The notes under the pieces: model-generated
The model's input: the letters and a program-made list of their open reading frames with translations, nothing else
What the model was told of the DNA's origin: nothing
The model's database searches: none
In this document: positions 1-64,000 of the stretch, piece by piece
How positions within the stretch are numbered: the first letter of the stretch is position 1
Layout: the number at the start of each line of letters is the position of its first letter
Program-made: the position numbers and the translations under genes
Assembly: GCF_029945965.1 (NCBI RefSeq)
Contig: NZ_JAQSDO010000005.1
Location: forward strand, 2,279 to 66,278
Reading direction: 5' to 3'
Length of the DNA: 64,000 nucleotides
From: Thermomonas sp.
Lineage (GTDB): Bacteria; Pseudomonadota; Gammaproteobacteria; Xanthomonadales; Xanthomonadaceae

Positions 1-168
1 TGCGGTGCTTTGTTCGGAACTGGACACGGCGCCTGCGATGCGATCTTTCCATGCCGCCAGCGCATCGATGAAATACGCGACCGTGGAACCAGTGCCGACA
101 CCGACGATCATGCCGTCCTCGACATAGTCGAGGGCTTTCTCCGCAGCGCGTTTCTTTGCTTCACTCAT
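1..168 (-). CDS. rpiA: Ribose-5-phosphate isomerase A, 5' part (runs off window start)
   Basis: Manual translation from ATG at 168: [37 protein letters not shown]..., containing the RpiA GxGTGST motif. Not in the ORF track because it is truncated. Confidence 0.95.
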
Positions 169-185
169 GACATATTCCAGAGGTC

Positions 186-668
186 TCATTCCAGGGACAG
201 CAGCAATTTCCACTGCGCGGCGGTCACCGGCAGCACGGACAGGCGCGAACCGCGTTGGGTCAGGGCGAAGCCATCGCCCAGCGCATCGGCATGTTGCTTG
301 ATCTCATCAAGTGGGATCGTCCGCTTGAGCGTGCGCTCATGGGACACGTCGACCAGTGACCAGCGCGGTTCCTCGTGCGTGCTCTTGGGGTCGAAGTAGT
401 CCGACTTCGGATCGAACTGGGTCGGGTCCGGATACGCCACGCTGGCGACCTGGGCGAGACCCACAATGCCCGGTACCTTGCAGTTGGAGTGGTAGAAGAA
501 CACCCCATCGCCCGGTTGCATCTGGCGCATGAAATTGCGCGCCTGGTAGTTGCGCACGCCGTTCCAAGGTTCGGTGCCGACGCGTTTCAGGTCATCAATG
601 GAAAATCCATCCGGCTCGGACTTCATCAGCCAGTAATGACGCTTTTTCCTGGAACCCGGTGTGGTCAT
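186..668 (-). CDS. EVE domain-containing protein
   Basis: [21 protein letters not shown] and GDGVFFYHS are EVE hallmarks. Start placed at the internal ATG at 668. Confidence 0.93.
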
Positions 669-678
669 GGGACGGTGC

Positions 679-1272
679 TCATGCAGTGGCCTTGGCGATG
701 TGGGTTGCGTTCTCGCAGCACACGGCATCCAGCGTCACGTCCCAGTCCTGGGACTCCACATGGTCAAGCTGCTGGATAGCGAACGCGGCGCCTACCAACC
801 ACGGCGGCGCCGGTTGCGATTGGCGGAATGCGAAGCTGCGATCGTACCAGCCGCCGCCCATGCCGAGCCGGTGGCAGCGTGCATCGAACCCCGCCAGCGG
901 CAGCACCACCAGGGACATCCGTTCGGGTTCCAGCAATGTGTCGGCCTCGACATCAGGTTCGGGAATGCCATGGCGATTGGTGACCAAGGCGCCGCCAGCC
1001 TTCCAAGGCGCGAAGCGCAAGCGACCGTCTTGGTGCAGCACGGGCAGGCAATAGTCCAGTGTGGGTGGCAGGCGTAGTTGCCAGGCATGCAGGCCGATCT
1101 CGCCATCCACCGCCCAGTAACCGGCGACAAAACCGCTTGTGGGCATGAATGGCAAAGTCAGTAGCCGCTCCGCCAACGATTCGGCGGCGGCAATACGGAT
1201 GGAGGCAGGTAGTGCGCGCCTGCACTCGCGCAGCGAGGTGCGCAGTGCGCGGCGATCAGGCGGTGGATTCAC
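679..1272 (-). CDS. ygfA: 5-formyltetrahydrofolate cyclo-ligase
   Basis: RLGMGGGWYDR, VVLPLAGFD and GIPEP motifs. Sits directly downstream of 6S RNA, the conserved ssrS-ygfA layout. Start uncertain (GTG at 1272 or 1281). Confidence 0.92.
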   Translation of the reverse strand: MNPPPDRRALRTSLRECRRALPASIRIAAAESLAERLLTLPFMPTSGFVAGYWAVDGEIGLHAWQLRLPPTLDYCLPVLHQDGRLRFAPWKAGGALVTNRHGIPEPDVEADTLLEPERMSLVVLPLAGFDARCHRLGMGGGWYDRSFAFRQSQPAPPWLVGAAFAIQQLDHVESQDWDVTLDAVCCENATHIAKATA

Positions 1273-1299
1273 GCGGTTCACACCGAGACGAAAGAAATG

Positions 1300-1478
1300 T
1301 CTCCGCCGTGGCGATGCATGCGAAACGACCTTGAACCCGGGGTTCAAGTGGGAACGCGTGGCGGCCTTTGGGCTTCCCGCTCAAGGCGGACATGCACTCC
1401 TGGACTCCAATGCGCCCCCGTAGTCGTAATTAAGGGACAAGGCGAATGTTTGCACACGCCGTCGCACACAGCAGAGGA
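1300..1478 (-). ncRNA. ssrS: 6S RNA
   Basis: About 180 nt between zapA and ygfA. The ends pair (UCCUCUGCUGUGUGCGAC with GCAUCGCCACGGCGGAGA), and it contains AACAUUCGCCUUG and CUUGAACCCCGGGUUCAAGG typical of gammaproteobacterial 6S. Confidence 0.9.
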
Positions 1479-1485
1479 CGTGGTC

Positions 1486-1491
1486 AGTATA
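1486..1491 (-). promoter_or_regulatory. Sigma70 -10 hexamer (TATACT) of the 6S RNA promoter
   Basis: TATACT on the minus strand, about 7 nt upstream of the predicted 6S 5' end. Confidence 0.65.
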
Positions 1492-1553
1492 GCGCGGGGG
1501 TGCTGGGAGCGACGGCCGTTTGTCGGTTGCAATCCGATGTCGGCATGACTGGT

Positions 1554-1868
1554 TCAGGACGTAGCGGGCAGCAATGCGTCGAGCTTCGCGTTGGCTTCGT
1601 CGAGCAACCTGAAGGCATCGCCATCGTGGCTGCCGGCATCGTCGCGTAGCTGTTGCAATTCGTGGGCCAGGTTCAATGCGGTGAGTACAGCAAGGCGGTC
1701 GGGCGACACCATCTTGTTGGTACCACGCAGTTCGCGCATGCGGGTGTCGAGCATGCGGGCGGCGGCGGTCAGACTGGCGCGCTCGACCTCGCTGACGCCG
1801 ACCGTGTATTCACGATCCAGGATGCGGATGGTGACCGGTTCGCTCTTGCCTGACTCACTGGTGCTCAC
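1554..1868 (-). CDS. zapA: Cell division protein ZapA
   Basis: VTIRILDREYTVGV, AARMLDTRMRE and LAVLTALNLAHE; position upstream of 6S RNA. Confidence 0.93.
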   Translation of the reverse strand: MSTSESGKSEPVTIRILDREYTVGVSEVERASLTAAARMLDTRMRELRGTNKMVSPDRLAVLTALNLAHELQQLRDDAGSHDGDAFRLLDEANAKLDALLPATS

Positions 1869-2086
1869 GTGTGCTGCTCCAGCGACTTGAGTCGGCCGAT
1901 CATCGCTTCGACCCGTGTGCGTGCCTGTTCCTGCTTGGCCAGCAATTGCGCGCGTTCGCCCGCCATTTGCTCATGCTGCTGGCGCAGGCTGCGGTTTTCT
2001 TCCTGGCTGCGTTGCAATTGCATGGCCAGCGCATCGATGCGTGCCAGCAGTTGCCGCAGTTCGCCGATCAAGTCGCGCTTGTCCAT
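1865..2086 (-). CDS. Short coiled-coil protein, TIGR02449/ZapB-like
   Basis: 73-aa coiled coil ending RVEAMIGRLKSLEQ, with a 4-bp overlap with zapA. Confidence 0.85.
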   Translation of the reverse strand: MDKRDLIGELRQLLARIDALAMQLQRSQEENRSLRQQHEQMAGERAQLLAKQEQARTRVEAMIGRLKSLEQHT

Positions 2087-2117
2087 CCCTGCACGATAGG
2101 CAGCCGATCCGACAGGG

Positions 2118-4445
2118 TCAAGGCACTGTGGAGACTGTCTCGACGGCGATAGAGGCATATCGCTCCGGCCAGTCGCGCACGAATTGCATGCAAACGTCGG
2201 CTTGCAGTGGGCGCGCGAGCCAATAACCCTGCACCACATCGCAGCCATGCTGGCGCAGGAAGGCCAGCTGTTCGGCGGTTTCCACGCCTTCGGCGACTAC
2301 GTCCAGGCCCAGCGAATGCGCCATCGCGATCACTGTGGTGGTGATCGCAGCGTCCTCGCTGTCATTGGGGCCACCAAGGTCGTCGATGAACGCCTTGTCG
2401 ATCTTCAGGGTAGTGATCGGCAGCCGGCGCAGGTAGGCCAGCGAGGAATAACCGGTACCGAAGTCGTCCACCGCGATCGAGACCCCGAGCTTGCGGAAGG
2501 TTTGCAAGCGTTCCGCGGCGAGTTCGGCATTGGCCATCAACACGCTTTCGGTGATCTCGATCTCCAGGTGGCGGGCATCCACGCCGGTTTCGCGCAGGAT
2601 GCGCTCCACTGTTCGCGGCAGGTCGCTGCGCAGCAATTGCACCGCCGAGACGTTGACTGCCATGGTCATGTCATGGAATCCGGCGCGATGCCAGTCTGCA
2701 AGCGTGTTGCAGGCTTCGCGCAGCACCCATTCGCCGATGGCGACGATCATTCCGCTTTCCTCGGCCAGCGGAATGAACTGGGCGGGCATCACTTCGCCAT
2801 GCTCGATGCTGTCCCAGCGCAACAAGGCCTCGACCCGATGGATGCCGCCGTCGGCCAGGCTCATTTGTGGCTGGTAGAGCAGGCGCAACTCGTCGCGTTC
2901 CTCCACACGGCGCAGCGCCGTGAGCAGGCCGGCGCGCCGGCGAGTGTGGCTGTCCATGGCCTCGGTGTAGCGCATGAAGGTATGCCGGCCGGCAGCCTTG
3001 GCTTGGTACATCGCGGTGTCGGCATGCTTGAGCAGGTCGGTCGGCACCTGCGCATGTTCGGGATACAGGCTGATGCCAATCGACGGGGTGACCACGATTT
3101 CCTGTCGATCATCGAGCAGGAAGGGCTCGTCGAAGGCATCGATCACGCGCTGCGCGCACAATTCGGCCTCGTCACCATGCGCCAGGTCCTCCAGCAGCAC
3201 GGTGAACTCGTCGCCACCGATCCTGGCTACCGTATGCGAGGCGCCCGTCGCCTGCTGCAGGCGTTGCGCGGCCATTCGCAGCATGCGGTCGCCGGTAGCG
3301 TGGCCCAGGGTGTCGTTGATGTCCTTGAAACGGTCCAGATCGAGGAACAGCAATGCGACGCAGGTGCCCTGGCGGCGTGCGCGCACGATCGCCCGCGACA
3401 GGCGCTCGGCAAGCAGGGTACGGTTCGGCAGGTTGGTGAGGGTGTCGTAATTGGCCAGGTAGCGCAGTTCCTGCTCGATCCGGCGGCGGTCGGTAATGTC
3501 CGAGGCCACCACCACGAACATCCGCCGCTGGGTCACCGGTTCCTGGATCGCGTGGACCTGCATCGCGCACAGATATTCGTTGCCATCCTTGCGCTTCTGC
3601 CACATCTCGCCGGTCCAATGGCCCTGTTGCGAGATCGTCAGGCGCGACTGCTCGTAAAATGCGGAGTCGTGCTGCTCGCTGTTGAGGATGCCGGCGTCCT
3701 TGCCGACCACGTCGGGTGCTTCGTAGCCGCTGATCCGGGTGAATGCCGGATTGACCGTCACGAACTGGAATGCATCGTCCACCACCACCACTGCTTCGGC
3801 CATGTCGTGCATGACTTCGGCGGCGATGCGGCGTTCGCGTTCCTGCTCGCGGCCGAAGGTGACGTTGCGTGCGGTGCCAGCGATCCGGGTGATCCGGCCT
3901 GCATCATTTCGCGCCACCGCGCGGCCACGGGCGCGCATCCATTGCCATTCGCCTTGCTCGTCCCGGATGCGGTGTTCGGACAGGAACATCGGCGCATCGC
4001 CGCGGAGGTACTGCTGAAGTCGCTTGATCACCAGGGGCAGGTCATCAGGATGGATCTGATGGTCGGTATCCAGATTGATGCTGAGGTTGAGATCGTCACT
4101 GCGGCCGGGTTCAATCTGGGTGCTTTCCAGTTCGTGGCGTTCCAGGTCGTACTGCCAATACAGTTCATTGGATGCCCAAAGCGACAGTCGCAAGCGCTGT
4201 TCGCGCTCACGCAGTGCACGCAGGTGCTCGCGTTGTTCCTGCTCACGACGTCGATGACCAGCCAGCAACAGGCCGGCCATCAACAGCACCAGCAGTGCAG
4301 CCAGCAGGGCGATGGTTTGCAAGAGAGGCAATGGCAGGGCCGCCTGCGACACAGGCGCCGCCAGTCCAATGCCCGCCAGCCCCGGTTTGCGAACGCAGGG
4401 ATGGGCAGCCGGACAACCAGCGCTCGGGGGAAAACGACGGGGCAT
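2118..4445 (-). CDS. Membrane-anchored PAS-PAS-GGDEF-EAL diguanylate cyclase/phosphodiesterase
   Basis: One hydrophobic TM segment, two PAS/PAC regions, ARIGGDEF, VEALLRW and DDFGTGYSS. Start codon uncertain. Confidence 0.93.
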   Translation of the reverse strand: MPRRFPPSAGCPAAHPCVRKPGLAGIGLAAPVSQAALPLPLLQTIALLAALLVLLMAGLLLAGHRRREQEQREHLRALREREQRLRLSLWASNELYWQYDLERHELESTQIEPGRSDDLNLSINLDTDHQIHPDDLPLVIKRLQQYLRGDAPMFLSEHRIRDEQGEWQWMRARGRAVARNDAGRITRIAGTARNVTFGREQERERRIAAEVMHDMAEAVVVVDDAFQFVTVNPAFTRISGYEAPDVVGKDAGILNSEQHDSAFYEQSRLTISQQGHWTGEMWQKRKDGNEYLCAMQVHAIQEPVTQRRMFVVVASDITDRRRIEQELRYLANYDTLTNLPNRTLLAERLSRAIVRARRQGTCVALLFLDLDRFKDINDTLGHATGDRMLRMAAQRLQQATGASHTVARIGGDEFTVLLEDLAHGDEAELCAQRVIDAFDEPFLLDDRQEIVVTPSIGISLYPEHAQVPTDLLKHADTAMYQAKAAGRHTFMRYTEAMDSHTRRRAGLLTALRRVEERDELRLLYQPQMSLADGGIHRVEALLRWDSIEHGEVMPAQFIPLAEESGMIVAIGEWVLREACNTLADWHRAGFHDMTMAVNVSAVQLLRSDLPRTVERILRETGVDARHLEIEITESVLMANAELAAERLQTFRKLGVSIAVDDFGTGYSSLAYLRRLPITTLKIDKAFIDDLGGPNDSEDAAITTTVIAMAHSLGLDVVAEGVETAEQLAFLRQHGCDVVQGYWLARPLQADVCMQFVRDWPERYASIAVETVSTVP

Positions 4446-4558
4446 CGGGCCAGTGTAGGCATGCAGGCATGGGGCTCACAACTATTAATGGGGGTCAGCA
4501 CGCGATCCGTGAGGTGCCTGGTTGCTACACTTGTGCTTCCCGCAACGAGAGCAACCGC

Positions 4559-5104
4559 GTGAGCGAGACCGATTTGCCGGGTTGGACCGATGTCGCCAGT
4601 GCCGCGGATCGGTTGTCATTGGCCAGCACCCCCGCGGAATTGCATGGTGCGCTATGCGGTTGGCTGGCAGCCGGTGGCACGGACGTGACGGCATGGCCGG
4701 CACTGGTGATGGCCGACGATTCATTGCCCGCCCCGATGCAGGGCGACGTCCTGGATTGCCTGCGCGGCGCCAGCGTGTCGCAGTTGGGCGATACCGACTT
4801 CGGCTTCCAGTTGCTGTTGCCTGACGAGAACGTGCCGGTCACCGAGCGTGCTGGCGCGATGTTCGACTGGTGCCGCGCGTTCCTGGGTGGTTTCGGCTTG
4901 GCGGTTGCCGACAAGAAGCTGTCCGAGGAAGGCGAGGAAGCGCTGAGCGACATCGCCAACCTGGCCGCGGCGCGGGTGGATGACGTGGATCCGGAAGGCG
5001 ACGAGGAGTCGCTGGCCGAGATCGAGGAATACCTGCGGATGGCGGTGCTGCTGTTACATGCCGATTGCACGCTCGGCCCGCGCCACCGCCAACGCCTGCA
5101 TTGA
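4559..5104 (+). CDS. UPF0149 (YgfB/YecA) family protein
   Basis: PAELHGALCGWL, FGFQLLLPD and WCRAFLGGFG; upstream of pepP. GTG start at 4559. Confidence 0.9.
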   Translation: MSETDLPGWTDVASAADRLSLASTPAELHGALCGWLAAGGTDVTAWPALVMADDSLPAPMQGDVLDCLRGASVSQLGDTDFGFQLLLPDENVPVTERAGAMFDWCRAFLGGFGLAVADKKLSEEGEEALSDIANLAAARVDDVDPEGDEESLAEIEEYLRMAVLLLHADCTLGPRHRQRLH

Positions 5105-5105
5105 A

Positions 5106-6428
5106 ATGGGCGTGACAGTGGCCGAACGTCGCGTGCTGTCGCGTCGCCGCCGGCAGCTGATGCAGGCGGCAGGTGATGGTGCGATCCTGATCCTGTCGGC
5201 CGCACCCGAGCGCATCCGCAGCCGCGATACCTATTACCCATACCGGCAGGATTCCGACTTCTGGTACTTGTCCGGCTTCGTCGAACCCGATGCGGTGCTG
5301 GTACTCGTGCCCGGCCGCAAGCATGGCGAGTCGATCCTGTTCTGCCGTGAGCGCGACCCCGAGCGCGAAGCCTGGGATGGTCCGCAGCTGGGACCGGAGG
5401 GCGCGGTCGAGGTGCTGGGCATCGACGATGCTTATCCGATCGGCGACATCGACGACATCCTGCCTGGCCTGCTGGAAGGTCGCGCGCGGGTGCATTACCA
5501 CCTGGGCCGTGATGCGGAGTTCGACCTCAAGCTGATCGGTTGGCTCAATCGCGTCCGTGCGCAGGTGCGGCAAGGCGCGCAGCTGCCTTACGAATTCCTG
5601 GCGCTGGGCCATGTGCTGGACGAAATGCGCCTGTTCAAGTCGGCCGGCGAATTGAAGCTGATGCAGCGCGCCGCCGACATCAGCGTGCTGGCGCACCGCG
5701 CCGCCATGCACGCCGCGCGTGCTGGCATCCACGAATACGAATTACAGGCTGAAGTCGAGCGCGTGTTCCGCATGCACGACGCGCAGCCGGCGTATTCCAG
5801 CATCGTCGGTGCCGGCGCCAATGCCTGCGTGCTGCACTACCGCGCCAACAGCGCGAAGTTGCGTGATGGCGAGCTGGTGCTGATCGATGCCGGTGCCGAA
5901 TACCGTAATTACGCCTCCGACATCACCCGCAGTTTCCCGGTCAATGGCCGCTTCAGCAAAGAGCAACGCGCCCTGCATGATCTGGTGTGCGCCGCGCAGG
6001 CGGCTGCATTGGCGCAAGCGCGGCCCGGTATGGCGTATGAAGCTGGGCACGCGGCTGCAGTGGAAACCCTGACCGACGGCCTGCTATCGCTTGGTCTGTT
6101 GAAGGGGCGCTTGAAACCTGCGATCGCCGCTGGCGATTACAAGCGCTTCTACCGCCACAAGACCGGGCACTGGCTGGGCCTGGACGTGCACGATGTCGGC
6201 GAATACCGCATCGAAGGCCAGTCGCGCCTGCTCGAGCCGGGCATGGTGTTCACGATAGAACCCGGCCTGTATGTCGCGCCCGGCGACACCAGCGTGGCGG
6301 CGAAATGGCGCGGCATTGGCATCCGCATCGAGGATGACGTGCTTGTCACCACCAACGGCCATCGCGTGCTGACCGATGCACTGGAGCGCAGTGCCGACCA
6401 GGTCGAGGCATTGATGGCAGCGGGTTGA
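5106..6428 (+). CDS. pepP: Xaa-Pro aminopeptidase
   Basis: YPYRQDSDFWYL, LIDAGAEY, DITRSFP, HKTGHWLGLDVHD, TIEPG and IRIEDD (M24B peptidase). Confidence 0.95.
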   Translation: MGVTVAERRVLSRRRRQLMQAAGDGAILILSAAPERIRSRDTYYPYRQDSDFWYLSGFVEPDAVLVLVPGRKHGESILFCRERDPEREAWDGPQLGPEGAVEVLGIDDAYPIGDIDDILPGLLEGRARVHYHLGRDAEFDLKLIGWLNRVRAQVRQGAQLPYEFLALGHVLDEMRLFKSAGELKLMQRAADISVLAHRAAMHAARAGIHEYELQAEVERVFRMHDAQPAYSSIVGAGANACVLHYRANSAKLRDGELVLIDAGAEYRNYASDITRSFPVNGRFSKEQRALHDLVCAAQAAALAQARPGMAYEAGHAAAVETLTDGLLSLGLLKGRLKPAIAAGDYKRFYRHKTGHWLGLDVHDVGEYRIEGQSRLLEPGMVFTIEPGLYVAPGDTSVAAKWRGIGIRIEDDVLVTTNGHRVLTDALERSADQVEALMAAG

Positions 6429-6451
6429 ACCGCTGCCACCGCTGATTTCGC

Positions 6452-7771
6452 CTACGCCGCGAACGCCTCACGAGTGAGGTTGAGCGCTTCGCCATCGGTG
6501 CAGGCCACTTCGTCCTCGATGCGGATGCCGCCGTATGGCTTGAATGTCTCCACCCGCGCCCAGTCCACGCTGTCGCCGAGGCCTTTCTGCTTGATTTCGC
6601 CCAGCAGCATGTCGATGAAGTAGAGGCCCGGTTCAATGGTGACCACCATGCCCGGCTGCAATACCCGGGTCAGGCGCAGGTAGGGATGGCCCTCAGGCTT
6701 GTCGATCGTGCCGCCGCTATCGCTGGCGGCGAAACCGCCCACATCGTGTACTTGCAGGCCGATTCCATGGCCGATGCCATGCGGGAAGAAAGCGCTGGAG
6801 ACGCCGGTTTCGACGGCGGTTTCCGCGGACACCATGATGACGCCGAAATCCTTCAGCACGCCGGCCAATGCCAGGTGCGCATCCAGGTGCAGTTGCTTGT
6901 AGTCGAAGCCGGCGCGCACCGAGGCGCACATCTTGAGTTGGGCGGCATCGACCGCTCGGATCATCGCGGCGAATTCGTCTTCCTGCGCCGAGTAAGTGCG
7001 GGTGATGTCGCAGGCATAGCCACCGAAACTGGCACCGGCATCGATCAGGAAACTGCGTGCCTGATTTGGCGGCACCCGGTCGCGGTCGGTGTAGTGCAGC
7101 ACGGCGCCATGTTCATTGAGCGCGATGATGTTGCCGTAGGGCAGGTCATTGGCGTCCTGGCCTGCAGCCTGGCAATAGGCCAAGTGGATGCCGAACTCGC
7201 TGGAACCGGCGCGGAACGCACGCTCGGCGGCGCGATGGGCGCGTACGCCGATGCGCTGGGCCTGCCGCATCATCTCGATTTCGTACGCGGTCTTGAACGC
7301 GCGCTGATAGTCCAGATAGTCCAGCACCGGCTGCGGATTGTTCGGGACGTAGCTGCCAATGGCGCTTTGCGCTTCGCCCAGGATTGCGCAGCGCGCGGTG
7401 TCCTTTGGCAGGTGCTGCAGGGCTTCGTCGGGCGTGCGGATGACAATGATGTCGAAATGCTCGACCCAGTAGCCGCTGGGTGCTTCCGGCACCACGTGCC
7501 AATAATCGTGTGGCTGCATGAACAGCAGTTTCGGCCGCTGGCCCGGGGTAATTACCAGCCAGCTACCAGGTGCACGGGTAACCGGCAGCCAGGCTTTGAA
7601 TTGCGGGTTCACCGCGTAGGGATAGTCGCGGTCGTCGAATACCTGGTAGAGCAGGGTTCCGCTGGGAATCAGCAGGTGCTCGAAGCCGCCGCGCTGCAGC
7701 GCAACTGCCGTGCGCGCATGCAGCGCATCGAGGTGTTGGGCGTACAGGCTCGCCAGTGCTGGGCTGTTCAT
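6452..7771 (-). CDS. pepQ: Xaa-Pro dipeptidase (prolidase)
   Basis: DDRDYPYAVNPQFKAW, LIDAGA, DITRT, FPHGIGHGIGLQVHD, TIEPG and GGIRIED. Confidence 0.95.
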   Translation of the reverse strand: MNSPALASLYAQHLDALHARTAVALQRGGFEHLLIPSGTLLYQVFDDRDYPYAVNPQFKAWLPVTRAPGSWLVITPGQRPKLLFMQPHDYWHVVPEAPSGYWVEHFDIIVIRTPDEALQHLPKDTARCAILGEAQSAIGSYVPNNPQPVLDYLDYQRAFKTAYEIEMMRQAQRIGVRAHRAAERAFRAGSSEFGIHLAYCQAAGQDANDLPYGNIIALNEHGAVLHYTDRDRVPPNQARSFLIDAGASFGGYACDITRTYSAQEDEFAAMIRAVDAAQLKMCASVRAGFDYKQLHLDAHLALAGVLKDFGVIMVSAETAVETGVSSAFFPHGIGHGIGLQVHDVGGFAASDSGGTIDKPEGHPYLRLTRVLQPGMVVTIEPGLYFIDMLLGEIKQKGLGDSVDWARVETFKPYGGIRIEDEVACTDGEALNLTREAFAA

Positions 7772-7841
7772 GGGGCATCTCCCGGGAGGCAAACCCCGAC
7801 TTTGACGGATTCCAACGAGTTTCGCAGTGACGATGCCGCGA

Positions 7842-8174
7842 CTACTGCTTGGGCTGGCACCATATGCGCAGGCGGCGGGTGGTATCCGGATCCAGCCCCA
7901 GGAAGCGCACGCCAGCCCATGACTGCCCGGGGGCGCTGGCATCGTCGAACCACAACACATGCGCGCCGACCTCGATGCTGCCTTCATCGCTGTCCGGCAG
8001 CACGAAGCGGCACTGGTACAACGCATCTTCGGTGAGCGGCACGCTGGCGATCAGCAACATCCCGCCAACCGACAGGTTGCCAAGGTGGCCCATGGATTGA
8101 CCGGTCATGGTGTCGATGACATCGATCATGCCGGCGACATCGCGCCGGTGCATGCGACGGGATTCCCTACCCAT
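7842..8174 (-). CDS. Stand-alone PilZ domain protein
   Basis: RRMHR (RxxxR) and NLSVGG (D/NxSxxG) c-di-GMP-binding motifs in a 110-aa protein. Confidence 0.88.
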   Translation of the reverse strand: MGRESRRMHRRDVAGMIDVIDTMTGQSMGHLGNLSVGGMLLIASVPLTEDALYQCRFVLPDSDEGSIEVGAHVLWFDDASAPGQSWAGVRFLGLDPDTTRRLRIWCQPKQ

Positions 8175-10437
8175 GGCTGGCCTCCTTCGCGCTTTGATCG
8201 CCTGAGATGCGGGTGAGGTTGGCCAAAATCGACTGCCAGGCAAGTTCGGCAGGGTGGGTGTCGGCTTCGATCACCTGTAACTGGCCCGCTGCCAGCCTGC
8301 GCGCCAATGAGTCTAGGTCGTCGTTGGCTACGCGCAGGCCACGACGGTTCAGGATCAGGGCATGTCCGCTGCGCTGGCTGACCCATGCCAGTCGGCGGCG
8401 GACCGCGCGTTCCTCGGCAGGGTCGTTGATGTCCAGCCAACAGGCCGAACTCAGGCCTGCCAGCGTCGCATATGCCTCCTCTTCCCATTTAGTGCGTGGA
8501 GGGGATGCGGCCTTCTGTGGGGCATCGTCTCCACCCAGACGCGCGCGCGCCTTGAGCTGGTGGATGAGCTCGGTACGGGACGCCAGGTCGTCATCCTCGG
8601 CGCGCCCATTCGCCAGCTGGCACGCAATCGCGCTGGCGTCCTCCGCGTGATAGCCCACTTGCCCCAGCACCTCCTGCAGGCGCTTCACGAACGCCGCATC
8701 GATTGTCCTGGGGCCAGCCGTGGTACCGGCTTCCACGATGGCGGCGGTGGCATCACTCAATTCGCGCCAGGTCTCCGAGTCCTCGCCACTGCGCAGAAGC
8801 GTCAGCGACAACACGTCCGTCCAAGCCTGGTCGAGCAGCACGGCATGGAAACGCGGAAGCGGGCGGCCGGCAACCAGGCGGGTGATTTCATTTGCGGCGC
8901 GTTGCCGCGCGAGGTTCAGCTTTTCGCGCCCCCGCGCAGCCTCGACCTGCCGCCGTTCGGCCATTTCATTCTTGCGCGCGGCCGCCAGCAGGCCGCCCTG
9001 CAAGGCATGGTTGGCGGTGACGAAGGTGTCGTGGGCGGCCTCGGGGTCTTCCTGCACCGTGGCCACTGCGCGTTGCAGCAACCCCAGCCATTGCGCATCC
9101 ATGTCGTCGTCGCCCAGCCACTGCGCACCGGCCAGCGACACCGCGTCCAGCAGCATGCGGGCGGGGTGGGTGGCATCCACGAAGAACCTGTGCTCACGCA
9201 GGCCCAACTGCACAAGCGGGAGTTTCAGGCGTTCGATCAGCGCGTTGCCCGGGCCCTCGCGCATCTCGCGCTGCAGCTGGGCCATGAACAAGTTGAACAA
9301 TTCGAAGCTGTCGCTGTCGGCATCGGTCAGCGCGACCCCATGCCCGTGCATCTGGCGTGCCTGTGCCAGCAATGTCTGCCGGATCTCGGTCAGGCTGCCA
9401 GGCTTTGCACCGTTGCTTCGCATGCGGCGCAACGCGTCCAGCACTTCATCGCGAGCAAGCGGCTCACGCACGCGCTCATCGTTGCCACCCGGGCGGAGTT
9501 TCGCCAGCAGTACGCGCCGACGCGCCAGCAGATCCTGCAGGACGGCGAAGGCATCCATGGGTGGTTTGGCGCTTCCAGCGGCCGTTGGTGCCTGGGTAGC
9601 CCCTTGGGGACTTTTCTGGAACGCCGTTGTCGGCATTGCCTTGCCAGCGCCGGAGCCGGTTGGCAATACAGGGCCGCCGGATTGGTCCACCGCACGCGAG
9701 GCCTCTGCAGACGCATCGGTGACCGGGCGCATGCGCACCGGTACAAAGCTGAGATACGGGAGGATGCCATCCTCTGCCAAGTGCGCATTGAGCGTATCCA
9801 GCAGTGCCGGGAAATGCGGCATCACGACTTTCTCGAACTGCTTGTACAACAGCAGGCGCACGTCGGCAGTCAGTTCTGCTGCATGGGCGGCATTGCGCAG
9901 CGCATGGCACAACGCATGCGGGCCAAGCGGGAGGTGTTCCGCGTCGAAGGCGGGGGCGCCCGCCAGCACGCCGTAGCGGTAGCCCATCAGTTGCAGCGCA
10001 AGGCTGTTGCGGGAGTCACTGCGCAACGCGATGTTGGCCAGCACGCCGCCTTCGTTGGTTTCGGAATCGTCGACCAGGGACAGCCCTTGGCTGGGTGCGG
10101 TCACGTCCTCAAGCCGGCGTGAGTCTCGGGGTGCGTGGAGGTTGGCGAGGCCCGCTTCAAGCTCCTGCAGGAAGCGTGCGATCAAGCCGGCTTCGGCCAT
10201 GCGCAGAATTCGTGCGGATTCCAATGCCGCCACCTGCAGTTTCGGCAAGGAGGACTGTTCGCGTTGGCGGCCCAGGTGCAGGTCGGTTTCCATCAGCACG
10301 ACCGGCAATTTGCGGTCGAGGTCGGAGAACGCCGTCTTCAACTGGTTTTCCAGCGCACGCCTGACGCGCGGCGTCAGGATGGCAGTGGCCAGCGTCCGTG
10401 GAGCAGTAGTCTGGTGATCGGTGCCGGCTGCAGCCAT
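8167..10437 (-). CDS. DUF1631 family protein
   Basis: About 756 aa, largely helical, with LPLGPHALC, RLKLPLVQL, FFVDATHPARMLLD and a C-terminal RRRLAWVS...LILNRRG, a pattern recalled from DUF1631 proteins. Confidence 0.75.
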   Translation of the reverse strand: MAAAGTDHQTTAPRTLATAILTPRVRRALENQLKTAFSDLDRKLPVVLMETDLHLGRQREQSSLPKLQVAALESARILRMAEAGLIARFLQELEAGLANLHAPRDSRRLEDVTAPSQGLSLVDDSETNEGGVLANIALRSDSRNSLALQLMGYRYGVLAGAPAFDAEHLPLGPHALCHALRNAAHAAELTADVRLLLYKQFEKVVMPHFPALLDTLNAHLAEDGILPYLSFVPVRMRPVTDASAEASRAVDQSGGPVLPTGSGAGKAMPTTAFQKSPQGATQAPTAAGSAKPPMDAFAVLQDLLARRRVLLAKLRPGGNDERVREPLARDEVLDALRRMRSNGAKPGSLTEIRQTLLAQARQMHGHGVALTDADSDSFELFNLFMAQLQREMREGPGNALIERLKLPLVQLGLREHRFFVDATHPARMLLDAVSLAGAQWLGDDDMDAQWLGLLQRAVATVQEDPEAAHDTFVTANHALQGGLLAAARKNEMAERRQVEAARGREKLNLARQRAANEITRLVAGRPLPRFHAVLLDQAWTDVLSLTLLRSGEDSETWRELSDATAAIVEAGTTAGPRTIDAAFVKRLQEVLGQVGYHAEDASAIACQLANGRAEDDDLASRTELIHQLKARARLGGDDAPQKAASPPRTKWEEEAYATLAGLSSACWLDINDPAEERAVRRRLAWVSQRSGHALILNRRGLRVANDDLDSLARRLAAGQLQVIEADTHPAELAWQSILANLTRISGDQSAKEASHG

Positions 10438-10508
10438 CAACGTCCCCTAACGCGTTGGCGAATCGACCCATGGTATGCGCGTCGACCTGTGACCTCAATG
10501 CACGGGTT

Positions 10509-11675
10509 TCAGGCCAGGAACAGGCCAATCACGTCATTGGCAAAACGGCGGCCGAGTTCGGTGGGGCGCAGCCATGCTTCATCCACCTCCAGCAGGCCGC
10601 GTTCGCGCGCTATTTCCAGCGTGCCTGCGATGGCGGCTCGTGGCAGGCCAGTGCGCGCTTCGAACATCGTCAGCGGCACGCCCTCGTTCAGGCGCAACGC
10701 ATTGAGCATAAAGTCGAATGGCAGGCGGGACTCACTCAGGAATTCATCACCACCGATGCCTGCCGCGCTGCCAGCATTGGCCAGGTAGGCGGCTGGATGC
10801 TTGAGCTTCCAGCGGCGCAGGACTTGCTGGCTGGCACCGAGTGTGAGCTTGCCGTGGGCGCCAGCGCCGATCCCGAGGTAATCGCCGAATCGCCAGTAAT
10901 TGAGGTTGTGCGTGCATTGGCGGTCTGGCTTTGCGTAGGCACTGGTTTCGTATTGCGCGTAGCCGGCATCCGCCAGCCGCGCCTGGCATTGTTCCTGCAT
11001 GTCCCAGGCGTCGTCGTCGTCCGGGATGCCACTTGGTGGGCGTGACGCGAACACAGTGTTCGGCTCCAGGGTCAGCTGGTAATGACTGAAATGAGTCGGA
11101 GCCAGCGCAATGCCGCGTTCGACATCGTCCAGCGCCATCGCCAGGGTCTGCCCGGGCAGGGCGTACATCAGGTCGATGTTGAGGTTGTCCAGGCCGGCAT
11201 CCTGCGCGGCCTTGACTGCTCGCTGCGCATCGTCGCTGGAATGGATGCGGCCGAGGCGTTGCAGGCACCCATCATCGAAACTCTGCACGCCGAAACTCAG
11301 CCGGTTCACGCCAGCGGCGCGATAGCCCGTGAACGGGCCGTGCTCGACTGTGCCGGGATTGGTTTCCAAGGTGATTTCCGCATTCGGGGCAAAGCGCAGG
11401 CGACTACTGGCTTGTTGCAGGAAGCGGTCGATGGCGTCCGGCGGAAACAGCGACGGCGTGCCGCCACCGAAAAACACGGTCTGCACTGTGCGTCCCCACA
11501 CCAGCGGCAGATCGTGGTCGAGGTCGGCGATCAGTGCATCGACATAGGCATCGAACGGTAGCGCGCCACGTCCACCTTCGCCCTTGAACTCATGCGAGTT
11601 GAAGTCGCAATAGGGGCATTTGCGCACGCACCAGGGCAGGTGGACGTAGAGGGACAGAGGAGGGGTGCTAAGCAT
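10509..11675 (-). CDS. hemW: Radical SAM heme chaperone HemW (YggW)
   Basis: LYVHLPWCVRKCPYCDFNS (CxxxCxxC), FFGGGTPS and HNLNYWRFGDYLGIGAGAH; downstream of rdgB. Confidence 0.95.
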   Translation of the reverse strand: MLSTPPLSLYVHLPWCVRKCPYCDFNSHEFKGEGGRGALPFDAYVDALIADLDHDLPLVWGRTVQTVFFGGGTPSLFPPDAIDRFLQQASSRLRFAPNAEITLETNPGTVEHGPFTGYRAAGVNRLSFGVQSFDDGCLQRLGRIHSSDDAQRAVKAAQDAGLDNLNIDLMYALPGQTLAMALDDVERGIALAPTHFSHYQLTLEPNTVFASRPPSGIPDDDDAWDMQEQCQARLADAGYAQYETSAYAKPDRQCTHNLNYWRFGDYLGIGAGAHGKLTLGASQQVLRRWKLKHPAAYLANAGSAAGIGGDEFLSESRLPFDFMLNALRLNEGVPLTMFEARTGLPRAAIAGTLEIARERGLLEVDEAWLRPTELGRRFANDVIGLFLA

Positions 11676-11684
11676 GGCGACTAT

Positions 11685-11771
11685 TGTAGGAGCGCCCTTC
11701 AGGGCGCGAAATGGGACTCGGCGAATTGTTGGTCGCGCCTTGGAGATCGCGCCCTGAAGGGCGCTCCTACA
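11685..11771. repeat. GTAG-family REP doublet (REPIN-like)
   Basis: Perfect 25-bp inverted repeats TGTAGGAGCGCCCTTCAGGGCGCGA (11685-11709) and its reverse complement (11747-11771). Each has a GTAG end and an internal GCGCCCT-TC-AGGGCGC palindrome; spacer 37 bp. Confidence 0.9.
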
Positions 11772-12357
11772 TGAGCTCCGTGATGTGCTTCTTCAATTGC
11801 GCCAGTGCGATGCCACGATGGCTGTCGCGGTTCTTCACAACAGCATCGAGTTCTGCAGCGCTGCAGTCATGCGCGGGCGAGAAAAATACCGGGTCGTAAC
11901 CGAAGCCATTGGTACCGTGGCGCGAATGCAGGATGCAACCTTCCCATACGCCTTCAGCGATCAGCGGTTGCGGGTCGTTTGCAGTGCGAACAAGCGCGAG
12001 CACGCAAACGAAGCGTGCAGCCCGGCGGGCGTCGTCGATGCCATCCAGTTCGCGCAGCAGTTTGTCGATATTGGCTTCGGCATCGCTGTGGCTGCCGGCA
12101 TAGCGCGCTGAGTACAGGCCAGGTGCGCCCTCCAGTGCATCGACACACAGGCCGGAGTCGTCGCCCAGTGCAGGCAGGCCGGTTGCCTGTGCAGCATGGC
12201 GTGCCTTCAGGATCGCGTTCTCGACGAAACTCAGCCCGGTTTCATCGGCGTCGCCGATGCCGAACTCGGATTGTGCTTGCAGCTCATATGCATCGCCGAG
12301 CAAGTCGCGCAACTCGGCAAGCTTGCCGACATTGCTGCTGGCAAGGACCAGCTTCAC
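11767..12357 (-). CDS. rdgB: Non-canonical purine NTP pyrophosphatase (dITP/XTP)
   Basis: [35 protein letters not shown] and SHRG (Ham1 family). Confidence 0.96.
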
Positions 12358-13082
12358 GCTTGCGCCAGTGCCGCCAGTTGTGCAGCGAACAGATCGCGGC
12401 AGCCGCCTTCGGCCAGCACCAGCAGCGCATCCAGTTCATCGCGCCGGAACGCATGGCCTTCGGCGGTACCCTGGACTTCAATGAAGCCGCCACCGTCGTT
12501 CATCACCACGTTCATGTCGGTGTCGCAGTCACTGTCCTCGGCATAGTCGAGATCGAGCACCGGCACGCCGCGATAGATGCCAACCGAAATCGCCGCGATC
12601 GCGCCGATCACCGGATTCTTGCTGATGTCCTTGCGCGCCTGCAGCCAGCGCACCGCATCGACCAGCGCCACATAGGCACCGGTGATCGCGGCCGTACGCG
12701 TACCGCCATCGGCCTGCAGCACGTCGCAGTCCAGGGTGATCGTGCGCTCGCCAAGCGCCTTGCGATCCACGCAGGCACGCAGCGAACGGCCGATCAAGCG
12801 CTGGATTTCCAGCGTGCGCCCGCCCTGCTTGCCGCGTGAGGCCTCGCGATCGTTGCGGGTATTGGTGGCGCGCGGCAGCATGCCGTATTCAGCAGTGACC
12901 CAGCCTTCGCCCTTGCCGCGCAGGAAGCCGGGCACCCGGTTCTCCACGCTTGCCGTGCACAGCACACGGGTGTCGCCGAAAGCGACCAGCACCGAGCCCT
13001 CTGCGTGGCGGGTAAAACCACGCGTGATCACCACATCGCGCAATTGATCGTTGGCGCGGCCACTGGGGCGGGAGATAGTCAT
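12354..13082 (-). CDS. rph: Ribonuclease PH
   Basis: [37 protein letters not shown] and [11 protein letters not shown]. Confidence 0.97.
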
Positions 13083-13163
13083 TCAAGCCTTCCGGACATG
13101 TTGCCGGCAATCGGCGGGGCGCTAGATTACCATTCGCATTCCACTGTCCTGGCCACACCATTG

Positions 13164-14027
13164 ATGCCGATCCGCAGCATGACCGCCTTCGCCTCCGGCG
13201 AACGCGCAACCGAATGGGGCATGCTCGGCTGCGAAATGCGCGCGGTCAACCATCGTTTCCTGGAACTCGGCCTGCGCGTACCCGACGAGTTGCGCGTGTT
13301 CGAACCGCTGTTGCGCGAACGGGTGGCAGCACGAGTCTCGCGTGGCAAGCTCGATCTCGTAATGCGCCTGCGTAGCCAAGGCGAGGGCAATGCATTGCAG
13401 GTCGACGAGGATGTGGTCGAGCAGCTCGGCAGCCTTGCCCAGCGCCTGGGCACCCGCTTCCCGCAATTGCGCGTGCAGTTCACCGAGCTGCTGCAGTTCC
13501 CCGGCGTGCTGCAATCGCGCGGTGTCGATGCCGAAGCCCTGCAGCGTGAGGCATTGGCTTTGGTCGATGCGGTGCTGGACGACTTCATCGCCGCGCGTGA
13601 ACGTGAAGGCCGGAAGCTCGCCGTGGTGATCGGCGAACGTGCCGAAGCAATCGCCGGCATCGCCGCAGAGGTGCGCACCCTGGTGCCGCAGATCCGTGCC
13701 GGCCAGCGGCTGAAACTGGAAACACGACTGGCGGATCTGTCGCAGCCGGCAGACCCAGGTAGGCTGGAGCAGGAATTGGTGATCTGGCTGCAGAAGCTCG
13801 ACGTGGATGAAGAACTTGATCGCCTTGACAGCCACCTGTCGGAACTGCGCCGCGTGCTGAAACAGTCTGAACCGGTTGGCCGGCGCCTGGATTTCCTGTT
13901 GCAGGAGTTCAATCGCGAAGCCAATACACTCGGCAGCAAGTCGGTCGATGCGCGCACCAGCAACGCTGCGGTCGAGCTGAAGGTGCTGATCGACCAGATT
14001 CGCGAACAGATCCAGAACATTGAGTAG
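13164..14027 (+). CDS. yicC: YicC/YloC family endoribonuclease
   Basis: IRSMTAF, VNHRFLEL, DVDEELDRL and GRRLDFLLQEFNREANTLGSK; divergent from rph. Confidence 0.95.
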   Translation: MPIRSMTAFASGERATEWGMLGCEMRAVNHRFLELGLRVPDELRVFEPLLRERVAARVSRGKLDLVMRLRSQGEGNALQVDEDVVEQLGSLAQRLGTRFPQLRVQFTELLQFPGVLQSRGVDAEALQREALALVDAVLDDFIAAREREGRKLAVVIGERAEAIAGIAAEVRTLVPQIRAGQRLKLETRLADLSQPADPGRLEQELVIWLQKLDVDEELDRLDSHLSELRRVLKQSEPVGRRLDFLLQEFNREANTLGSKSVDARTSNAAVELKVLIDQIREQIQNIE

Positions 14028-14045
14028 CAGGAACATCGACTAGCC

Positions 14046-14672
14046 ATGCGCGGAACCCTCTACATCGTCGCGGCACCCTCGGGCGCGGGAAAATCCAGCA
14101 TCGTCAACGCGGTGCTGGCGCGCGACCGCAACATCAGCCTGTCGATCTCGTTCACCTCGCGCCAGCCGCGTCCGGGTGAGCGCCATGCGGAGCACTACAA
14201 CTTCATCAGTGCCATCGAATTCGAGGCGATGGTCGAGGCGGGCGACTTCTTCGAGCATGCCAAGGTGCACGGCGACTGGAAGGGCACCGCGCGGCAATCG
14301 GTGGATCCGCAGCTTTCGGCCGGTCGCGACGTGTTGCTGGAAATTGATTGGCAAGGCGCGCGACAAGTGCGTGCACGTGTGCCCGGCGTGGTCAGTGTGT
14401 TCATCCTGCCACCCTCGCGCGCGGCGCTGGAGGAGCGCATGCGCAAGCGGGGTCAGGACAGCGAGGCGGTGATCACGCGGCGGCTGGCAGCTGCACGTGA
14501 GGAGATGAGCCATTATGGCGAATTCGATTACGTGATCATCAACGAAATCTTCGACACAGCGGTTGGCGAGATGTGCAGCATTTTCGGTGCCAGCCGGCTG
14601 CGCAAGGATCCGCAGGTGGCGCGGCATGCGCGCCTGATCAGCTCATTGCTGGCGGATGATGGTAATTCCTGA
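14046..14672 (+). CDS. gmk: Guanylate kinase
   Basis: AAPSGAGKSS P-loop, SFTSRQPRPGE and LLEIDWQGARQV. Confidence 0.97.
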   Translation: MRGTLYIVAAPSGAGKSSIVNAVLARDRNISLSISFTSRQPRPGERHAEHYNFISAIEFEAMVEAGDFFEHAKVHGDWKGTARQSVDPQLSAGRDVLLEIDWQGARQVRARVPGVVSVFILPPSRAALEERMRKRGQDSEAVITRRLAAAREEMSHYGEFDYVIINEIFDTAVGEMCSIFGASRLRKDPQVARHARLISSLLADDGNS

Positions 14673-14703
14673 AACCTAAGTGACTGATTCTCAAGGCGTC
14701 ACC

Positions 14704-14732
14704 TTGCGTGGCGGGATGGCTGCAGCTACAAT
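14704..14732 (+). promoter_or_regulatory. Sigma70 promoter of rpoZ
   Basis: TTGCGT-N17-TACAAT followed by a GC-rich discriminator, about 50 nt upstream of rpoZ. Confidence 0.6.
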
Positions 14733-14780
14733 TCCGCCCCTTCTGATCACTTCAAGCGGCCGCCCGGTCGTAGGACACAC

Positions 14781-15080
14781 ATGGCCCGTATTACCGTCGA
14801 AGATTGTCTGGAAGTGGTCGACAACCGCTTTGAACTCGTGATGATGGCCGCCAAGCGCGCGCGCCAGCTGGCCGGTGGCGTGGAGTCCAAGCTGGACAAC
14901 AGCGAAGCCAACGACAAGCCAACCGTGCTCGCCCTGCGCGAAATCGCCGCGCGCGCGATCGATACCGGTTACATCGACGCAGTCGAGAAGGCCGAGCGCG
15001 CACGCAAGGAGCGCGAGGCGCTGGAGTGGGCTGCGGCCGAAGTGGTATCCGGCGATGACGACATGAAGAGCGACGACTGA
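14781..15080 (+). CDS. rpoZ: RNA polymerase omega subunit
   Basis: [30 protein letters not shown] and [12 protein letters not shown]. Confidence 0.98.
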
Positions 15081-15102
15081 TCCCGCGTCGGCATCATGTT
15101 TG

Positions 15103-15130
15103 AAACGGCCCTGCGGGGCCGTTTTCGTTT
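15103..15130 (+). terminator. Intrinsic terminator-like hairpin between rpoZ and spoT
   Basis: AAACGGCCC-TGCG-GGGCCGTTT followed by TCGTTT. Confidence 0.7.
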
Positions 15131-15181
15131 CAGTCATATTTGTGTTTGCGGGCACGCAACGGCGCGGTTAGGCTCGACGGC

Positions 15182-17365
15182 ATGAGTCCCGCTGATCCCG
15201 CGCCAGTCCTGCCGTCTGATGCCATGCCCGATGACGGCATGGTGCCGGACTACGTGCAGGCACTGGAGCGGGCGGCCGACTACCTGCCGGAACCGCAGCA
15301 CGTGTTGTTGCGGCGGGCATGGGCGGTGGGTGCGGCAGCGCACGTGGGGCAGCTACGCAAGTCCGGTGAGCCCTACATCACTCATCCCGTGGCGGTAGCG
15401 CAGGTGCTGGCCGACCAGGGTCTCGACGTGGAAACCCTGATCGCGGCGATCCTGCACGACACCATCGAGGACACGCCGCTGACGCGCGCGGACATCGCCG
15501 CGCAGTTCGGCGAGACCGTGGCCGATCTGGTGGACGGGGTCACCAAACTGGACAAGCTGCACTTCGCCGATCGCCAGGAAGCGGCGGCGGAGAGTTTCCG
15601 CAAGATGCTGCTGGCGATGTCGCGCGACTTGCGGGTGATCCTGATCAAGCTGGCCGATCGCCTGCACAACATGCGCACGCTCGGCGCGCAATCGGCGGAG
15701 GCGCGTCGGCGCATCGCCATCGAGACATTGGAGATCTTTGCGCCGATCGCGCAGCGGCTGGGCATGAACCTGATCAAGGCCGAGCTGCAGGACCTCGGGT
15801 TCCGCGCGCTGCACCCCTGGCGGCATGCGGTGATCGAAAAGCGCATCCGTTCGCAGCCGCTGGTTCGCCGCGAGGCGCTGGCCCAGATCGAGGCGCAGTT
15901 GGCACAGCGGCTTGCAGTGGAGAAGCTCGAGCACCGGCTGATCGGGCGGATCAAGACGCCCTGGAGCATCTACGACAAGATGCGCGCCGAACACCGCAGC
16001 TTCGACCAGGTCATGGACATGTTCGGCTATCGGGTGATCGTCGACAGCGTGCCGGACTGCTACCACGCGTTGGGCGTGGTGCACTCGGTATTCAAGCCGC
16101 TGGATGCGCGCTTCCGCGATTTCATCGCCATTCCAAAGGCCAACGGTTACCAGTCTCTGCACACGGTGTTGTTCGGGCCGTATGGCTCGCCGATCGAGGT
16201 GCAGATCCGCACCCGCGAGATGGACCTGGTGGCCGAACGCGGCGTGGCTGCGCACTGGGCCTACAAGCATGGTGGCGAATCCGGCAGCAATGCGCAGAGC
16301 CGGGCGTCCGCGTGGATTGCCAACCTTGTCGAGAGCCAGCGCAGCACGGGATCGTCGTTGGAGTTCCTGGAGAACGTCAAGGTCGACCTGTTCCCGTACG
16401 AGGTCTACCTGTTCACGCCAAAGGGCGACATTCTCGCCTTGCCGCGCAATGCGACGGCGCTGGATTTCGCCTATGCGGTGCATACCGATGTCGGCAACCA
16501 TGCGGTCGCCGCGCGGGTGGACAAGAAGCTGGCGCCGCTGCGCACGACCTTGAGCAGCGGACAGACGGTCGAGGTAATCACCGCGAAGTCTGCTTCGCCG
16601 GCGGCGCAATGGCTGGAGTTCGTGGTGTCGGGCAAGGCACGCACCGCGATCCGCCACCAACTCAAGCACCTTGATCATGAGGATGCAGTCCAGCTTGGGC
16701 ACCGGATGCTGGATCGCGCGCTCGGCAACCAGGGCACATCGCTCGACCGCCTGCCGCCGGAACGATTGGATACTTATCTGGCGGAGAACCGCTTCCCCCG
16801 CCTCGAAGAGCTGCTGGCGGACATTGCACTTGGCAACCGTATGCCCGTGCAGGTCGCGCGGGTGTTGGCACATGTCGCCACGGAAGAGACGGCTGACATG
16901 CTGCAGCTGGGTGGTGGCGCACCACAGGAGCGCATCCTGATCACCGGTGCCGAGCGCGGCGTCATTTCGTTTGCAAAGTGCTGCATGCCGATTCCGGGCG
17001 ACGAGATCATGGGCTACCACAGTGCCGGCAAGGGCATTGTCGTCCACCGGCTGGAATGCCCGAACGTGGCCGAGTACCGCAAATCACCGGAGCGCTGGGT
17101 GCAGATCGGCTGGGATCGCGAGGTTTCCGGCGGTTTCGATGCGGCGCTTCGGGTCGAGGTCGACAACCGCCCCGGTTCGCTGGCACAGATCGCCGCCGCG
17201 ATCGCGTATGCGGAATCGAACATCGATCGTGTCGAATACCTGGAGCGCGACAATAGCGTGGCTGCAATTCGCTTCTCGATCGAGGTGCAGGGTCGCAAGC
17301 ATCTTGCCGACGTGATCCGGCGGATCAGAAGGCTGGGCGTGGTGCATGGAGTGCAACGGTTGTAG
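15182..17365 (+). CDS. spoT: Bifunctional (p)ppGpp synthetase/hydrolase
   Basis: GEPYITHP, ILHDTIED (HD motif intact), IKLADRLHNMRTL, PKANGYQSLHT, plus TGS and C-terminal ACT domains. Confidence 0.96.
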   Translation: MSPADPAPVLPSDAMPDDGMVPDYVQALERAADYLPEPQHVLLRRAWAVGAAAHVGQLRKSGEPYITHPVAVAQVLADQGLDVETLIAAILHDTIEDTPLTRADIAAQFGETVADLVDGVTKLDKLHFADRQEAAAESFRKMLLAMSRDLRVILIKLADRLHNMRTLGAQSAEARRRIAIETLEIFAPIAQRLGMNLIKAELQDLGFRALHPWRHAVIEKRIRSQPLVRREALAQIEAQLAQRLAVEKLEHRLIGRIKTPWSIYDKMRAEHRSFDQVMDMFGYRVIVDSVPDCYHALGVVHSVFKPLDARFRDFIAIPKANGYQSLHTVLFGPYGSPIEVQIRTREMDLVAERGVAAHWAYKHGGESGSNAQSRASAWIANLVESQRSTGSSLEFLENVKVDLFPYEVYLFTPKGDILALPRNATALDFAYAVHTDVGNHAVAARVDKKLAPLRTTLSSGQTVEVITAKSASPAAQWLEFVVSGKARTAIRHQLKHLDHEDAVQLGHRMLDRALGNQGTSLDRLPPERLDTYLAENRFPRLEELLADIALGNRMPVQVARVLAHVATEETADMLQLGGGAPQERILITGAERGVISFAKCCMPIPGDEIMGYHSAGKGIVVHRLECPNVAEYRKSPERWVQIGWDREVSGGFDAALRVEVDNRPGSLAQIAAAIAYAESNIDRVEYLERDNSVAAIRFSIEVQGRKHLADVIRRIRRLGVVHGVQRL

Positions 17366-17406
17366 CGCCGTTACACTGGGCCACCGTTTCCATCCGTGAG
17401 CCTGCC

Positions 17407-17790
17407 ATGCCCCGCAATCCCATCCATACCGAACTGGCTCCCGCTGCGATCGGACCGTATTCGCAAGCCGTGCGTAGCGGCAACCTGGTCTTCCTGAGTG
17501 GACAGACCCCACTGGATCCCGCCACCGGGGTGCTGGTCGAGGGTGATATCAGCGTGCAGGCGCGCCGCGCGTTCGACAACATCAAGGCCGTTTGCGAAGC
17601 CGCGGGCGGTTCAATGGACGACATCGTCCGGGTAGGGCTGTACCTGACCGACCTCGGACAGTTCACCGCGGTCAATGCGGTGATGGCCGAGTACTTCCAG
17701 ACGCCATACCCGGCACGCTCCACCATCGAAGTTCCGGCGTTGCCGAAGGGCGCGGATTTCGAGGTGGATGCGGTACTCGTCCTGCCCTGA
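17407..17790 (+). CDS. RidA family reactive-intermediate deaminase
   Basis: APAAIGPYSQAV, FLSGQTPLDP and YPARSTIEVPALPKGA. Confidence 0.93.
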   Translation: MPRNPIHTELAPAAIGPYSQAVRSGNLVFLSGQTPLDPATGVLVEGDISVQARRAFDNIKAVCEAAGGSMDDIVRVGLYLTDLGQFTAVNAVMAEYFQTPYPARSTIEVPALPKGADFEVDAVLVLP

Positions 17791-17794
17791 GTTG

Positions 17795-19903
17795 GTGGCC
17801 CGCGGCAAAGCTCCTGCGCCGGCGCTGAGTGCGTCCGGCGCCACCCCGATCACCACATTGCCTGGGGTCGGGCCGGTGCTGGCCGAAAAACTCGCCGCAC
17901 GCGGGCTGCTGACCCTGCAGGACCTGTGGCTGCACCTTCCACGCCAATACGAGGACCGCACCGCACTGGTGCCAATTCGTAGCCTGCAGGCGGGCACCGC
18001 CGTGCAGGTGGAAGGGCGGGTCGAGGCAGTGGAGCGTGGTTTCCGCTACCGGCCCATGCTGCGAGTGGCGTTGGGCGATGACTCCCGCGCGACGCTTGTG
18101 CTGCGGTTCTTCCATTTCCGTGCACAACAGGTCGCGCAGTTCAGCCCCGGCGTGCGGGTGCGCGCCTATGGCACGCCACGACCTGGCCAGCACGGCCTGG
18201 AGATGGTGCATCCCAGTTACCGGATTCTTGGCGATGGCAAGCACGCGCTGGGCGACGCACTGGATCCGGTGTATCCGGACATCGAGGGAATTGGTTCCGC
18301 CAACTTGCGTCGGCTGATCGGGCTTGCGCTGGAACATTTGCCGGATGCCGCCAGCCTGGAACTGCTGCCTGCGGACGCACTGACGCAACTGCGCCTGCCC
18401 GGTATGCGTGAGGCCTTGCTGACCCTGCACCGGCCGCCCGCGGATGCCGATGTCGGCGCGTTGCAAACCGGCCTGCATCCGGCCCAGCGTCGGCTGGCGC
18501 TGGAAGAACTGCTGGCTCACCAACTCAGCCTGCGCCGGCAACGGATCGCCATGCAGCAGCAAGGCGCGCGGCCGCTCACAGGCAAGGGGCGACTGGTAGA
18601 GCGCCTGCGCAAGCAACTGCCCTTCAAGCTGACAGCCGCCCAGCAGCGTGTATACGCGCAGGTGCGCGATGACCTGGCACTGCCGCGACCGATGCTGCGA
18701 CTGGTACAGGGCGACGTGGGCAGCGGCAAGACCGTGGTTGCGGCGATGGCCGCGTTGCTGGCAGTCGAGGAAGGTCGCCAGGCCGCGCTGATGGCCCCGA
18801 CCGAGCTGCTGGCCGAACAACACCTGGGCAACCTGCGCGCATGGCTGGAACCACTCGGTGTGCGCGTGTGCTGGCTGGCCGGCAAGGTCACCGGCAAGGC
18901 ACGGGTGGCGGCGCTGGCCGACGTGGCTTCCGGTGCGGCGCAAGTGGTGGTCGGCACCCACGCATTGATGCAGGAAAGCGTCGCGTTCCACGATCTCGCG
19001 CTTGCCATCGTCGATGAACAGCATCGCTTCGGCGTGCACCAGCGCCTGGCCTTGCGCGACAAGGGGCGTGAAGGTAACGGCCTGCCGCATCAGTTGGTGA
19101 TGACTGCAACACCAATACCGCGCACGCTGGCAATGAGCGCCTATGCCGATCTTGACGTCTCGGCAATCGACGAATTACCGCCGGGCCGGACTCCGGTCAC
19201 CACCATTGCGCTGGCCGCCGAGCGCCGCCCGGAGTTGGTCGAGCGCATCCGCGCTGCCTGCGCCGAAGGCCGGCAGGCGTACTGGGTCTGCACCCTGATC
19301 GATGATTCCGACGAAGTGGTCGCGCAGGCCGCGCAGTCCACCTTCGAAGCCTTGCAACTGGCCCTGCCGGAGCTGCGCATTGGCATGGTGCATGGTCGCC
19401 AGAAGGCGGCTGAAAAGCAGGCGACGATGCGCGGCTTCAAGCAGAACGAATTGGACCTGCTGGTGGCGACCACGGTCATTGAAGTGGGCGTGGACGTGCC
19501 GAATGCGTCGCTGATGGTGATCGAGAATGCCGAGCGCCTGGGCCTGGCCCAGCTGCACCAGCTGCGCGGACGGGTCGGCCGCGGTAGTGCGGCCTCGAGC
19601 TGCGTGTTGCTCTACCAGGCGCCGCTGTCGGCGATGGCGCGCGAGCGCCTGGACACCTTGCGGCGCACGAATGACGGGTTCGAGATCGCCGAAAAGGACC
19701 TGCAATTGCGCGGGCCCGGCGAATTGCTGGGCACCCGCCAGACCGGCCTCGCGAATTTCCGCCTCGCCGACCTGGCGCGTGACGCCGACCTGCTGCCGCA
19801 GGTGCATGCGCTGGCGGACCGGCTGTTGCTCGAATCCCCTGACATCGCCGAACGGATCGTCATGCGCTGGGTGGGCGGCGCCGCGCGTTACGCGTCGGCA
19901 TGA
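17795..19903 (+). CDS. recG: ATP-dependent DNA helicase RecG
   Basis: LVQGDVGSGKT, MAPTELLAEQH, IVDEQHRFG, MTATPIPRTL and QLHQLRGRVGRG. Start uncertain (GTG at 17795). Confidence 0.97.
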   Translation: MARGKAPAPALSASGATPITTLPGVGPVLAEKLAARGLLTLQDLWLHLPRQYEDRTALVPIRSLQAGTAVQVEGRVEAVERGFRYRPMLRVALGDDSRATLVLRFFHFRAQQVAQFSPGVRVRAYGTPRPGQHGLEMVHPSYRILGDGKHALGDALDPVYPDIEGIGSANLRRLIGLALEHLPDAASLELLPADALTQLRLPGMREALLTLHRPPADADVGALQTGLHPAQRRLALEELLAHQLSLRRQRIAMQQQGARPLTGKGRLVERLRKQLPFKLTAAQQRVYAQVRDDLALPRPMLRLVQGDVGSGKTVVAAMAALLAVEEGRQAALMAPTELLAEQHLGNLRAWLEPLGVRVCWLAGKVTGKARVAALADVASGAAQVVVGTHALMQESVAFHDLALAIVDEQHRFGVHQRLALRDKGREGNGLPHQLVMTATPIPRTLAMSAYADLDVSAIDELPPGRTPVTTIALAAERRPELVERIRAACAEGRQAYWVCTLIDDSDEVVAQAAQSTFEALQLALPELRIGMVHGRQKAAEKQATMRGFKQNELDLLVATTVIEVGVDVPNASLMVIENAERLGLAQLHQLRGRVGRGSAASSCVLLYQAPLSAMARERLDTLRRTNDGFEIAEKDLQLRGPGELLGTRQTGLANFRLADLARDADLLPQVHALADRLLLESPDIAERIVMRWVGGAARYASA

Positions 19904-19957
19904 GGCATCCGCATGTCGCATCGCGATGACGGGTCGAGATGAAGCAATAATGTGCGA

Positions 19958-20896
19958 ATGACAAATGACCGAATTCCCCTGCTGATCGATACCGACCCGG
20001 GCGTGGACGACGCGCTCGCCCTGTTGATGGCCTTCAACGACACACGCCATGAGCTGGTGGCGTTGACCATTGCTGCCGGCAATGTCGGCCTGGAACACAC
20101 TGTCGCCAATGCCCTGAAGCTGTGCGAGGTCTGCGGCGTGGACGTGCCGGTGTTTGCCGGCGCGGACGCTCCGTTGCTGCATCCCGCGCTGGACGCTGCC
20201 TATGTGCACGGTCGTGACGGTTTCGGCGATACCGGCTATGTGCCATCAAAGCGCCAGGCCGAGGCCGAACATGCTGCATTGGCCATCCTGCGGCTCTCGC
20301 ACCAACACGCCGGCCGCCTGTTGCTGGTCGCGCTCGGCCCGCTGACCAATATCGCGCTGGCGCTCAAGCTTGATCCGACCCTGCCGCAACGTGTCGCCCG
20401 CTGCGTGGTGATGGGCGGCGCGGTGAGCGCGCACGGCAATATCACCGCGGCTGCCGAGTTCAACATCGCCTTCGACCCGGAATCGGCGCACCTGGTCTTC
20501 GCCGCGTTTCCGCGGATCGAACTGGCCGACTGGGAAGCCGTGCTGGCGCATGGGTTGCCGCATGTCGATGTGGAACGCTGGTTGGCGGCGGATTCGCCGC
20601 GTGCGCGCTTCTATGCGGGGATCTCCACGCATACGCGGGCCTGGTCGCGGGCCGGGCGTGGCGAGCGCTGGCATGCCGCCGATGCGCTGGCGATGGCATT
20701 GGCGCTCGAGCCGGGCGGCGTTGTCGAGATGCTCGAGCGTCCGCTTGTGGTGGAACTCGACGGACGCCACACGCGCGGGAGCACGGTCATCGACTGGAAC
20801 AGGCAGGGCGGCCGTGCGGACAATACGGCAATCCTGATGCGTTACGAGCAAGGCCATTTCGAGCGGCTGCTGGAGTCGGCACTGGCCGCTTCGTGA
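19958..20896 (+). CDS. Nucleoside hydrolase (IUNH family)
   Basis: LIDTDPGVDD (DxDxGxDD), VHGRDGFGD, LGPLTNIALA and AAEFNIAFDPE. Confidence 0.94.
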   Translation: MTNDRIPLLIDTDPGVDDALALLMAFNDTRHELVALTIAAGNVGLEHTVANALKLCEVCGVDVPVFAGADAPLLHPALDAAYVHGRDGFGDTGYVPSKRQAEAEHAALAILRLSHQHAGRLLLVALGPLTNIALALKLDPTLPQRVARCVVMGGAVSAHGNITAAAEFNIAFDPESAHLVFAAFPRIELADWEAVLAHGLPHVDVERWLAADSPRARFYAGISTHTRAWSRAGRGERWHAADALAMALALEPGGVVEMLERPLVVELDGRHTRGSTVIDWNRQGGRADNTAILMRYEQGHFERLLESALAAS

Positions 20897-20991
20897 TGTG
20901 ACGGTGGGGCTGGCCGGACACGCTCGACTAGGTGATCTGCGCAGCGGCATTTCGAGCCGTGTAGCGAATACCGGCCAGTCGCGCCGTCACA
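20897..20991. other. Unassigned ~95-nt nested inverted repeat / long hairpin
   Basis: TGTGACGG/CCGTCACA, CTGGCCGG/CCGGCCAG, ACACG/CGTGT and CTCGA/TCGAG pair in nested order. Confidence 0.7.
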
Positions 20992-21005
20992 ACAAAACGT
21001 GAAGC

Positions 21006-21035
21006 TTGCACCTCGCTGGCGAGGGTCGCTATAAT
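21006..21035 (+). promoter_or_regulatory. Sigma70 promoter of the L31 gene
   Basis: TTGCAC-N18-TATAAT followed by a GCGCGG discriminator. Confidence 0.7.
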
Positions 21036-21071
21036 GCGCGGCTCTCTTCCGCTTCAATTCAGGTCCACGCC

Positions 21072-21317
21072 ATGAAAGACGGCATCCACCCCGAATACCG
21101 TGACGTCGTCTTCCAGGACGTGACTTCCGATTTCAAGATCCTGACCCGCTCGACCCTTGGCAGCAAGGAAACGGTGAAGTGGGAAGACGGCAACGAATAT
21201 CCGCTGGTCAAAGTGGAAGTCTCGTCGTCGTCGCACCCGTTCTATACCGGTCAGCACAAGATCCTGGATACTGGCGGCCGCGTGGACAAGTTCCGCAAGC
21301 GCTACGCCGCCAAGTAA
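21072..21317 (+). CDS. rpmE2: 50S ribosomal protein L31, type B (no zinc ribbon)
   Basis: [29 protein letters not shown] and [10 protein letters not shown]; no Cys residues. Confidence 0.96.
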
Positions 21318-21338
21318 GCGCGAGCCTGCGTCGCCCTG

Positions 21339-21368
21339 ACGGCCACCCCAGCGGTGGCCGTTTGCGTT
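21339..21368 (+). terminator. Intrinsic terminator after L31
   Basis: ACGGCCACC-CCAGC-GGTGGCCGT followed by TTGCGTTT. Confidence 0.7.
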
Positions 21369-21556
21369 TCCGGCCTCCCATCCTGCAGCCGTAACCAAGC
21401 GCGTGAACCGCGTGGGCGGTGGTTATCCGGCGTCCACCTGTACTTTCGACCGAGCATCCGCTCAAATCCGCTGTGCGATAATGCGCGACCCCCAGCGCCG
21501 CTTGCCCGTCGTCTTGCGCGACCGCAGCCGTGCCGTTCGAATTACAGGAGCGCGTC

Positions 21557-22846
21557 GTGTCGCAACTCGATCAGATGACCCTAACCGCCGGCGACAAGTC
21601 GGTGATCCTGCCGGTAATCCAGCCGGTGCTTGGCCAGCCCTGCGTTGATATCGCCAAGCTTCCGAAGGAAACCGGTTGCTTTACGTACGATCCGGGCTTC
21701 GGCGCCACCGCCAGCTGCAAGTCGGCGATCACCTATATCGATGGCGATGCCGGCGTGTTGCTGTATCGCGGCTATCCGATCGAGCAACTGGCCAAGCAGT
21801 CGAGCTTCCTTGAAGTCGCCTATCTGTTGATGAACGGCGAACTTCCGAACCAGGCCGAGTTCGCCGCGTTCGACAACGAAGTCACCCACCACACGATGAT
21901 GCATGAGTCGCTGAAGGATTTTCTTGGCGGCTTCCGTTACGACGCCCATCCGATGGCGGTGCTCTGTGGTTCGGTTGCGTCACTGTCTGCGTTTTACCAT
22001 GACACGCTGGACCTCGAGGATCCCGAACAGCGCCGGCTGGCGGCGATCCGGTTGATCGCGAAGGTTCCCACGATTGCTGCTGCAGCGTATCGCTATTCTA
22101 TTGGTTGGCCGGTGAGCTATCCGCGCAACAGCCTTGGCTACGTCGACCGTTTCCTGCACATGATGTTCGAGGTGCCAAGCGAGCCGCTGGAGATCAATCC
22201 AGTGGTCGCCAAGGCGCTGGACCTGCTGTTCATCCTGCACGCCGATCACGAGCAGAACGCATCGACCTCGACCGTGCGCCTGGTCGGGTCAACCGGTGCC
22301 AATCCGTATGCGTCGGTGGCGGCGGGCATCGCCGCGCTGTGGGGGCCGGCACATGGTGGCGCCAACGAGGCAGTCCTGAAGATGCTCGCCGAGATCGGCG
22401 ATGCAAAGCACGTGGATAGCGCCATCGCCAAGGCCAAGGACAAGGAATCCGGATTCCGCCTGATGGGCTTCGGCCATCGCGTCTACAAGAACTTCGACCC
22501 GCGCGCGAAGATCATCCGCGAGATGACCCACCAAGTCCTGGCTGAATTGGGCGTAGACGATCCGTTGCTGGAGGTGGCGCTCAAGCTCGAAGAGACCGCA
22601 CTCAAGGACGACTACTTCGTGCAGCGCAAGCTGTATCCCAACGTCGATTTCTACAGCGGCATCATCTACAAGGCGCTGAAGATCCCGACCGAAATGTTTA
22701 CCGTGATGTTTGCCATCGCCCGTACCGCCGGCTGGGTCAGTCACTGGCTTGAGCAGCAGAACGATCCGGAGAATCGCATCGGCCGTCCACGCCAAATCTA
22801 TACCGGTCACGCGAACCGTGACTACGTCGGAGTTGGCCAGCGCTGA
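21557..22846 (+). CDS. gltA: Citrate synthase (type II)
   Basis: [46 protein letters not shown] and YPNVDFYSG. Confidence 0.97.
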
Positions 22847-22872
22847 TTGCCGGCGCATTCGCCGCAGTCTAG

Positions 22873-22902
22873 AAACGCCCCGCATTGCGGGGCGTTTTCG
22901 TT
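22873..22902 (+). terminator. Intrinsic terminator after gltA
   Basis: AAACGCCCCGC-ATT-GCGGGGCGTTT followed by TCGTT. Confidence 0.8.
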
Positions 22903-23024
22903 GTGGGGCCAGAGATTGCCAAACTGCAATGTCGCGGACAGCTCCCGGCAAATCTGACTGTCCTAACGTGGCCCCTGTACCACCCCACTCACGGTCGAGT
23001 GGCCACCACCGAGGAGATCCCAGC

Positions 23025-23288
23025 ATGCGCATCCTGATGTCAGTCGTACTTGCCCTCAGCCTTTGGGGCACGGCTGCGATGGCTGCGCCCACGATACCGG
23101 CCAAGACCATACAGGCAGCCGCCCCCGCTGCCACCGCCACCGCCAAGCCTGCCGCGACCCCGCAAAAAGCGGGTGCGACGGCGACCCGATGCCGTGATGC
23201 CAAGGGCCATTTCATGGCCTGTGGCACGACGGCGAAGAAACAGACCTGCCGCGACACCAAGGGCCGGTTTGCATCCTGCAAGAGCTGA
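23025..23288 (+). CDS. Small secreted protein with two CRDxKGxFxxC repeats
   Basis: GAGGAG Shine-Dalgarno, ATG at 23025, Sec-type signal peptide (..TAAMA|A), Ala/Pro/Thr/Lys-rich linker, then CRDAKGHFMAC and CRDTKGRFASC. Confidence 0.75.
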   Translation: MRILMSVVLALSLWGTAAMAAPTIPAKTIQAAAPAATATAKPAATPQKAGATATRCRDAKGHFMACGTTAKKQTCRDTKGRFASCKS

Positions 23289-23354
23289 TCTGACCAAACG
23301 TTTTCTCTCTTCCCCTTCTTTTTCCTACATCCTTACATTCCCCAGGAGTTCACC

Positions 23355-23585
23355 ATGAAGACCACATCGATCCTGCTGGTTGCCGCCATGTTCGCCGCCA
23401 GTGGCATGGCAGTTGCCGCCACCCAGGACACTGCGAAGCCTGCAGCCCCCGCGGCAACCGCAGCGGCACCAGCCGCGGCGCAGAAGGCCCAGAAGGCCCA
23501 GAAGGCCCATAAGGTCCATAAGGCTTCGGCTGCGGCAGCCACAAAGGCTGATTCGGCCAAGGCTGATCCGGGCAAGACCAAGTAA
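23355..23585 (+). CDS. Small secreted Ala/Lys-rich protein (Asr-like composition)
   Basis: AGGAG Shine-Dalgarno, signal peptide (..GMAVA|A) and AQKAQKAQKAHKVHKA; its own terminator follows. Confidence 0.8.
   Translation: MKTTSILLVAAMFAASGMAVAATQDTAKPAAPAATAAAPAAAQKAQKAQKAHKVHKASAAAATKADSAKADPGKTK
23481..23525 (+). repeat. In-frame 9-bp tandem repeat
   Basis: CAGAAGGCC x3 followed by CATAAGGTC and CATAAGGCT, encoding QKA QKA QKA HKV HKA. Confidence 0.85.
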
Positions 23586-23600
23586 TCCGGCCGGTTTTGA

Positions 23601-23630
23601 CAAACGCCCCGCCCATCGGCGGGGCGTTTG
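23601..23630 (+). terminator. Hairpin/terminator after the Asr-like gene
   Basis: CAAACGCCCCGCC-CATC-GGCGGGGCGTTTG, 13-bp stem. Confidence 0.7.
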
Positions 23631-23691
23631 CATATCTGCGGCAAGCCGGACAATGCGCCAGACTACCCGGCAGGTTCCAGTGGAGTTGGCG

Positions 23692-24366
23692 ATGCGCGTA
23701 CTGGTGGTGGAAGACGACCCGCAGACCGCCGCATTCCTGGGCAAGGGCCTGCGCGAGGAAGGGCATGCCGTCGACCATGCAGATAATGGCAAGGACGGGT
23801 TGTTCCTTGCGACGACCGAAACCTACGATGTGATCGTGCTGGACCGGATGCTGCCGGGGCTGGATGGACTGACGTTGCTGCGTACCCTGCGCGGTGCCGG
23901 CAACCGCACACCAGTGCTGTTGCTGAGCGCCTTGGGCGATGTCGACCACCGGGTCGAGGGCCTGCGTGCCGGCAGCGACGATTATCTCGCCAAGCCATTC
24001 GCCTACACGGAGCTCAGCGCCCGGTTGGATGGAATCGTGCGGCGGGCAGGAGACGCCACCGCTGGATCCGGGAAGTTGGTGGTGGCAGACCTTGTGCTGG
24101 ACCTGCTTCGCCATGAAGTCACCCGCGACGGCAGGAAGATTGCATTGCAACCACGCGAATACCGGTTGCTGGAGTACCTGATGCGCCATCCCGGCCGCGC
24201 GGTAACCAGGACGATGTTGCTGGAAGCGGTCTGGGACTATCACTTCGACCCGCAGACCAACATCATCGACGTGCATGTCAGCCGGTTGCGGCAGAAGATT
24301 GATGCGGGCTTCGCACGGCCGTTGCTGCAGACGGTGCGCGGCGTCGGCTACCGGCTCGGCGACTAG
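23692..24366 (+). CDS. OmpR-family response regulator (CusR/CopR-like branch)
   Basis: MRVLVVEDD, VLDRMLP (phospho-Asp), DDYLAKPF, and a winged helix ending HFDPQTNIIDVHVSRLR...TVRGVGY. Confidence 0.93.
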   Translation: MRVLVVEDDPQTAAFLGKGLREEGHAVDHADNGKDGLFLATTETYDVIVLDRMLPGLDGLTLLRTLRGAGNRTPVLLLSALGDVDHRVEGLRAGSDDYLAKPFAYTELSARLDGIVRRAGDATAGSGKLVVADLVLDLLRHEVTRDGRKIALQPREYRLLEYLMRHPGRAVTRTMLLEAVWDYHFDPQTNIIDVHVSRLRQKIDAGFARPLLQTVRGVGYRLGD

Positions 24367-24376
24367 GCGCGCCGGC

Positions 24377-25738
24377 ATGCACCCGCGACTGCAATCCACC
24401 AGCACGCGATTGGTACTGGCGGTTTCAATGGCCTTTCTGGCGGCCTTCCTGCTGCTGGGCGCGGGAATCTACAGCTCGGTGTTGGCCAACCTGGACCACG
24501 ACACCCGCGAGTTCGTGGCTTCCGATGTCGCCGAATTGCTCGACCTGCGGCAGCGGGCAGGCACTGCTGCCTTGCTGTCGGAAGTGCGCACGCGCGTGAC
24601 CGACCCGGATGATGCCGACCTGCTGTACGCGGTGATCGATTCACGCGGAACGCTGCTGGCCGGTGACGATGTCGGTGTGGCGCTTGCACACCGGGCAGGC
24701 TGGGTCCGGTTTCGCGATCCGGTCGATCCGGCTCATCCACGCGTGCTGGCCAAGCTTGCCCCGCTGGGCCGTGGCCAGTGGCTGGTCGCGGGCATGCGCT
24801 TGCGTGCCGAAGACGGTTTCCTCGCGATCATGCAGCGCTCGGTCCTGCTCGCGCTGGCGGTGGCAGTCGTGCTTGGCTTGCTGGTGGGCTGGCTGACTTC
24901 GCTATGGGTCGGCAGGCGGCTACGCCAGCTGGATGAAACCGCCCGCAGGATCGCAGGGGGCGAGCATGGGTTGCGGGTGCCGGCCGATGGCAGCGGCGAT
25001 CCGTTCGACCGCGTCGGTGCGCGCCTGAATGTCATGCTCGACCGGATTGATGCGCTGATGGATGGAGTCCGCGAGGCCACCGACCACATCGCGCATGACC
25101 TGCGCACCCCATTGACGCGCTTGCGCCAACGGCTGGAAGCGCTGCATGCCGCCAGCGGCAATAGCAGCGCACCGGCCCTGATCGATGCCGCCATCGTCGA
25201 AACCGACGCGTTGCTGCAGACGTTTGCCGCCTTGCTGCGGCTATCGCGGATCGAGGGGCAGGGGCCAACCGACGGCAGCGTGGTTGATCTTGCCGGCATC
25301 GCCAGCGATGCGGTCGAGCTGTACGCGCCGGGTGCGGTGGACATCGGCATGCAGGTCGATATCGAGACGGCGCCGGCCTTGCTGGTGGGGGACCCGGACC
25401 AGTTGTTCCAACTGGTGGTGAACCTGCTCGACAACGCGATGAAGTATGCCGCTGCGGGCGCCAGCATCCGCGTGCGGACTTGCACGACCGAGGATGGCGT
25501 GAGGCTTGAAATCGCCGACCATGGCCCGGGAATCACGGCGGATGAGCGTGACCGGGTGTTTGATCGCTTCCAGCGCCTGGAGCCGCATCGTGGGACGCCA
25601 GGCAATGGTTTGGGATTGAGCCTGGTGCGTGCGATCGCGACCCGTCACGGCGGTCGGGTTGAACTACACGACAACCAGCCCGGGTTGTGTGTCGTGGTCG
25701 TAATTCCGGCGGCGTCAGTTCAGGGCGAGGCTTCGTAG
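24377..25738 (+). CDS. Sensor histidine kinase (2 TM, HAMP)
   Basis: H box IAHDLRTPL, N box NLLDNAMKY, G1 DHGPG and G2 GNGLGL are all intact. The 3' end overlaps the convergent gene by 19 bp. Confidence 0.93.
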   Translation: MHPRLQSTSTRLVLAVSMAFLAAFLLLGAGIYSSVLANLDHDTREFVASDVAELLDLRQRAGTAALLSEVRTRVTDPDDADLLYAVIDSRGTLLAGDDVGVALAHRAGWVRFRDPVDPAHPRVLAKLAPLGRGQWLVAGMRLRAEDGFLAIMQRSVLLALAVAVVLGLLVGWLTSLWVGRRLRQLDETARRIAGGEHGLRVPADGSGDPFDRVGARLNVMLDRIDALMDGVREATDHIAHDLRTPLTRLRQRLEALHAASGNSSAPALIDAAIVETDALLQTFAALLRLSRIEGQGPTDGSVVDLAGIASDAVELYAPGAVDIGMQVDIETAPALLVGDPDQLFQLVVNLLDNAMKYAAAGASIRVRTCTTEDGVRLEIADHGPGITADERDRVFDRFQRLEPHRGTPGNGLGLSLVRAIATRHGGRVELHDNQPGLCVVVVIPAASVQGEAS

Positions 25739-26391
25739 CCGGCGATTTCCTCATCCGCGAGGAGTACGCGCAGTTGCGCCAGCGATGCGCGTCGCATCGG
25801 TTTGCCATCGACGCCTGATAGAGGTGCCTGGCGCACCACATCGGCCGGCAGCACGGTCAGGTCGAAGCTCAGGTCCTCGGCGCTGAACAGCCATACCGGG
25901 AAGTCGGCTTCGCGCTGGCGATCCAGGCGCAAGTGGCGGCTGTGCGATTGCGTCGGGATGCCGTGCTCATCCAGCCAACGCGGCACGGCATCGGCATCGT
26001 CGCAATGCAACTGCAGGGCGACCTCGGAATTGCCATCGGCGGTGCCCTCGAGGGTGGCGCCGACCAGCCGCGGTTCGAAATCGCGGAAGAATTCCAGCGC
26101 ATTCACTGCTGCCTCGCGCCGACGGCGCACCTCGAAAGCCTGGTCACTGCCCAGGAACAGTCGCTGGTATTCGCGCAAGGCCTCTTCGATCTCGCGATTG
26201 CGCGGCAACGAGGCATCGTCATGGATGCCCAGCCGTTGCGCGGCCTTGAGCTTGGCCAGGTGGTAGTCGCGGATGCCGCCTTCGGCCATCAGCCGGGCGG
26301 CTTCGTGGGCCAGCTGCTGGCGGCGTTCGCGGGTGCGGGTCTGCGCATGCATGTGCGCGTGGAGCTTGGTGTGCTGGCGGGTGTTCGGCAT
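25720..26391 (-). CDS. Conserved hypothetical protein, nucleotidyltransferase-like fold (degenerate)
   Basis: Helical N-terminus (AARLMAEGGIRDYHLAKLKAA), then PRLVGATLEGTADGNSEVALQLH resembling the MNT GSxxxG...SDxDL motif; downstream of mrcA. Confidence 0.7.
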   Translation of the reverse strand: MPNTRQHTKLHAHMHAQTRTRERRQQLAHEAARLMAEGGIRDYHLAKLKAAQRLGIHDDASLPRNREIEEALREYQRLFLGSDQAFEVRRRREAAVNALEFFRDFEPRLVGATLEGTADGNSEVALQLHCDDADAVPRWLDEHGIPTQSHSRHLRLDRQREADFPVWLFSAEDLSFDLTVLPADVVRQAPLSGVDGKPMRRASLAQLRVLLADEEIAGYEASP

Positions 26392-26481
26392 CGTGCATCC
26401 CCGGAACCGGCTTGGATGAACTGTACCGGAGCGCCCGCCCGCATGCATCCACGGACGGGCTGGGCGTGAACCTGGAAGCGA

Positions 26482-28998
26482 TCAGAAAATGTCGAACGCT
26501 TCCTCGTCCGGCTGCGCATTCGGGTCGACGTCGGGCTCGGTATAGCTTTCCATCCGATCCAGGTCCTCGGCCTTGACCCACTCGACCACGCTGCCGTTAG
26601 CCCCGGGCAGCAGCTTGCCGCCGGCGCTGACGCTCACCTGGACCATGCCAGCGGGCGGATCGGGATTGCGTTCCGGCTGGTCCTTGAGCGCGACCCGCAT
26701 GAAGTTGATCCAGATCGGCAGCGCTGCCTTGCCACCGTACTCGCGGTAGCCAAGCGAGCGGAAATCGTCGCGACCGACCCAGACCGTGGTCACGTACGGC
26801 CCGCCGAAGCCGGAAAACCAGGCGTCACGGTGGTCATTGGTCGAGCCGGTCTTGCCGCCAACGTCGTCACGGCCCAATACCCTGGCTGCGGTGGCGGTGC
26901 CGCGACGAACCACGTCGCGCATCATCGATTGCATCTGGAAGGCGACGCGTGGATCGATCGCACGGGGCGCGACCACCATGTCCGGATTGATCGGCTTGGC
27001 TGGGGCTGGTGTCGCGCTAGCGGTTGCTTTGCTGGTACCCGCGCTGGAAGCAGTTGCGATGGCTGCTGGCGCGCTGGCGGTCGGGCTGAGGTCGAATCCG
27101 GCCACCTCGGTTTGCGCTACCGTCGCGGCGGCTTGTCCGGGCTGCTGTACCACCGTGCATTGCGGGCAGGCGGTGGGTGGGTTTTCCTTGAAGACTTCCT
27201 TGCCATCGCGGTCGCGGATGCTTTCGATGAAATACGGCGTGGTCAGGAAACCGCCATTGGCGAAGGCGGTATAGCCGCGCGCCACCGAAAGCGGGGTCAG
27301 CGAGGCAGAGCCCAGCGACATCGACAGGTTGGGCGGCAGGCTGGCCTCATCGAAGCCGAAATGGCTGATGTAACGGCGCGCATAGTCCACCCCGATCGCG
27401 TCCAGCAGGCGCACCGAGACCAGGTTGCGCGACTGCACCAGGGCTTCGCGCAGGCGCATCGGCCCGGCAAAGTTGCCGCTGTCGTTCTGCGGGCGCCACA
27501 TGTGGCCGCGGCGATCCTTGAACACCACCGGTGCGTCCAGCACGATCGACGCCGGGTTGAAGCCGCGCTCGAACGCGGCGGCGTACAGGAACGGCTTGAA
27601 GCTCGATCCAGGTTGTCGACGGGCTTGGGTGGCGCGGTTGAACTTGCTGCCGGCGTAGCTGAACCCGCCGACCAGCGCGCGCAGCGCACCAGTGTCGGCA
27701 TCCAGCGAAACCAGCGCGGTTTGCGCACGCGGCAACTGGTCCAGTACCCAGGTCGGCTCGGCGTCGGACTTGCTGCCAGTGTCGCGCCGGACGCGCACGA
27801 CATCGCCGCGTTGTGCGAGCGAAGCGATCGATTTTCCGGTCCAGCCGGTTGCGGCGCTGCCGAGGGTCAGTTGGCTGGCATCGGCCAGCACCACCTGCAG
27901 TCCGGCGCTGCTGCTGCCGGTCACGACCGCAGGCAACAACCCGCCCTGCGGTGGGATCCTGCGCAGCTTGGCGGCGATCGCCTTCGCATCCATGCCATCG
28001 TCGAGCTCCACCTTCTGCTCGGGCGTGCGCCAGCCATGGCGATGGTCGTAGACGCGCAGACCTTCGATGATCGCGCTGACCGCGGCGGCCTGCAGGTCGG
28101 GGTCGATGGTGGTGGTGACGTGGTAACCCTTGCTCAGCACATCGCCACCAAAGCGGGCGATCATTTCCTGGCGGACCATCTCTGCGACGTATGGCGCATG
28201 CACCTCGATCGTGCGCTCGTGCGGCGCAGCGTGCATCGGTACTGTCTTGGCGGCCGCTGCCTCGCTGGCGCTGACGAAGCCTAGTTCGGCCATCCGCGGC
28301 AGGATGTAGTGATCGCGGCGTTCGCGATTGCGCTCCGGATTATCCAGCGGGTTGCCGCTGGACGGGAACTTGGGCGTGCCTGCCAGGGTGGCGATCTCGT
28401 CCAGGCTCAGTTCATCGAGTTTCTTGCCGTAGTAGTACTCGGCGGCCGCGGCCACACCGTAGGCGCGATTGCCGAAGAAGCTCTTGTTGAGGTACAGGCC
28501 AAGGATTTCGTCCTTGCTCAGTTCGCGCTCCATCTTCATCGCCAGCAGCATTTCGGCGAATTTGCGCCGGAAGCTGTACTCGGAGCTGAGGAAAAACTGC
28601 TTGGCGACCTGTTGGGTAATGGTTGAGCCGCCGGCAACGCGCTCCTGCCCACCAGTCTTGGCCAGCAACCAGACCGCACGCGCCACGCCGGTGAAGTCCA
28701 CTCCATGGTGCTCGTAGAAATTCGCGTCCTCGGCGGCCAGGAACGCCTGCTTGACCCGTGGCGGCACGTCCCGGATATCCACCGGATACCGGCGCATCTC
28801 GCCGAACAGGCCTATCAGGCGGCCATCGCGCGCATAGACATACATTGGTTCCTGCAGCTCGATGTTGCGCAGGGACTGCACGTCCGGCAGCCGCGCAGAG
28901 ACTACATAAACCAGGATTCCGGCGGTAATGGCGCCGATCAGCGCAAGTGTGACAGAGCCCAGCAAAATCCAGCGTAGGGGGCGGGGGAGGCGGGGCAT
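26482..28998 (-). CDS. mrcA: Penicillin-binding protein 1A
   Basis: Transglycosylase motifs [12 protein letters not shown] and GGSTITQQ; transpeptidase motifs SSFK, SRN and GKTG; divergent from pilM. Confidence 0.96.
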
Positions 28999-29160
28999 TG
29001 CACAACTTCCGATTGCGACAGGCGTGGTCGCGGAGTATAGAGTAGGCCTCCGTCATGAACGGGCTGCGGGGGGCGGCCGGTTTCCACGGTTATAGTCGTT
29101 GAATGGATGCAGGTACGGGGCGAATGCGGTGGTTTGGACAGTGGCGATTTGTCAAATGGG

Positions 29161-29189
29161 TTGCCAATGTGTGAAAAGTCCGTTATTCA
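29161..29189 (+). promoter_or_regulatory. Possible sigma70 promoter of pilMNOPQ
   Basis: TTGCCA-N17-TATTCA in an AT-richer patch about 50 nt upstream of pilM. Confidence 0.4.
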
Positions 29190-29215
29190 TGTACTGAAGC
29201 ACCAAGTGCGCGTAA

Positions 29216-30297
<1,082 letters not shown>

Positions 30298-30298
<1 letters not shown>

Positions 30299-30924
30299 TG
30301 GCCAAGATCAATCTCCTCCCGTGGCGTGAAGAACGCCGAAAGCTCCGCCAGAAAGATTTCTACGGAATGCTTGGGCTGGCGGCGCTGGCCGGCGTGCTGG
30401 TTTCGTTCCTGATCGTCAGCTACTACAACGGCCGGATCGGCAGCCAGAATTCACGAAACCAGTATCTGCACGCCGAAATCACCAAGGTTGACGGACAGAT
30501 CAAAGAGATCACCGAACTCGACCAGAAGAAGAACCGGCTGCTTGCCCGAAAGGAAGTGATCGAACAGCTACAGGCCAATCGTTCGCAGATGGTGCACCTG
30601 TTCGATTCACTGGTGCGTACCATTCCTGATGGCGTGACGTTGAGCGCGATCAAGCAGGAGGGCGACATCCTGACCCTCACTGGCCGATCCCAGTCCAATG
30701 CGCGCGTCAGTACTTATATGCGCACCTTGGAGGGATCGGGTTGGATGAGCAAGCCTGACCTCAATATCATCGAGGCCAAGGCTGGCAATCCTGGTCTGCC
30801 GTATGAGTTCAATCTCAAGGTCAAGCTGGTCAATCCGAATGCGCCCAAGGAAGGCGAGGATGCCGGCAAGCCTGCCGCCGCACCTGCCAGTGCCACACCA
30901 GCAGCAGGAGGAACCTCATCGTGA
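30298..30924 (+). CDS. pilN: Type IV pilus assembly protein PilN
   Basis: INLLPWREE N-terminal motif, followed by a TM segment and coiled coil. Confidence 0.96.
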
Positions 30925-31595
30925 GCAACAAACAGCTCAGCCTGCGTGAACTGGATATCAACAACATCGGCTCGTGGCCGCAGAACGCCAAGATCGGTTT
31001 CTGCGCACTCCTTTCCCTGCTGATTATCGCCCTTGCCTGGTGGCTGTTCGTCAGCGACAAGCGCACGGAGCTCGAAACTCTGCAGGGTCAGGAAAGCGAC
31101 TTGCGTACCGAGTTCGAAACCAAGCAGGGTCGCGCGGCAAACCTGGAACCGTTGAAGCAGCAACTGGCCCAGATGGAACAGCAGTTGCAGCAGATGCTGC
31201 GCCAGCTGCCCAGCAAGACCGAAATGCCCGACCTGATCGTCGACATTTCACAGACCGCGCTGGCGACTGGCATCAACAATGAGCTTTTCCAGCCTGGTCC
31301 GGAAACTCCGAAGGAGTTCTATGCGGAGAAGCCAATCGCGCTACGCATGGTGGGTACCTATCACCAGTTCGGTGCGTTCGTCAGTGGCGTCGCATCATTG
31401 CCGCGCGTGGTGATCATGACCATGCACGACATCTCGCTGAAGCCTGTGGACACCACTGGTGGCAGGATTGGTCCGAACAGCCCGCTGGAGCTATCCGGCA
31501 CGGTCAAGACCTATCGTTACCTGGATGAGGAAGAGTCTGCCGACCAGGCTACAGCCGCAACGCCCGCTGCGGCACCCGCGAAGGGAGGTGGCTGA
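30921..31595 (+). CDS. pilO: Type IV pilus assembly protein PilO
   Basis: IGSWP, LPSKTEMPDLIVDIS and EFYAEKPIALRMVGTYHQFGAF. Confidence 0.96.
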   Translation: MSNKQLSLRELDINNIGSWPQNAKIGFCALLSLLIIALAWWLFVSDKRTELETLQGQESDLRTEFETKQGRAANLEPLKQQLAQMEQQLQQMLRQLPSKTEMPDLIVDISQTALATGINNELFQPGPETPKEFYAEKPIALRMVGTYHQFGAFVSGVASLPRVVIMTMHDISLKPVDTTGGRIGPNSPLELSGTVKTYRYLDEEESADQATAATPAAAPAKGGG

Positions 31596-31596
31596 G

Positions 31597-32127
31597 ATGC
31601 GCACTGATCACATCCGCAATCGCCGTCCATCCTTGCATCTGATAGCAGTCATGGCGGTTTGCGCCGCGCTGGCTGCCTGTGCCGGTGGCAACAACGATTT
31701 GCAGAAATGGGTGGCCGAGGTCAAGGCACGTCCGGCGCCCCCGCTTACTCCATTGCCGGTGATGCAGCAGTTCGAGACGTTTGAGTATGCCGCGCAGAAT
31801 CTTCGCGATCCTTTCAGCGAGGAGTTCAATGGTGCGAACAGCAGTGGCCCGCGGCCTGATCCAGGCCGGCGCAAGCAGACGCTGGAGCAGTTCCCGCTGG
31901 ATAGCCTCAACATGGTGGGCACCATCGGTCTCGGTGCTGGCGCGGTTGCGCTGGTAATGGCGCCTGACAAGGTGACCTATCGGGTGCGCCCAGGCGTGTA
32001 CTTGGGGCAGAGTGATGGGCGGGTAACCGCCGTGTATGAAGACCGGGTCGAATTGATCGAACTGGTTCCGGATGGCGCGGGTGGCTGGTTGGAACGGCCT
32101 GCGACCATTGCGCTCGAAGACAATTGA
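31597..32127 (+). CDS. pilP: Type IV pilus lipoprotein PilP
   Basis: Lipobox LAAC, LRDPF, LEQFPLDSL and YRVRPGVYLGQSDG. Confidence 0.94.
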   Translation: MRTDHIRNRRPSLHLIAVMAVCAALAACAGGNNDLQKWVAEVKARPAPPLTPLPVMQQFETFEYAAQNLRDPFSEEFNGANSSGPRPDPGRRKQTLEQFPLDSLNMVGTIGLGAGAVALVMAPDKVTYRVRPGVYLGQSDGRVTAVYEDRVELIELVPDGAGGWLERPATIALEDN

Positions 32128-32142
32128 TTAGGGGATAGACCG

Positions 32143-34122
32143 ATGATCGTCACCAACGCCAAGAGCCAGCGGCCTGTCCGGCGCCCCTTGTCCCTTCGCG
32201 CCTGTGCGATCGGGGTCGCGCTGGGCCTGTATGCCGCGACCGCCGGCGCACTACCGGTATCCACTGCCACCGTGACAATGGGGCAATCCGCGACCGGAGC
32301 CATGGCGGATCCCGCCAAGCGCCTGCCAGGCGCGGTGACCGTGTCCGCAATCGACTTCAAGCGTGGCGATGGCGGCTCCGGCAAGTTGATCCTGCGCTTC
32401 AGCGGGGAAGGTGCCGCGCCAGACCTGCGCAACATGGGTTCCAGCGTGGTGGTTGATATCGGCAATGCGCAGTTACCGGCATCGCTGCAGCGCCCGATCA
32501 ACGTCACTGATTTCGCGACGCCAGTTCAACGCATCGATGCGAGGGCGACCAGCAATGGCGCGCAACTTGTGCTCAATACCAAGGGCACCTTCGAGTCGAT
32601 GGCGTACCAGAGTGGCAACGAATACATCGTGGAAGTTGTACCGCGTGCGGCACCGGTGGCCACCAAGGCACGCGCAGGTGCTCCTGCCATGGGCGCCGCG
32701 TCGATGGGCGCGACCAGCAGCACCTCCGATGTCCACTACAGCGGCAAGGCGGTGACCTTCAACTTCCAGGACGTGCCGGTCCGGACTGTGCTGCAACTGA
32801 TTGCCGAGGAATCCAACCTCAATATCGTTGCCGCCGACACCGTACAGGGCAACGTGACCTTGCGCTTGATCAATGTGCCGTGGGATCAGGCGCTGGACAT
32901 CGTGCTGCAGGCCAAATCGCTGGACAAGCGTCGTAGTGGCAATGTGGTCTGGGTCGCCCCACAGAAGGAAATCGCGCAATTCGAGCAGGACAAGGAAGAC
33001 GCGCGCATCAATCTGGAACAGCGTGCCGAAAAGGTCACCGAATACATCCCGGTGAACTATGCCAATGCAGAAGACATCGCCAACCTGCTGACCGAGGGTG
33101 CCAAAGGCAGCCAGCAGGGTGGAGGCCAAGGCGGCGGCGGGGCCAATGGCGGCCAACTGGATCGCGGCTTCCTGTCCCAGCGCGGCAGCATCAGCTTCGA
33201 CAAGCGCACCAATACGTTGTTGGTGATCGACATCCCTGAGCGCGTCGCCAACATCCACGACTTGGTGAACAAGCTGGACAAGCCGGTTGACCAGGTGGTG
33301 ATCGAGGCGCGGATCGTGATTGCCAATGAAAGTGTGGCCCGTGAACTGGGGGCCAGGTTCGGGATCTCGGGTAGCGCAAATAGTGGCAAGGGCTACTTCA
33401 GCAACAGTATCGAGAACAACATCCTGACGCAGAACTCGCTCGCCAATGCAAACAATCTGAACAACAACAGCACCACTCCGCCCAATCCGCCAATCCTGCC
33501 GTCAATCACCCGTGGCCTGATGTCGAACCTGCCAGCCACTCTGCAGAATCCGGCCGGCTCGTTGGCGCTGTCCATCCTGAATGCCGGCTATGCGTTGGAC
33601 ATGGAGCTTTCGGCCATCCAGGAGCAGGGCCGTGCTGAAGTCATCTCCAACCCGCGCATCGTCACCAGCAGCCAGAAGGAGGCGGTGATCCGCCAGGGCA
33701 AGGAAATCGGTTACTTGACCGTAACTGGCGGCCAGAGCGGCTCCATCCCGACGGTGCAGTTCAAGGAAGCCCTGCTTGAACTCAAGGTGACCCCCACCAT
33801 CACCAATGACGGACGCGTGTTCCTGAACCTTGCGATCAAGAAGGACGAGCTGGATGGCTTCATCAGTGTAGGTGCTTTCGGACAGGTGCCGCAGATCGCC
33901 AAGCGTGAAGTCAATACCGCCGTGCTTATCGAGGATGGCCAGACTGTGGTTATCGGTGGCGTATACGAGTTCAGCGACCGCACGGACATCGCGAAGGTGC
34001 CGTTCCTGGGGGACATCCCGTTCATCGGCAACCTGTTCCGCAACAAGAACCGCACCAAGACCAAGGCGGAGTTGCTGATCTTCGTGACCCCCAAGGTCAT
34101 GCGCGTCGCCCAGCGCAACTGA
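32143..34122 (+). CDS. pilQ: Type IV pilus secretin PilQ
   Basis: N0 domain VTFNFQDVPVRTVLQLIAE, QVVIEARIV, LKVTPTIT, VPFLGDIPFIGNLF and ELLIFVTP. Confidence 0.96.
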   Translation: MIVTNAKSQRPVRRPLSLRACAIGVALGLYAATAGALPVSTATVTMGQSATGAMADPAKRLPGAVTVSAIDFKRGDGGSGKLILRFSGEGAAPDLRNMGSSVVVDIGNAQLPASLQRPINVTDFATPVQRIDARATSNGAQLVLNTKGTFESMAYQSGNEYIVEVVPRAAPVATKARAGAPAMGAASMGATSSTSDVHYSGKAVTFNFQDVPVRTVLQLIAEESNLNIVAADTVQGNVTLRLINVPWDQALDIVLQAKSLDKRRSGNVVWVAPQKEIAQFEQDKEDARINLEQRAEKVTEYIPVNYANAEDIANLLTEGAKGSQQGGGQGGGGANGGQLDRGFLSQRGSISFDKRTNTLLVIDIPERVANIHDLVNKLDKPVDQVVIEARIVIANESVARELGARFGISGSANSGKGYFSNSIENNILTQNSLANANNLNNNSTTPPNPPILPSITRGLMSNLPATLQNPAGSLALSILNAGYALDMELSAIQEQGRAEVISNPRIVTSSQKEAVIRQGKEIGYLTVTGGQSGSIPTVQFKEALLELKVTPTITNDGRVFLNLAIKKDELDGFISVGAFGQVPQIAKREVNTAVLIEDGQTVVIGGVYEFSDRTDIAKVPFLGDIPFIGNLFRNKNRTKTKAELLIFVTPKVMRVAQRN

Positions 34123-34144
34123 GTCATCGGCGACAAGTAATCCA

Positions 34145-34175
34145 CATCGGGGGCCGCAAGGCCCCCGATGCATTT
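34145..34175 (+). terminator. Hairpin/terminator after pilQ
   Basis: CATCGGGGGCC-GCAA-GGCCCCCGATG, 11-bp stem with a GNRA loop. Confidence 0.7.
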
Positions 34176-34210
34176 GGGGCGCAGGATCAAGTCCGCGCCT
34201 GGCTCGCGAC

Positions 34211-34237
34211 GAACCTTTACGGTCAATCATGGTCGAA
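34211..34237 (+). promoter_or_regulatory. Putative sigmaE (RpoE/AlgU-type) promoter of the moxR operon
   Basis: GAACCT-N16-TCGAA, 26 nt upstream of the moxR ATG. Confidence 0.5.
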
Positions 34238-34262
34238 TAGGCCAGAAAGAGCTGAGGAACCC

Positions 34263-35255
34263 ATGGATACCCCAACCGTCGATACTTCACGCCTGCATGC
34301 CTCATTCACTGCGCTGGGCGAGGACCTTGCAACCGAAATCGTCGGGCAGTCTGCCCTGATCGAACGGCTGCTGATTGCGTTGCTGGCAGATGGTCATCTG
34401 CTGGTCGAGGGCGCGCCCGGACTGGCCAAGACCACTGCGATCCGCGTATTGGCGTCCCGCCTGGATGCCGATTTCGCCCGTGTCCAGTTCACCCCCGACC
34501 TGCTGCCTGCCGACCTCACCGGCACCGAGGTCTGGCGCCCACAGGATGGTCGCTTCGAATTCCAGCCTGGCCCGATCTTCCATCCGATCCTGCTTGCGGA
34601 CGAGATCAACCGTGCCCCGGCCAAGGTGCAATCGGCGCTGCTGGAGGCGATGGGGGAACGTCAGGTCACCGTTGGACGCCAGACCTATCCGCTGCCGGCG
34701 CTGTTCCTGGTCATGGCCACCCAGAATCCGATCGAGCAGGAAGGCACGTTTCCGCTTCCCGAAGCGCAACTCGATCGTTTCCTGATGCATGTGCGCATCG
34801 GCTATCCGCAGGTCGAAGCAGAAACCGAAATCCTGCGCCTGGCCCGTGAGCGCGCCCGCCAGGCATTGCAGCCCGCACCTCGCGAAATCCAGCGCATGCC
34901 GCTTGCGGATGTATTCGCCGCGCGCACGGCTGTGCTCGACCTGCACCTGGCGCCTTCGCTGGAGCGGTACCTGATTGAGCTGGTGCTGGCATCGCGTGAT
35001 GCCAGCCGTTATGACGCCGCCCTGGGTCGGCGTATCGCCTGGGGTGCAAGTCCGCGTGGCTCGATCGCACTGGAACGATGCGCGCGCGCGCGCGCGTGGC
35101 TGGCAGGCCGCGACTTTGTGACGCCCGAGGACGTGCGTGCAGTAGCCCCGGACGTGCTTCGCCATCGCGTATTGCCGAGCTACGAGGCCACAGCCGAAGG
35201 TTGGGATGGTGACCGCCTGGTCGGCGAATTGCTGCAGCGGGTTCCGCTGCCCTGA
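34263..35255 (+). CDS. moxR: MoxR family AAA+ ATPase
   Basis: GAPGLAKT (Walker A), VQFTPDLLPAD, LADEINRAPAK, ATQNPIEQEGT and LPEAQLDRF. Confidence 0.95.
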   Translation: MDTPTVDTSRLHASFTALGEDLATEIVGQSALIERLLIALLADGHLLVEGAPGLAKTTAIRVLASRLDADFARVQFTPDLLPADLTGTEVWRPQDGRFEFQPGPIFHPILLADEINRAPAKVQSALLEAMGERQVTVGRQTYPLPALFLVMATQNPIEQEGTFPLPEAQLDRFLMHVRIGYPQVEAETEILRLARERARQALQPAPREIQRMPLADVFAARTAVLDLHLAPSLERYLIELVLASRDASRYDAALGRRIAWGASPRGSIALERCARARAWLAGRDFVTPEDVRAVAPDVLRHRVLPSYEATAEGWDGDRLVGELLQRVPLP

Positions 35256-35260
35256 GCCTG

Positions 35261-36193
35261 GTGATGGAGCAGGCACGCCAGCCAACGGACGCGGCAACCG
35301 GAATCCTGCCGACGTTGTCCGAACTCATTGCCCTGCAGGCATTGGTGCAGGGGCGGCGTGGCGCGCGGCGTGGCCAGCACGGTGTGCAGGGGCATGCCCT
35401 GTCCAGCCTGCGTGGACGCGGGATGGAATACGCGGAGTCGCGTGAATACGCGCAGGGCGACGACGCACGCCACATCGACTGGCGGCTGACTGCGCGCAGT
35501 GGCCGCACGCATACCAAGTTGTTCCAGACCGAACGCGAACGCCTGAGCCTGATCGTGGCTGATACCGCGCCGGAGCTTTATTTCGGCACACGCGTGCGTT
35601 TCAAGTCGGTGCAGGCAGCGCGTGCCGGTGCGCTGGCGGCATGGATGGCGGTACGCGATGGCGACCGCATCGCAGCGCTGCGTGGCTCGTCACGGGAAGC
35701 GCCGGTCGCACCCGCGTCCGGCCCACGCGGTGCATTGCGTGTGCTGGACGCGCTAGTGCGCTGGTATGCGCGTCCCCCCGAGAATGACGCCGGACTGGCG
35801 ACGGCGCTCGACCACGCCAGGCGCCTGCTGCGTCCCGGTTCGCGCATCGTGGTGCTGGCAGATCCCGCGAGCGTTGGCGCGATAGCGCCACAGACCTGGC
35901 CAGCACTGGCGATGCACCACGAGCTGGTGGTGTTGCTGTTGACCGATCCGATTGAACAACAACCGCCGAAGGCACGCTTGCCGTTCGCATCGGCCACTGG
36001 CCAGCGCACAGAGCTTGGATTGGATGCCGCGGTGACCCGGCAGCGTTGGCGGCAGGAATTTACAGTGCCGGTGGAAACCACGCTCGCCTTGCTGCGCAGT
36101 CGTGGCGCGCGCGCGATGGAGCTGTCCAGCGCTGACGACAGCGATGCCTGGCTGCCCCTGCTCGAACGCCCGCGCATGGTCGCTGGAAAATGA
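35261..36193 (+). CDS. DUF58 domain-containing protein
   Basis: GRGMEYAESREYAQGDDARHIDWRLTAR, the DUF58 signature; position after moxR. Confidence 0.92.
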   Translation: MMEQARQPTDAATGILPTLSELIALQALVQGRRGARRGQHGVQGHALSSLRGRGMEYAESREYAQGDDARHIDWRLTARSGRTHTKLFQTERERLSLIVADTAPELYFGTRVRFKSVQAARAGALAAWMAVRDGDRIAALRGSSREAPVAPASGPRGALRVLDALVRWYARPPENDAGLATALDHARRLLRPGSRIVVLADPASVGAIAPQTWPALAMHHELVVLLLTDPIEQQPPKARLPFASATGQRTELGLDAAVTRQRWRQEFTVPVETTLALLRSRGARAMELSSADDSDAWLPLLERPRMVAGK

Positions 36194-36642
36194 TCGCGCC
36201 ATTGAAATTGAACGACATGCATCCAGGCATCACACCCAGCTGGTGGCCGCCTGCGCCTGGGTGGTGGCTGCTGGCGGCGATCATTTTGATTGGCGTTGCC
36301 GTGCTTGTTGGCTGGCTGCTGCGCAAGCGTCGTCGCCAAGCCGCGCTGCTGCGCTTGTTCGATGAAGCCGTCGATCGCGCCGAAACCCCGTCGCAGCAGG
36401 TCGCAGCGATGTCGGAACTCCTGCGCCGCGCCGCTCGCCGTCGCGATCCCGCTGCGGACCGGCTGGAAGGCGAGGAATGGCTGTGTTTCCTCGATGACGG
36501 CTTGCCGGGCCAGCCGTTCAGCAGCGGCGCGGGTGCGCTGTTGCGTGACGGCGGTTTTCGCGCTGACGTGGCCGAGGGCGACGTCGCTGCGTTACGCATA
36601 TTGGCGCGGCGGCGCTACCTGCTGTGGATGCAGCGGCGATGA
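36190..36642 (+). CDS. DUF4381 domain membrane protein
   Basis: SWWPPAPGWWLL and LEGEEWLCFLD; typical third gene of moxR-Bat operons. Confidence 0.85.
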   Translation: MIAPLKLNDMHPGITPSWWPPAPGWWLLAAIILIGVAVLVGWLLRKRRRQAALLRLFDEAVDRAETPSQQVAAMSELLRRAARRRDPAADRLEGEEWLCFLDDGLPGQPFSSGAGALLRDGGFRADVAEGDVAALRILARRRYLLWMQRR

Positions 36643-37655
36643 GTGCGTTGCTGGCGATGTTGTCGATTGAAGGGTTCGCCTGGCCATGGTTGCTCGCAGC
36701 CTTGCCGCTGCCCTTGCTGGTGCATGTGCTGGTGCCTGCACGCAAGAATAGCGGTGCCGCACTGCGGGTGCCGTGGGCTGATCGCGTGCAGCGCATTGCT
36801 GCCGCCGGCGATGGGGCGGTGCGGGTGCATGGGTTCCGCTGGCTGGCATTCCTGGCTTGGTGCCTGCTGTGTATTGCTGCCGCGCGCCCGCAGCAACTCG
36901 GCCCGCCGATTGCGCCGCCACAAGTGGGTCGTGACTTGATGCTGGCGGTCGACCTGTCGGCGAGCATGGGCGAAGAAGACATGCAGCTCGGTGGTCGCAT
37001 GGTTGATCGGCTGACCGCGGCCAAGGCCGTGCTGTCCGATTTCCTCGACCGTCGCGCAGGCGATCGGGTTGGGTTGATCGTGTTTGGCGAACGCGCCTTT
37101 GCGCTGACTCCGCTGACCCTGGATCGCGACAGCGTGCGCGACCAGCTTGGCGACAGCGTGGTCGGGCTGGCCGGGCGCGCAACCGCGATTGGCGATGCCA
37201 TCGCGCTGGCAACCAAACGGCTTCAGCCGAAAGAACATGCGAATGGTTCTTCGAAACAGCACGTCCTGATCCTGCTTACCGACGGCGTGAACACCGCTGG
37301 CACGCTGGATCCTGAAAAGGCCGCCAAGATTGCACGAGACAGTGGTGTGCGCATCCACGCGATCGCGTTCGGTGGCAATGGCAGCAGCATGTCGGTGTTC
37401 GGTTTCCAGTTGCCCATGGGTGGCGATGATGTTGACGAGGCCGGCTTGCGGCGCATCGCTGCGTTGACGGGTGGCCGGTTCTTCCGTGCGCGCGACACCG
37501 ACGACCTGGCCGGCATCTATGCTGAAATCGACAAGCTCGAACCGTTACAACGGCAGGGCCGTGCGGTACGCCCGAAGATCGAGCGATATCCGCTGCCGCT
37601 GGGAGCAGCACTGTCGCTCGGCTTGCTTGTGCTGGTGTTGGGGCGACGTCGATGA
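36639..37655 (+). CDS. vWA domain protein (BatA-like)
   Basis: FAWPWLL, MIDAS DLSASM, TAIGDA, LLTDG and TGGRFFRARD. Confidence 0.92.
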   Translation: MSALLAMLSIEGFAWPWLLAALPLPLLVHVLVPARKNSGAALRVPWADRVQRIAAAGDGAVRVHGFRWLAFLAWCLLCIAAARPQQLGPPIAPPQVGRDLMLAVDLSASMGEEDMQLGGRMVDRLTAAKAVLSDFLDRRAGDRVGLIVFGERAFALTPLTLDRDSVRDQLGDSVVGLAGRATAIGDAIALATKRLQPKEHANGSSKQHVLILLTDGVNTAGTLDPEKAAKIARDSGVRIHAIAFGGNGSSMSVFGFQLPMGGDDVDEAGLRRIAALTGGRFFRARDTDDLAGIYAEIDKLEPLQRQGRAVRPKIERYPLPLGAALSLGLLVLVLGRRR

Positions 37656-39535
37656 ACGCCTTGCTGGCCAGCATCGCCCAACTACATTTCCTGCGGCCCT
37701 GGTGGCTGCTTGGACTGTTGCTGTTGCCCGCCATTGCATGGTGGTGGCGTGTCGATGCGATGCGCGCCAACCCGTGGCAGTCCAATGTCGACGCGCACCT
37801 GCTGCCACATCTGCTGGTAGGTGATGTCGCCACGTCATCTCGCGCGTGGACGCGATGGTTGGGCCTGCTCGCCGCGGTGATCGCAGTACTGGCGATGGCC
37901 GGGCCGGCCTGGCAGAAGGACGAGCAGCCGTTGTGGCAAAGCAAGGCGCCTCTGGTGGTTGCGCTTGATCTTTCCAGCAGCATTCTTGCCAGTGACCTGC
38001 CGCCTTCGCGCCTGCCGCAGGCACGCGCGAAACTCGCGACATTGCTGCGCGAACGTGCGGGCGGCCAGGTCGCCTTGGTCGCGTATGCAGGCGATGCCTA
38101 CACGGTCGCGCCGTTGACCGAAGACGCGGCCAATGTCGCCTTGTTCCTGGATGCCCTGAGCCCGGATGTGATGCCCGAAGACGGCAAGCGCGCGGATCGT
38201 GCGATCGCATGGTCACGCAACCTGTTGCAACAGGCCGGCTTCGCCAATGGCGAGATCCTGCTGCTTACTGATCATGCCGATGCAGCGGCGGTGGGCGTCG
38301 CGGCCAAGGCACATCTGGCCGGCTACCGGGTGTCGGCATTGGGCCTTGGCACGGCGCAGGGCGGCACGTTCGATACCGGCGCCGGCTTGGGCCAGGCGCG
38401 GCTGGATGCTGCAAGCCTGCAGAGGCTGGCCAGTAGTGGTGGTGGCAGCTACCAGACGCTGACCGTCGATGATGCAGACTTGCGCGCATTGGGCGTGCTG
38501 GATCCGCAAGCTGATAGTGGCGCCGCAGCACGTGGCGAAAAAATCGCCAGCTGGCGCGATGGCGGTTTTTGGCTGCTGCCGCTGGTCATGCTGCTGGCGT
38601 TGCCGCTATTCCGCCGCGGCGCCGGCATGATGGCGGCGGGGATACTCGTGCTTGCAGTGCTGTTGCCGCTGTCACCGGTACCGGCACGGGCTCAGACAGG
38701 CCCTGCCGCGCAGGCAAGTGCACCCCAGGCACAGAAGGCACAGGTCACGGGCCCATCCACGAGCAAACTGTGGAAGCGCAGCGACCAGCTGGATTACGCG
38801 GGCATGCAGCAAGGCATCGAGGCCTATCGCGAGAAAAATTACAAACAAGCGATCGAGCATTTTTCGGATCTGCACGGTGCCGATGCGCAGTACAACCTGG
38901 GCAATGCGCTGGCACAGGCTGGGCGCCTGGATGATGCGATTGCCGCTTATGATCGCGCGCTCAAACTGCAGCCCGAAATGCGTGATGCGGTTGAAAACCG
39001 CAGAGCAGTCGAGGCCGCACGCAAGCGCAAGCCGCCACCGGATGGCAAGTCGCAGCAGGACAAGCAGAAAAACTCGCAGCAGGACAAGCAGCAGAAGCCA
39101 GGGCAAGGCGAGCAACAAGACAAGCCGCAAGGCAAACAGGACGACAAACAGCAAGACCAGCACGGCGAGGGCGGCCAGGATTCGCAGCCGAAGCAAGGGC
39201 AGGCGCAGCCCGGTAAACAGGATCAACAAGTCGATCCGTCCAAGCCTGGGCAGTCGCCATCGAAACAGGATGCGCCGCAACCACAGGATGCGAAGTCGCA
39301 GGCTGATGCCGATGCCGCACAACGCAAGCGCATGCAGGAGGCTCTAGGCAAACAGACACCGGCAGACAAGCCCGGTAAACAGACCAAAGCACAATCCGAG
39401 ACCGCCGAACAGCGCGAGCGCCGCCTCGCCAACCAGGCGCAGTTGCAACGCGTTCCCGACGATCCCGGTGCGCTGCTGCGGGCAAGGTTCCGGCTCGAAT
39501 ACCAGCGCCGACAGCAGCTGGATGAAGGGCCGTGA
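37652..39535 (+). CDS. vWA + TPR protein (BatB/BatC-like) with a Gln/Lys-rich tail
   Basis: HFLRPWWLL, MIDAS DLSSS, TPR YNLGNALAQAGRLDDAIAAYDRAL, a low-complexity Q/K/D tract and DDPGALLRARF. Confidence 0.9.
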   Translation: MNALLASIAQLHFLRPWWLLGLLLLPAIAWWWRVDAMRANPWQSNVDAHLLPHLLVGDVATSSRAWTRWLGLLAAVIAVLAMAGPAWQKDEQPLWQSKAPLVVALDLSSSILASDLPPSRLPQARAKLATLLRERAGGQVALVAYAGDAYTVAPLTEDAANVALFLDALSPDVMPEDGKRADRAIAWSRNLLQQAGFANGEILLLTDHADAAAVGVAAKAHLAGYRVSALGLGTAQGGTFDTGAGLGQARLDAASLQRLASSGGGSYQTLTVDDADLRALGVLDPQADSGAAARGEKIASWRDGGFWLLPLVMLLALPLFRRGAGMMAAGILVLAVLLPLSPVPARAQTGPAAQASAPQAQKAQVTGPSTSKLWKRSDQLDYAGMQQGIEAYREKNYKQAIEHFSDLHGADAQYNLGNALAQAGRLDDAIAAYDRALKLQPEMRDAVENRRAVEAARKRKPPPDGKSQQDKQKNSQQDKQQKPGQGEQQDKPQGKQDDKQQDQHGEGGQDSQPKQGQAQPGKQDQQVDPSKPGQSPSKQDAPQPQDAKSQADADAAQRKRMQEALGKQTPADKPGKQTKAQSETAEQRERRLANQAQLQRVPDDPGALLRARFRLEYQRRQQLDEGP

Positions 39536-41205
39536 GCGCGAACCTGCGCCAGGCGTGGATACACGCATGCATTGCACTGATGTTGTTGGCATGCACGCTG
39601 CCTGCATTCGCGCAGACGCGTGCATGGCTGGATCGCGAACAGGTGACCTACGGCGAGACTGCCACCCTCAACATCGAGACCGACAGCTCCGTTCAGCAGA
39701 TCGACTATGCGCCGCTGGCCGCGAACTTCGAGATCGCCGGGCAGACCGTGCGCCGTAGTTTCGAACGGGTAAACGGGAAATCCAGCACGCATTCGCTGTT
39801 CGCGGTCGGCATCCGCCCGCGCGGACCCGGCGTAGTCACGGTGCCGGCGTTACGCGTCGGCAATTCCAGCACTGAACCGCTGCGGATGACGATCATGCCT
39901 GCTTCGGTGCAAAAAGCCAGCAGCGATGCCGATGCCTTCGTGGAAACCGAGGTCGATGCCGACCACCCTTACGTGCAGCAGGCGGTTGGCATGGTGGTGC
40001 GGCTGTTTGTCGGGGTGAACTTGTTGTCTGGCCAGTTGGACCAGGACCAGCCACCCGGCACCAGCCTGCAGCAGGTCGGTGAAGACCTGCGTTACCAGCG
40101 GCAAATCGACGGTCGCCGCTACAGCGTGATCGAACGCCGCTACCTGCTGATCCCCGAACGCAGCGGCGACTTGCTGATTCCCGGCGCACGTTTCAACGGG
40201 CAGTCGGTGAGCGATTTCTTCGACGGCGCATTCGGCGATGGTCGCAAGCCGTTGTCTGCCGCGGCGCCGGCCAAGCTGCTGCAGGTACAAAAGATCCCGG
40301 CCAATGCGCCGCAGCCATGGCTGCCCTTGCGTGACTTGCGGTTGCGCTATGTGCAGGACCCCAAGCAGGCGCGCGCGGGTGTTGCAGCAACCGTCGAATT
40401 GGAAATGATCGCTGACGGTGCCAGCGCCAGCCAGTTGCCGGCGCTGGTATTTCCGCCAACGAAGGATGCGCAGGTATTCGCCGATCCGCCGCAAACCGAT
40501 GTGCAATTGGTCGATGGACGTCCGCGGGCCACATTGCGCCTGCGGATTTCCATCGTGCCGTTGCATGCCGGAACGCTGAGCCTGGCAGGACCGAGCGTTG
40601 ACTGGTGGGATGCCACGCAAGGCGTTGCGCGCACTGCCACGTTGCCGCCGTTGACGCTGCAGGTTGCACCGGGAGCTGCGACTGTGGCTGCAGACGCTAC
40701 TGGCGCTTCGCAACCGACCACAGGCATTGCAGCACGGCAGGACAGGAAGTCGCCGGTGGCGCAAGCCTTTGCCGGTTTCAGGCAGGTACTGCCGTGGCTG
40801 GCAGCGATGCTTGGACTTGCCGTGTTGCTGGGCGGATGGTGGTTCGCACGGCATCGGAAAACCCGGGTAGATGCCCTCGCCGTGACCCCACCGACCACGA
40901 TTGGCGCAGCGCCTAAAGCACTGTCGTTGGCTGATGCGCTCAAGGCAGGTGGGCTTGCCGGTATCGCCGAAGCGCTCTGCAACGCAGCGGGCCTGCCCGG
41001 CGACGACCTGGATACGCTGCGCATGCAATTGGACGATGCCGGCCAAGTCGCCGCGGTGGGCCGATTGCAGGCTGCGCGCTGGGGAAGTGGCGACGCGACC
41101 GCGGCGCTTGCCTCGTTGCGGGCTGCCTTCGGCAAAGGCCTGCGCCTGCGCCGGAAGAATCGTCAGGCCAAAGCACTGTTACCGCCTTTGTATCCGCAGT
41201 CCTGA
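39532..41205 (+). CDS. BatD family protein
   Basis: Signal peptide, RAWLDRE, HPYVQQAV, YSVIERRYLLIPERSG, WWDATQ and a C-terminal TM ending LPPLYP. Confidence 0.88.
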   Translation: MSANLRQAWIHACIALMLLACTLPAFAQTRAWLDREQVTYGETATLNIETDSSVQQIDYAPLAANFEIAGQTVRRSFERVNGKSSTHSLFAVGIRPRGPGVVTVPALRVGNSSTEPLRMTIMPASVQKASSDADAFVETEVDADHPYVQQAVGMVVRLFVGVNLLSGQLDQDQPPGTSLQQVGEDLRYQRQIDGRRYSVIERRYLLIPERSGDLLIPGARFNGQSVSDFFDGAFGDGRKPLSAAAPAKLLQVQKIPANAPQPWLPLRDLRLRYVQDPKQARAGVAATVELEMIADGASASQLPALVFPPTKDAQVFADPPQTDVQLVDGRPRATLRLRISIVPLHAGTLSLAGPSVDWWDATQGVARTATLPPLTLQVAPGAATVAADATGASQPTTGIAARQDRKSPVAQAFAGFRQVLPWLAAMLGLAVLLGGWWFARHRKTRVDALAVTPPTTIGAAPKALSLADALKAGGLAGIAEALCNAAGLPGDDLDTLRMQLDDAGQVAAVGRLQAARWGSGDATAALASLRAAFGKGLRLRRKNRQAKALLPPLYPQS

Positions 41206-41257
41206 CCCCGTCGTTTGCTAAGCTCGCCGGCTTACCGGGAAACGACGGAACCAGACC

Positions 41258-42568
41258 ATGAGTGAAGCCAAGGCCGGCGACGGCAAGCTGCAGCTGCACT
41301 GGAAGATGCTGATTGGCTTCATTGCCGGCTTGGGGTTGGGCCTGGTTGCACATTACGTCTCCGGCGCCGATGCGGGATGGGTGCAGTGGTTGACGACTTA
41401 TGTCACCCAACCCGCGGGTACCTTGTTCCTGCGCCTGATCTTCATGCTGATCATCCCGCTGCTGTTTTCGGCGCTGATCATGGGCGTGGCGGAAATGGGC
41501 GACGTGCGTTCGCTCGGCCGCGTCGGCTGGAAGACGCTGGGCTACACCGTGGTGGCCTCAGGGATCGCGGTCGTGCTGGGCCTGGTGCTGGTCAATTGGC
41601 TCAAGCCCGGTGCCGGCGTGGATCCGGCTGCGGCACAAGCAATGCTGGCGCAGGGCGCCGACCGCGCGCAGGCCATCGTCAGTGGCAACAGTGGCCAGAT
41701 GAAGGGCATCGACATGTTGCTCGGGATCGTCCCGGACAACGTGATCAAGGCAGCGGCGGACAACACGATCCTGGCGGTGATGTTCTTCTCGCTGATGCTC
41801 GGTATTGGTTTGGTGCTCACCCGCAGCAAGGCAACCGAAGTCCTGTTGCTGGGAATCCAGGGGCTGTTCGAAGTATCGATGACCCTGATCGGACTGGTCA
41901 TCCGGTTGGCCCCGTATGCGGTGTTCTGCTTCATGTTCAACCTGGCCGCGCTGTTCGGCTGGGATCTTCTACGCAGCCTTGGCGCCTACGTCGGCGTGGT
42001 GGTGTTGGCACTGGCGATCCACATGTTCGTGGTTTATTCGCTGATGTTGAAGTTCCTGGCCGGCTGGTCACCGCCGAAGTTCTTCAAGGGCGTGCAGGAA
42101 GCGATGGTGATGGCGTTCTCGACCGCGTCGAGCAATGCCACCCTGCCGGTTGCATTGCGCGTGGCCGACGAGAAACTGCACCTGCCGCGCAATGTATCGC
42201 GCTTCGTGCTGACCGTCGGTGCCACCGCCAACCAGAACGGCACCGCCCTGTTCGAGGGCGTCACCGTGCTGTTCCTGGCCCAGTTCTTCGGCGTCGACCT
42301 GAGTCTGATGCAACAGGTGACGGTGATGTTCGTCTGCATCCTCGGCGGTATCGGCACCGCCGGCGTGCCGGCAGGATCGCTACCGGTGGTCGCCCTGATC
42401 TGCGGAATGGTCGGCGTGCCGCCGGAAGGGATCGGCCTGATCCTGGGCGTTGATCGCTTCCTGGACATGTGCCGGACCACGCTCAATGTCACCGGCGATC
42501 TGATGCTGGCCACCATCGTGTCGAAGGACGAAGTGGATGCGCGAAGCCGCTCCCCGATAGCCGGGTAG
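41258..42568 (+). CDS. Dicarboxylate/amino acid:cation symporter (DAACS)
   Basis: FSTASSNATLP, GATANQNGTALF, GIGTAGVP and DRFLDMCRTTLNVTGD. Confidence 0.95.
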   Translation: MSEAKAGDGKLQLHWKMLIGFIAGLGLGLVAHYVSGADAGWVQWLTTYVTQPAGTLFLRLIFMLIIPLLFSALIMGVAEMGDVRSLGRVGWKTLGYTVVASGIAVVLGLVLVNWLKPGAGVDPAAAQAMLAQGADRAQAIVSGNSGQMKGIDMLLGIVPDNVIKAAADNTILAVMFFSLMLGIGLVLTRSKATEVLLLGIQGLFEVSMTLIGLVIRLAPYAVFCFMFNLAALFGWDLLRSLGAYVGVVVLALAIHMFVVYSLMLKFLAGWSPPKFFKGVQEAMVMAFSTASSNATLPVALRVADEKLHLPRNVSRFVLTVGATANQNGTALFEGVTVLFLAQFFGVDLSLMQQVTVMFVCILGGIGTAGVPAGSLPVVALICGMVGVPPEGIGLILGVDRFLDMCRTTLNVTGDLMLATIVSKDEVDARSRSPIAG

Positions 42569-42594
42569 GACTTCGCGCAGGGCGCTATCCAGGA

Positions 42595-43017
42595 TTACTT
42601 GGTTTTCTTGGCTTCCATGGCTTCTTCATTAGCCTCTTCCTTGGATTCTTTCCTGGCTTTCTTGGCTTCCTTCCTGTCCTGTACGAGTTCCTTGGCCTGG
42701 TCCTTTGGCGTCTCGATGACGCTACTGGCAATCATGCCGGTCAGGGCATTGACCTGAACCTCGTGGATGTTTCGGTCTTTCGGAAGGGTGATGTCGAACG
42801 ACCAGACCAACGCGCCATTCTCGTTTTCCAGTTCGGAGTCCTTGATCGTGCCACCCGGGACCTTGGCAAGCGCGGTCTTGGTTGCGGCTTCTTTGGTGAC
42901 CTTGGCCTGCTTCAGGAGTGAAGCCTGGCTGGCTTCTGCAGCATGCGCAGGGGCGCTGCAGGCAATAGCGAAAACGGTTGCGGCGGCGAGCGGAATCAAG
43001 CTGTTTCGGAACGACAT
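42595..43017 (-). CDS. Secreted PepSY domain protein
   Basis: Signal peptide, AKVTKEAATKTALAKVPGG, ELENENGALVWSFD and EVQVNALTG, plus a Lys/Glu-rich tail. Confidence 0.88.
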   Translation of the reverse strand: MSFRNSLIPLAAATVFAIACSAPAHAAEASQASLLKQAKVTKEAATKTALAKVPGGTIKDSELENENGALVWSFDITLPKDRNIHEVQVNALTGMIASSVIETPKDQAKELVQDRKEAKKARKESKEEANEEAMEAKKTK

Positions 43018-43089
43018 GATGGTTCTCCTTAGATTCGGGGATTGCCCGGCGATTGCCGAGCGTGACTGGTACGGGTGGAACATGTGGAA

Positions 43090-43713
43090 TCAGAATTTCC
43101 TGTTGTAGCCGACCATCAGCCCACGGCCGGGCAGCAGTCCCATGATCAACGGGCTCTTGCGATGGTGCGAATACAGGCCCCAGCCAACGCCGATCGCGGC
43201 GCCCACCAGCACATCGCTTTGCCAATGGCCTTGCACCTTGACCCGTGCGACCGCGTCATAGACAGGCAATACTGCAAGTGCCCAGACCGCAGGATGGTCG
43301 TGGCCGTACTCGGCGATGAATGGTGTCACCACGGCGCTGATTTCGGCGACTTCGCCGCTCGGGAAGCTTTGGTAACCGTGGCCCTTGAAGAAATCGTTGG
43401 GATTGGCGTCCTGGATGGGGCGCGCCCGCGAAAACGCATATTTCATGACCGTGGTGGTGCCTGCGGTGAACACCATGGCATCCAGCGACTGGTCGAAGGT
43501 GCGGCCAAGTCGGGTATCGCTGTCGGCGAACAGCGCGCCGCCGAGTACCGTCAATGCGGCGCCCGCTGCCAGGTCCTTCTGGTAGCTGCGTTTCCAGATT
43601 CCGGAATCGTCGTAGGTGACGCGATGGTCGATGCCGAGCGGCCCACCCGCGATCGCGCACGCCGGGAGCAGCGAAAGCATCGCACCGAGTACAGTTAGAG
43701 GGCGCGGAACCAT
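43090..43713 (-). CDS. PAP2 family phosphatase (variant C2 motif PSGE)
   Basis: C1 [10 protein letters not shown]2 SFPSGE, C3 [12 protein letters not shown]. Start chosen at ATG 43713 after AGGA. Confidence 0.88.
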
Positions 43714-43768
43714 GGCCGTGTCCTGTCGGTTGGGGAGCATGCAGCCTGCGCTTGCAGGCGTGAGGGGT

Positions 43769-43796
43769 GGCTCAGCCGTATCTCAGCGAATCGTTA
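43769..43796 (-). promoter_or_regulatory. Candidate response-regulator binding site upstream of PAP2-PepSY
   Basis: TAACGATTCGCTGAGATACGGCTGAGCC; GCTGAG recurs at 11-bp spacing, and the 17-mer matches 53222-53238 at 15 positions. Confidence 0.5.
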
Positions 43797-43909
43797 TGCG
43801 GCGCAGGCCGCCTAGCAACGCGCACCGGCCGGCGCAACCGCGACAGCACTGGCCATGGATGGGACAATGCGCGGCCCGCGTGCCGCCGGGCGCAGCCCAA
43901 CGTGCCCAC

Positions 43910-45916
43910 ATGACCACGCCTGCTTCTGAAAAGCCCAGTCGCCGCGAACTCGCCAACGCGATCCGTTTCCTTGCCATCGACGCGGTGCAGGCCGCCAACT
44001 CCGGCCACCCGGGCATGCCGATGGGCATGGCCGACATCGCCGAAGTGCTCTGGAACGATTACCTGCAGCACAACCCGAACAATCCGACATGGTTCAACCG
44101 CGATCGCTTCGTGCTGTCCAATGGCCACGGTTCGATGCTGCATTACGCGCTGCTGCACCTGAGCGGCTACGACCTGTCAATCGATGACCTGAAGAAGTTC
44201 CGTCAGCTGGATTCGAAGACGCCGGGCCATCCCGAAAACTTCATGACCCCGGGCGTGGAAACCACCACCGGTCCGCTGGGGCAGGGCTTCGCGAATGCCG
44301 TGGGGTTCGCGCTGGCGGAAAAGCTCCTCGCGCAGCGTTTCAACAGGCCGGAACTGGCCATCGTCGACCACCGCAGCTGGGTGTTCATGGGCGACGGCTG
44401 CCTGATGGAAGGCATCAGCCATGAAGCCGCATCACTGGCCGGCACCTGGGGCCTGGAGAAGCTGGTCGCGTTCTGGGACGACAACCACATCAGCATCGAT
44501 GGCAATGTCCAGGGCTGGTTCACCGACGACACCCCGGCGCGTTTCGAGGCCTATGGCTGGAACGTGATCCGCGGCGTCGACGGGCACGATGCAACCGAAA
44601 TCAAGACCGCGATCGAGACCGCGCTGAAATCCGATGGCAAGCCGACGCTGATCTGCTGCCGGACCACGATTGGCTTTGGTTCGCCGAACAAATCCGGCAA
44701 GGAATCCAGCCACGGCGCGGCGCTGGGCAAGGATGAAGTGGCAGCGACGCGTGAAGCGCTGGGCTGGCCGTATCCCGCGTTCGAGATCCCGCAGCAGCTG
44801 CGCGACGGCTGGCGTGCCGGCAATGCCGGACTGGTCCGCGAAGACCAATGGAACACCTTGTTCGATGCGTACGCGACGCGCTATCCGGTCGAGGCTGACG
44901 AACTGGTGCGGCGTTCGAAGAAGGAATTGCCTGACGATTTCGAGGCCAATGCACAGGCGTACATCGAGAAGTTGCAGGCCGAAGGTTTGAGCATTGCATC
45001 GCGCAAGGCCTCGCAGATGGCGATCGAAGCATTCGCGCCACAGTTGCCGGAACTGGTGGGTGGCTCGGCCGACCTCGCGCATTCCAACCTGACCTTGTGG
45101 AAGGGCAGCAAGTCGGTCGCGACCGCTGATGCCGATGCCAACTACATTTATTTCGGCGTGCGCGAATTCGCGATGACCGCGATCAGTAATGGGCTGGCCC
45201 TGCATGGCGGGTTCATTCCGTACGACGCGACCTTCCTGGTGTTCAGCGACTACGCGCGCAACGCTGTGCGCATGAGTGCATTGATGGACGCGCAGGCGAT
45301 TCATGTCTACACGCACGATTCGATTGGCTTGGGTGAAGACGGCCCGACCCATCAGCCGATCGAGCATCTCGCATCGCTGCGCTACATCCCCAACAACGAT
45401 GTCTGGCGCCCTTGCGATGCGGTGGAGTCGGCGGTGTGCTGGAAGGCCGCGATTGATCGCCGCGATGGTCCGAGCTGTTTGATCTTCAGCCGGCAGAACC
45501 TGCCGCACCAGGCGCGCGATGCAGACCAATTGCGCGATATCACGCGTGGTGGTTACGTGCTCAAGCACAGCGTCGGCGCGCCGCAACTGATCCTGATCGC
45601 GACCGGCTCCGAAGTGGGCCTGGCGATGGATGCTGCCGCGCAATTGGGCGATGGCGTGCGCGTGGTGTCGATGCCATCGACCGATGTGTTCGATCGCCAG
45701 GACGCGGCTTATCGCGAAGCGGTGTTGCCGAATGCCTGCCGCAAGCGTGTTGCGATTGAAGCCGGCGTCAGCGATTTCTGGCGCAAGTATGTCGGCCTGG
45801 ATGGCGCCGTGATCGGCATCGATACCTATGGCGCTTCCGCACCGATCGAAGCCGTGATGCCGCACTTCGGTTTCACCGTGGAGAACGTGGTCGAGACGGC
45901 GAGGGCGTTGGCCTGA
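43910..45916 (+). CDS. tkt: Transketolase
   Basis: [37 protein letters not shown] and [16 protein letters not shown]. Confidence 0.97.
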
Positions 45917-46043
45917 GCATGCGTGTGCGACGAGGTGCATGTCCGGCAATCGCGGTTGCCGGCGGGAATTGTGCTTCGGCTTCCCTGTCACATCCTTCGG
46001 TCAATGGCTGCGGGCCGGGGGTTTGGGTGACGGATAGAGAACG

Positions 46044-46739
46044 ATGGCCGAACTGATCGAGTTGCATGCTGTCCGCCGTCGCTATGCCATGGACGGGCAG
46101 GTGGTGGACGCGCTTGCCGGCATCGACCTGCACATTCGTGCTGGCGAATTCATCGCGATTACTGGAGCCTCTGGCTCGGGCAAGTCGAGCCTGCTCAATA
46201 TCCTGGGCTGCCTGGATCGCCCGACCGAGGGCCGTTACCTGATCGAGGGGCTGGATGTCGCTGGCATGGATGATGAGGCCGCCAGTGACATCCGCAACCG
46301 TCGCATCGGCTTCGTGTTCCAGAGTTTCCACTTGCTGCCGCGCCTGACCGTGCTGGAAAACGTGCTGCTGCCGCTGCGCTTCCATCGTCAACCGCCGCAG
46401 GATGCAGACGCACATGCACGTGAACTCCTACGCCAGGTCGGGCTGCAAGATCGCATGGCGCATCGGCCGACGGAATTGTCGGGCGGGCAGATGCAGCGTG
46501 CTGCAATCGCCCGTGCGCTGGTGCTGCGTCCGGCGATCCTGCTGGCTGACGAGCCCACCGGCAACCTGGATTCCAAGAGCGCAGCGGACGTGCTGCGCCT
46601 GATCGAAGGCGTGCATGCCGGCGGCCAGACCGTAGTGATGGTCACCCACGACCATGACATCGCCGCGCGCGCGGCGCGCCAGATCCGTCTGCATGACGGC
46701 AGGATCGAATATGACGTGCATCAGCATGCGGCGCACTGA
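46044..46739 (+). CDS. ABC transporter ATP-binding protein (MacB/LolD-type)
   Basis: GASGSGKS, IGFVFQSFHLL, LSGGQMQR, LADEPTGNLD and VTHD. Confidence 0.95.
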   Translation: MAELIELHAVRRRYAMDGQVVDALAGIDLHIRAGEFIAITGASGSGKSSLLNILGCLDRPTEGRYLIEGLDVAGMDDEAASDIRNRRIGFVFQSFHLLPRLTVLENVLLPLRFHRQPPQDADAHARELLRQVGLQDRMAHRPTELSGGQMQRAAIARALVLRPAILLADEPTGNLDSKSAADVLRLIEGVHAGGQTVVMVTHDHDIAARAARQIRLHDGRIEYDVHQHAAH

Positions 46740-47751
46740 GCTGCGCGCCGCATTCGCAGCCTGCCTGCTGCTGGCGGCTGCATGGCCGGCCGTGGCCGGA
46801 ACCGCGACCGTGCTCACCGGCGAGGTGCAGGCGGTCGATGCGCAGACCATTTACACGCCGGAGTCGAATTCGTCACCGGTGGTGATCCGCTACTTCATTC
46901 CCGAAGGCACGCAGGTCAAGAAAGATGACGTCGTGCTGCGCCTCGACCCCGGCCAGTCCACGAGCCAGGTGCGTGAGCTCGAGGCACAGATCGAACAAAC
47001 CCGTGCACGCGCAGCCAAGGAGTTGGCGGAGTTGAGGGTCAAGTCGGTCGATGCCGAACTGGCACTTGGCGATGCCGATGCCGCGTTGGCCACAGCAAGG
47101 ATCGACGCGAAGATTCCGCGCGAGCTGATCTCGAGCCTGGATTTTGACCGTTATCAGGGCGAACTTGATCGTGCCACTCGCGAAGCTGCGCTCAAGCGCG
47201 CCGAGTTCACTGATGCGCGTGCTGCGGTCGAGCGCCGCGGCCGCGATGGCGCACTGGAAGTGGAGAAGCTGCAAGTGCAGCGCGACTATCACGCCTTGCG
47301 CATGCTGACTGCGGAGGTGCGCGCGGATCGCGACGGCGTCGTCGTGCACGGCTTCAACCAGGGCTGGCTGGAAGGACGGATCGACGAGGGTTCCTCGACC
47401 ATGCCCGGCAGCAAGGCTGGGCAAGTCGTCAGCGGCGGCGCGATGCGCGTGCGCGCCTGGGCGCTGGAACCGGACCGTCGGAACCTGCATGTCGGCCAGG
47501 ACGTGCAGTTGGCCTTCGACGCCTATCCGGGCCACGCCCAGCCCGGCCGAATCACGGCCATTGCCGGCGCACCGGACCGCAAGCCGGAATGGGGCGAGGG
47601 CCGCTACTTCACCATCGACATCGACATGCGCCAGCAGGGTGCGCTCAAGCTGCTACCAGGCATGAGCGTGCGGGTGACTGCGCCGAGCAATGGCCAAGGA
47701 ACGGGCCAGCCAACGGGCCAGCCACCAAGCACGGGAGCAGCGCAACGATGA
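46726..47751 (+). CDS. Periplasmic adaptor (membrane fusion protein) 1
   Basis: Signal peptide (..WPAVA|G), lipoyl half IPEGTQVKKDDVV, long helical hairpin, VRADRDGVV and LLPGMSVRV. Confidence 0.85.
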   Translation: MRRTELRAAFAACLLLAAAWPAVAGTATVLTGEVQAVDAQTIYTPESNSSPVVIRYFIPEGTQVKKDDVVLRLDPGQSTSQVRELEAQIEQTRARAAKELAELRVKSVDAELALGDADAALATARIDAKIPRELISSLDFDRYQGELDRATREAALKRAEFTDARAAVERRGRDGALEVEKLQVQRDYHALRMLTAEVRADRDGVVVHGFNQGWLEGRIDEGSSTMPGSKAGQVVSGGAMRVRAWALEPDRRNLHVGQDVQLAFDAYPGHAQPGRITAIAGAPDRKPEWGEGRYFTIDIDMRQQGALKLLPGMSVRVTAPSNGQGTGQPTGQPPSTGAAQR

Positions 47752-48710
47752 AACGCCAGCTGCTTTGCGTCTGCCTGTTGTTGTGCGCGACCACCGCCTT
47801 CGCCGCGACGCTCAAGATCGACGGCGAGGTCTATGCCCAGCGCACCGCCTCGCTGATGCCACCTGCGGTCGATGATCTCTGGCAATTCAACATCACCCAG
47901 CTTGCTGCCGACGGCGATACGGTCAAGCAGGGCGAAGTCGTGCTTGCCTTCGATGGCAGCGAATTGATGAAGCGGCTTACCGAAAAGCAGAGCCTGCTCA
48001 AGGAGAAGCAGAGCCAGTTCGACAAACTGCTGCTGGAACTGGCCGAGCGCCAGCGCAACGAACACCTGAGTACCGCCGAGGCGCGTTCCAACCGCGAGAA
48101 GGCGCAGCGCAAGACCGCGCAGCCGGAGGAGATCATCGGCGGCATTCCGTACCGCAAGTTGATGGTCGCGCGCCAGCAAGCCGAACGCCGTGCAACACTG
48201 GTCGAGCGCCGCGAGCAACTGAGCGCGGAACAGCGTGTGCAGGAAAGGCGTTTGCTCGAATCCGAGGTCGCGCAGTTGCAGCGCGAAGTGCTGGAGTTGC
48301 AGGCATCACTGGCGGCGATGCGCGTCACCGCACCACGCACCGGGCTGATGATGCACAAGAGCAACTGGCAGGGTGAGAAGTTCGATGTCGGCTCGCAAGT
48401 GTGGAAGGGGATGTCGGTGGCCGAGATCCCCGACACCACGACGCTTGCAGTGCGCGCGCAACTGCCCGAGCGCGAGCTGACCCGGGTGCGGATCGGCGGG
48501 TCGGCACGGATAGTGATCGAAGGCGGTGTCGGCAGTGCGCTGAAAGGCCGTGTCACCGCGATTGGTCGCACCGTGCGCAGCAAATCGCGGGTGCAGCCGA
48601 TCCCGGTGATCGACGTGGAAATCAAACTCGACAATCCGCGGGCGAAGCTCAAACCCGGCCAGCCGGTACGGGTGGAATTGACTGTCGCCGATGCCGGGGC
48701 ATCGCCATGA
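47748..48710 (+). CDS. Periplasmic adaptor (membrane fusion protein) 2
   Basis: Signal peptide (..TAFA|A), DGDTVKQGEVVL, long hairpin, VTAPRTG, LAVRAQLPE and LKPGQPVRV. Confidence 0.88.
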   Translation: MKRQLLCVCLLLCATTAFAATLKIDGEVYAQRTASLMPPAVDDLWQFNITQLAADGDTVKQGEVVLAFDGSELMKRLTEKQSLLKEKQSQFDKLLLELAERQRNEHLSTAEARSNREKAQRKTAQPEEIIGGIPYRKLMVARQQAERRATLVERREQLSAEQRVQERRLLESEVAQLQREVLELQASLAAMRVTAPRTGLMMHKSNWQGEKFDVGSQVWKGMSVAEIPDTTTLAVRAQLPERELTRVRIGGSARIVIEGGVGSALKGRVTAIGRTVRSKSRVQPIPVIDVEIKLDNPRAKLKPGQPVRVELTVADAGASP

Positions 48711-49981
48711 ACAGCCGCAAGCTATTGCTTGCGTGCATCGTGCTTGCGCTGTCCTCCTGCAGCGAAGACGTGCCGGGGCCGGTGCTTGAAACTGTCGCCC
48801 CAGCCAATATCGTGCTCAGTGTGCAGGCTGATGGCGAATTGAAATCCTCCAAAGCCACGCCGCTGATGGTGCCGGGCCAGAACTGGTCGTCTCGCCGGCT
48901 AACCTGGATGGCGCCGGAAGGCAGCCTGGTGAAGAAGGGCGAGCTGATCGCGCGTTTTTCCGCCGATGAAGGCAAGCAGCAGTTGGCGCAGGCGCTGATC
49001 GACCTGCAGCGCAACGCGCTGGCGCACGCGGCCAAGCAGGACGAGCTTGAAGCCGGTCGTGACCGCGTCGACGTCGACCTGGCCAAGGTCGGTACCGATC
49101 TCGGCATTGCCCGTCGCTACGCCGACGCCGACCTCAGCACGATGGCGCGCAATGACGTGCTCGACGCGGTGCAGGATGCGAGGTTCCTAGGCGCCAAGCG
49201 CGACAACATGCAATGGAAGCGTGGCCAGTTCGGCGTGCGCGGCGGTGCCGAGCTGGCGGTGCTGGACACACAGCGCGCAACGTATTCGATCAATGCGAAG
49301 ACGCGCCAGGACGACCTTGATGCGCTGGAGTTGCGCGCGCCACACGACGGCGTGCTGATGCTCAGCGCCAACTGGTCCGGCGAAAAGCTGAGCGTGGGCA
49401 GCAACCTGTTCGCGGGCACCGACTTCGGCAGCCTGCCCGACCCCGGCGGGATGGAAGTCGAGCTGACCCTGCCTCAGATCGAGGCGCAGGGCCTGCGCCT
49501 TGGCATGCTGGTGGAAGTGCATCCGGTGGGCCGGCCCGCGCAGAAGATCACCAGCAAGCTCAGCTGGGTGGCGAGCGCCGCCAAGCCGCGTAGCCGCAGC
49601 AACCCGGTGAAGGTGCTGACGATGAAGGCGCCGATACCGGCCGATGCGATCCGCAATTACGGGCTGGTCCCCGGCCAGAACATGCAGGCCACGATCATCT
49701 TGCTGCGCGCCGACAATGCATTGAGCGTGGCCAACGTTGCTGTGGAAAGTGACGACGGCCGCAGCTACGTGCAGGTGCGCGACGGCGATGGTTTCAAGCG
49801 TCGCGAAGTGACGCTTGGCATACGCGACACTGCGCGTTCGCAGGTGCTCAAGGGGCTGAAGGCAGGCGAGAACGTACGGCTGACCAGCGGTGTTGCACCC
49901 GAATCCGACGATGCCGGAGCGACTGCAGGGGACGGCAAGGACAACAAGCCTGCGGGCGATGACGGGGCGACCAAGACATGA
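48707..49981 (+). CDS. Periplasmic adaptor (membrane fusion protein) 3, predicted lipoprotein
   Basis: Lipobox LSSC, EGSLVKKGELIA, LRAPHDGV, LVPGQNMQA and a MacA-like membrane-proximal domain RREVTLG...VLKGLKAGENV. Confidence 0.88.
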   Translation: MNSRKLLLACIVLALSSCSEDVPGPVLETVAPANIVLSVQADGELKSSKATPLMVPGQNWSSRRLTWMAPEGSLVKKGELIARFSADEGKQQLAQALIDLQRNALAHAAKQDELEAGRDRVDVDLAKVGTDLGIARRYADADLSTMARNDVLDAVQDARFLGAKRDNMQWKRGQFGVRGGAELAVLDTQRATYSINAKTRQDDLDALELRAPHDGVLMLSANWSGEKLSVGSNLFAGTDFGSLPDPGGMEVELTLPQIEAQGLRLGMLVEVHPVGRPAQKITSKLSWVASAAKPRSRSNPVKVLTMKAPIPADAIRNYGLVPGQNMQATIILLRADNALSVANVAVESDDGRSYVQVRDGDGFKRREVTLGIRDTARSQVLKGLKAGENVRLTSGVAPESDDAGATAGDGKDNKPAGDDGATKT

Positions 49982-51231
49982 TTCAGCGCGTGCTCCGGTA
50001 CCTGCCGCAGATTTGGCGCGAGGCGATCGACGAACTGTGGCGTCGCCGCTTGCGCACGCTGCTCACCTTGCTTGGCATGATTTTCGGGGTCGGCGCGATC
50101 GTGGCGATGCAGGCGGTCGGCGAAGGCAGCAAGCGCGAGGCACTGCGGCTGGTCGAGAGCCTGGGCCTTCACAACCTGATCGTTGAAGCCAAGCAGCAGG
50201 ATGAGGACGTGCTGAAGGAAACCCGCGCGCGCAGTTTGGGCCTGAATGTTGCCGACGCGCGCGCCGCGCTGGCAGTGGTGCCGGGTGCGGAGCGCTTCGC
50301 CGCGGAAAAACCGGTGAAGACCCATTCGGTATTCAGCGATTTTGGCAGCGGCAATGCGCAGGCCAGTGGCGTCAGTGCAGACTGGTTCGCCCTGTCCTCG
50401 TTGCAGGTCGCACGCGGTCGCGCGCTCACTGCGCAAGACGATGCCGAACTGGCGCCGGTGGCCGTGCTCGGCCACCAGGCCGCTACTGACCTGTTCCCCA
50501 AGACTGATCCGATCGGCGACCACGTCAAGGTCAACCACGTGTGGCTGGAAGTGGTCGGTGTGCTGGCCGATCGTGACCTCGGCAAGGACAGTTTCGAAGG
50601 TGTGCCGTTGGGACTGGAGAGCAATCGGGTGTACCTGCCCTTGGCCAGCGCGCGGGCGCGCTTCAAGTTCCAGCAGCAGGAAGACGAAGTTGACCGCTTC
50701 CTGTTGCGCCTGCGCGATCCGGAACAGCTTGCCGCAGGCGCGAGTGTCCTCGCTGCAATGCTCGACCAGCGCCACGCTGGCATGCGCGATTACACGCTGG
50801 TGGTGCCACAGCAGTTGTTCCGCCAACACCAACAGACCCAGCGCATCTTCCAGGTGGTGATGGGCGCGATTGCTGGCGTCAGTCTGCTGGTCGGCGGCAT
50901 CGGCATCATGAACATCATGCTCGCCAATGTTCTCGAACGACGCCGCGAGATCGGCCTGCTGCGCGCCCTCGGCGCGCGCCGTCGCGATGTGGTCGCACAG
51001 TTCCTGCGCGAGGCCACCGTGATCTGCGTCGTGGGCGCGCTGCTGGGCCTTCTATTCGGCACCGCGCTCGCCTATATGATCGCCACGTTCGCTGGCTGGC
51101 AGGTGGCATGGGCACCCCTGCCGATCCTGCTCTCGGCCGCATTCTGCGCGCTGGTTGGCCTGGCCTTCGGCGTGTATCCGGCTCGGCAGGCCGCGCAACT
51201 GGATCCGATCACCTCCTTGCGGCAGGAGTGA
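49978..51231 (+). CDS. MacB-type ABC transporter permease
   Basis: RTLLTLLGMIFGVGAIVAM, LLVGGIGIMNIMLANVLERRREIGLLRALGA and FGVYPARQAAQLDPI. Confidence 0.95.
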   Translation: MIQRVLRYLPQIWREAIDELWRRRLRTLLTLLGMIFGVGAIVAMQAVGEGSKREALRLVESLGLHNLIVEAKQQDEDVLKETRARSLGLNVADARAALAVVPGAERFAAEKPVKTHSVFSDFGSGNAQASGVSADWFALSSLQVARGRALTAQDDAELAPVAVLGHQAATDLFPKTDPIGDHVKVNHVWLEVVGVLADRDLGKDSFEGVPLGLESNRVYLPLASARARFKFQQQEDEVDRFLLRLRDPEQLAAGASVLAAMLDQRHAGMRDYTLVVPQQLFRQHQQTQRIFQVVMGAIAGVSLLVGGIGIMNIMLANVLERRREIGLLRALGARRRDVVAQFLREATVICVVGALLGLLFGTALAYMIATFAGWQVAWAPLPILLSAAFCALVGLAFGVYPARQAAQLDPITSLRQE

Positions 51232-51246
51232 TTTCCGCTATTCGAG

Positions 51247-52452
51247 TCAATCGTGCAGGCGGATCCGGATGCGCGTCGCGCTTTCGAATTTCACCTGCCA
51301 GCCAAGTCGCTGTGCGAGCCGGTCGAGCAGGGCGGAGCCACGGCCGATGTCGCTGCGTGCGGTGCTGGTGTCATCGTTTATCGAAGCGGCATCGAGCTGC
51401 TTGTCGATCAGCAATTCGTGGTCACTCAGGCTGACATGGATGACCGCATCCGGCGATTGCTGGGCGACCTTGCGCAGCAGGCCAGAGACCAGCAGCAGCG
51501 CTTCGCGACGCGGCAGTTGCAGGCTGCCACTCGCTTCAATGGCGATGCGCGACTGCTTGTCGTGTAGAGCGATGTGTGCGGCTTCCTTGAGGAAAGTGAG
51601 TGCATCCATCGCTTCGGGCTGAAGTTCGCTGCGCCGGGCCACGCCGAGCAGGGCTTCGATCAGGTGGCCCATGTCGCGCACGCCACGCTCCAGCCGTCGC
51701 AGGCGCGAAACATGCGCAGGATCATTGCCGCGATCATCATTGAGAGCATCCAGCATCACTTCGGTCACACCCTGCACCACTGATAGCGGCGTGCGCAGTT
51801 CGTGGCTGGCATCGGCGAAGAACGCCTGCTCATGCGTGTCGGCATCGACCAGGCGGGCCTGGTAGGCATCGATGGCATGCGCCAGGCGGCCGAGTTCGTC
51901 CTTGCTGGTGTGCGCGGCCAACCGGCTGCGGCGTGGCTGCACCGGTAGCGCATCGACGTCATCGACCAGGCGCTGCACGGGCCGCAAGGCAAAACCCGCA
52001 AACCACCAGCCCAGTCCACCGGCCAGTGCGGTTCCGAGCACGACCATGCCGGCGAGGAACAGGTTCAGGAGCTCCTCCAGCTCTTCGATGTCGCTCAGGT
52101 CGATCACGAAGATCAACCGCCCGGCGCTGGTGTCGAACACGCCGACAGTGGTGCCATTGTCGCTGGCATCCTCGTGGATGCCCGGCGGCAACGCACGGTA
52201 TTTCGGTGGCGTGCGGGCCGCATTGGCCAGGTAGCCACTGAGGCGATGGGTCTGCGGCAGTTCTGCGGTCAGGTGGTTGGTGAGGCGCAGGCTGTAGTCC
52301 TCGGCTTGGCTCTGCAGGATTTCTGCAGCCAATGTGTCTCCATAGTCTCCGGTGATGCGGATGACCGCGGCCGAGAACACAAGGCTCAGCAGGAAACCGA
52401 GCAGGGTGAAGGCCAGCGCAACCCGGCGCCGCAGTGGCATGGGTATGTTCAC
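51247..52452 (-). CDS. ColS-like sensor kinase with a degenerate ATP-binding domain
   Basis: 2 TM, HAMP and H box FFADASHELRTP are present; the N box and G1 box are not recognisable. Confidence 0.85.
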   Translation of the reverse strand: MNIPMPLRRRVALAFTLLGFLLSLVFSAAVIRITGDYGDTLAAEILQSQAEDYSLRLTNHLTAELPQTHRLSGYLANAARTPPKYRALPPGIHEDASDNGTTVGVFDTSAGRLIFVIDLSDIEELEELLNLFLAGMVVLGTALAGGLGWWFAGFALRPVQRLVDDVDALPVQPRRSRLAAHTSKDELGRLAHAIDAYQARLVDADTHEQAFFADASHELRTPLSVVQGVTEVMLDALNDDRGNDPAHVSRLRRLERGVRDMGHLIEALLGVARRSELQPEAMDALTFLKEAAHIALHDKQSRIAIEASGSLQLPRREALLLVSGLLRKVAQQSPDAVIHVSLSDHELLIDKQLDAASINDDTSTARSDIGRGSALLDRLAQRLGWQVKFESATRIRIRLHD

Positions 52453-53141
52453 GGTAATTCCACCAGGCGATAGCCGATGCCGCGGACGGATCGGATCATG
52501 GCCTGCGCAAAGGGCCGGTCGATCAGTACGCGCAGCTCATAGACTTGGGTGTGCAGTGCAGCGATGTCGCCGCCGTCATCGCCCCAGGCCACCTGCAGCA
52601 GGCGCTGGTGCGACGTCACCTTCGGGGCATCGCGCAACAAGGTGGCGAGGATGCTGCCCTGCAGTCGTGTCAAAGGAACCTTCCGGCCTTCGCGGGTGGC
52701 CAACATCGTGGCGGGATCGTAGCTGAGCCTGCCCAGCTCCAGGGTGTCGGATGCAGGTTGCACGCGCCGGTGCACGGCGCGGATGCGGGCTTCCAGCTCG
52801 CGCATCGCAAAGGGTTTCACCATGTAGTCGTCGGCGCCTTCGCCGAAGCCGCGCAGCTTGTCGTCAAGGGTGTCGCGCGCGGTCAGCATCAATACCGGCA
52901 CACCATGGCCGGCCGCGCGCAATTGCCGGCACAGGTCCAGGCCGTCCAGCCGCGGCAAGCCGAGGTCGAGCACGATCACGTCGAAGCCACCGCCCATCGC
53001 CCGCGCCAGTCCGGAGACGCCATCGCCACAGTGGTCCACCGCGTGGCCGCGGCGTTCCAGGAAATCCCAGATGTTGGCGGCGATGTCGTGCTGGTCCTCG
53101 ATGACGAGAACCCGCAGTCCGTTGCGGCTGTCGTTGGCCAT
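52449..53141 (-). CDS. ColR-like OmpR-family response regulator
   Basis: RVLVIEDQHDIAANIWDFL, VLDLGLP, LMLTARDTLDDKLRGF, KPF and SVRGIGYRL. Confidence 0.92.
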   Translation of the reverse strand: MANDSRNGLRVLVIEDQHDIAANIWDFLERRGHAVDHCGDGVSGLARAMGGGFDVIVLDLGLPRLDGLDLCRQLRAAGHGVPVLMLTARDTLDDKLRGFGEGADDYMVKPFAMRELEARIRAVHRRVQPASDTLELGRLSYDPATMLATREGRKVPLTRLQGSILATLLRDAPKVTSHQRLLQVAWGDDGGDIAALHTQVYELRVLIDRPFAQAMIRSVRGIGYRLVELP

Positions 53142-53219
53142 CGCGTGCTCCCGGAAACAGCCGACAGGGTGCCACGCATGAGGGCCGGGTGTGCATCGGG
53201 CTGTTGAACGAAGGGTGCG

Positions 53220-53249
53220 CTTAACGATGTGCTGAGATTTCACTCAGCA
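53220..53249 (+). promoter_or_regulatory. Candidate response-regulator binding site between the colR-like and LtaS-like genes
   Basis: CTTAAC-N5-GCTGAG-N5-ACTCAG at 11-bp period; also TGCTGAG-N6-CTCAGCA inverted repeat. A possible -10 TATCCT lies at 53269-53274. Confidence 0.5.
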
Positions 53250-53306
53250 TGCCTTACGCGCAGGCAGTTATCCTGCCCCTGCCGGATGCACCGGTGGGAG
53301 TTCGTC

Positions 53307-55232
53307 TTGATCCAGTCGCCCGTGATTCAATCGCCATTGCTGTCGCGTTTCCGGCCATTGCTGTGGCTGGGCCTGTGCTTCCTGTCCATTTCCATGTTGA
53401 CCCGGCTCGCACTTCTGGTCGCAACCGGTGGCGGCGTGCCGGTGTCGCCGGGCTATTGGCTGTATGCCTTCGCGGTCGGCCTGGGCTACGACCTGCTGAC
53501 CTTCGTGTATTTCGCCTGGCCGCTGGTGCTGCTGTTGTGGTTGCTGCCGAGGCGCTGGCTGGCGCGGCGGCCGGGTATGGCCTTGGTTGACGGACTGAGC
53601 CTGCTGCTGCTGTTCGTGCTGCTGTTCGTGGCGGTGTCGGAATGGACGTTCTGGGAGGAGTTCCAGGCGCGCTTCAACTTCATCGCAGTCGATTACCTGG
53701 TCTATACGACCGAGGTGATCGGCAATATCCGCGAGTCGTATCCGGTGGGTTGGATCTTCTCTGGACTGGCGGCGCTGGGCATTGCCGTGTTCGCCGCCAC
53801 ACGGCGCTGGCGGCAGGTGCGCAACGACACAGCTCGCTTCGGCGCACGTACGCTGGTGGTCGCCGGCTGGCTGGCGCTGAGCGTGCTCGGCACCTGGCTG
53901 GTCACCGGCGAGATGAAGGACCGCACCGAGAACACCTACGTCAACGAACTCGCCGGCAACGGCATGTATCAATTCTTCGCGGCATATCGCAGTGCATCGC
54001 TGGACTACGACCGCTACTACCGCACGCTGCCGATCGACGAGGCCTTCGCGCAGGTGCGCAAGCAATTGTCGACGCCGGACGCGACCTTCGATGGCCCGAC
54101 TGGCATCGCGCGGCATATCCACAACGCCGCGCCCGAGCGTCGCCTCAACGTAGTGCTGATCAGCGTGGAAAGCCTGTCCGCTGAATATTCCGGCACCTAT
54201 GGGCGTGAGCACAGCCTGACACCGCAACTGGATGCGCTGACCAAGGACAGCCTGTTGTTCACCGACCTATACGCCAATGGCACCCGCACCGTGCGCGGAC
54301 TTGAAGCATTGGCACTGTCGGTGCCGCCGACGCCGGGCGAATCCATCGTCAAGCGCGAGCACAACGAAGGCCTGTTCAGCCTGGCCAGCGTGTTCAACGC
54401 GAAGGGCTACACCTCACAGTTCCTGTATGGCGGCTATGGCGCGTTCGACAACATGAACTACTTCTTCGGCCACAACGGCTACGAAGTGCACGATCGCGAG
54501 GAAATCCCCAAGGAAAGCATCCACCAAGCCAATATCTGGGGCGTGGCCGATGAAGATTTGTACACGATGGCGATGCAGCAGTTCGATCGCGTGCATGCCT
54601 CGGGAAAACCATTTTTCGCGCATGTCATGACCACGTCGAACCATCGCCCATATACGTTCCCGGTTGGGCGCGGACCATGGCCGCAGGGCAAGCGCGAGAG
54701 CGCGGTTGCCTACACCGACTGGGCGATCGGGGATTTCCTGCGTCGCGCGCGTAGCCATCCGTGGTTCGCCAACACCATCTTCGTGATCACCGCCGACCAC
54801 TGTGCCTCGAGCGCAGGCAAGGCGGCACTGCCGGTGTTCCGCTATCGCATCCCGATGTGGGTGTATGCGCCCGGACATGTCGCGCCTGGTCGCTTCACCG
54901 AGATGATCAGCCAGGTCGACATCGCGCCGACCCTGCTGGGCATGCTGGGCATGGATTACGACAGCCAGTTCTATGGCGTCGATGTATTCCAGCGTCCACC
55001 GGACAGCGCACGCGCCTTCATTGGTACCTACCAACTGCTGGGCTATCTGCGCCACGGAAAATTGGTGCAGCTATCGCCGCATCGCAAGGTTGATACGGTG
55101 CGCCCGGCTTATGAAAGCGACCAAGAGCAGCCAGTGATTGCCGATGATCCGCAGTTGACCCTTGAGGCGGTCAGCAACTACCAGACCGCGGCATATCGCT
55201 TCGAGCACGGACAGATGAAGGTTGCAAAATGA
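53307..55232 (+). CDS. LTA synthase family (alkaline phosphatase/sulfatase superfamily) membrane protein
   Basis: Several N-terminal TMs, ISVESLS, catalytic Thr in NGTRTVRG, TTSNHRPY and ITADH. Start uncertain (TTG at 53307 after GGAG). Confidence 0.9.
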   Translation: MIQSPVIQSPLLSRFRPLLWLGLCFLSISMLTRLALLVATGGGVPVSPGYWLYAFAVGLGYDLLTFVYFAWPLVLLLWLLPRRWLARRPGMALVDGLSLLLLFVLLFVAVSEWTFWEEFQARFNFIAVDYLVYTTEVIGNIRESYPVGWIFSGLAALGIAVFAATRRWRQVRNDTARFGARTLVVAGWLALSVLGTWLVTGEMKDRTENTYVNELAGNGMYQFFAAYRSASLDYDRYYRTLPIDEAFAQVRKQLSTPDATFDGPTGIARHIHNAAPERRLNVVLISVESLSAEYSGTYGREHSLTPQLDALTKDSLLFTDLYANGTRTVRGLEALALSVPPTPGESIVKREHNEGLFSLASVFNAKGYTSQFLYGGYGAFDNMNYFFGHNGYEVHDREEIPKESIHQANIWGVADEDLYTMAMQQFDRVHASGKPFFAHVMTTSNHRPYTFPVGRGPWPQGKRESAVAYTDWAIGDFLRRARSHPWFANTIFVITADHCASSAGKAALPVFRYRIPMWVYAPGHVAPGRFTEMISQVDIAPTLLGMLGMDYDSQFYGVDVFQRPPDSARAFIGTYQLLGYLRHGKLVQLSPHRKVDTVRPAYESDQEQPVIADDPQLTLEAVSNYQTAAYRFEHGQMKVAK

Positions 55233-56002
55233 CGCGGGGCGATATGCCGGTTGCGGCCAGCGAGGCTTTGGCCAAGGTTCCGCAAGTCACCCTGGTTTTC
55301 TGGTTGATCAAGATCGCCGCAACCACCTTGGGCGAAACCGGCGGCGATGCGGTGTCGATGTCAATGGGTCTCGGTTATCTGGTGGGCACCGCGATCTTCG
55401 GTGTGATATTCGCGCTTGCGGTCTACGCGCAAATCCGCGCCCGCCAGTTCCACCCGTTCCTGTACTGGACGACCATCATTGCAAGCACCACGGTGGGGAC
55501 GACCCTGGCCGACTTCGCCACGCGATCGATGGGCATTGGTTATCCCGGGGGATCGACCTTGCTGCTGGTGTTGCTGGGCGCATCGTTGTTCGTGTGGTAC
55601 CGGACCTTGGGCACGGTTGCAGTGGGCACTGTCGGCGATCCGAAGTCCGAGATGTTCTACTGGCTGACGATCATGTGTTCGCAAACACTTGGCACTGCAC
55701 TCGGCGACTGGGTGGCGGATACCGCAGGCCTTGGTTATACCGGTGGCATGCTCATCTTCGGTTCGCTGCTGGCGATCACCGCGGCATTTTATTTCTGGGG
55801 CCGCCTGTCGCACACATTGCTGTTCTGGGCGGCGTTCATCCTGACCCGACCACTGGGCGCAGTGCTGGGTGATTTCCTCGACAAGCCGGTTGCCAATGGC
55901 GGCCTGGCGTTGAGCCGCTATTCGGCATCGTTGGGATTGCTGGTAGCGATCATCGGCATGATCCTGGTGTTCAAACAGAGGGCCGCCACGCGCGCGCACT
56001 GA
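55229..56002 (+). CDS. DUF347/COG4705 membrane protein
   Basis: KVPQVTLVFWLIKIAATTLGETGGD, YWTTIIASTTVGTTLAD and FWAAFILTRPLGAVLGD; 4-bp overlap with the upstream gene. Confidence 0.88.
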   Translation: MTRGDMPVAASEALAKVPQVTLVFWLIKIAATTLGETGGDAVSMSMGLGYLVGTAIFGVIFALAVYAQIRARQFHPFLYWTTIIASTTVGTTLADFATRSMGIGYPGGSTLLLVLLGASLFVWYRTLGTVAVGTVGDPKSEMFYWLTIMCSQTLGTALGDWVADTAGLGYTGGMLIFGSLLAITAAFYFWGRLSHTLLFWAAFILTRPLGAVLGDFLDKPVANGGLALSRYSASLGLLVAIIGMILVFKQRAATRAH

Positions 56003-56060
56003 TGTCCGAAGTGATTGATCACCCTCCCTGATGTCGTGACAGGCAATTTCTAGAGATGAC

Positions 56061-56112
56061 TTGACAACATCGATTACAAGCGTAATCTGTAGAAAAGATT
56101 ACGGGTGTAAAC
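56061..56112 (+). promoter_or_regulatory. Sigma70 promoter with two BlaI/CopY-type operators
   Basis: TTGACA (56061-56066) and TAATCT (56083-56088). Operators GATTAC-N4-GTAATC (56072-56087) and GATTAC-N4-GTAAAC (56097-56112). Confidence 0.8.
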
Positions 56113-56113
56113 G

Positions 56114-56491
56114 ATGCAGATCAGTGAAGCGGAATCAGTGGTGATGGACGTGCTCTGGCAACGCAAATCCTGCGCTGCGGAAGACGTGGTGGCAGCGTTG
56201 GCGAACACCCAGCACTGGCAGGAAGCCACCATCAAGACCCTGCTCAACCGCCTGCTGAAGAAGGGCGCGATTGCGGCGACGAAAGACGGCCGCCGCTATC
56301 TGTATTCGCCAATACTTCGGCGCGAAGATTGGGTGCTAGGCGAAAGCCAAGGGTTGCTTGAGCGCCTGTTCGATGGCCGCGTCACGCCGCTGGTCGCGCA
56401 CTTCAGCCAGCAGCGCAAGCTCAGTCGCAAGGACATCGTAGAACTGCGCAAGCTTCTGGACGGTATCGATGCCGGAGGAGACAAGCAATGA
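56114..56491 (+). CDS. BlaI/MecI/CopY family repressor
   Basis: ISEAESVVMDVLW, TIKTLLNRLLKKG, DGRRYLYSP and LFDGRVTPLVAHF. Confidence 0.94.
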   Translation: MQISEAESVVMDVLWQRKSCAAEDVVAALANTQHWQEATIKTLLNRLLKKGAIAATKDGRRYLYSPILRREDWVLGESQGLLERLFDGRVTPLVAHFSQQRKLSRKDIVELRKLLDGIDAGGDKQ

Positions 56492-57927
56492 ATCCTGTCG
56501 AGATCGCCCAGGGCATCAACCACGCCTTGCTGGAAACCACGACTGCCAGTACTGCCGCGCTGCTGCTGGTATTGCTGATGCGGCGACGCATGCGCACGGT
56601 GTTTGGTGCATCGGTGGCATACGCCGCATGGTTGCTGGTGCCGATTGCATCGATCGCGGTGCTGTTGCCCGCACCGGCAGCCGACACAATGTCGATTCCT
56701 GTTGTTTACACGCTCGTCGCGCAGCCCATGCAGGCGGTCATCACAGGTGCGGAAACCGGCATCAGCATCGCGACATGGCTGTGCGCTGCATGGTTGTTGG
56801 GCGCGATGACAATGCTGGTGCATTTCATCCGCCAGCAACGTCGATTCCGGACTTCGCTCGGACGCTTGTTCGTGCGTGAAGCAGATGTGCTGCAGGCCGA
56901 TGCGACCGCCGGATTGCCGGCTGCGATCGGTTGGTTCAATCCGGTGATTGTGTTGCCGGCCGATTTCGATACGCGCTACAGCGCCGAGCAACGCGAGCTG
57001 ATGCTGGCCCACGAGCGCGCGCATATCCGCCATGGCGACCTGCAGGCAAATGCGGCGTTCCTCGCGCTGCGCTGCGTGTTCTGGTTCAACCCGTTGCTGC
57101 ATGTCGCTGCCCGCGCCTTCCGTCACGACCAGGAACTGGCATGCGACCAGCGCGTGATCGCCCGTCATCCGCAATCGCGCCGCGCCTATGGCGAAGCAAT
57201 GTTCCGTACTCAGCTGGCCACGCAAGCTTTGCCGCTGGGTTGCCATTGGGGGTTTACCCATCCACTCAAGGAGAGAATCGAAATGCTCAAGTTGCCTGCT
57301 CCCTCAATGTTTCGCTGGTTGTCCGGAAGTGCACTGGTTGTCGTGCTGACGCTCGGCTTCGGTCTTGCCGCATGGTCGGCACAGCCGGAGAGCCACGGCT
57401 CTGCAGATACCAAGATCACGATCACGTTGACGGACGTCACCCTCGGTGAAGCTATTGACAAGGTCGTCGCAGAAGCCGGTTTGCATCTTGGAACCCCCGA
57501 CGTTTTACGCTTGAAAAACAAGATGTCATTTAGTTTTCGTGATGAGCCTATCCGTAATGTGTTGGAGCTGTTTGGAGAAGAAGCTGGACTGACCCCTGAA
57601 ATTTCAGATGGCTTGGTGAGCTTCCTCAAACAAGCCGAACCGGTACGTGGTGTTTCATTGCCCGTGCCTACTTATCCAAAGGAAGCACTAGATCGCAGTC
57701 AGGGTGGCAAAGTGATCCTTCTCGTCGATGTTGCAGCGGATGGCAGCGTCAGCAATGCTGTTGTCGATCATTCAGAGCCGGCTGGCGCATTCGATGCGGT
57801 CGCATTGAAAGCAGTTAAAAAATGGAAATTCACGCCGGCGATGAAGGATGGCAAGGCCATCGCAAGCCGGATCAGGGTTCCAGTCGAATTCAGGACGGAT
57901 GGTGATCCCGATGCAAAGAAGAGCTAG
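56488..57927 (+). CDS. M56 (BlaR1-like) metallopeptidase fused to an STN-like and a TonB C-terminal domain
   Basis: LAHERAHIRHGD (HExxH), WFNPL, DQELACD and LKERI, then a TM, an STN/N0-like segment and YPKEA...VAADGSV...AVKKWKFTP. Confidence 0.9.
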   Translation: MNPVEIAQGINHALLETTTASTAALLLVLLMRRRMRTVFGASVAYAAWLLVPIASIAVLLPAPAADTMSIPVVYTLVAQPMQAVITGAETGISIATWLCAAWLLGAMTMLVHFIRQQRRFRTSLGRLFVREADVLQADATAGLPAAIGWFNPVIVLPADFDTRYSAEQRELMLAHERAHIRHGDLQANAAFLALRCVFWFNPLLHVAARAFRHDQELACDQRVIARHPQSRRAYGEAMFRTQLATQALPLGCHWGFTHPLKERIEMLKLPAPSMFRWLSGSALVVVLTLGFGLAAWSAQPESHGSADTKITITLTDVTLGEAIDKVVAEAGLHLGTPDVLRLKNKMSFSFRDEPIRNVLELFGEEAGLTPEISDGLVSFLKQAEPVRGVSLPVPTYPKEALDRSQGGKVILLVDVAADGSVSNAVVDHSEPAGAFDAVALKAVKKWKFTPAMKDGKAIASRIRVPVEFRTDGDPDAKKS

Positions 57928-57969
57928 TCCATCACTGCGTTAGCCAAGTCGGTGATTGCTCTCCTGGCC

Positions 57970-58716
57970 TCAAGCAAACAGCAACTTACCTGCGGCGATC
58001 AGCAACACTATGCCAAGCGTGCGCCGCAGGCCTTTCACCGGCAGCCATTGCAAACCCATCTGGGTGCCGATCAAGGCACCAACCGCGACCACGCCCAGCC
58101 AGTAAGGCAGCTGCGCGGGCAATGACTGCCCGGAATGCAGCAGGCCGATCAGCCCGGTCAGCGAATTGATCCAGACGAAGGCAACCGAGGTGCCGCTGGC
58201 TTCGCGGGTCGGCATCCAGTGTGCGAACAGCAGCAGCGGGGTCAGGAAAATTGCGCCGCCGGTGCCGGTCAGGCCGGACAGCACGCCGATTGCCGCGCCG
58301 ACCAACAAGCCGGCCAGCCACGGCACGTTGCGGCCAGTACTCTGCGCATCTTCGGCCTCGGCGCGCGATGCCTGCCGGAACACGCCGATGGCTGCCACCA
58401 GCAACACGATGCCCAACAGCAGCGAATAGCTGTCCTTCGGCAACTTGACCTGCGCCGCAATGAACGCTGCCGGCGCCGAGGCCAGCACGAACGGCAGCAC
58501 ATTGCGCCAGCGCACATGTCCGCCACGCCACCAGCGATACAGGCCGATGCCGCCGACCAGCAGGTTCAATGCCAGCGCGGTCGGGCGTACCTGTTCCGGT
58601 GCGAAACCGAGCAGGGCCATCGCAGCGATATAACCGCTGGCGCCGGCATGGCCGACCGATGAGTAGATGATCGCGACGGCAAAGAACAGTGCGGCGAGCA
58701 GAAGATCGACTTGCAT
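57970..58716 (-). CDS. Sulfite exporter TauE/SafE family
   Basis: YSSVGHAGASGY, SGLTGTGGAIFLTP and ASGTS; about 8 TMs. Confidence 0.9.
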   Translation of the reverse strand: MQVDLLLAALFFAVAIIYSSVGHAGASGYIAAMALLGFAPEQVRPTALALNLLVGGIGLYRWWRGGHVRWRNVLPFVLASAPAAFIAAQVKLPKDSYSLLLGIVLLVAAIGVFRQASRAEAEDAQSTGRNVPWLAGLLVGAAIGVLSGLTGTGGAIFLTPLLLFAHWMPTREASGTSVAFVWINSLTGLIGLLHSGQSLPAQLPYWLGVVAVGALIGTQMGLQWLPVKGLRRTLGIVLLIAAGKLLFA

Positions 58717-58799
58717 GATCGGTGCGTCTGGATCCGGGTCGTGGAGGCGTCACCCTGCCAGCAGCGCCGGCATCGGGCAAGCAATGTGATGCGTGCGGG

Positions 58800-59690
58800 T
58801 CAGTCGAGTGCGGCGGGCAGGTCGCCCTGCACGGGCGTGCACAGGTAGCGCTGGCCGTTCTCGCGAGCTGGCGGCAGGCGACCACCGCGGATGTTCACCT
58901 GCAGCGCGGGATACAACAGGACCGGCGCGGGCAGTTGCGCATCACGTGCACGCCGCGCCTGACTGAAATCTTCCAGCGTGGTGTCGCCGCGCAGCATACG
59001 GTTGTCGCGCTTGCTTTCGCCGACGCTAACCTCGCTGCGGCGTTCGCGACCGGCCGGTGGGTAGTCGTGGCAGAGGTGCAGCACGGTGGCGTCATCCATG
59101 GCGTACAGGCGCTGGATCGAGGCATACAGGTCATCCACGCTGCCGCCGGGAAAGTCGCAACGCGCGCAGCCTACGTCGGGTGCGAACAAGGTGTCGCCGA
59201 TGAAGACGTGCCCCTCGATGGCATAACTCAGGCTGTCCGACGTATGGCCCGGCGTGGCGAGCACGGTCAGGTGCAGGTTGCCGGCTTCGATCACATCGCC
59301 GTCTGCATAGGTGGCGTCGAAGGCATCGCGCAGTGCAGGGTCATCGCGGTCGATCCCGAATACGCTGGCGAAGTGATCCTGCACCTTGCGGATGCGATCG
59401 CCAATGCCGACCGACGCGCCGGTCGCTGCGCGCAGGACCTGCGCGGAGGACAGATGGTCGGCATGCGCATGGGTTTCGAGGATACGGTGTACGCGCAGGC
59501 TTTTCTTCGCGATGTAGTCCTGTACCACGCGCAAGCTGTCGACGCCGGCCTTGCCGGATTTCGGGTCGTAGTCCAGTACCGTGTCGATCACGATTGCATC
59601 GTGTTCCCCATCACCATCGCGATGGACCACATAGGTCCAGGTGCCGGTACCCTCGTGGAAGAACGGTGCGATATGCAGGGTGTCGGTCAT
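58800..59690 (-). CDS. Persulfide dioxygenase (MBL-fold, Sdo/Blh-like)
   Basis: DTVLDYD, ETHAHADH (HxHxDH), TPGHT, GDTLF, ARCDFPGG and LCHDY. Confidence 0.9.
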   Translation of the reverse strand: MTDTLHIAPFFHEGTGTWTYVVHRDGDGEHDAIVIDTVLDYDPKSGKAGVDSLRVVQDYIAKKSLRVHRILETHAHADHLSSAQVLRAATGASVGIGDRIRKVQDHFASVFGIDRDDPALRDAFDATYADGDVIEAGNLHLTVLATPGHTSDSLSYAIEGHVFIGDTLFAPDVGCARCDFPGGSVDDLYASIQRLYAMDDATVLHLCHDYPPAGRERRSEVSVGESKRDNRMLRGDTTLEDFSQARRARDAQLPAPVLLYPALQVNIRGGRLPPARENGQRYLCTPVQGDLPAALD

Positions 59691-59718
59691 TGGCTCGCTC
59701 GCAGTGTGACTCGCAGTG

Positions 59719-60060
59719 TTATTTGCACAGCGGCGTGGCATCGCCGCAATAGATGCCGTGCAGGGTATCGATGACGCGCTGCGCCGGGCCTTTGGCCAAG
59801 CCGTAGTAGATCGACTGCGCTTCGCGCCGGGTGGTGACCAGGCCATCTTCGCGCAGGATGGCCAGGTGCTGCGACAGTGCGGACTGGCTCAGGTCCAAGC
59901 GCGCATTGAGATCGCCAACCGAGCGCTCACCTTCGGCAAGCAGGCACAGCAGCACCAGCCGTTTTTCATTTGCCAGCGCCTTCAAGAGGCGCGATGCATC
60001 GGCGGCATGCGCGCGCATCGCTTCGGAATCCATCGTGGCGGGTGTTGTGGTGCGGGCCAT
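59719..60060 (-). CDS. ArsR/SmtB repressor of the BigR/SqrR/YgaV type
   Basis: LLKALANEKRLVLLCLL, SQSALSQHLAILRE and C-terminal IYCG, giving the two-Cys arrangement of persulfide-sensing ArsRs. Confidence 0.88.
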   Translation of the reverse strand: MARTTTPATMDSEAMRAHAADASRLLKALANEKRLVLLCLLAEGERSVGDLNARLDLSQSALSQHLAILREDGLVTTRREAQSIYYGLAKGPAQRVIDTLHGIYCGDATPLCK

Positions 60061-60064
60061 ATCC

Positions 60065-60463
60065 TTAACGTACCACCAGCGGCAGGCCGGCTTCACCCCA
60101 TGCAACGATGCCGCCTGCAATCGAACGTACGTCGGCGAAGCCCAGCCGCTGCAGGTTGAACGTGGACAATGCCGCGCGGCCACCGGTACGGCAAACCACC
60201 ACGATTTGGCGCTCCTTGTGGGACAGCGCCACGTCGCTGACATGCGCGACCGCGGGGTGGGCATCGACCTCGAATTCGAGCACGCCACGTGGAATGTTGA
60301 TCGACCCGGGAATGTGGCCAGTGTCGAATTCGGCAGGCTCGCGCACGTCGATCAGGATCGTGCCAGCGCGGTCTGCATTGAACGTGCCAGGGGCGACTTC
60401 CTGGATCTTGGCGCGGGCTTCGGCCACGAGGTCGGCGGCGGTGATGGGGGGCGACAAGGACAT
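60065..60463 (-). CDS. Single-domain rhodanese (sulfurtransferase)
   Basis: LIDVREPAEF, GHIPGSINIPRG, active loop CRTGGR and IAGGIVAW. Confidence 0.92.
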   Translation of the reverse strand: MSLSPPITAADLVAEARAKIQEVAPGTFNADRAGTILIDVREPAEFDTGHIPGSINIPRGVLEFEVDAHPAVAHVSDVALSHKERQIVVVCRTGGRAALSTFNLQRLGFADVRSIAGGIVAWGEAGLPLVVR

Positions 60464-60487
60464 GATGGATTTACTCCTGAATATCAG

Positions 60488-60519
60488 TTGACACTAATAT
60501 AAGATAGAGCTAATATAAA
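60488..60519 (+). promoter_or_regulatory. sqr promoter with AT-rich repeats (candidate ArsR operator)
   Basis: TTGACA-N17-TAATAT; CTAATATAA at 60494-60502 and again at 60510-60518. Confidence 0.6.
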
Positions 60520-60557
60520 TTCAAGTGCCAGTCATGGCGCATTGCAGGGAGCAGCAG

Positions 60558-61853
60558 ATGGCCAGGTTCGTGGTGATGGGAGCAGGACTGGGCGGAATGA
60601 GTGCAGCGTACGAGTTGCGCAACACGCTCGGCAAGGGACACGAGATCACATTGGTGGGCAAGGGTGACCTGTTCGGCTTTACGCCGTCCAACCCCTGGCT
60701 TGCAGTGGGTTGGCGCAAGCCGGAAGAGGTCACGCTGAAGGTTGCCGATCACGTCGGCAAGCACGGCATCACCTTCAATGGCGATGGCGTTGAAACGATT
60801 GATGCAGCCAACGATACCGTCGTCACAGGATCCGGCGAACGCATCGGATATGACTACCTGATGATTTGCACTGGCCCCAAGCTCGCGTTCGACGAAGTGG
60901 TGGGCAGCGGTCCCGAAGGTGGCTTCACCCAATCCATCTGCACCACCTCGCACGCGCAGGAGGCGTGGAAGGCCTACCAGGAATTCCTGAAGGAGCCGGG
61001 TCCGATCGTGATCGGTGCTGTGCAGGGTGCTAGTTGTTTCGGGCCTGCCTACGAATTCGCGATGATCGTCGATGCCGATCTGCGCAAGCGCAAGTTGCGC
61101 GACAAGGTGCCGATGACCTTCGTCAGTAGCGAACCCTATGTCGGCCACATGGGACTTGGCGGCGTCGGTGACTCCAAGGGATTGATGGAGTCCGAGATGC
61201 GCCAGCGCCACATCAAATGGATCGTCAACAGCAAGGTGGCCGAAGTCCGCGACGGCGAGATGACCGTGGTCGAACATGACACCAGGGGCCAGCCGGGCGA
61301 ATCGCATGCACTACCGTTCAAGTTCTCGATGCTGCTGCCCTCGTTCAAGGGCGTGGATGCGGTGGCGGCGGTGGAAGGCCTGTGCAATCCGCGCGGCTTC
61401 GTGATCGTCGACAAGCACCAGCGCAGCCCGAAATTCCCGAAGATATTCTCTGCCGGCGTGTGCGTGGCGATCCCGCCGGTCGAAGTGACCCCGGTACCCA
61501 CCGGCGCGCCGAAGACCGGTTTCATGATCGAGTCGATGGTCACCACCATCGTGCGTAACATCCAGGCCGAACTGAAGGGCGAACCTGCCGACTTCGAAGG
61601 CACCTGGAACGCGGTCTGCCTGGCCGACATGGGCGATACCGGCGTTGCGTTCGTGGCGTTGCCGCAGATCCCGCCGCGCAATGTGACCTGGACCAAGGTC
61701 GGCAAGTGGGTCCACCTGGCCAAGTTGGCCTTCGAGAAATACTTCCTCTACAAGATGCGCCACGGCACCTCCGAGCCGATCTACGAGAAGTACGTCCTCG
61801 GCCTGCTTGGCATCGAGCGGCTGAAGGACGTCAAGCGCTCGTCTTCGTCCTGA
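60558..61853 (+). CDS. sqr: Sulfide:quinone oxidoreductase, type I (SqrA-like)
   Basis: GAGLGG, FTPSNPWLAVGW, QSIC, GASCFGPAYE, GVCVAIPP, PKTGFMIESM, WNAVCLAD and QIPPRN. Confidence 0.92.
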   Translation: MARFVVMGAGLGGMSAAYELRNTLGKGHEITLVGKGDLFGFTPSNPWLAVGWRKPEEVTLKVADHVGKHGITFNGDGVETIDAANDTVVTGSGERIGYDYLMICTGPKLAFDEVVGSGPEGGFTQSICTTSHAQEAWKAYQEFLKEPGPIVIGAVQGASCFGPAYEFAMIVDADLRKRKLRDKVPMTFVSSEPYVGHMGLGGVGDSKGLMESEMRQRHIKWIVNSKVAEVRDGEMTVVEHDTRGQPGESHALPFKFSMLLPSFKGVDAVAAVEGLCNPRGFVIVDKHQRSPKFPKIFSAGVCVAIPPVEVTPVPTGAPKTGFMIESMVTTIVRNIQAELKGEPADFEGTWNAVCLADMGDTGVAFVALPQIPPRNVTWTKVGKWVHLAKLAFEKYFLYKMRHGTSEPIYEKYVLGLLGIERLKDVKRSSSS

Positions 61854-61894
61854 TCGCGCAACGATTTACAGACACCCATCCAAGGAGCACTCAA

Positions 61895-62101
61895 ATGACT
61901 ACCGACCGCGCTGTACAGGCCTTTGCAGGCGTCATGATCCTGATCAGCATTGCCTTGACTTATTTCGTTTCACCCTGGTTCTGGCTGATGACCGCGTTCA
62001 TCGGCTTGAACCTGTTCCAGTCCGCGTTTACCGGCTTTTGCCCGGCGGGCATGTTGTTTCAAAAGCTGGGCTTCACGTCGTCGGGATGCGCTGTCAAGTG
62101 A
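61895..62101 (+). CDS. DUF2892 (YgaP-like) small membrane protein
   Basis: MTTDRAVQAFAG, IGLNLFQSAFTGFCP; AAGGAG Shine-Dalgarno. Confidence 0.88.
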   Translation: MTTDRAVQAFAGVMILISIALTYFVSPWFWLMTAFIGLNLFQSAFTGFCPAGMLFQKLGFTSSGCAVK

Positions 62102-63213
62102 GTAAATCGCTCTACCCATCAGTTCAGAGATTGCTGTTGCCCTCGCTGCTGGCCTTGGCCGCGGCCTTGGCGGGCTGCGGCAAGGAAAGCGCACACAACA
62201 CGCTGCCGCCGCTTGCGGACGTGGCCACGTTCGAGGTCGCGCCTGCAAGCATCTCTGGTGGGCATGGTTGGGACGGCGTGGTCGAAGCCGTCCGGCGTGC
62301 CGACCTGAGCGCGCAGACCGCGGGCCGGGTGACCTCGGTGGACGTGGACGTCAATGCCCGGGTGGCCGTCGGTACCGTCCTGATGCGCATCAGTGCGGTC
62401 GAGCAGGAGGCTGGTGCCAACACCGCGCGCGCACAGTTGCGCGCGGCCGAGGCCTCCGCCGTGGAAGCACAGCAGAACTACCGGCGCTTCGCCGCATTGG
62501 CCGACGGGCAGTATGTGTCGCGTGCGCAGATCGATCAGGCGCGCGCCGCACGTGATGCAGCGGTGGCCGCGCGCGATGCAGCCAGTGCGCAACTGGCGCA
62601 GGCCGCGCAGCAGGCGGCCTATACCGTGGTGCGTGCGCCGTTTGATGGTGTGGTTGCACGCCGCGATGTCGAGCCGGGGGAAAGCATTTCGCCCGGACAG
62701 CCGCTGATCAGCGTGTACGCACCGGGCGAATTGCGTATTGAAGTCGCTGTGCCGCAAACCCGTGCCGAGGCGATCCGCCGCGATCCGCGGGCCAGTGTGT
62801 TGCTGCCCGGTGGTCGCACGGTGGCGCCGGCCAAGGTGACCGTATTTCCGGTGGCGGATGTCGCCACCCATAGCGTGAACGTGCGCATCGAACTTCCGGG
62901 CCTGGATCCCATGCCGGCACCCGGCACCACCGCGAAGGTGGTGTTCAATGCCGATGCCACGCCCGCCGGTTCGTCGGGCGCAATGCTGCACATTCCCGCA
63001 TCGGCCGTGGCCCAGCGGGGCGAGCTTAGTGGTGTTTACGTGCGCCAGGGCAATCGCCTGATATTGCGTCAGCTGCGCCTAGGTGCAAGCGATGGCGACA
63101 TGGTCGAAGTCATCAGCGGCCTGAATGCAGGCGACAAGGTGGCAAGCGATCCGGTGGTGGCGTTGCAGGCCGTGACCGCGCAGCGAAAGGCGGCGGGCGA
63201 CACGCATGACTGA
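62098..63213 (+). CDS. RND efflux periplasmic adaptor subunit (lipoprotein)
   Basis: Lipobox LAGC, LSAQTAGRV, VRAPFDGVV and EVISGLNAGDKV; 4-bp overlap with DUF2892. Confidence 0.9.
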   Translation: MSKSLYPSVQRLLLPSLLALAAALAGCGKESAHNTLPPLADVATFEVAPASISGGHGWDGVVEAVRRADLSAQTAGRVTSVDVDVNARVAVGTVLMRISAVEQEAGANTARAQLRAAEASAVEAQQNYRRFAALADGQYVSRAQIDQARAARDAAVAARDAASAQLAQAAQQAAYTVVRAPFDGVVARRDVEPGESISPGQPLISVYAPGELRIEVAVPQTRAEAIRRDPRASVLLPGGRTVAPAKVTVFPVADVATHSVNVRIELPGLDPMPAPGTTAKVVFNADATPAGSSGAMLHIPASAVAQRGELSGVYVRQGNRLILRQLRLGASDGDMVEVISGLNAGDKVASDPVVALQAVTAQRKAAGDTHD

Positions 63214-64000
63214 CCTCGCGCAACCCGCGCGGCTCGGGATATCCGGGCGGCTTGCCGCGGCGTTCCAGAACAATCCGCTGACGCCGATCCTGGCGATCAT
63301 GGGCTTGCTACTCGGAATGCTGGCAGTAGGTATTACCCCACGCGAGGAAGAACCGCAGATCGACGTGACGATGGCCAATGTCATCGTGCCGTTCGATGGC
63401 GCCAGCGCGCGCGATGTCGAACAGCTGGTGGCCACGCCGCTGGAGCAGAAGCTCGGCGAGATCGAAGGCGTCAAGCACGTGTATTCGATCAGCCGTCCCG
63501 GCATGGCCGTGATGACCGTGGAATTCGAGGTTGGCGTGCAGCGCCAGCCGGCGTTGGTGCGCCTGTACAACCAGGTGTTCTCCAACCAGGACTGGTTGCC
63601 ACGCGGTGTCGGCGTTGGCAGCCCGGTAGTCAAGCCGAAGGGTATTGATGATGTGCCGGTGATGGCGGTCACGTTGTGGAGTGATGATCCGGCGACCGAT
63701 GCCAGCCAGCTGGCCGAAGTCGCGCATTCGCTGGAAAGCGAATTCAAGCGCATCCCGGGCACTCGCGACGTCTACACCATCGGCGCGCCCGACCGCAGCG
63801 TGCTGGTCACCCTGGATGCAGCCAAGCTGTCCAGCTACAACCTGGCACCAGGTGACCTGGTGCAGGCGTTGCAGGCGGCGAACGTGGTCCACCAAGCCGG
63901 CGAGCGCGTGGGCGCGGACGGTTCGGTGCCGGTAACCGCGGGTCGTTTTCTTGCTTCGGCGGAGGACGTGTCCTCACTGGTGATCGGCAGCGATGGTGGC
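63206..64000 (+). CDS. RND efflux permease (AcrB/AcrD/AcrF family), 5' part
   Basis: Manual translation from ATG 63206: MTDLAQPARLGISGRLAAAFQNNPLTP...PREEEPQIDVTMANV...VEQLVATPLEQKLGEIEGVKHVYS. Open to the window end. Confidence 0.9.
   Translation, partial: MTDLAQPARLGISGRLAAAFQNNPLTPILAIMGLLLGMLAVGITPREEEPQIDVTMANVIVPFDGASARDVEQLVATPLEQKLGEIEGVKHVYSISRPGMAVMTVEFEVGVQRQPALVRLYNQVFSNQDWLPRGVGVGSPVVKPKGIDDVPVMAVTLWSDDPATDASQLAEVAHSLESEFKRIPGTRDVYTIGAPDRSVLVTLDAAKLSSYNLAPGDLVQALQAANVVHQAGERVGADGSVPVTAGRFLASAEDVSSLVIGSDGG

Follow-up and report, generated by a model that had tools for sequence, protein, structure and literature searches.

A five-gene operon on the forward strand of the window, the 64,000-nucleotide stretch of Thermomonas sp. 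DNA analyzed here, encodes an ABC ATPase, three adaptor proteins (MFP1, MFP2, and MFP3), and a MacB-type permease, and its products probably, on balance, form an envelope exporter in which a single hetero-hexameric ring containing two copies of each adaptor stands over a MacB dimer. This reading starts from the observed gene content, conservation, and domain make-up, from natural MFP1-MFP2 fusions, and from the equal length of the adaptor hairpins.

Organization of the operon

The operon extends over positions 46044–51231 (+), and the coordinates and the Pfam/NCBIfam assignments agree with the overlapping arrangement ATPase-MFP1-MFP2-MFP3-permease described in the initial annotation. The ATPase gene (46044..46739, +; 231 aa), which encodes a separate MacB/LolD-like nucleotide-binding subunit, has a 14-nt overlap with the MFP1 gene (46726..47751, +; 341 aa), which is followed by the genes for MFP2 (47748..48710, +; 320 aa), MFP3 (48707..49981, +; 424 aa), and the MacB-type (type VII ABC) permease (49978..51231, +; 417 aa), each of which shares an ATGA overlap with the gene before it. 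The five genes are translationally coupled, and the 4-nt ATGA overlaps fit with equimolar synthesis of the coupled products. A sigma-70 consensus scan of the intergenic region 3' of the transketolase gene and 5' of the operon (45917..46043, +) returned nothing, and no internal promoter or terminator was prominent within the five genes. Elsewhere in the genome, there are 16 other adaptor genes, all singletons with no adjoining adaptor gene, and six genes of the TolC family (OEP family).

ATPase and permease

The ATPase matches Pfam ABC_tran (E 1.7e-33), and its best NCBIfam models are LolD and the N-terminal half of MacB (E about 2e-69, below the equivalog cut-offs), which together place it in the MacB/LolD/FtsE group; its identity across the related operons is 51–94%. 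The permease matches Pfam MacB_PCD (E 3.6e-33, 116 bits against a cut-off of 27) and FtsX (E 4.5e-24, 85 bits against a cut-off of 25.5), and its make-up of TM1, a periplasmic core domain, and the FtsX C-terminal helices is that of a type VII ABC permease. The closest solved structures are the MacB chains 5gko, 5nik, and 5lil (E 1e-46 to 1e-50, residues 9–417), and the permease is presumably a homodimer because the operon contains a single permease gene. The NCBIfam equivalog scores for MacA and MacB are far under the cut-offs.

The three adaptors

All three middle genes belong to HlyD_3/HlyD_D23 in Pfam (HlyD_3 for MFP1 and HlyD_3/HlyD_D23 for MFP2). MFP1 is a secreted, EmrA-like adaptor of three domains (lipoyl, long α-hairpin, and β-barrel) with neither a membrane-proximal domain nor a lipobox, and its N-terminus carries a signal-peptide-like segment ending in AVA, followed by G. 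Its orthologues are 310–358 aa in 38/38 aligned loci, with chance lipobox-like strings in two, an AxA is conserved ahead of the first strand in the fused-protein consensus, and, in a fusion model, the homologous half takes up a three-domain adaptor fold. MFP2 is a secreted, EmrA-like three-domain adaptor, also without a membrane-proximal domain, and has a signal-peptide-like segment ending in AFA, followed by A; the closest solved relatives of its profile are MacA chains (E 2.5e-13), and in a divergent clade it retains a lipobox and is extended by about 70 aa at its C-terminus. MFP3, a MacA-like lipoprotein with four domains, has a membrane-proximal domain, a disordered acidic tail, and an N-terminal lipobox, LSSC, in which Cys18 is invariant. 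In its AF2 model (pLDDT 88.2), N- and C-terminal β strands lie outside the barrel, and the best matches in the fold search are MacA of MacAB-TolC (9qgy_G and 5nik_D; E about 1e-22, 374–378 aligned columns), the match to MacA of the assembled pump spanning four domains. The suggestion that only MFP3 possesses a membrane-proximal domain was borne out, the extra C-terminal β domain being absent from MFP1 and MFP2.

Every one of the 114 adaptor sequences (38 loci, three paralogues) has a helical hairpin that spans exactly 126 residues, the helix lengths being 52+59, 53+59, and 53+58 residues, and the hairpin tip, the part of an adaptor that contacts the outer-membrane channel (PMC5985334), carries its own conserved motif in each paralogue. 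Visual inspection of the three tip regions gave no clear sign of the canonical RLS motif.

Natural MFP1-MFP2 fusions

MFP1 and MFP2 are fused in a single frame in 8/41 related loci, with MFP2 at the C-terminus of MFP1, and at least 415 fused proteins are present in the database; since fused loci adjoin unfused loci in the tree, fusion or fission seems to have occurred repeatedly. The linker is short (about 21–35 residues from motif to motif) and shows no hydrophobic trace of a signal peptide, which sets the two modules at a 1:1 ratio and close together. A model of the fusion reached a pLDDT of 90.6 and a pTM of 0.80, which is high for a pair of modules, and fold searches with its halves gave three-domain matches to EmrA and MacA, the best being those to EmrA (E about 1e-13, target TM 0.63). 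The fold search aligned one module at a time, and a fused TriA-TriB chain was absent from the top 50; side-by-side packing of the halves is suggested by pTM and linker length only. Neither an MFP2-MFP3 nor a triple fusion was found among the 120 matches listed, for which the length filter admitted such proteins.

The end-to-end extended conduit raised as a possibility in the initial annotation is disfavored and was set aside on the grounds of the short fusion linkers and the equal hairpin length; furthermore, in each module, the N- and C-termini are both located at the barrel end.

Conservation and distribution

The neighborhood survey that had been proposed for the three-adaptor order gave the same order of all five genes in 41/41 related loci, and the view of the adaptors as divergent, dedicated paralogues held up, with 25–29% pairwise identity and a separate clade for each of MFP1, MFP2, and MFP3 (SH-aLRT support of 98, 96, and 100, respectively) in a tree that took in seven other adaptors from the same genome. 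The three have diverged equally (e.g., identities of 52/53/52% at one distance and 28/32/29% at another), and recent local duplication and decaying copies were rejected on the basis of the tree and this equal divergence. Relatives that keep one or two adaptors while the others decay were looked for in the 41 loci and in 301 genomes and were not found; each of the 41 loci has all three adaptors. Judged from these comparisons, the three-adaptor arrangement is ancient and conserved. A search with a closer five-sequence MFP2 alignment gave 17 loci, and most of the context came from separate genome searches.

Carriers make up about 37% of the 301 sampled Lysobacterales/Xanthomonadales genomes, including members of Lysobacter, Pseudoxanthomonas, Rhodanobacter, Dyella, and Frateuria. 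MFP2 was present in 112 and MFP3 in 110 of these genomes, with both in 109/113 positive genomes, and the four discordant genomes, which have MFP2 or MFP3 alone, are all fragmented drafts. The system is annotated only as 'HlyD family secretion protein'.

All-against-all BLAST of the flanking ORFs of the 41 loci revealed no conserved neighbor past the five genes, and no substrate or regulator gene was linked to the operon in the loci surveyed. The local synteny of transketolase, BatD, and DctA is common to seven loci. A connection with a ColRS-like pair, drawn in the initial annotation, did not survive this comparison: the adjacency occurs in the closest relative (L011) alone, with which the ColRS/EptA/DUF347 neighbors are shared, and is absent from the same-genus locus L012 and from all other loci. 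The large substrate and the stress sensing raised in the same annotation are conjectural. An outer-membrane channel gene was found in the flanks of 1/41 loci, and none was linked in 40/41.

Proposed assembly of the pump

In the known pump, a MacB dimer is joined with a MacA hexamer and a TolC trimer (Greene et al. 2018, PMC5985334), a stoichiometry that provides three adaptor positions per MacB protomer. The likeliest assembly for the operon products would be an equimolar complex with a pair of every protein (ATPase, permease, MFP1, MFP2, and MFP3), in which the adaptors, arranged 1-2-3-1-2-3, would make up a single six-membered funnel atop the two-fold symmetric MacB dimer. MFP3, which is lipid-anchored and has the membrane-proximal domain, may dock the ring onto the permease at its periplasmic domain, and the soluble MFP1 and MFP2, lacking this domain, could occupy the remaining four positions. 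The six hairpin tips would then lie in register and meet an unlinked TolC-family channel, and MacB, moved by ATP, may then expel a periplasmic or outer-leaflet substrate. The 2:2:2 stoichiometry gains indirect support from the MFP1-MFP2 fusions, the identical hairpin length, the equimolar translational coupling, and the strict co-occurrence of the genes.

A 1-2-3-1-2-3 ring is two-fold, so each paralogue would face both kinds of groove of the three-fold TolC, whose symmetry would be better matched by a TriAB-like 3:3 ring. In such an arrangement, which we regard as unlikely, MFP1 and MFP2 would alternate as three heterodimers in a six-membered TolC-docking tunnel, and MFP3 would stand outside it on the periplasmic domain of MacB, as a collar at a lower level, as a factor for assembly, or as a lipoprotein that delivers substrate. 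The restriction of the observed fusions to MFP1-MFP2 among the 120 matches listed agrees with this arrangement, as does the parallel with fusions made by engineering, TriA-TriB and tandem AcrA, which a 2026 review cites. However, the MFP3 hairpin is full-length and shares the 126-residue span of the other two in 38/38 loci, a constancy that would be puzzling if its tip did not contact the partner that the other tips contact, and in the core clade an MFP1/MFP2 ring would possess neither a membrane-proximal domain nor an anchor to keep it on MacB; moreover, no two-tier adaptor assembly was found in the reviews consulted.

The separate tip motifs of the paralogues, together with the six TolC-family genes of the genome, could instead point to interchangeable adaptors, each forming a homo-hexamer by which one MacB motor serves different outer-membrane channels or substrates. 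This is very improbable: the fusion forces MFP1 and MFP2 together in hundreds of relatives, co-occurrence and order are strict although single loss or gain of modules would be expected, and MFP1, like the core-clade MFP2, has no anchor or membrane-proximal domain and could not dock alone in the manner of MacA. It is somewhat less improbable, though still doubtful, that no export across the outer membrane takes place and that the MacB-type motor uses mechanotransmission, as in LolCDE/FtsEX, with the adaptors forming a periplasmic cage in which an envelope component would be extracted, remodeled, or sensed with no TolC partner. Some members of the MacB family are known to serve purposes other than export (PMC5985334), and the lack of a linked channel gene in 40/41 loci and of an RLS motif obvious by eye is consistent with such a cage; on the other hand, E. 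coli MacAB also relies on an unlinked TolC, long hairpins of invariant length with conserved tips are the channel-contacting part of adaptors, and the best fold matches of MFP3 are MacA chains from assembled MacAB-TolC. The single 2:2:2 ring is the reading preferred here.

Comparison with known systems

In E. coli, MacAB uses TolC, the gene for which is unlinked to macAB. The operon resembles MacAB-TolC (5NIK/9QGY) in its MacB_PCD and FtsX permease, whose closest solved relatives are MacB chains, in its four-domain MacA-like adaptor MFP3, in its unlinked channel gene, and in the dimer-hexamer-trimer stoichiometry expected. In contrast to the single homo-hexamer-forming adaptor gene that strictly defines MacAB-TolC, three adaptor paralogues are encoded in each of the 41 loci; the ATPase is a separate gene, whereas it is fused to the permease in E. 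coli MacB; MFP3 is lipid-anchored, whereas MacA has a transmembrane helix; and two of the three adaptors have neither a membrane-proximal domain nor an anchor. In EmrA, an N-terminal helix serves as the anchor. MFP1 and MFP2 share with EmrA of EmrAB-TolC (4TKO, 8ZAL/8ZAR) the hairpin-lipoyl-barrel make-up without a membrane-proximal domain; unlike this anchored homo-hexamer, which serves an MFS transporter, they appear to be cleaved, soluble, and paired with an ABC transporter.

Full-text literature searches and reviews yielded no description of a MacB-type pump with three adaptors, in line with the initial annotation, and in the reviews consulted (one dated 2026), the pump named to illustrate the use of several adaptor types is TriABC (two adaptors, RND). 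TriABC-OpmH of Pseudomonas aeruginosa, with TriA and TriB, likewise equips one transporter with multiple dedicated adaptor paralogues that are not equivalent, and the number of paralogues equals the adaptor positions per protomer (two for the trimeric RND, three for the dimeric MacB); tandem-fusion adaptor constructs, which are functional (cited in the 2026 review), parallel the natural MFP1-MFP2 fusions. The likeness is one of principle only, since homology is limited to the general adaptor fold, and the proton-driven RND trimer with two essential, non-equivalent adaptors contrasts with an ABC/MacB-type transporter with three. Spr0693-0694-0695 of S. pneumoniae, YknXYZ of B. subtilis, and LitOPAI of Legionella (PMC11559062) also encode the ATPase and the MacB-type permease as separate genes but have one adaptor each; LitOPAI, considered as a precedent, was rejected for its single adaptor, and, unlike the operon described here, it encodes its own outer-membrane channel (PMC11559062).

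Implications

The division of work among the adaptors of a tripartite pump is a matter of debate: it is disputed which protomers grip the transporter and which ones open the outer-membrane channel, and how a hexamer can be matched to the dimer beneath it and the trimer above it. Genetic access to these questions has so far come mainly from TriABC, in which two adaptors serve an RND trimer. The five-gene pump is a natural test of tripartite pump assembly: a MacB-type pump whose three adaptors are fixed and not interchangeable would permit each position to be mutated separately and would offer a rigid, asymmetric target for cryo-EM. Tentatively, it may be the first natural tripartite ABC pump whose six positions are filled by three paralogues, each fitted to one of the three non-equivalent positions available to a six-membered ring on a two-fold MacB dimer. 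With a membrane-proximal domain on 2/6 protomers (4/6 in the divergent clade), such a ring would have wide lateral openings at the funnel base, and these openings might let in bulkier periplasmic cargo than MacA-type rings. With roughly a third of the sampled Lysobacterales/Xanthomonadales as carriers, the pump would be a common envelope machine in bacteria from soil and water.

Organization and conservation of the operon

The pump operon comprises five genes on the forward strand, encoding an ABC ATPase (46044–46739; 231 aa; Pfam ABC_tran), the three periplasmic adaptors MFP1 (46726–47751; 341 aa), MFP2 (47748–48710; 320 aa) and MFP3 (48707–49981; 424 aa), all of which match Pfam HlyD_3/HlyD_D23, and a permease (49978–51231; 417 aa; Pfam MacB_PCD and FtsX). 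The MFP1 gene overlaps the ATPase gene by 14 nt, and the MFP1/MFP2, MFP2/MFP3 and MFP3/permease junctions are each formed by an ATGA overlap. The NCBIfam assignments of the five gene products concur with those of Pfam, and these data bear out the end-to-start overlapping gene order from ATPase to permease that was first described. A consensus scan inside the operon revealed no notable promoter or terminator. The closest solved relatives of the permease are MacB chains, which align over almost its full length (E 1e-46 to 1e-50), and the pairwise identity among the three adaptors is 25–29%.

The genome falls in a Thermomonas-like genus within Lysobacterales; its closest relatives with a name are two MAGs, one of a Thermomonas sp. 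and one of Lysobacterales. Neighborhoods were surveyed for a conserved three-adaptor order in 41 loci, gathered by the presence of an MFP2 orthologue and ranging from the same genus down to 25–30% identity. The order ATPase-MFP1-MFP2-MFP3-permease is kept in 41/41 loci, with each gene matching its positional counterpart in the window best. When 114 adaptors were placed in one tree with seven other adaptors of the window's genome, each of MFP1, MFP2 and MFP3 came out as a single group (SH-aLRT 98, 96 and 100, respectively) with similar internal branching, so that the triplication predates all of these lineages. The three adaptors diverge in step, with decay in none: MFP1/MFP2/MFP3 of the closest relative share 87/88/90% identity with the window proteins, those of the Rhodanobacteraceae-like L013 share 52/53/52%, and those of the distant L016 share 28/32/29%. 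Relatives with one or two adaptors beside decaying others, which would have spoken against a dedicated three-adaptor system, were not seen among the 41 loci, all of which are complete.

Distribution was counted with MFP2 as the query in samples that are draws of genomes, so that absence holds for the genomes searched: MFP2 was found in 3/25 genomes of its own genus, in 42/250 genomes and 21/64 genera of the family, and in 112/301 genomes, 39/87 genera and 9/12 families of the order. An even sample of 400 genomes from the class added one more genome, and one of 400 drawn from the phylum added two more, both gammaproteobacterial. As an ascertainment control, MFP3 was searched in the same 301 genomes and was found in 110, of which 109 also have MFP2; the four genomes positive for only one of the two are fragmented drafts, with the hit at a contig end in two. 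Apart from these drafts, no genome with the MacA-like MFP3 and without MFP2 was found among the 301. The 16 other adaptor genes of the window's genome are all singletons, even beside other MacB-type permeases, and the adaptor triple is thus exceptional within this genome.

MFP1-MFP2 fusions

MFP1 and MFP2 are encoded in one reading frame of approximately 635 aa in 8/41 loci, including, all on the reverse strand, L014:7914–9788, L015:7582–9489, L060:8011–9951, L062:8891–10831 and L064:8767–10683. A short linker without any hydrophobic segment stands where the signal peptide of MFP2 would be, and the stretch between the conserved PGMSVRV motif and the MFP2 motif GE(I/V) is mostly 21–35 residues long (median 24). 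A database search with one fused protein as the query recovered at least 415 of them, all annotated merely as HlyD family, in Rhodanobacter, Dyella, Frateuria, Fulvimonas, Silanimonas, Aquimonas and Rudaea. Fusion occurs in many Rhodanobacteraceae and some Lysobacteraceae. In the tree, fused loci adjoin unfused ones (L062 with L063, L064 with L052, and L060 with L057/L059), so that fusion or fission of the two genes took place repeatedly.

Architecture of the three adaptors

MFP3 carries an N-terminal lipobox, LSSC, whose Cys does not vary among 36 orthologues. Modeled with AlphaFold2 from a 36-sequence alignment (pLDDT 88.2), the protein consists, from the N- to the C-terminus, of a strand, the lipoyl halves, a hairpin with helices of 53 and 58 residues, a β-barrel, an extra C-terminal β domain and a disordered acidic tail. 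The top fold matches of the model are the MacA chains 9qgy_G and 5nik_D (E ~1e-22; 374–378 aligned columns), both from the assembled MacAB-TolC pump. The acidic tail (approximately 30 aa; 49890–49981) is rich in Asp, Gly and Ala, is predicted to be disordered (pLDDT <50), and falls outside the columns kept in the family consensus.

The N-terminal segments of MFP1 and MFP2 are signal-peptide-like and end in AVA|G and AFA|A, respectively, with cleavage assigned by eye from AxA motifs. Both adaptors stop directly after the barrel, and among the window's adaptors the membrane-proximal domain is confined to MFP3, as initially annotated. MFP1 ends in a Gly/Gln/Pro-rich tail (47680–47751), whose family-consensus columns hold no majority residue. 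In the structure model of a natural MFP1-MFP2 fusion of a relative (122-sequence alignment; pLDDT 90.6, pTM 0.80), both halves are lipoyl-hairpin-barrel modules, with helices of 52 + 59 and 53 + 59 residues. The best fold match of this model is EmrA, the classic example of an adaptor lacking a membrane-proximal domain, with MacA and Spr0693 ranking next; with the MFP2 family profile, MacA is the top solved relative by sequence (E 2.5e-13).

In a divergent clade of operons (L016:7372–8541, reverse; L017:8117–9286, forward; L019:6860–8041, reverse; and L065 and L066), MFP2 is 385–393 aa long and has a C-terminal extension of approximately 70 aa, which aligns with the membrane-proximal part of MFP3. 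MFP2 has a lipobox in four of these five loci, the exception being L019, and MFP1 has no such extension in any locus. In the core clade, which includes the window, MFP2 has lost both the lipobox and the extension.

The two lipoyl halves are separated by exactly 126 residues in 114/114 sequences of MFP1, MFP2 and MFP3 (the window and 38 related loci), and this span is constant within and across the three families, although identity falls to approximately 25%. The hairpin tip bears a conserved motif that differs from family to family.

Genomic neighbors

No gene beyond the five is conserved in the flanks of the 41 loci, and an outer-membrane-channel gene is present in the flank of one. Six TolC-family genes lie elsewhere in the window's genome; these, the 16 other adaptor genes and nine further MacB_PCD-containing regions are distributed over contigs C2, C5, C6, C8, C9, C12, C15 and C20. 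One locus (C15:55739–59781) combines channel, permease and adaptor genes.

The region downstream of the pump (51247–56002) contains a convergent histidine kinase and response regulator pair and, after it, a divergent EptA-like gene of the sulfatase family and a DUF347 gene. A link between the pump and this ColRS-like pair had been suggested by the initial annotation; however, the adjacency occurs only in the window and its closest relative, and is absent from L012, of the same genus, and all other loci. These genes therefore have no conserved regulatory link with the pump, and the block probably serves lipid A modification independently of it. Upstream lie a VWA/TPR protein and a BatD-like protein of a Bat aerotolerance-type operon (37652–41205) and a DctA-type dicarboxylate symporter gene (41258–42568), which are syntenic in seven related loci, with pump linkage not extending beyond the family. 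A transketolase gene upstream is likewise a common neighbor within the family only (7 loci).

Proposed assembly

In MacAB-TolC, a single MacB dimer is combined with a single MacA hexamer and a single TolC trimer (Greene et al. 2018, PMC5985334). With six adaptors on a two-fold transporter, each MacB protomer has three adaptor positions that are not equivalent. TriABC, which alone is named in reviews from 2021 and 2026 as a pump using more than one kind of adaptor, has two adaptors for the two positions that each protomer of its trimeric RND transporter provides; by analogy, the window pump could have three adaptors for three positions per protomer of a dimeric transporter. The simplest reading, which is tentatively favored, is a single ring with the adaptors ordered 1-2-3-1-2-3 above the dimeric MacB-type transporter. 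MFP3 would supply the membrane anchor and docking domain, and the soluble MFP1 and MFP2 would be held at the pump only via MFP3. Equal amounts of all five gene products would be needed, which fits the translational coupling of the genes, and the fusions fix MFP1 and MFP2 at a ratio of 1:1. The six hairpin tips could reach the same partner in register, for which an invariant hairpin length is expected. We infer the complex, its stoichiometry, the use of a TolC-family channel and export as steps of this mechanism. An end-to-end conduit, earlier offered beside a hetero-oligomer, is disfavored: both three-domain adaptors have their chain ends at the barrel end, and a linker of 10–20 residues is long enough for side-by-side neighbors but too short for modules of more than 100 Å to be stacked head to tail.

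A 3:3 ring built from MFP1 and MFP2 in the manner of TriAB, with MFP3 outside, would suit the three-fold symmetry of TolC and the restriction of fusions to MFP1 and MFP2, but is considered rather unlikely, because it leaves unexplained both the exactly equal hairpin length of MFP3 and how an anchorless ring is held on MacB. A function without transport across the outer membrane seems less probable still, although 40/41 loci have no linked channel gene and the canonical RLS tip motif was not evident in the three adaptors on inspection by eye. Interchangeable homo-hexamers, one per adaptor, are very improbable, being contradicted by the MFP1-MFP2 fusions and by the strict co-occurrence of the adaptors.

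LitOPAI of Legionella was rejected as a precedent, as it has a single adaptor (PMC11559062). Full-text literature searches found no description of a three-adaptor MacB pump, in agreement with the initial statement that no characterized MacB-type pump is known to have three dedicated adaptors. The parts of this system are known, whereas its conserved composition is undescribed and has a clear structural rationale.
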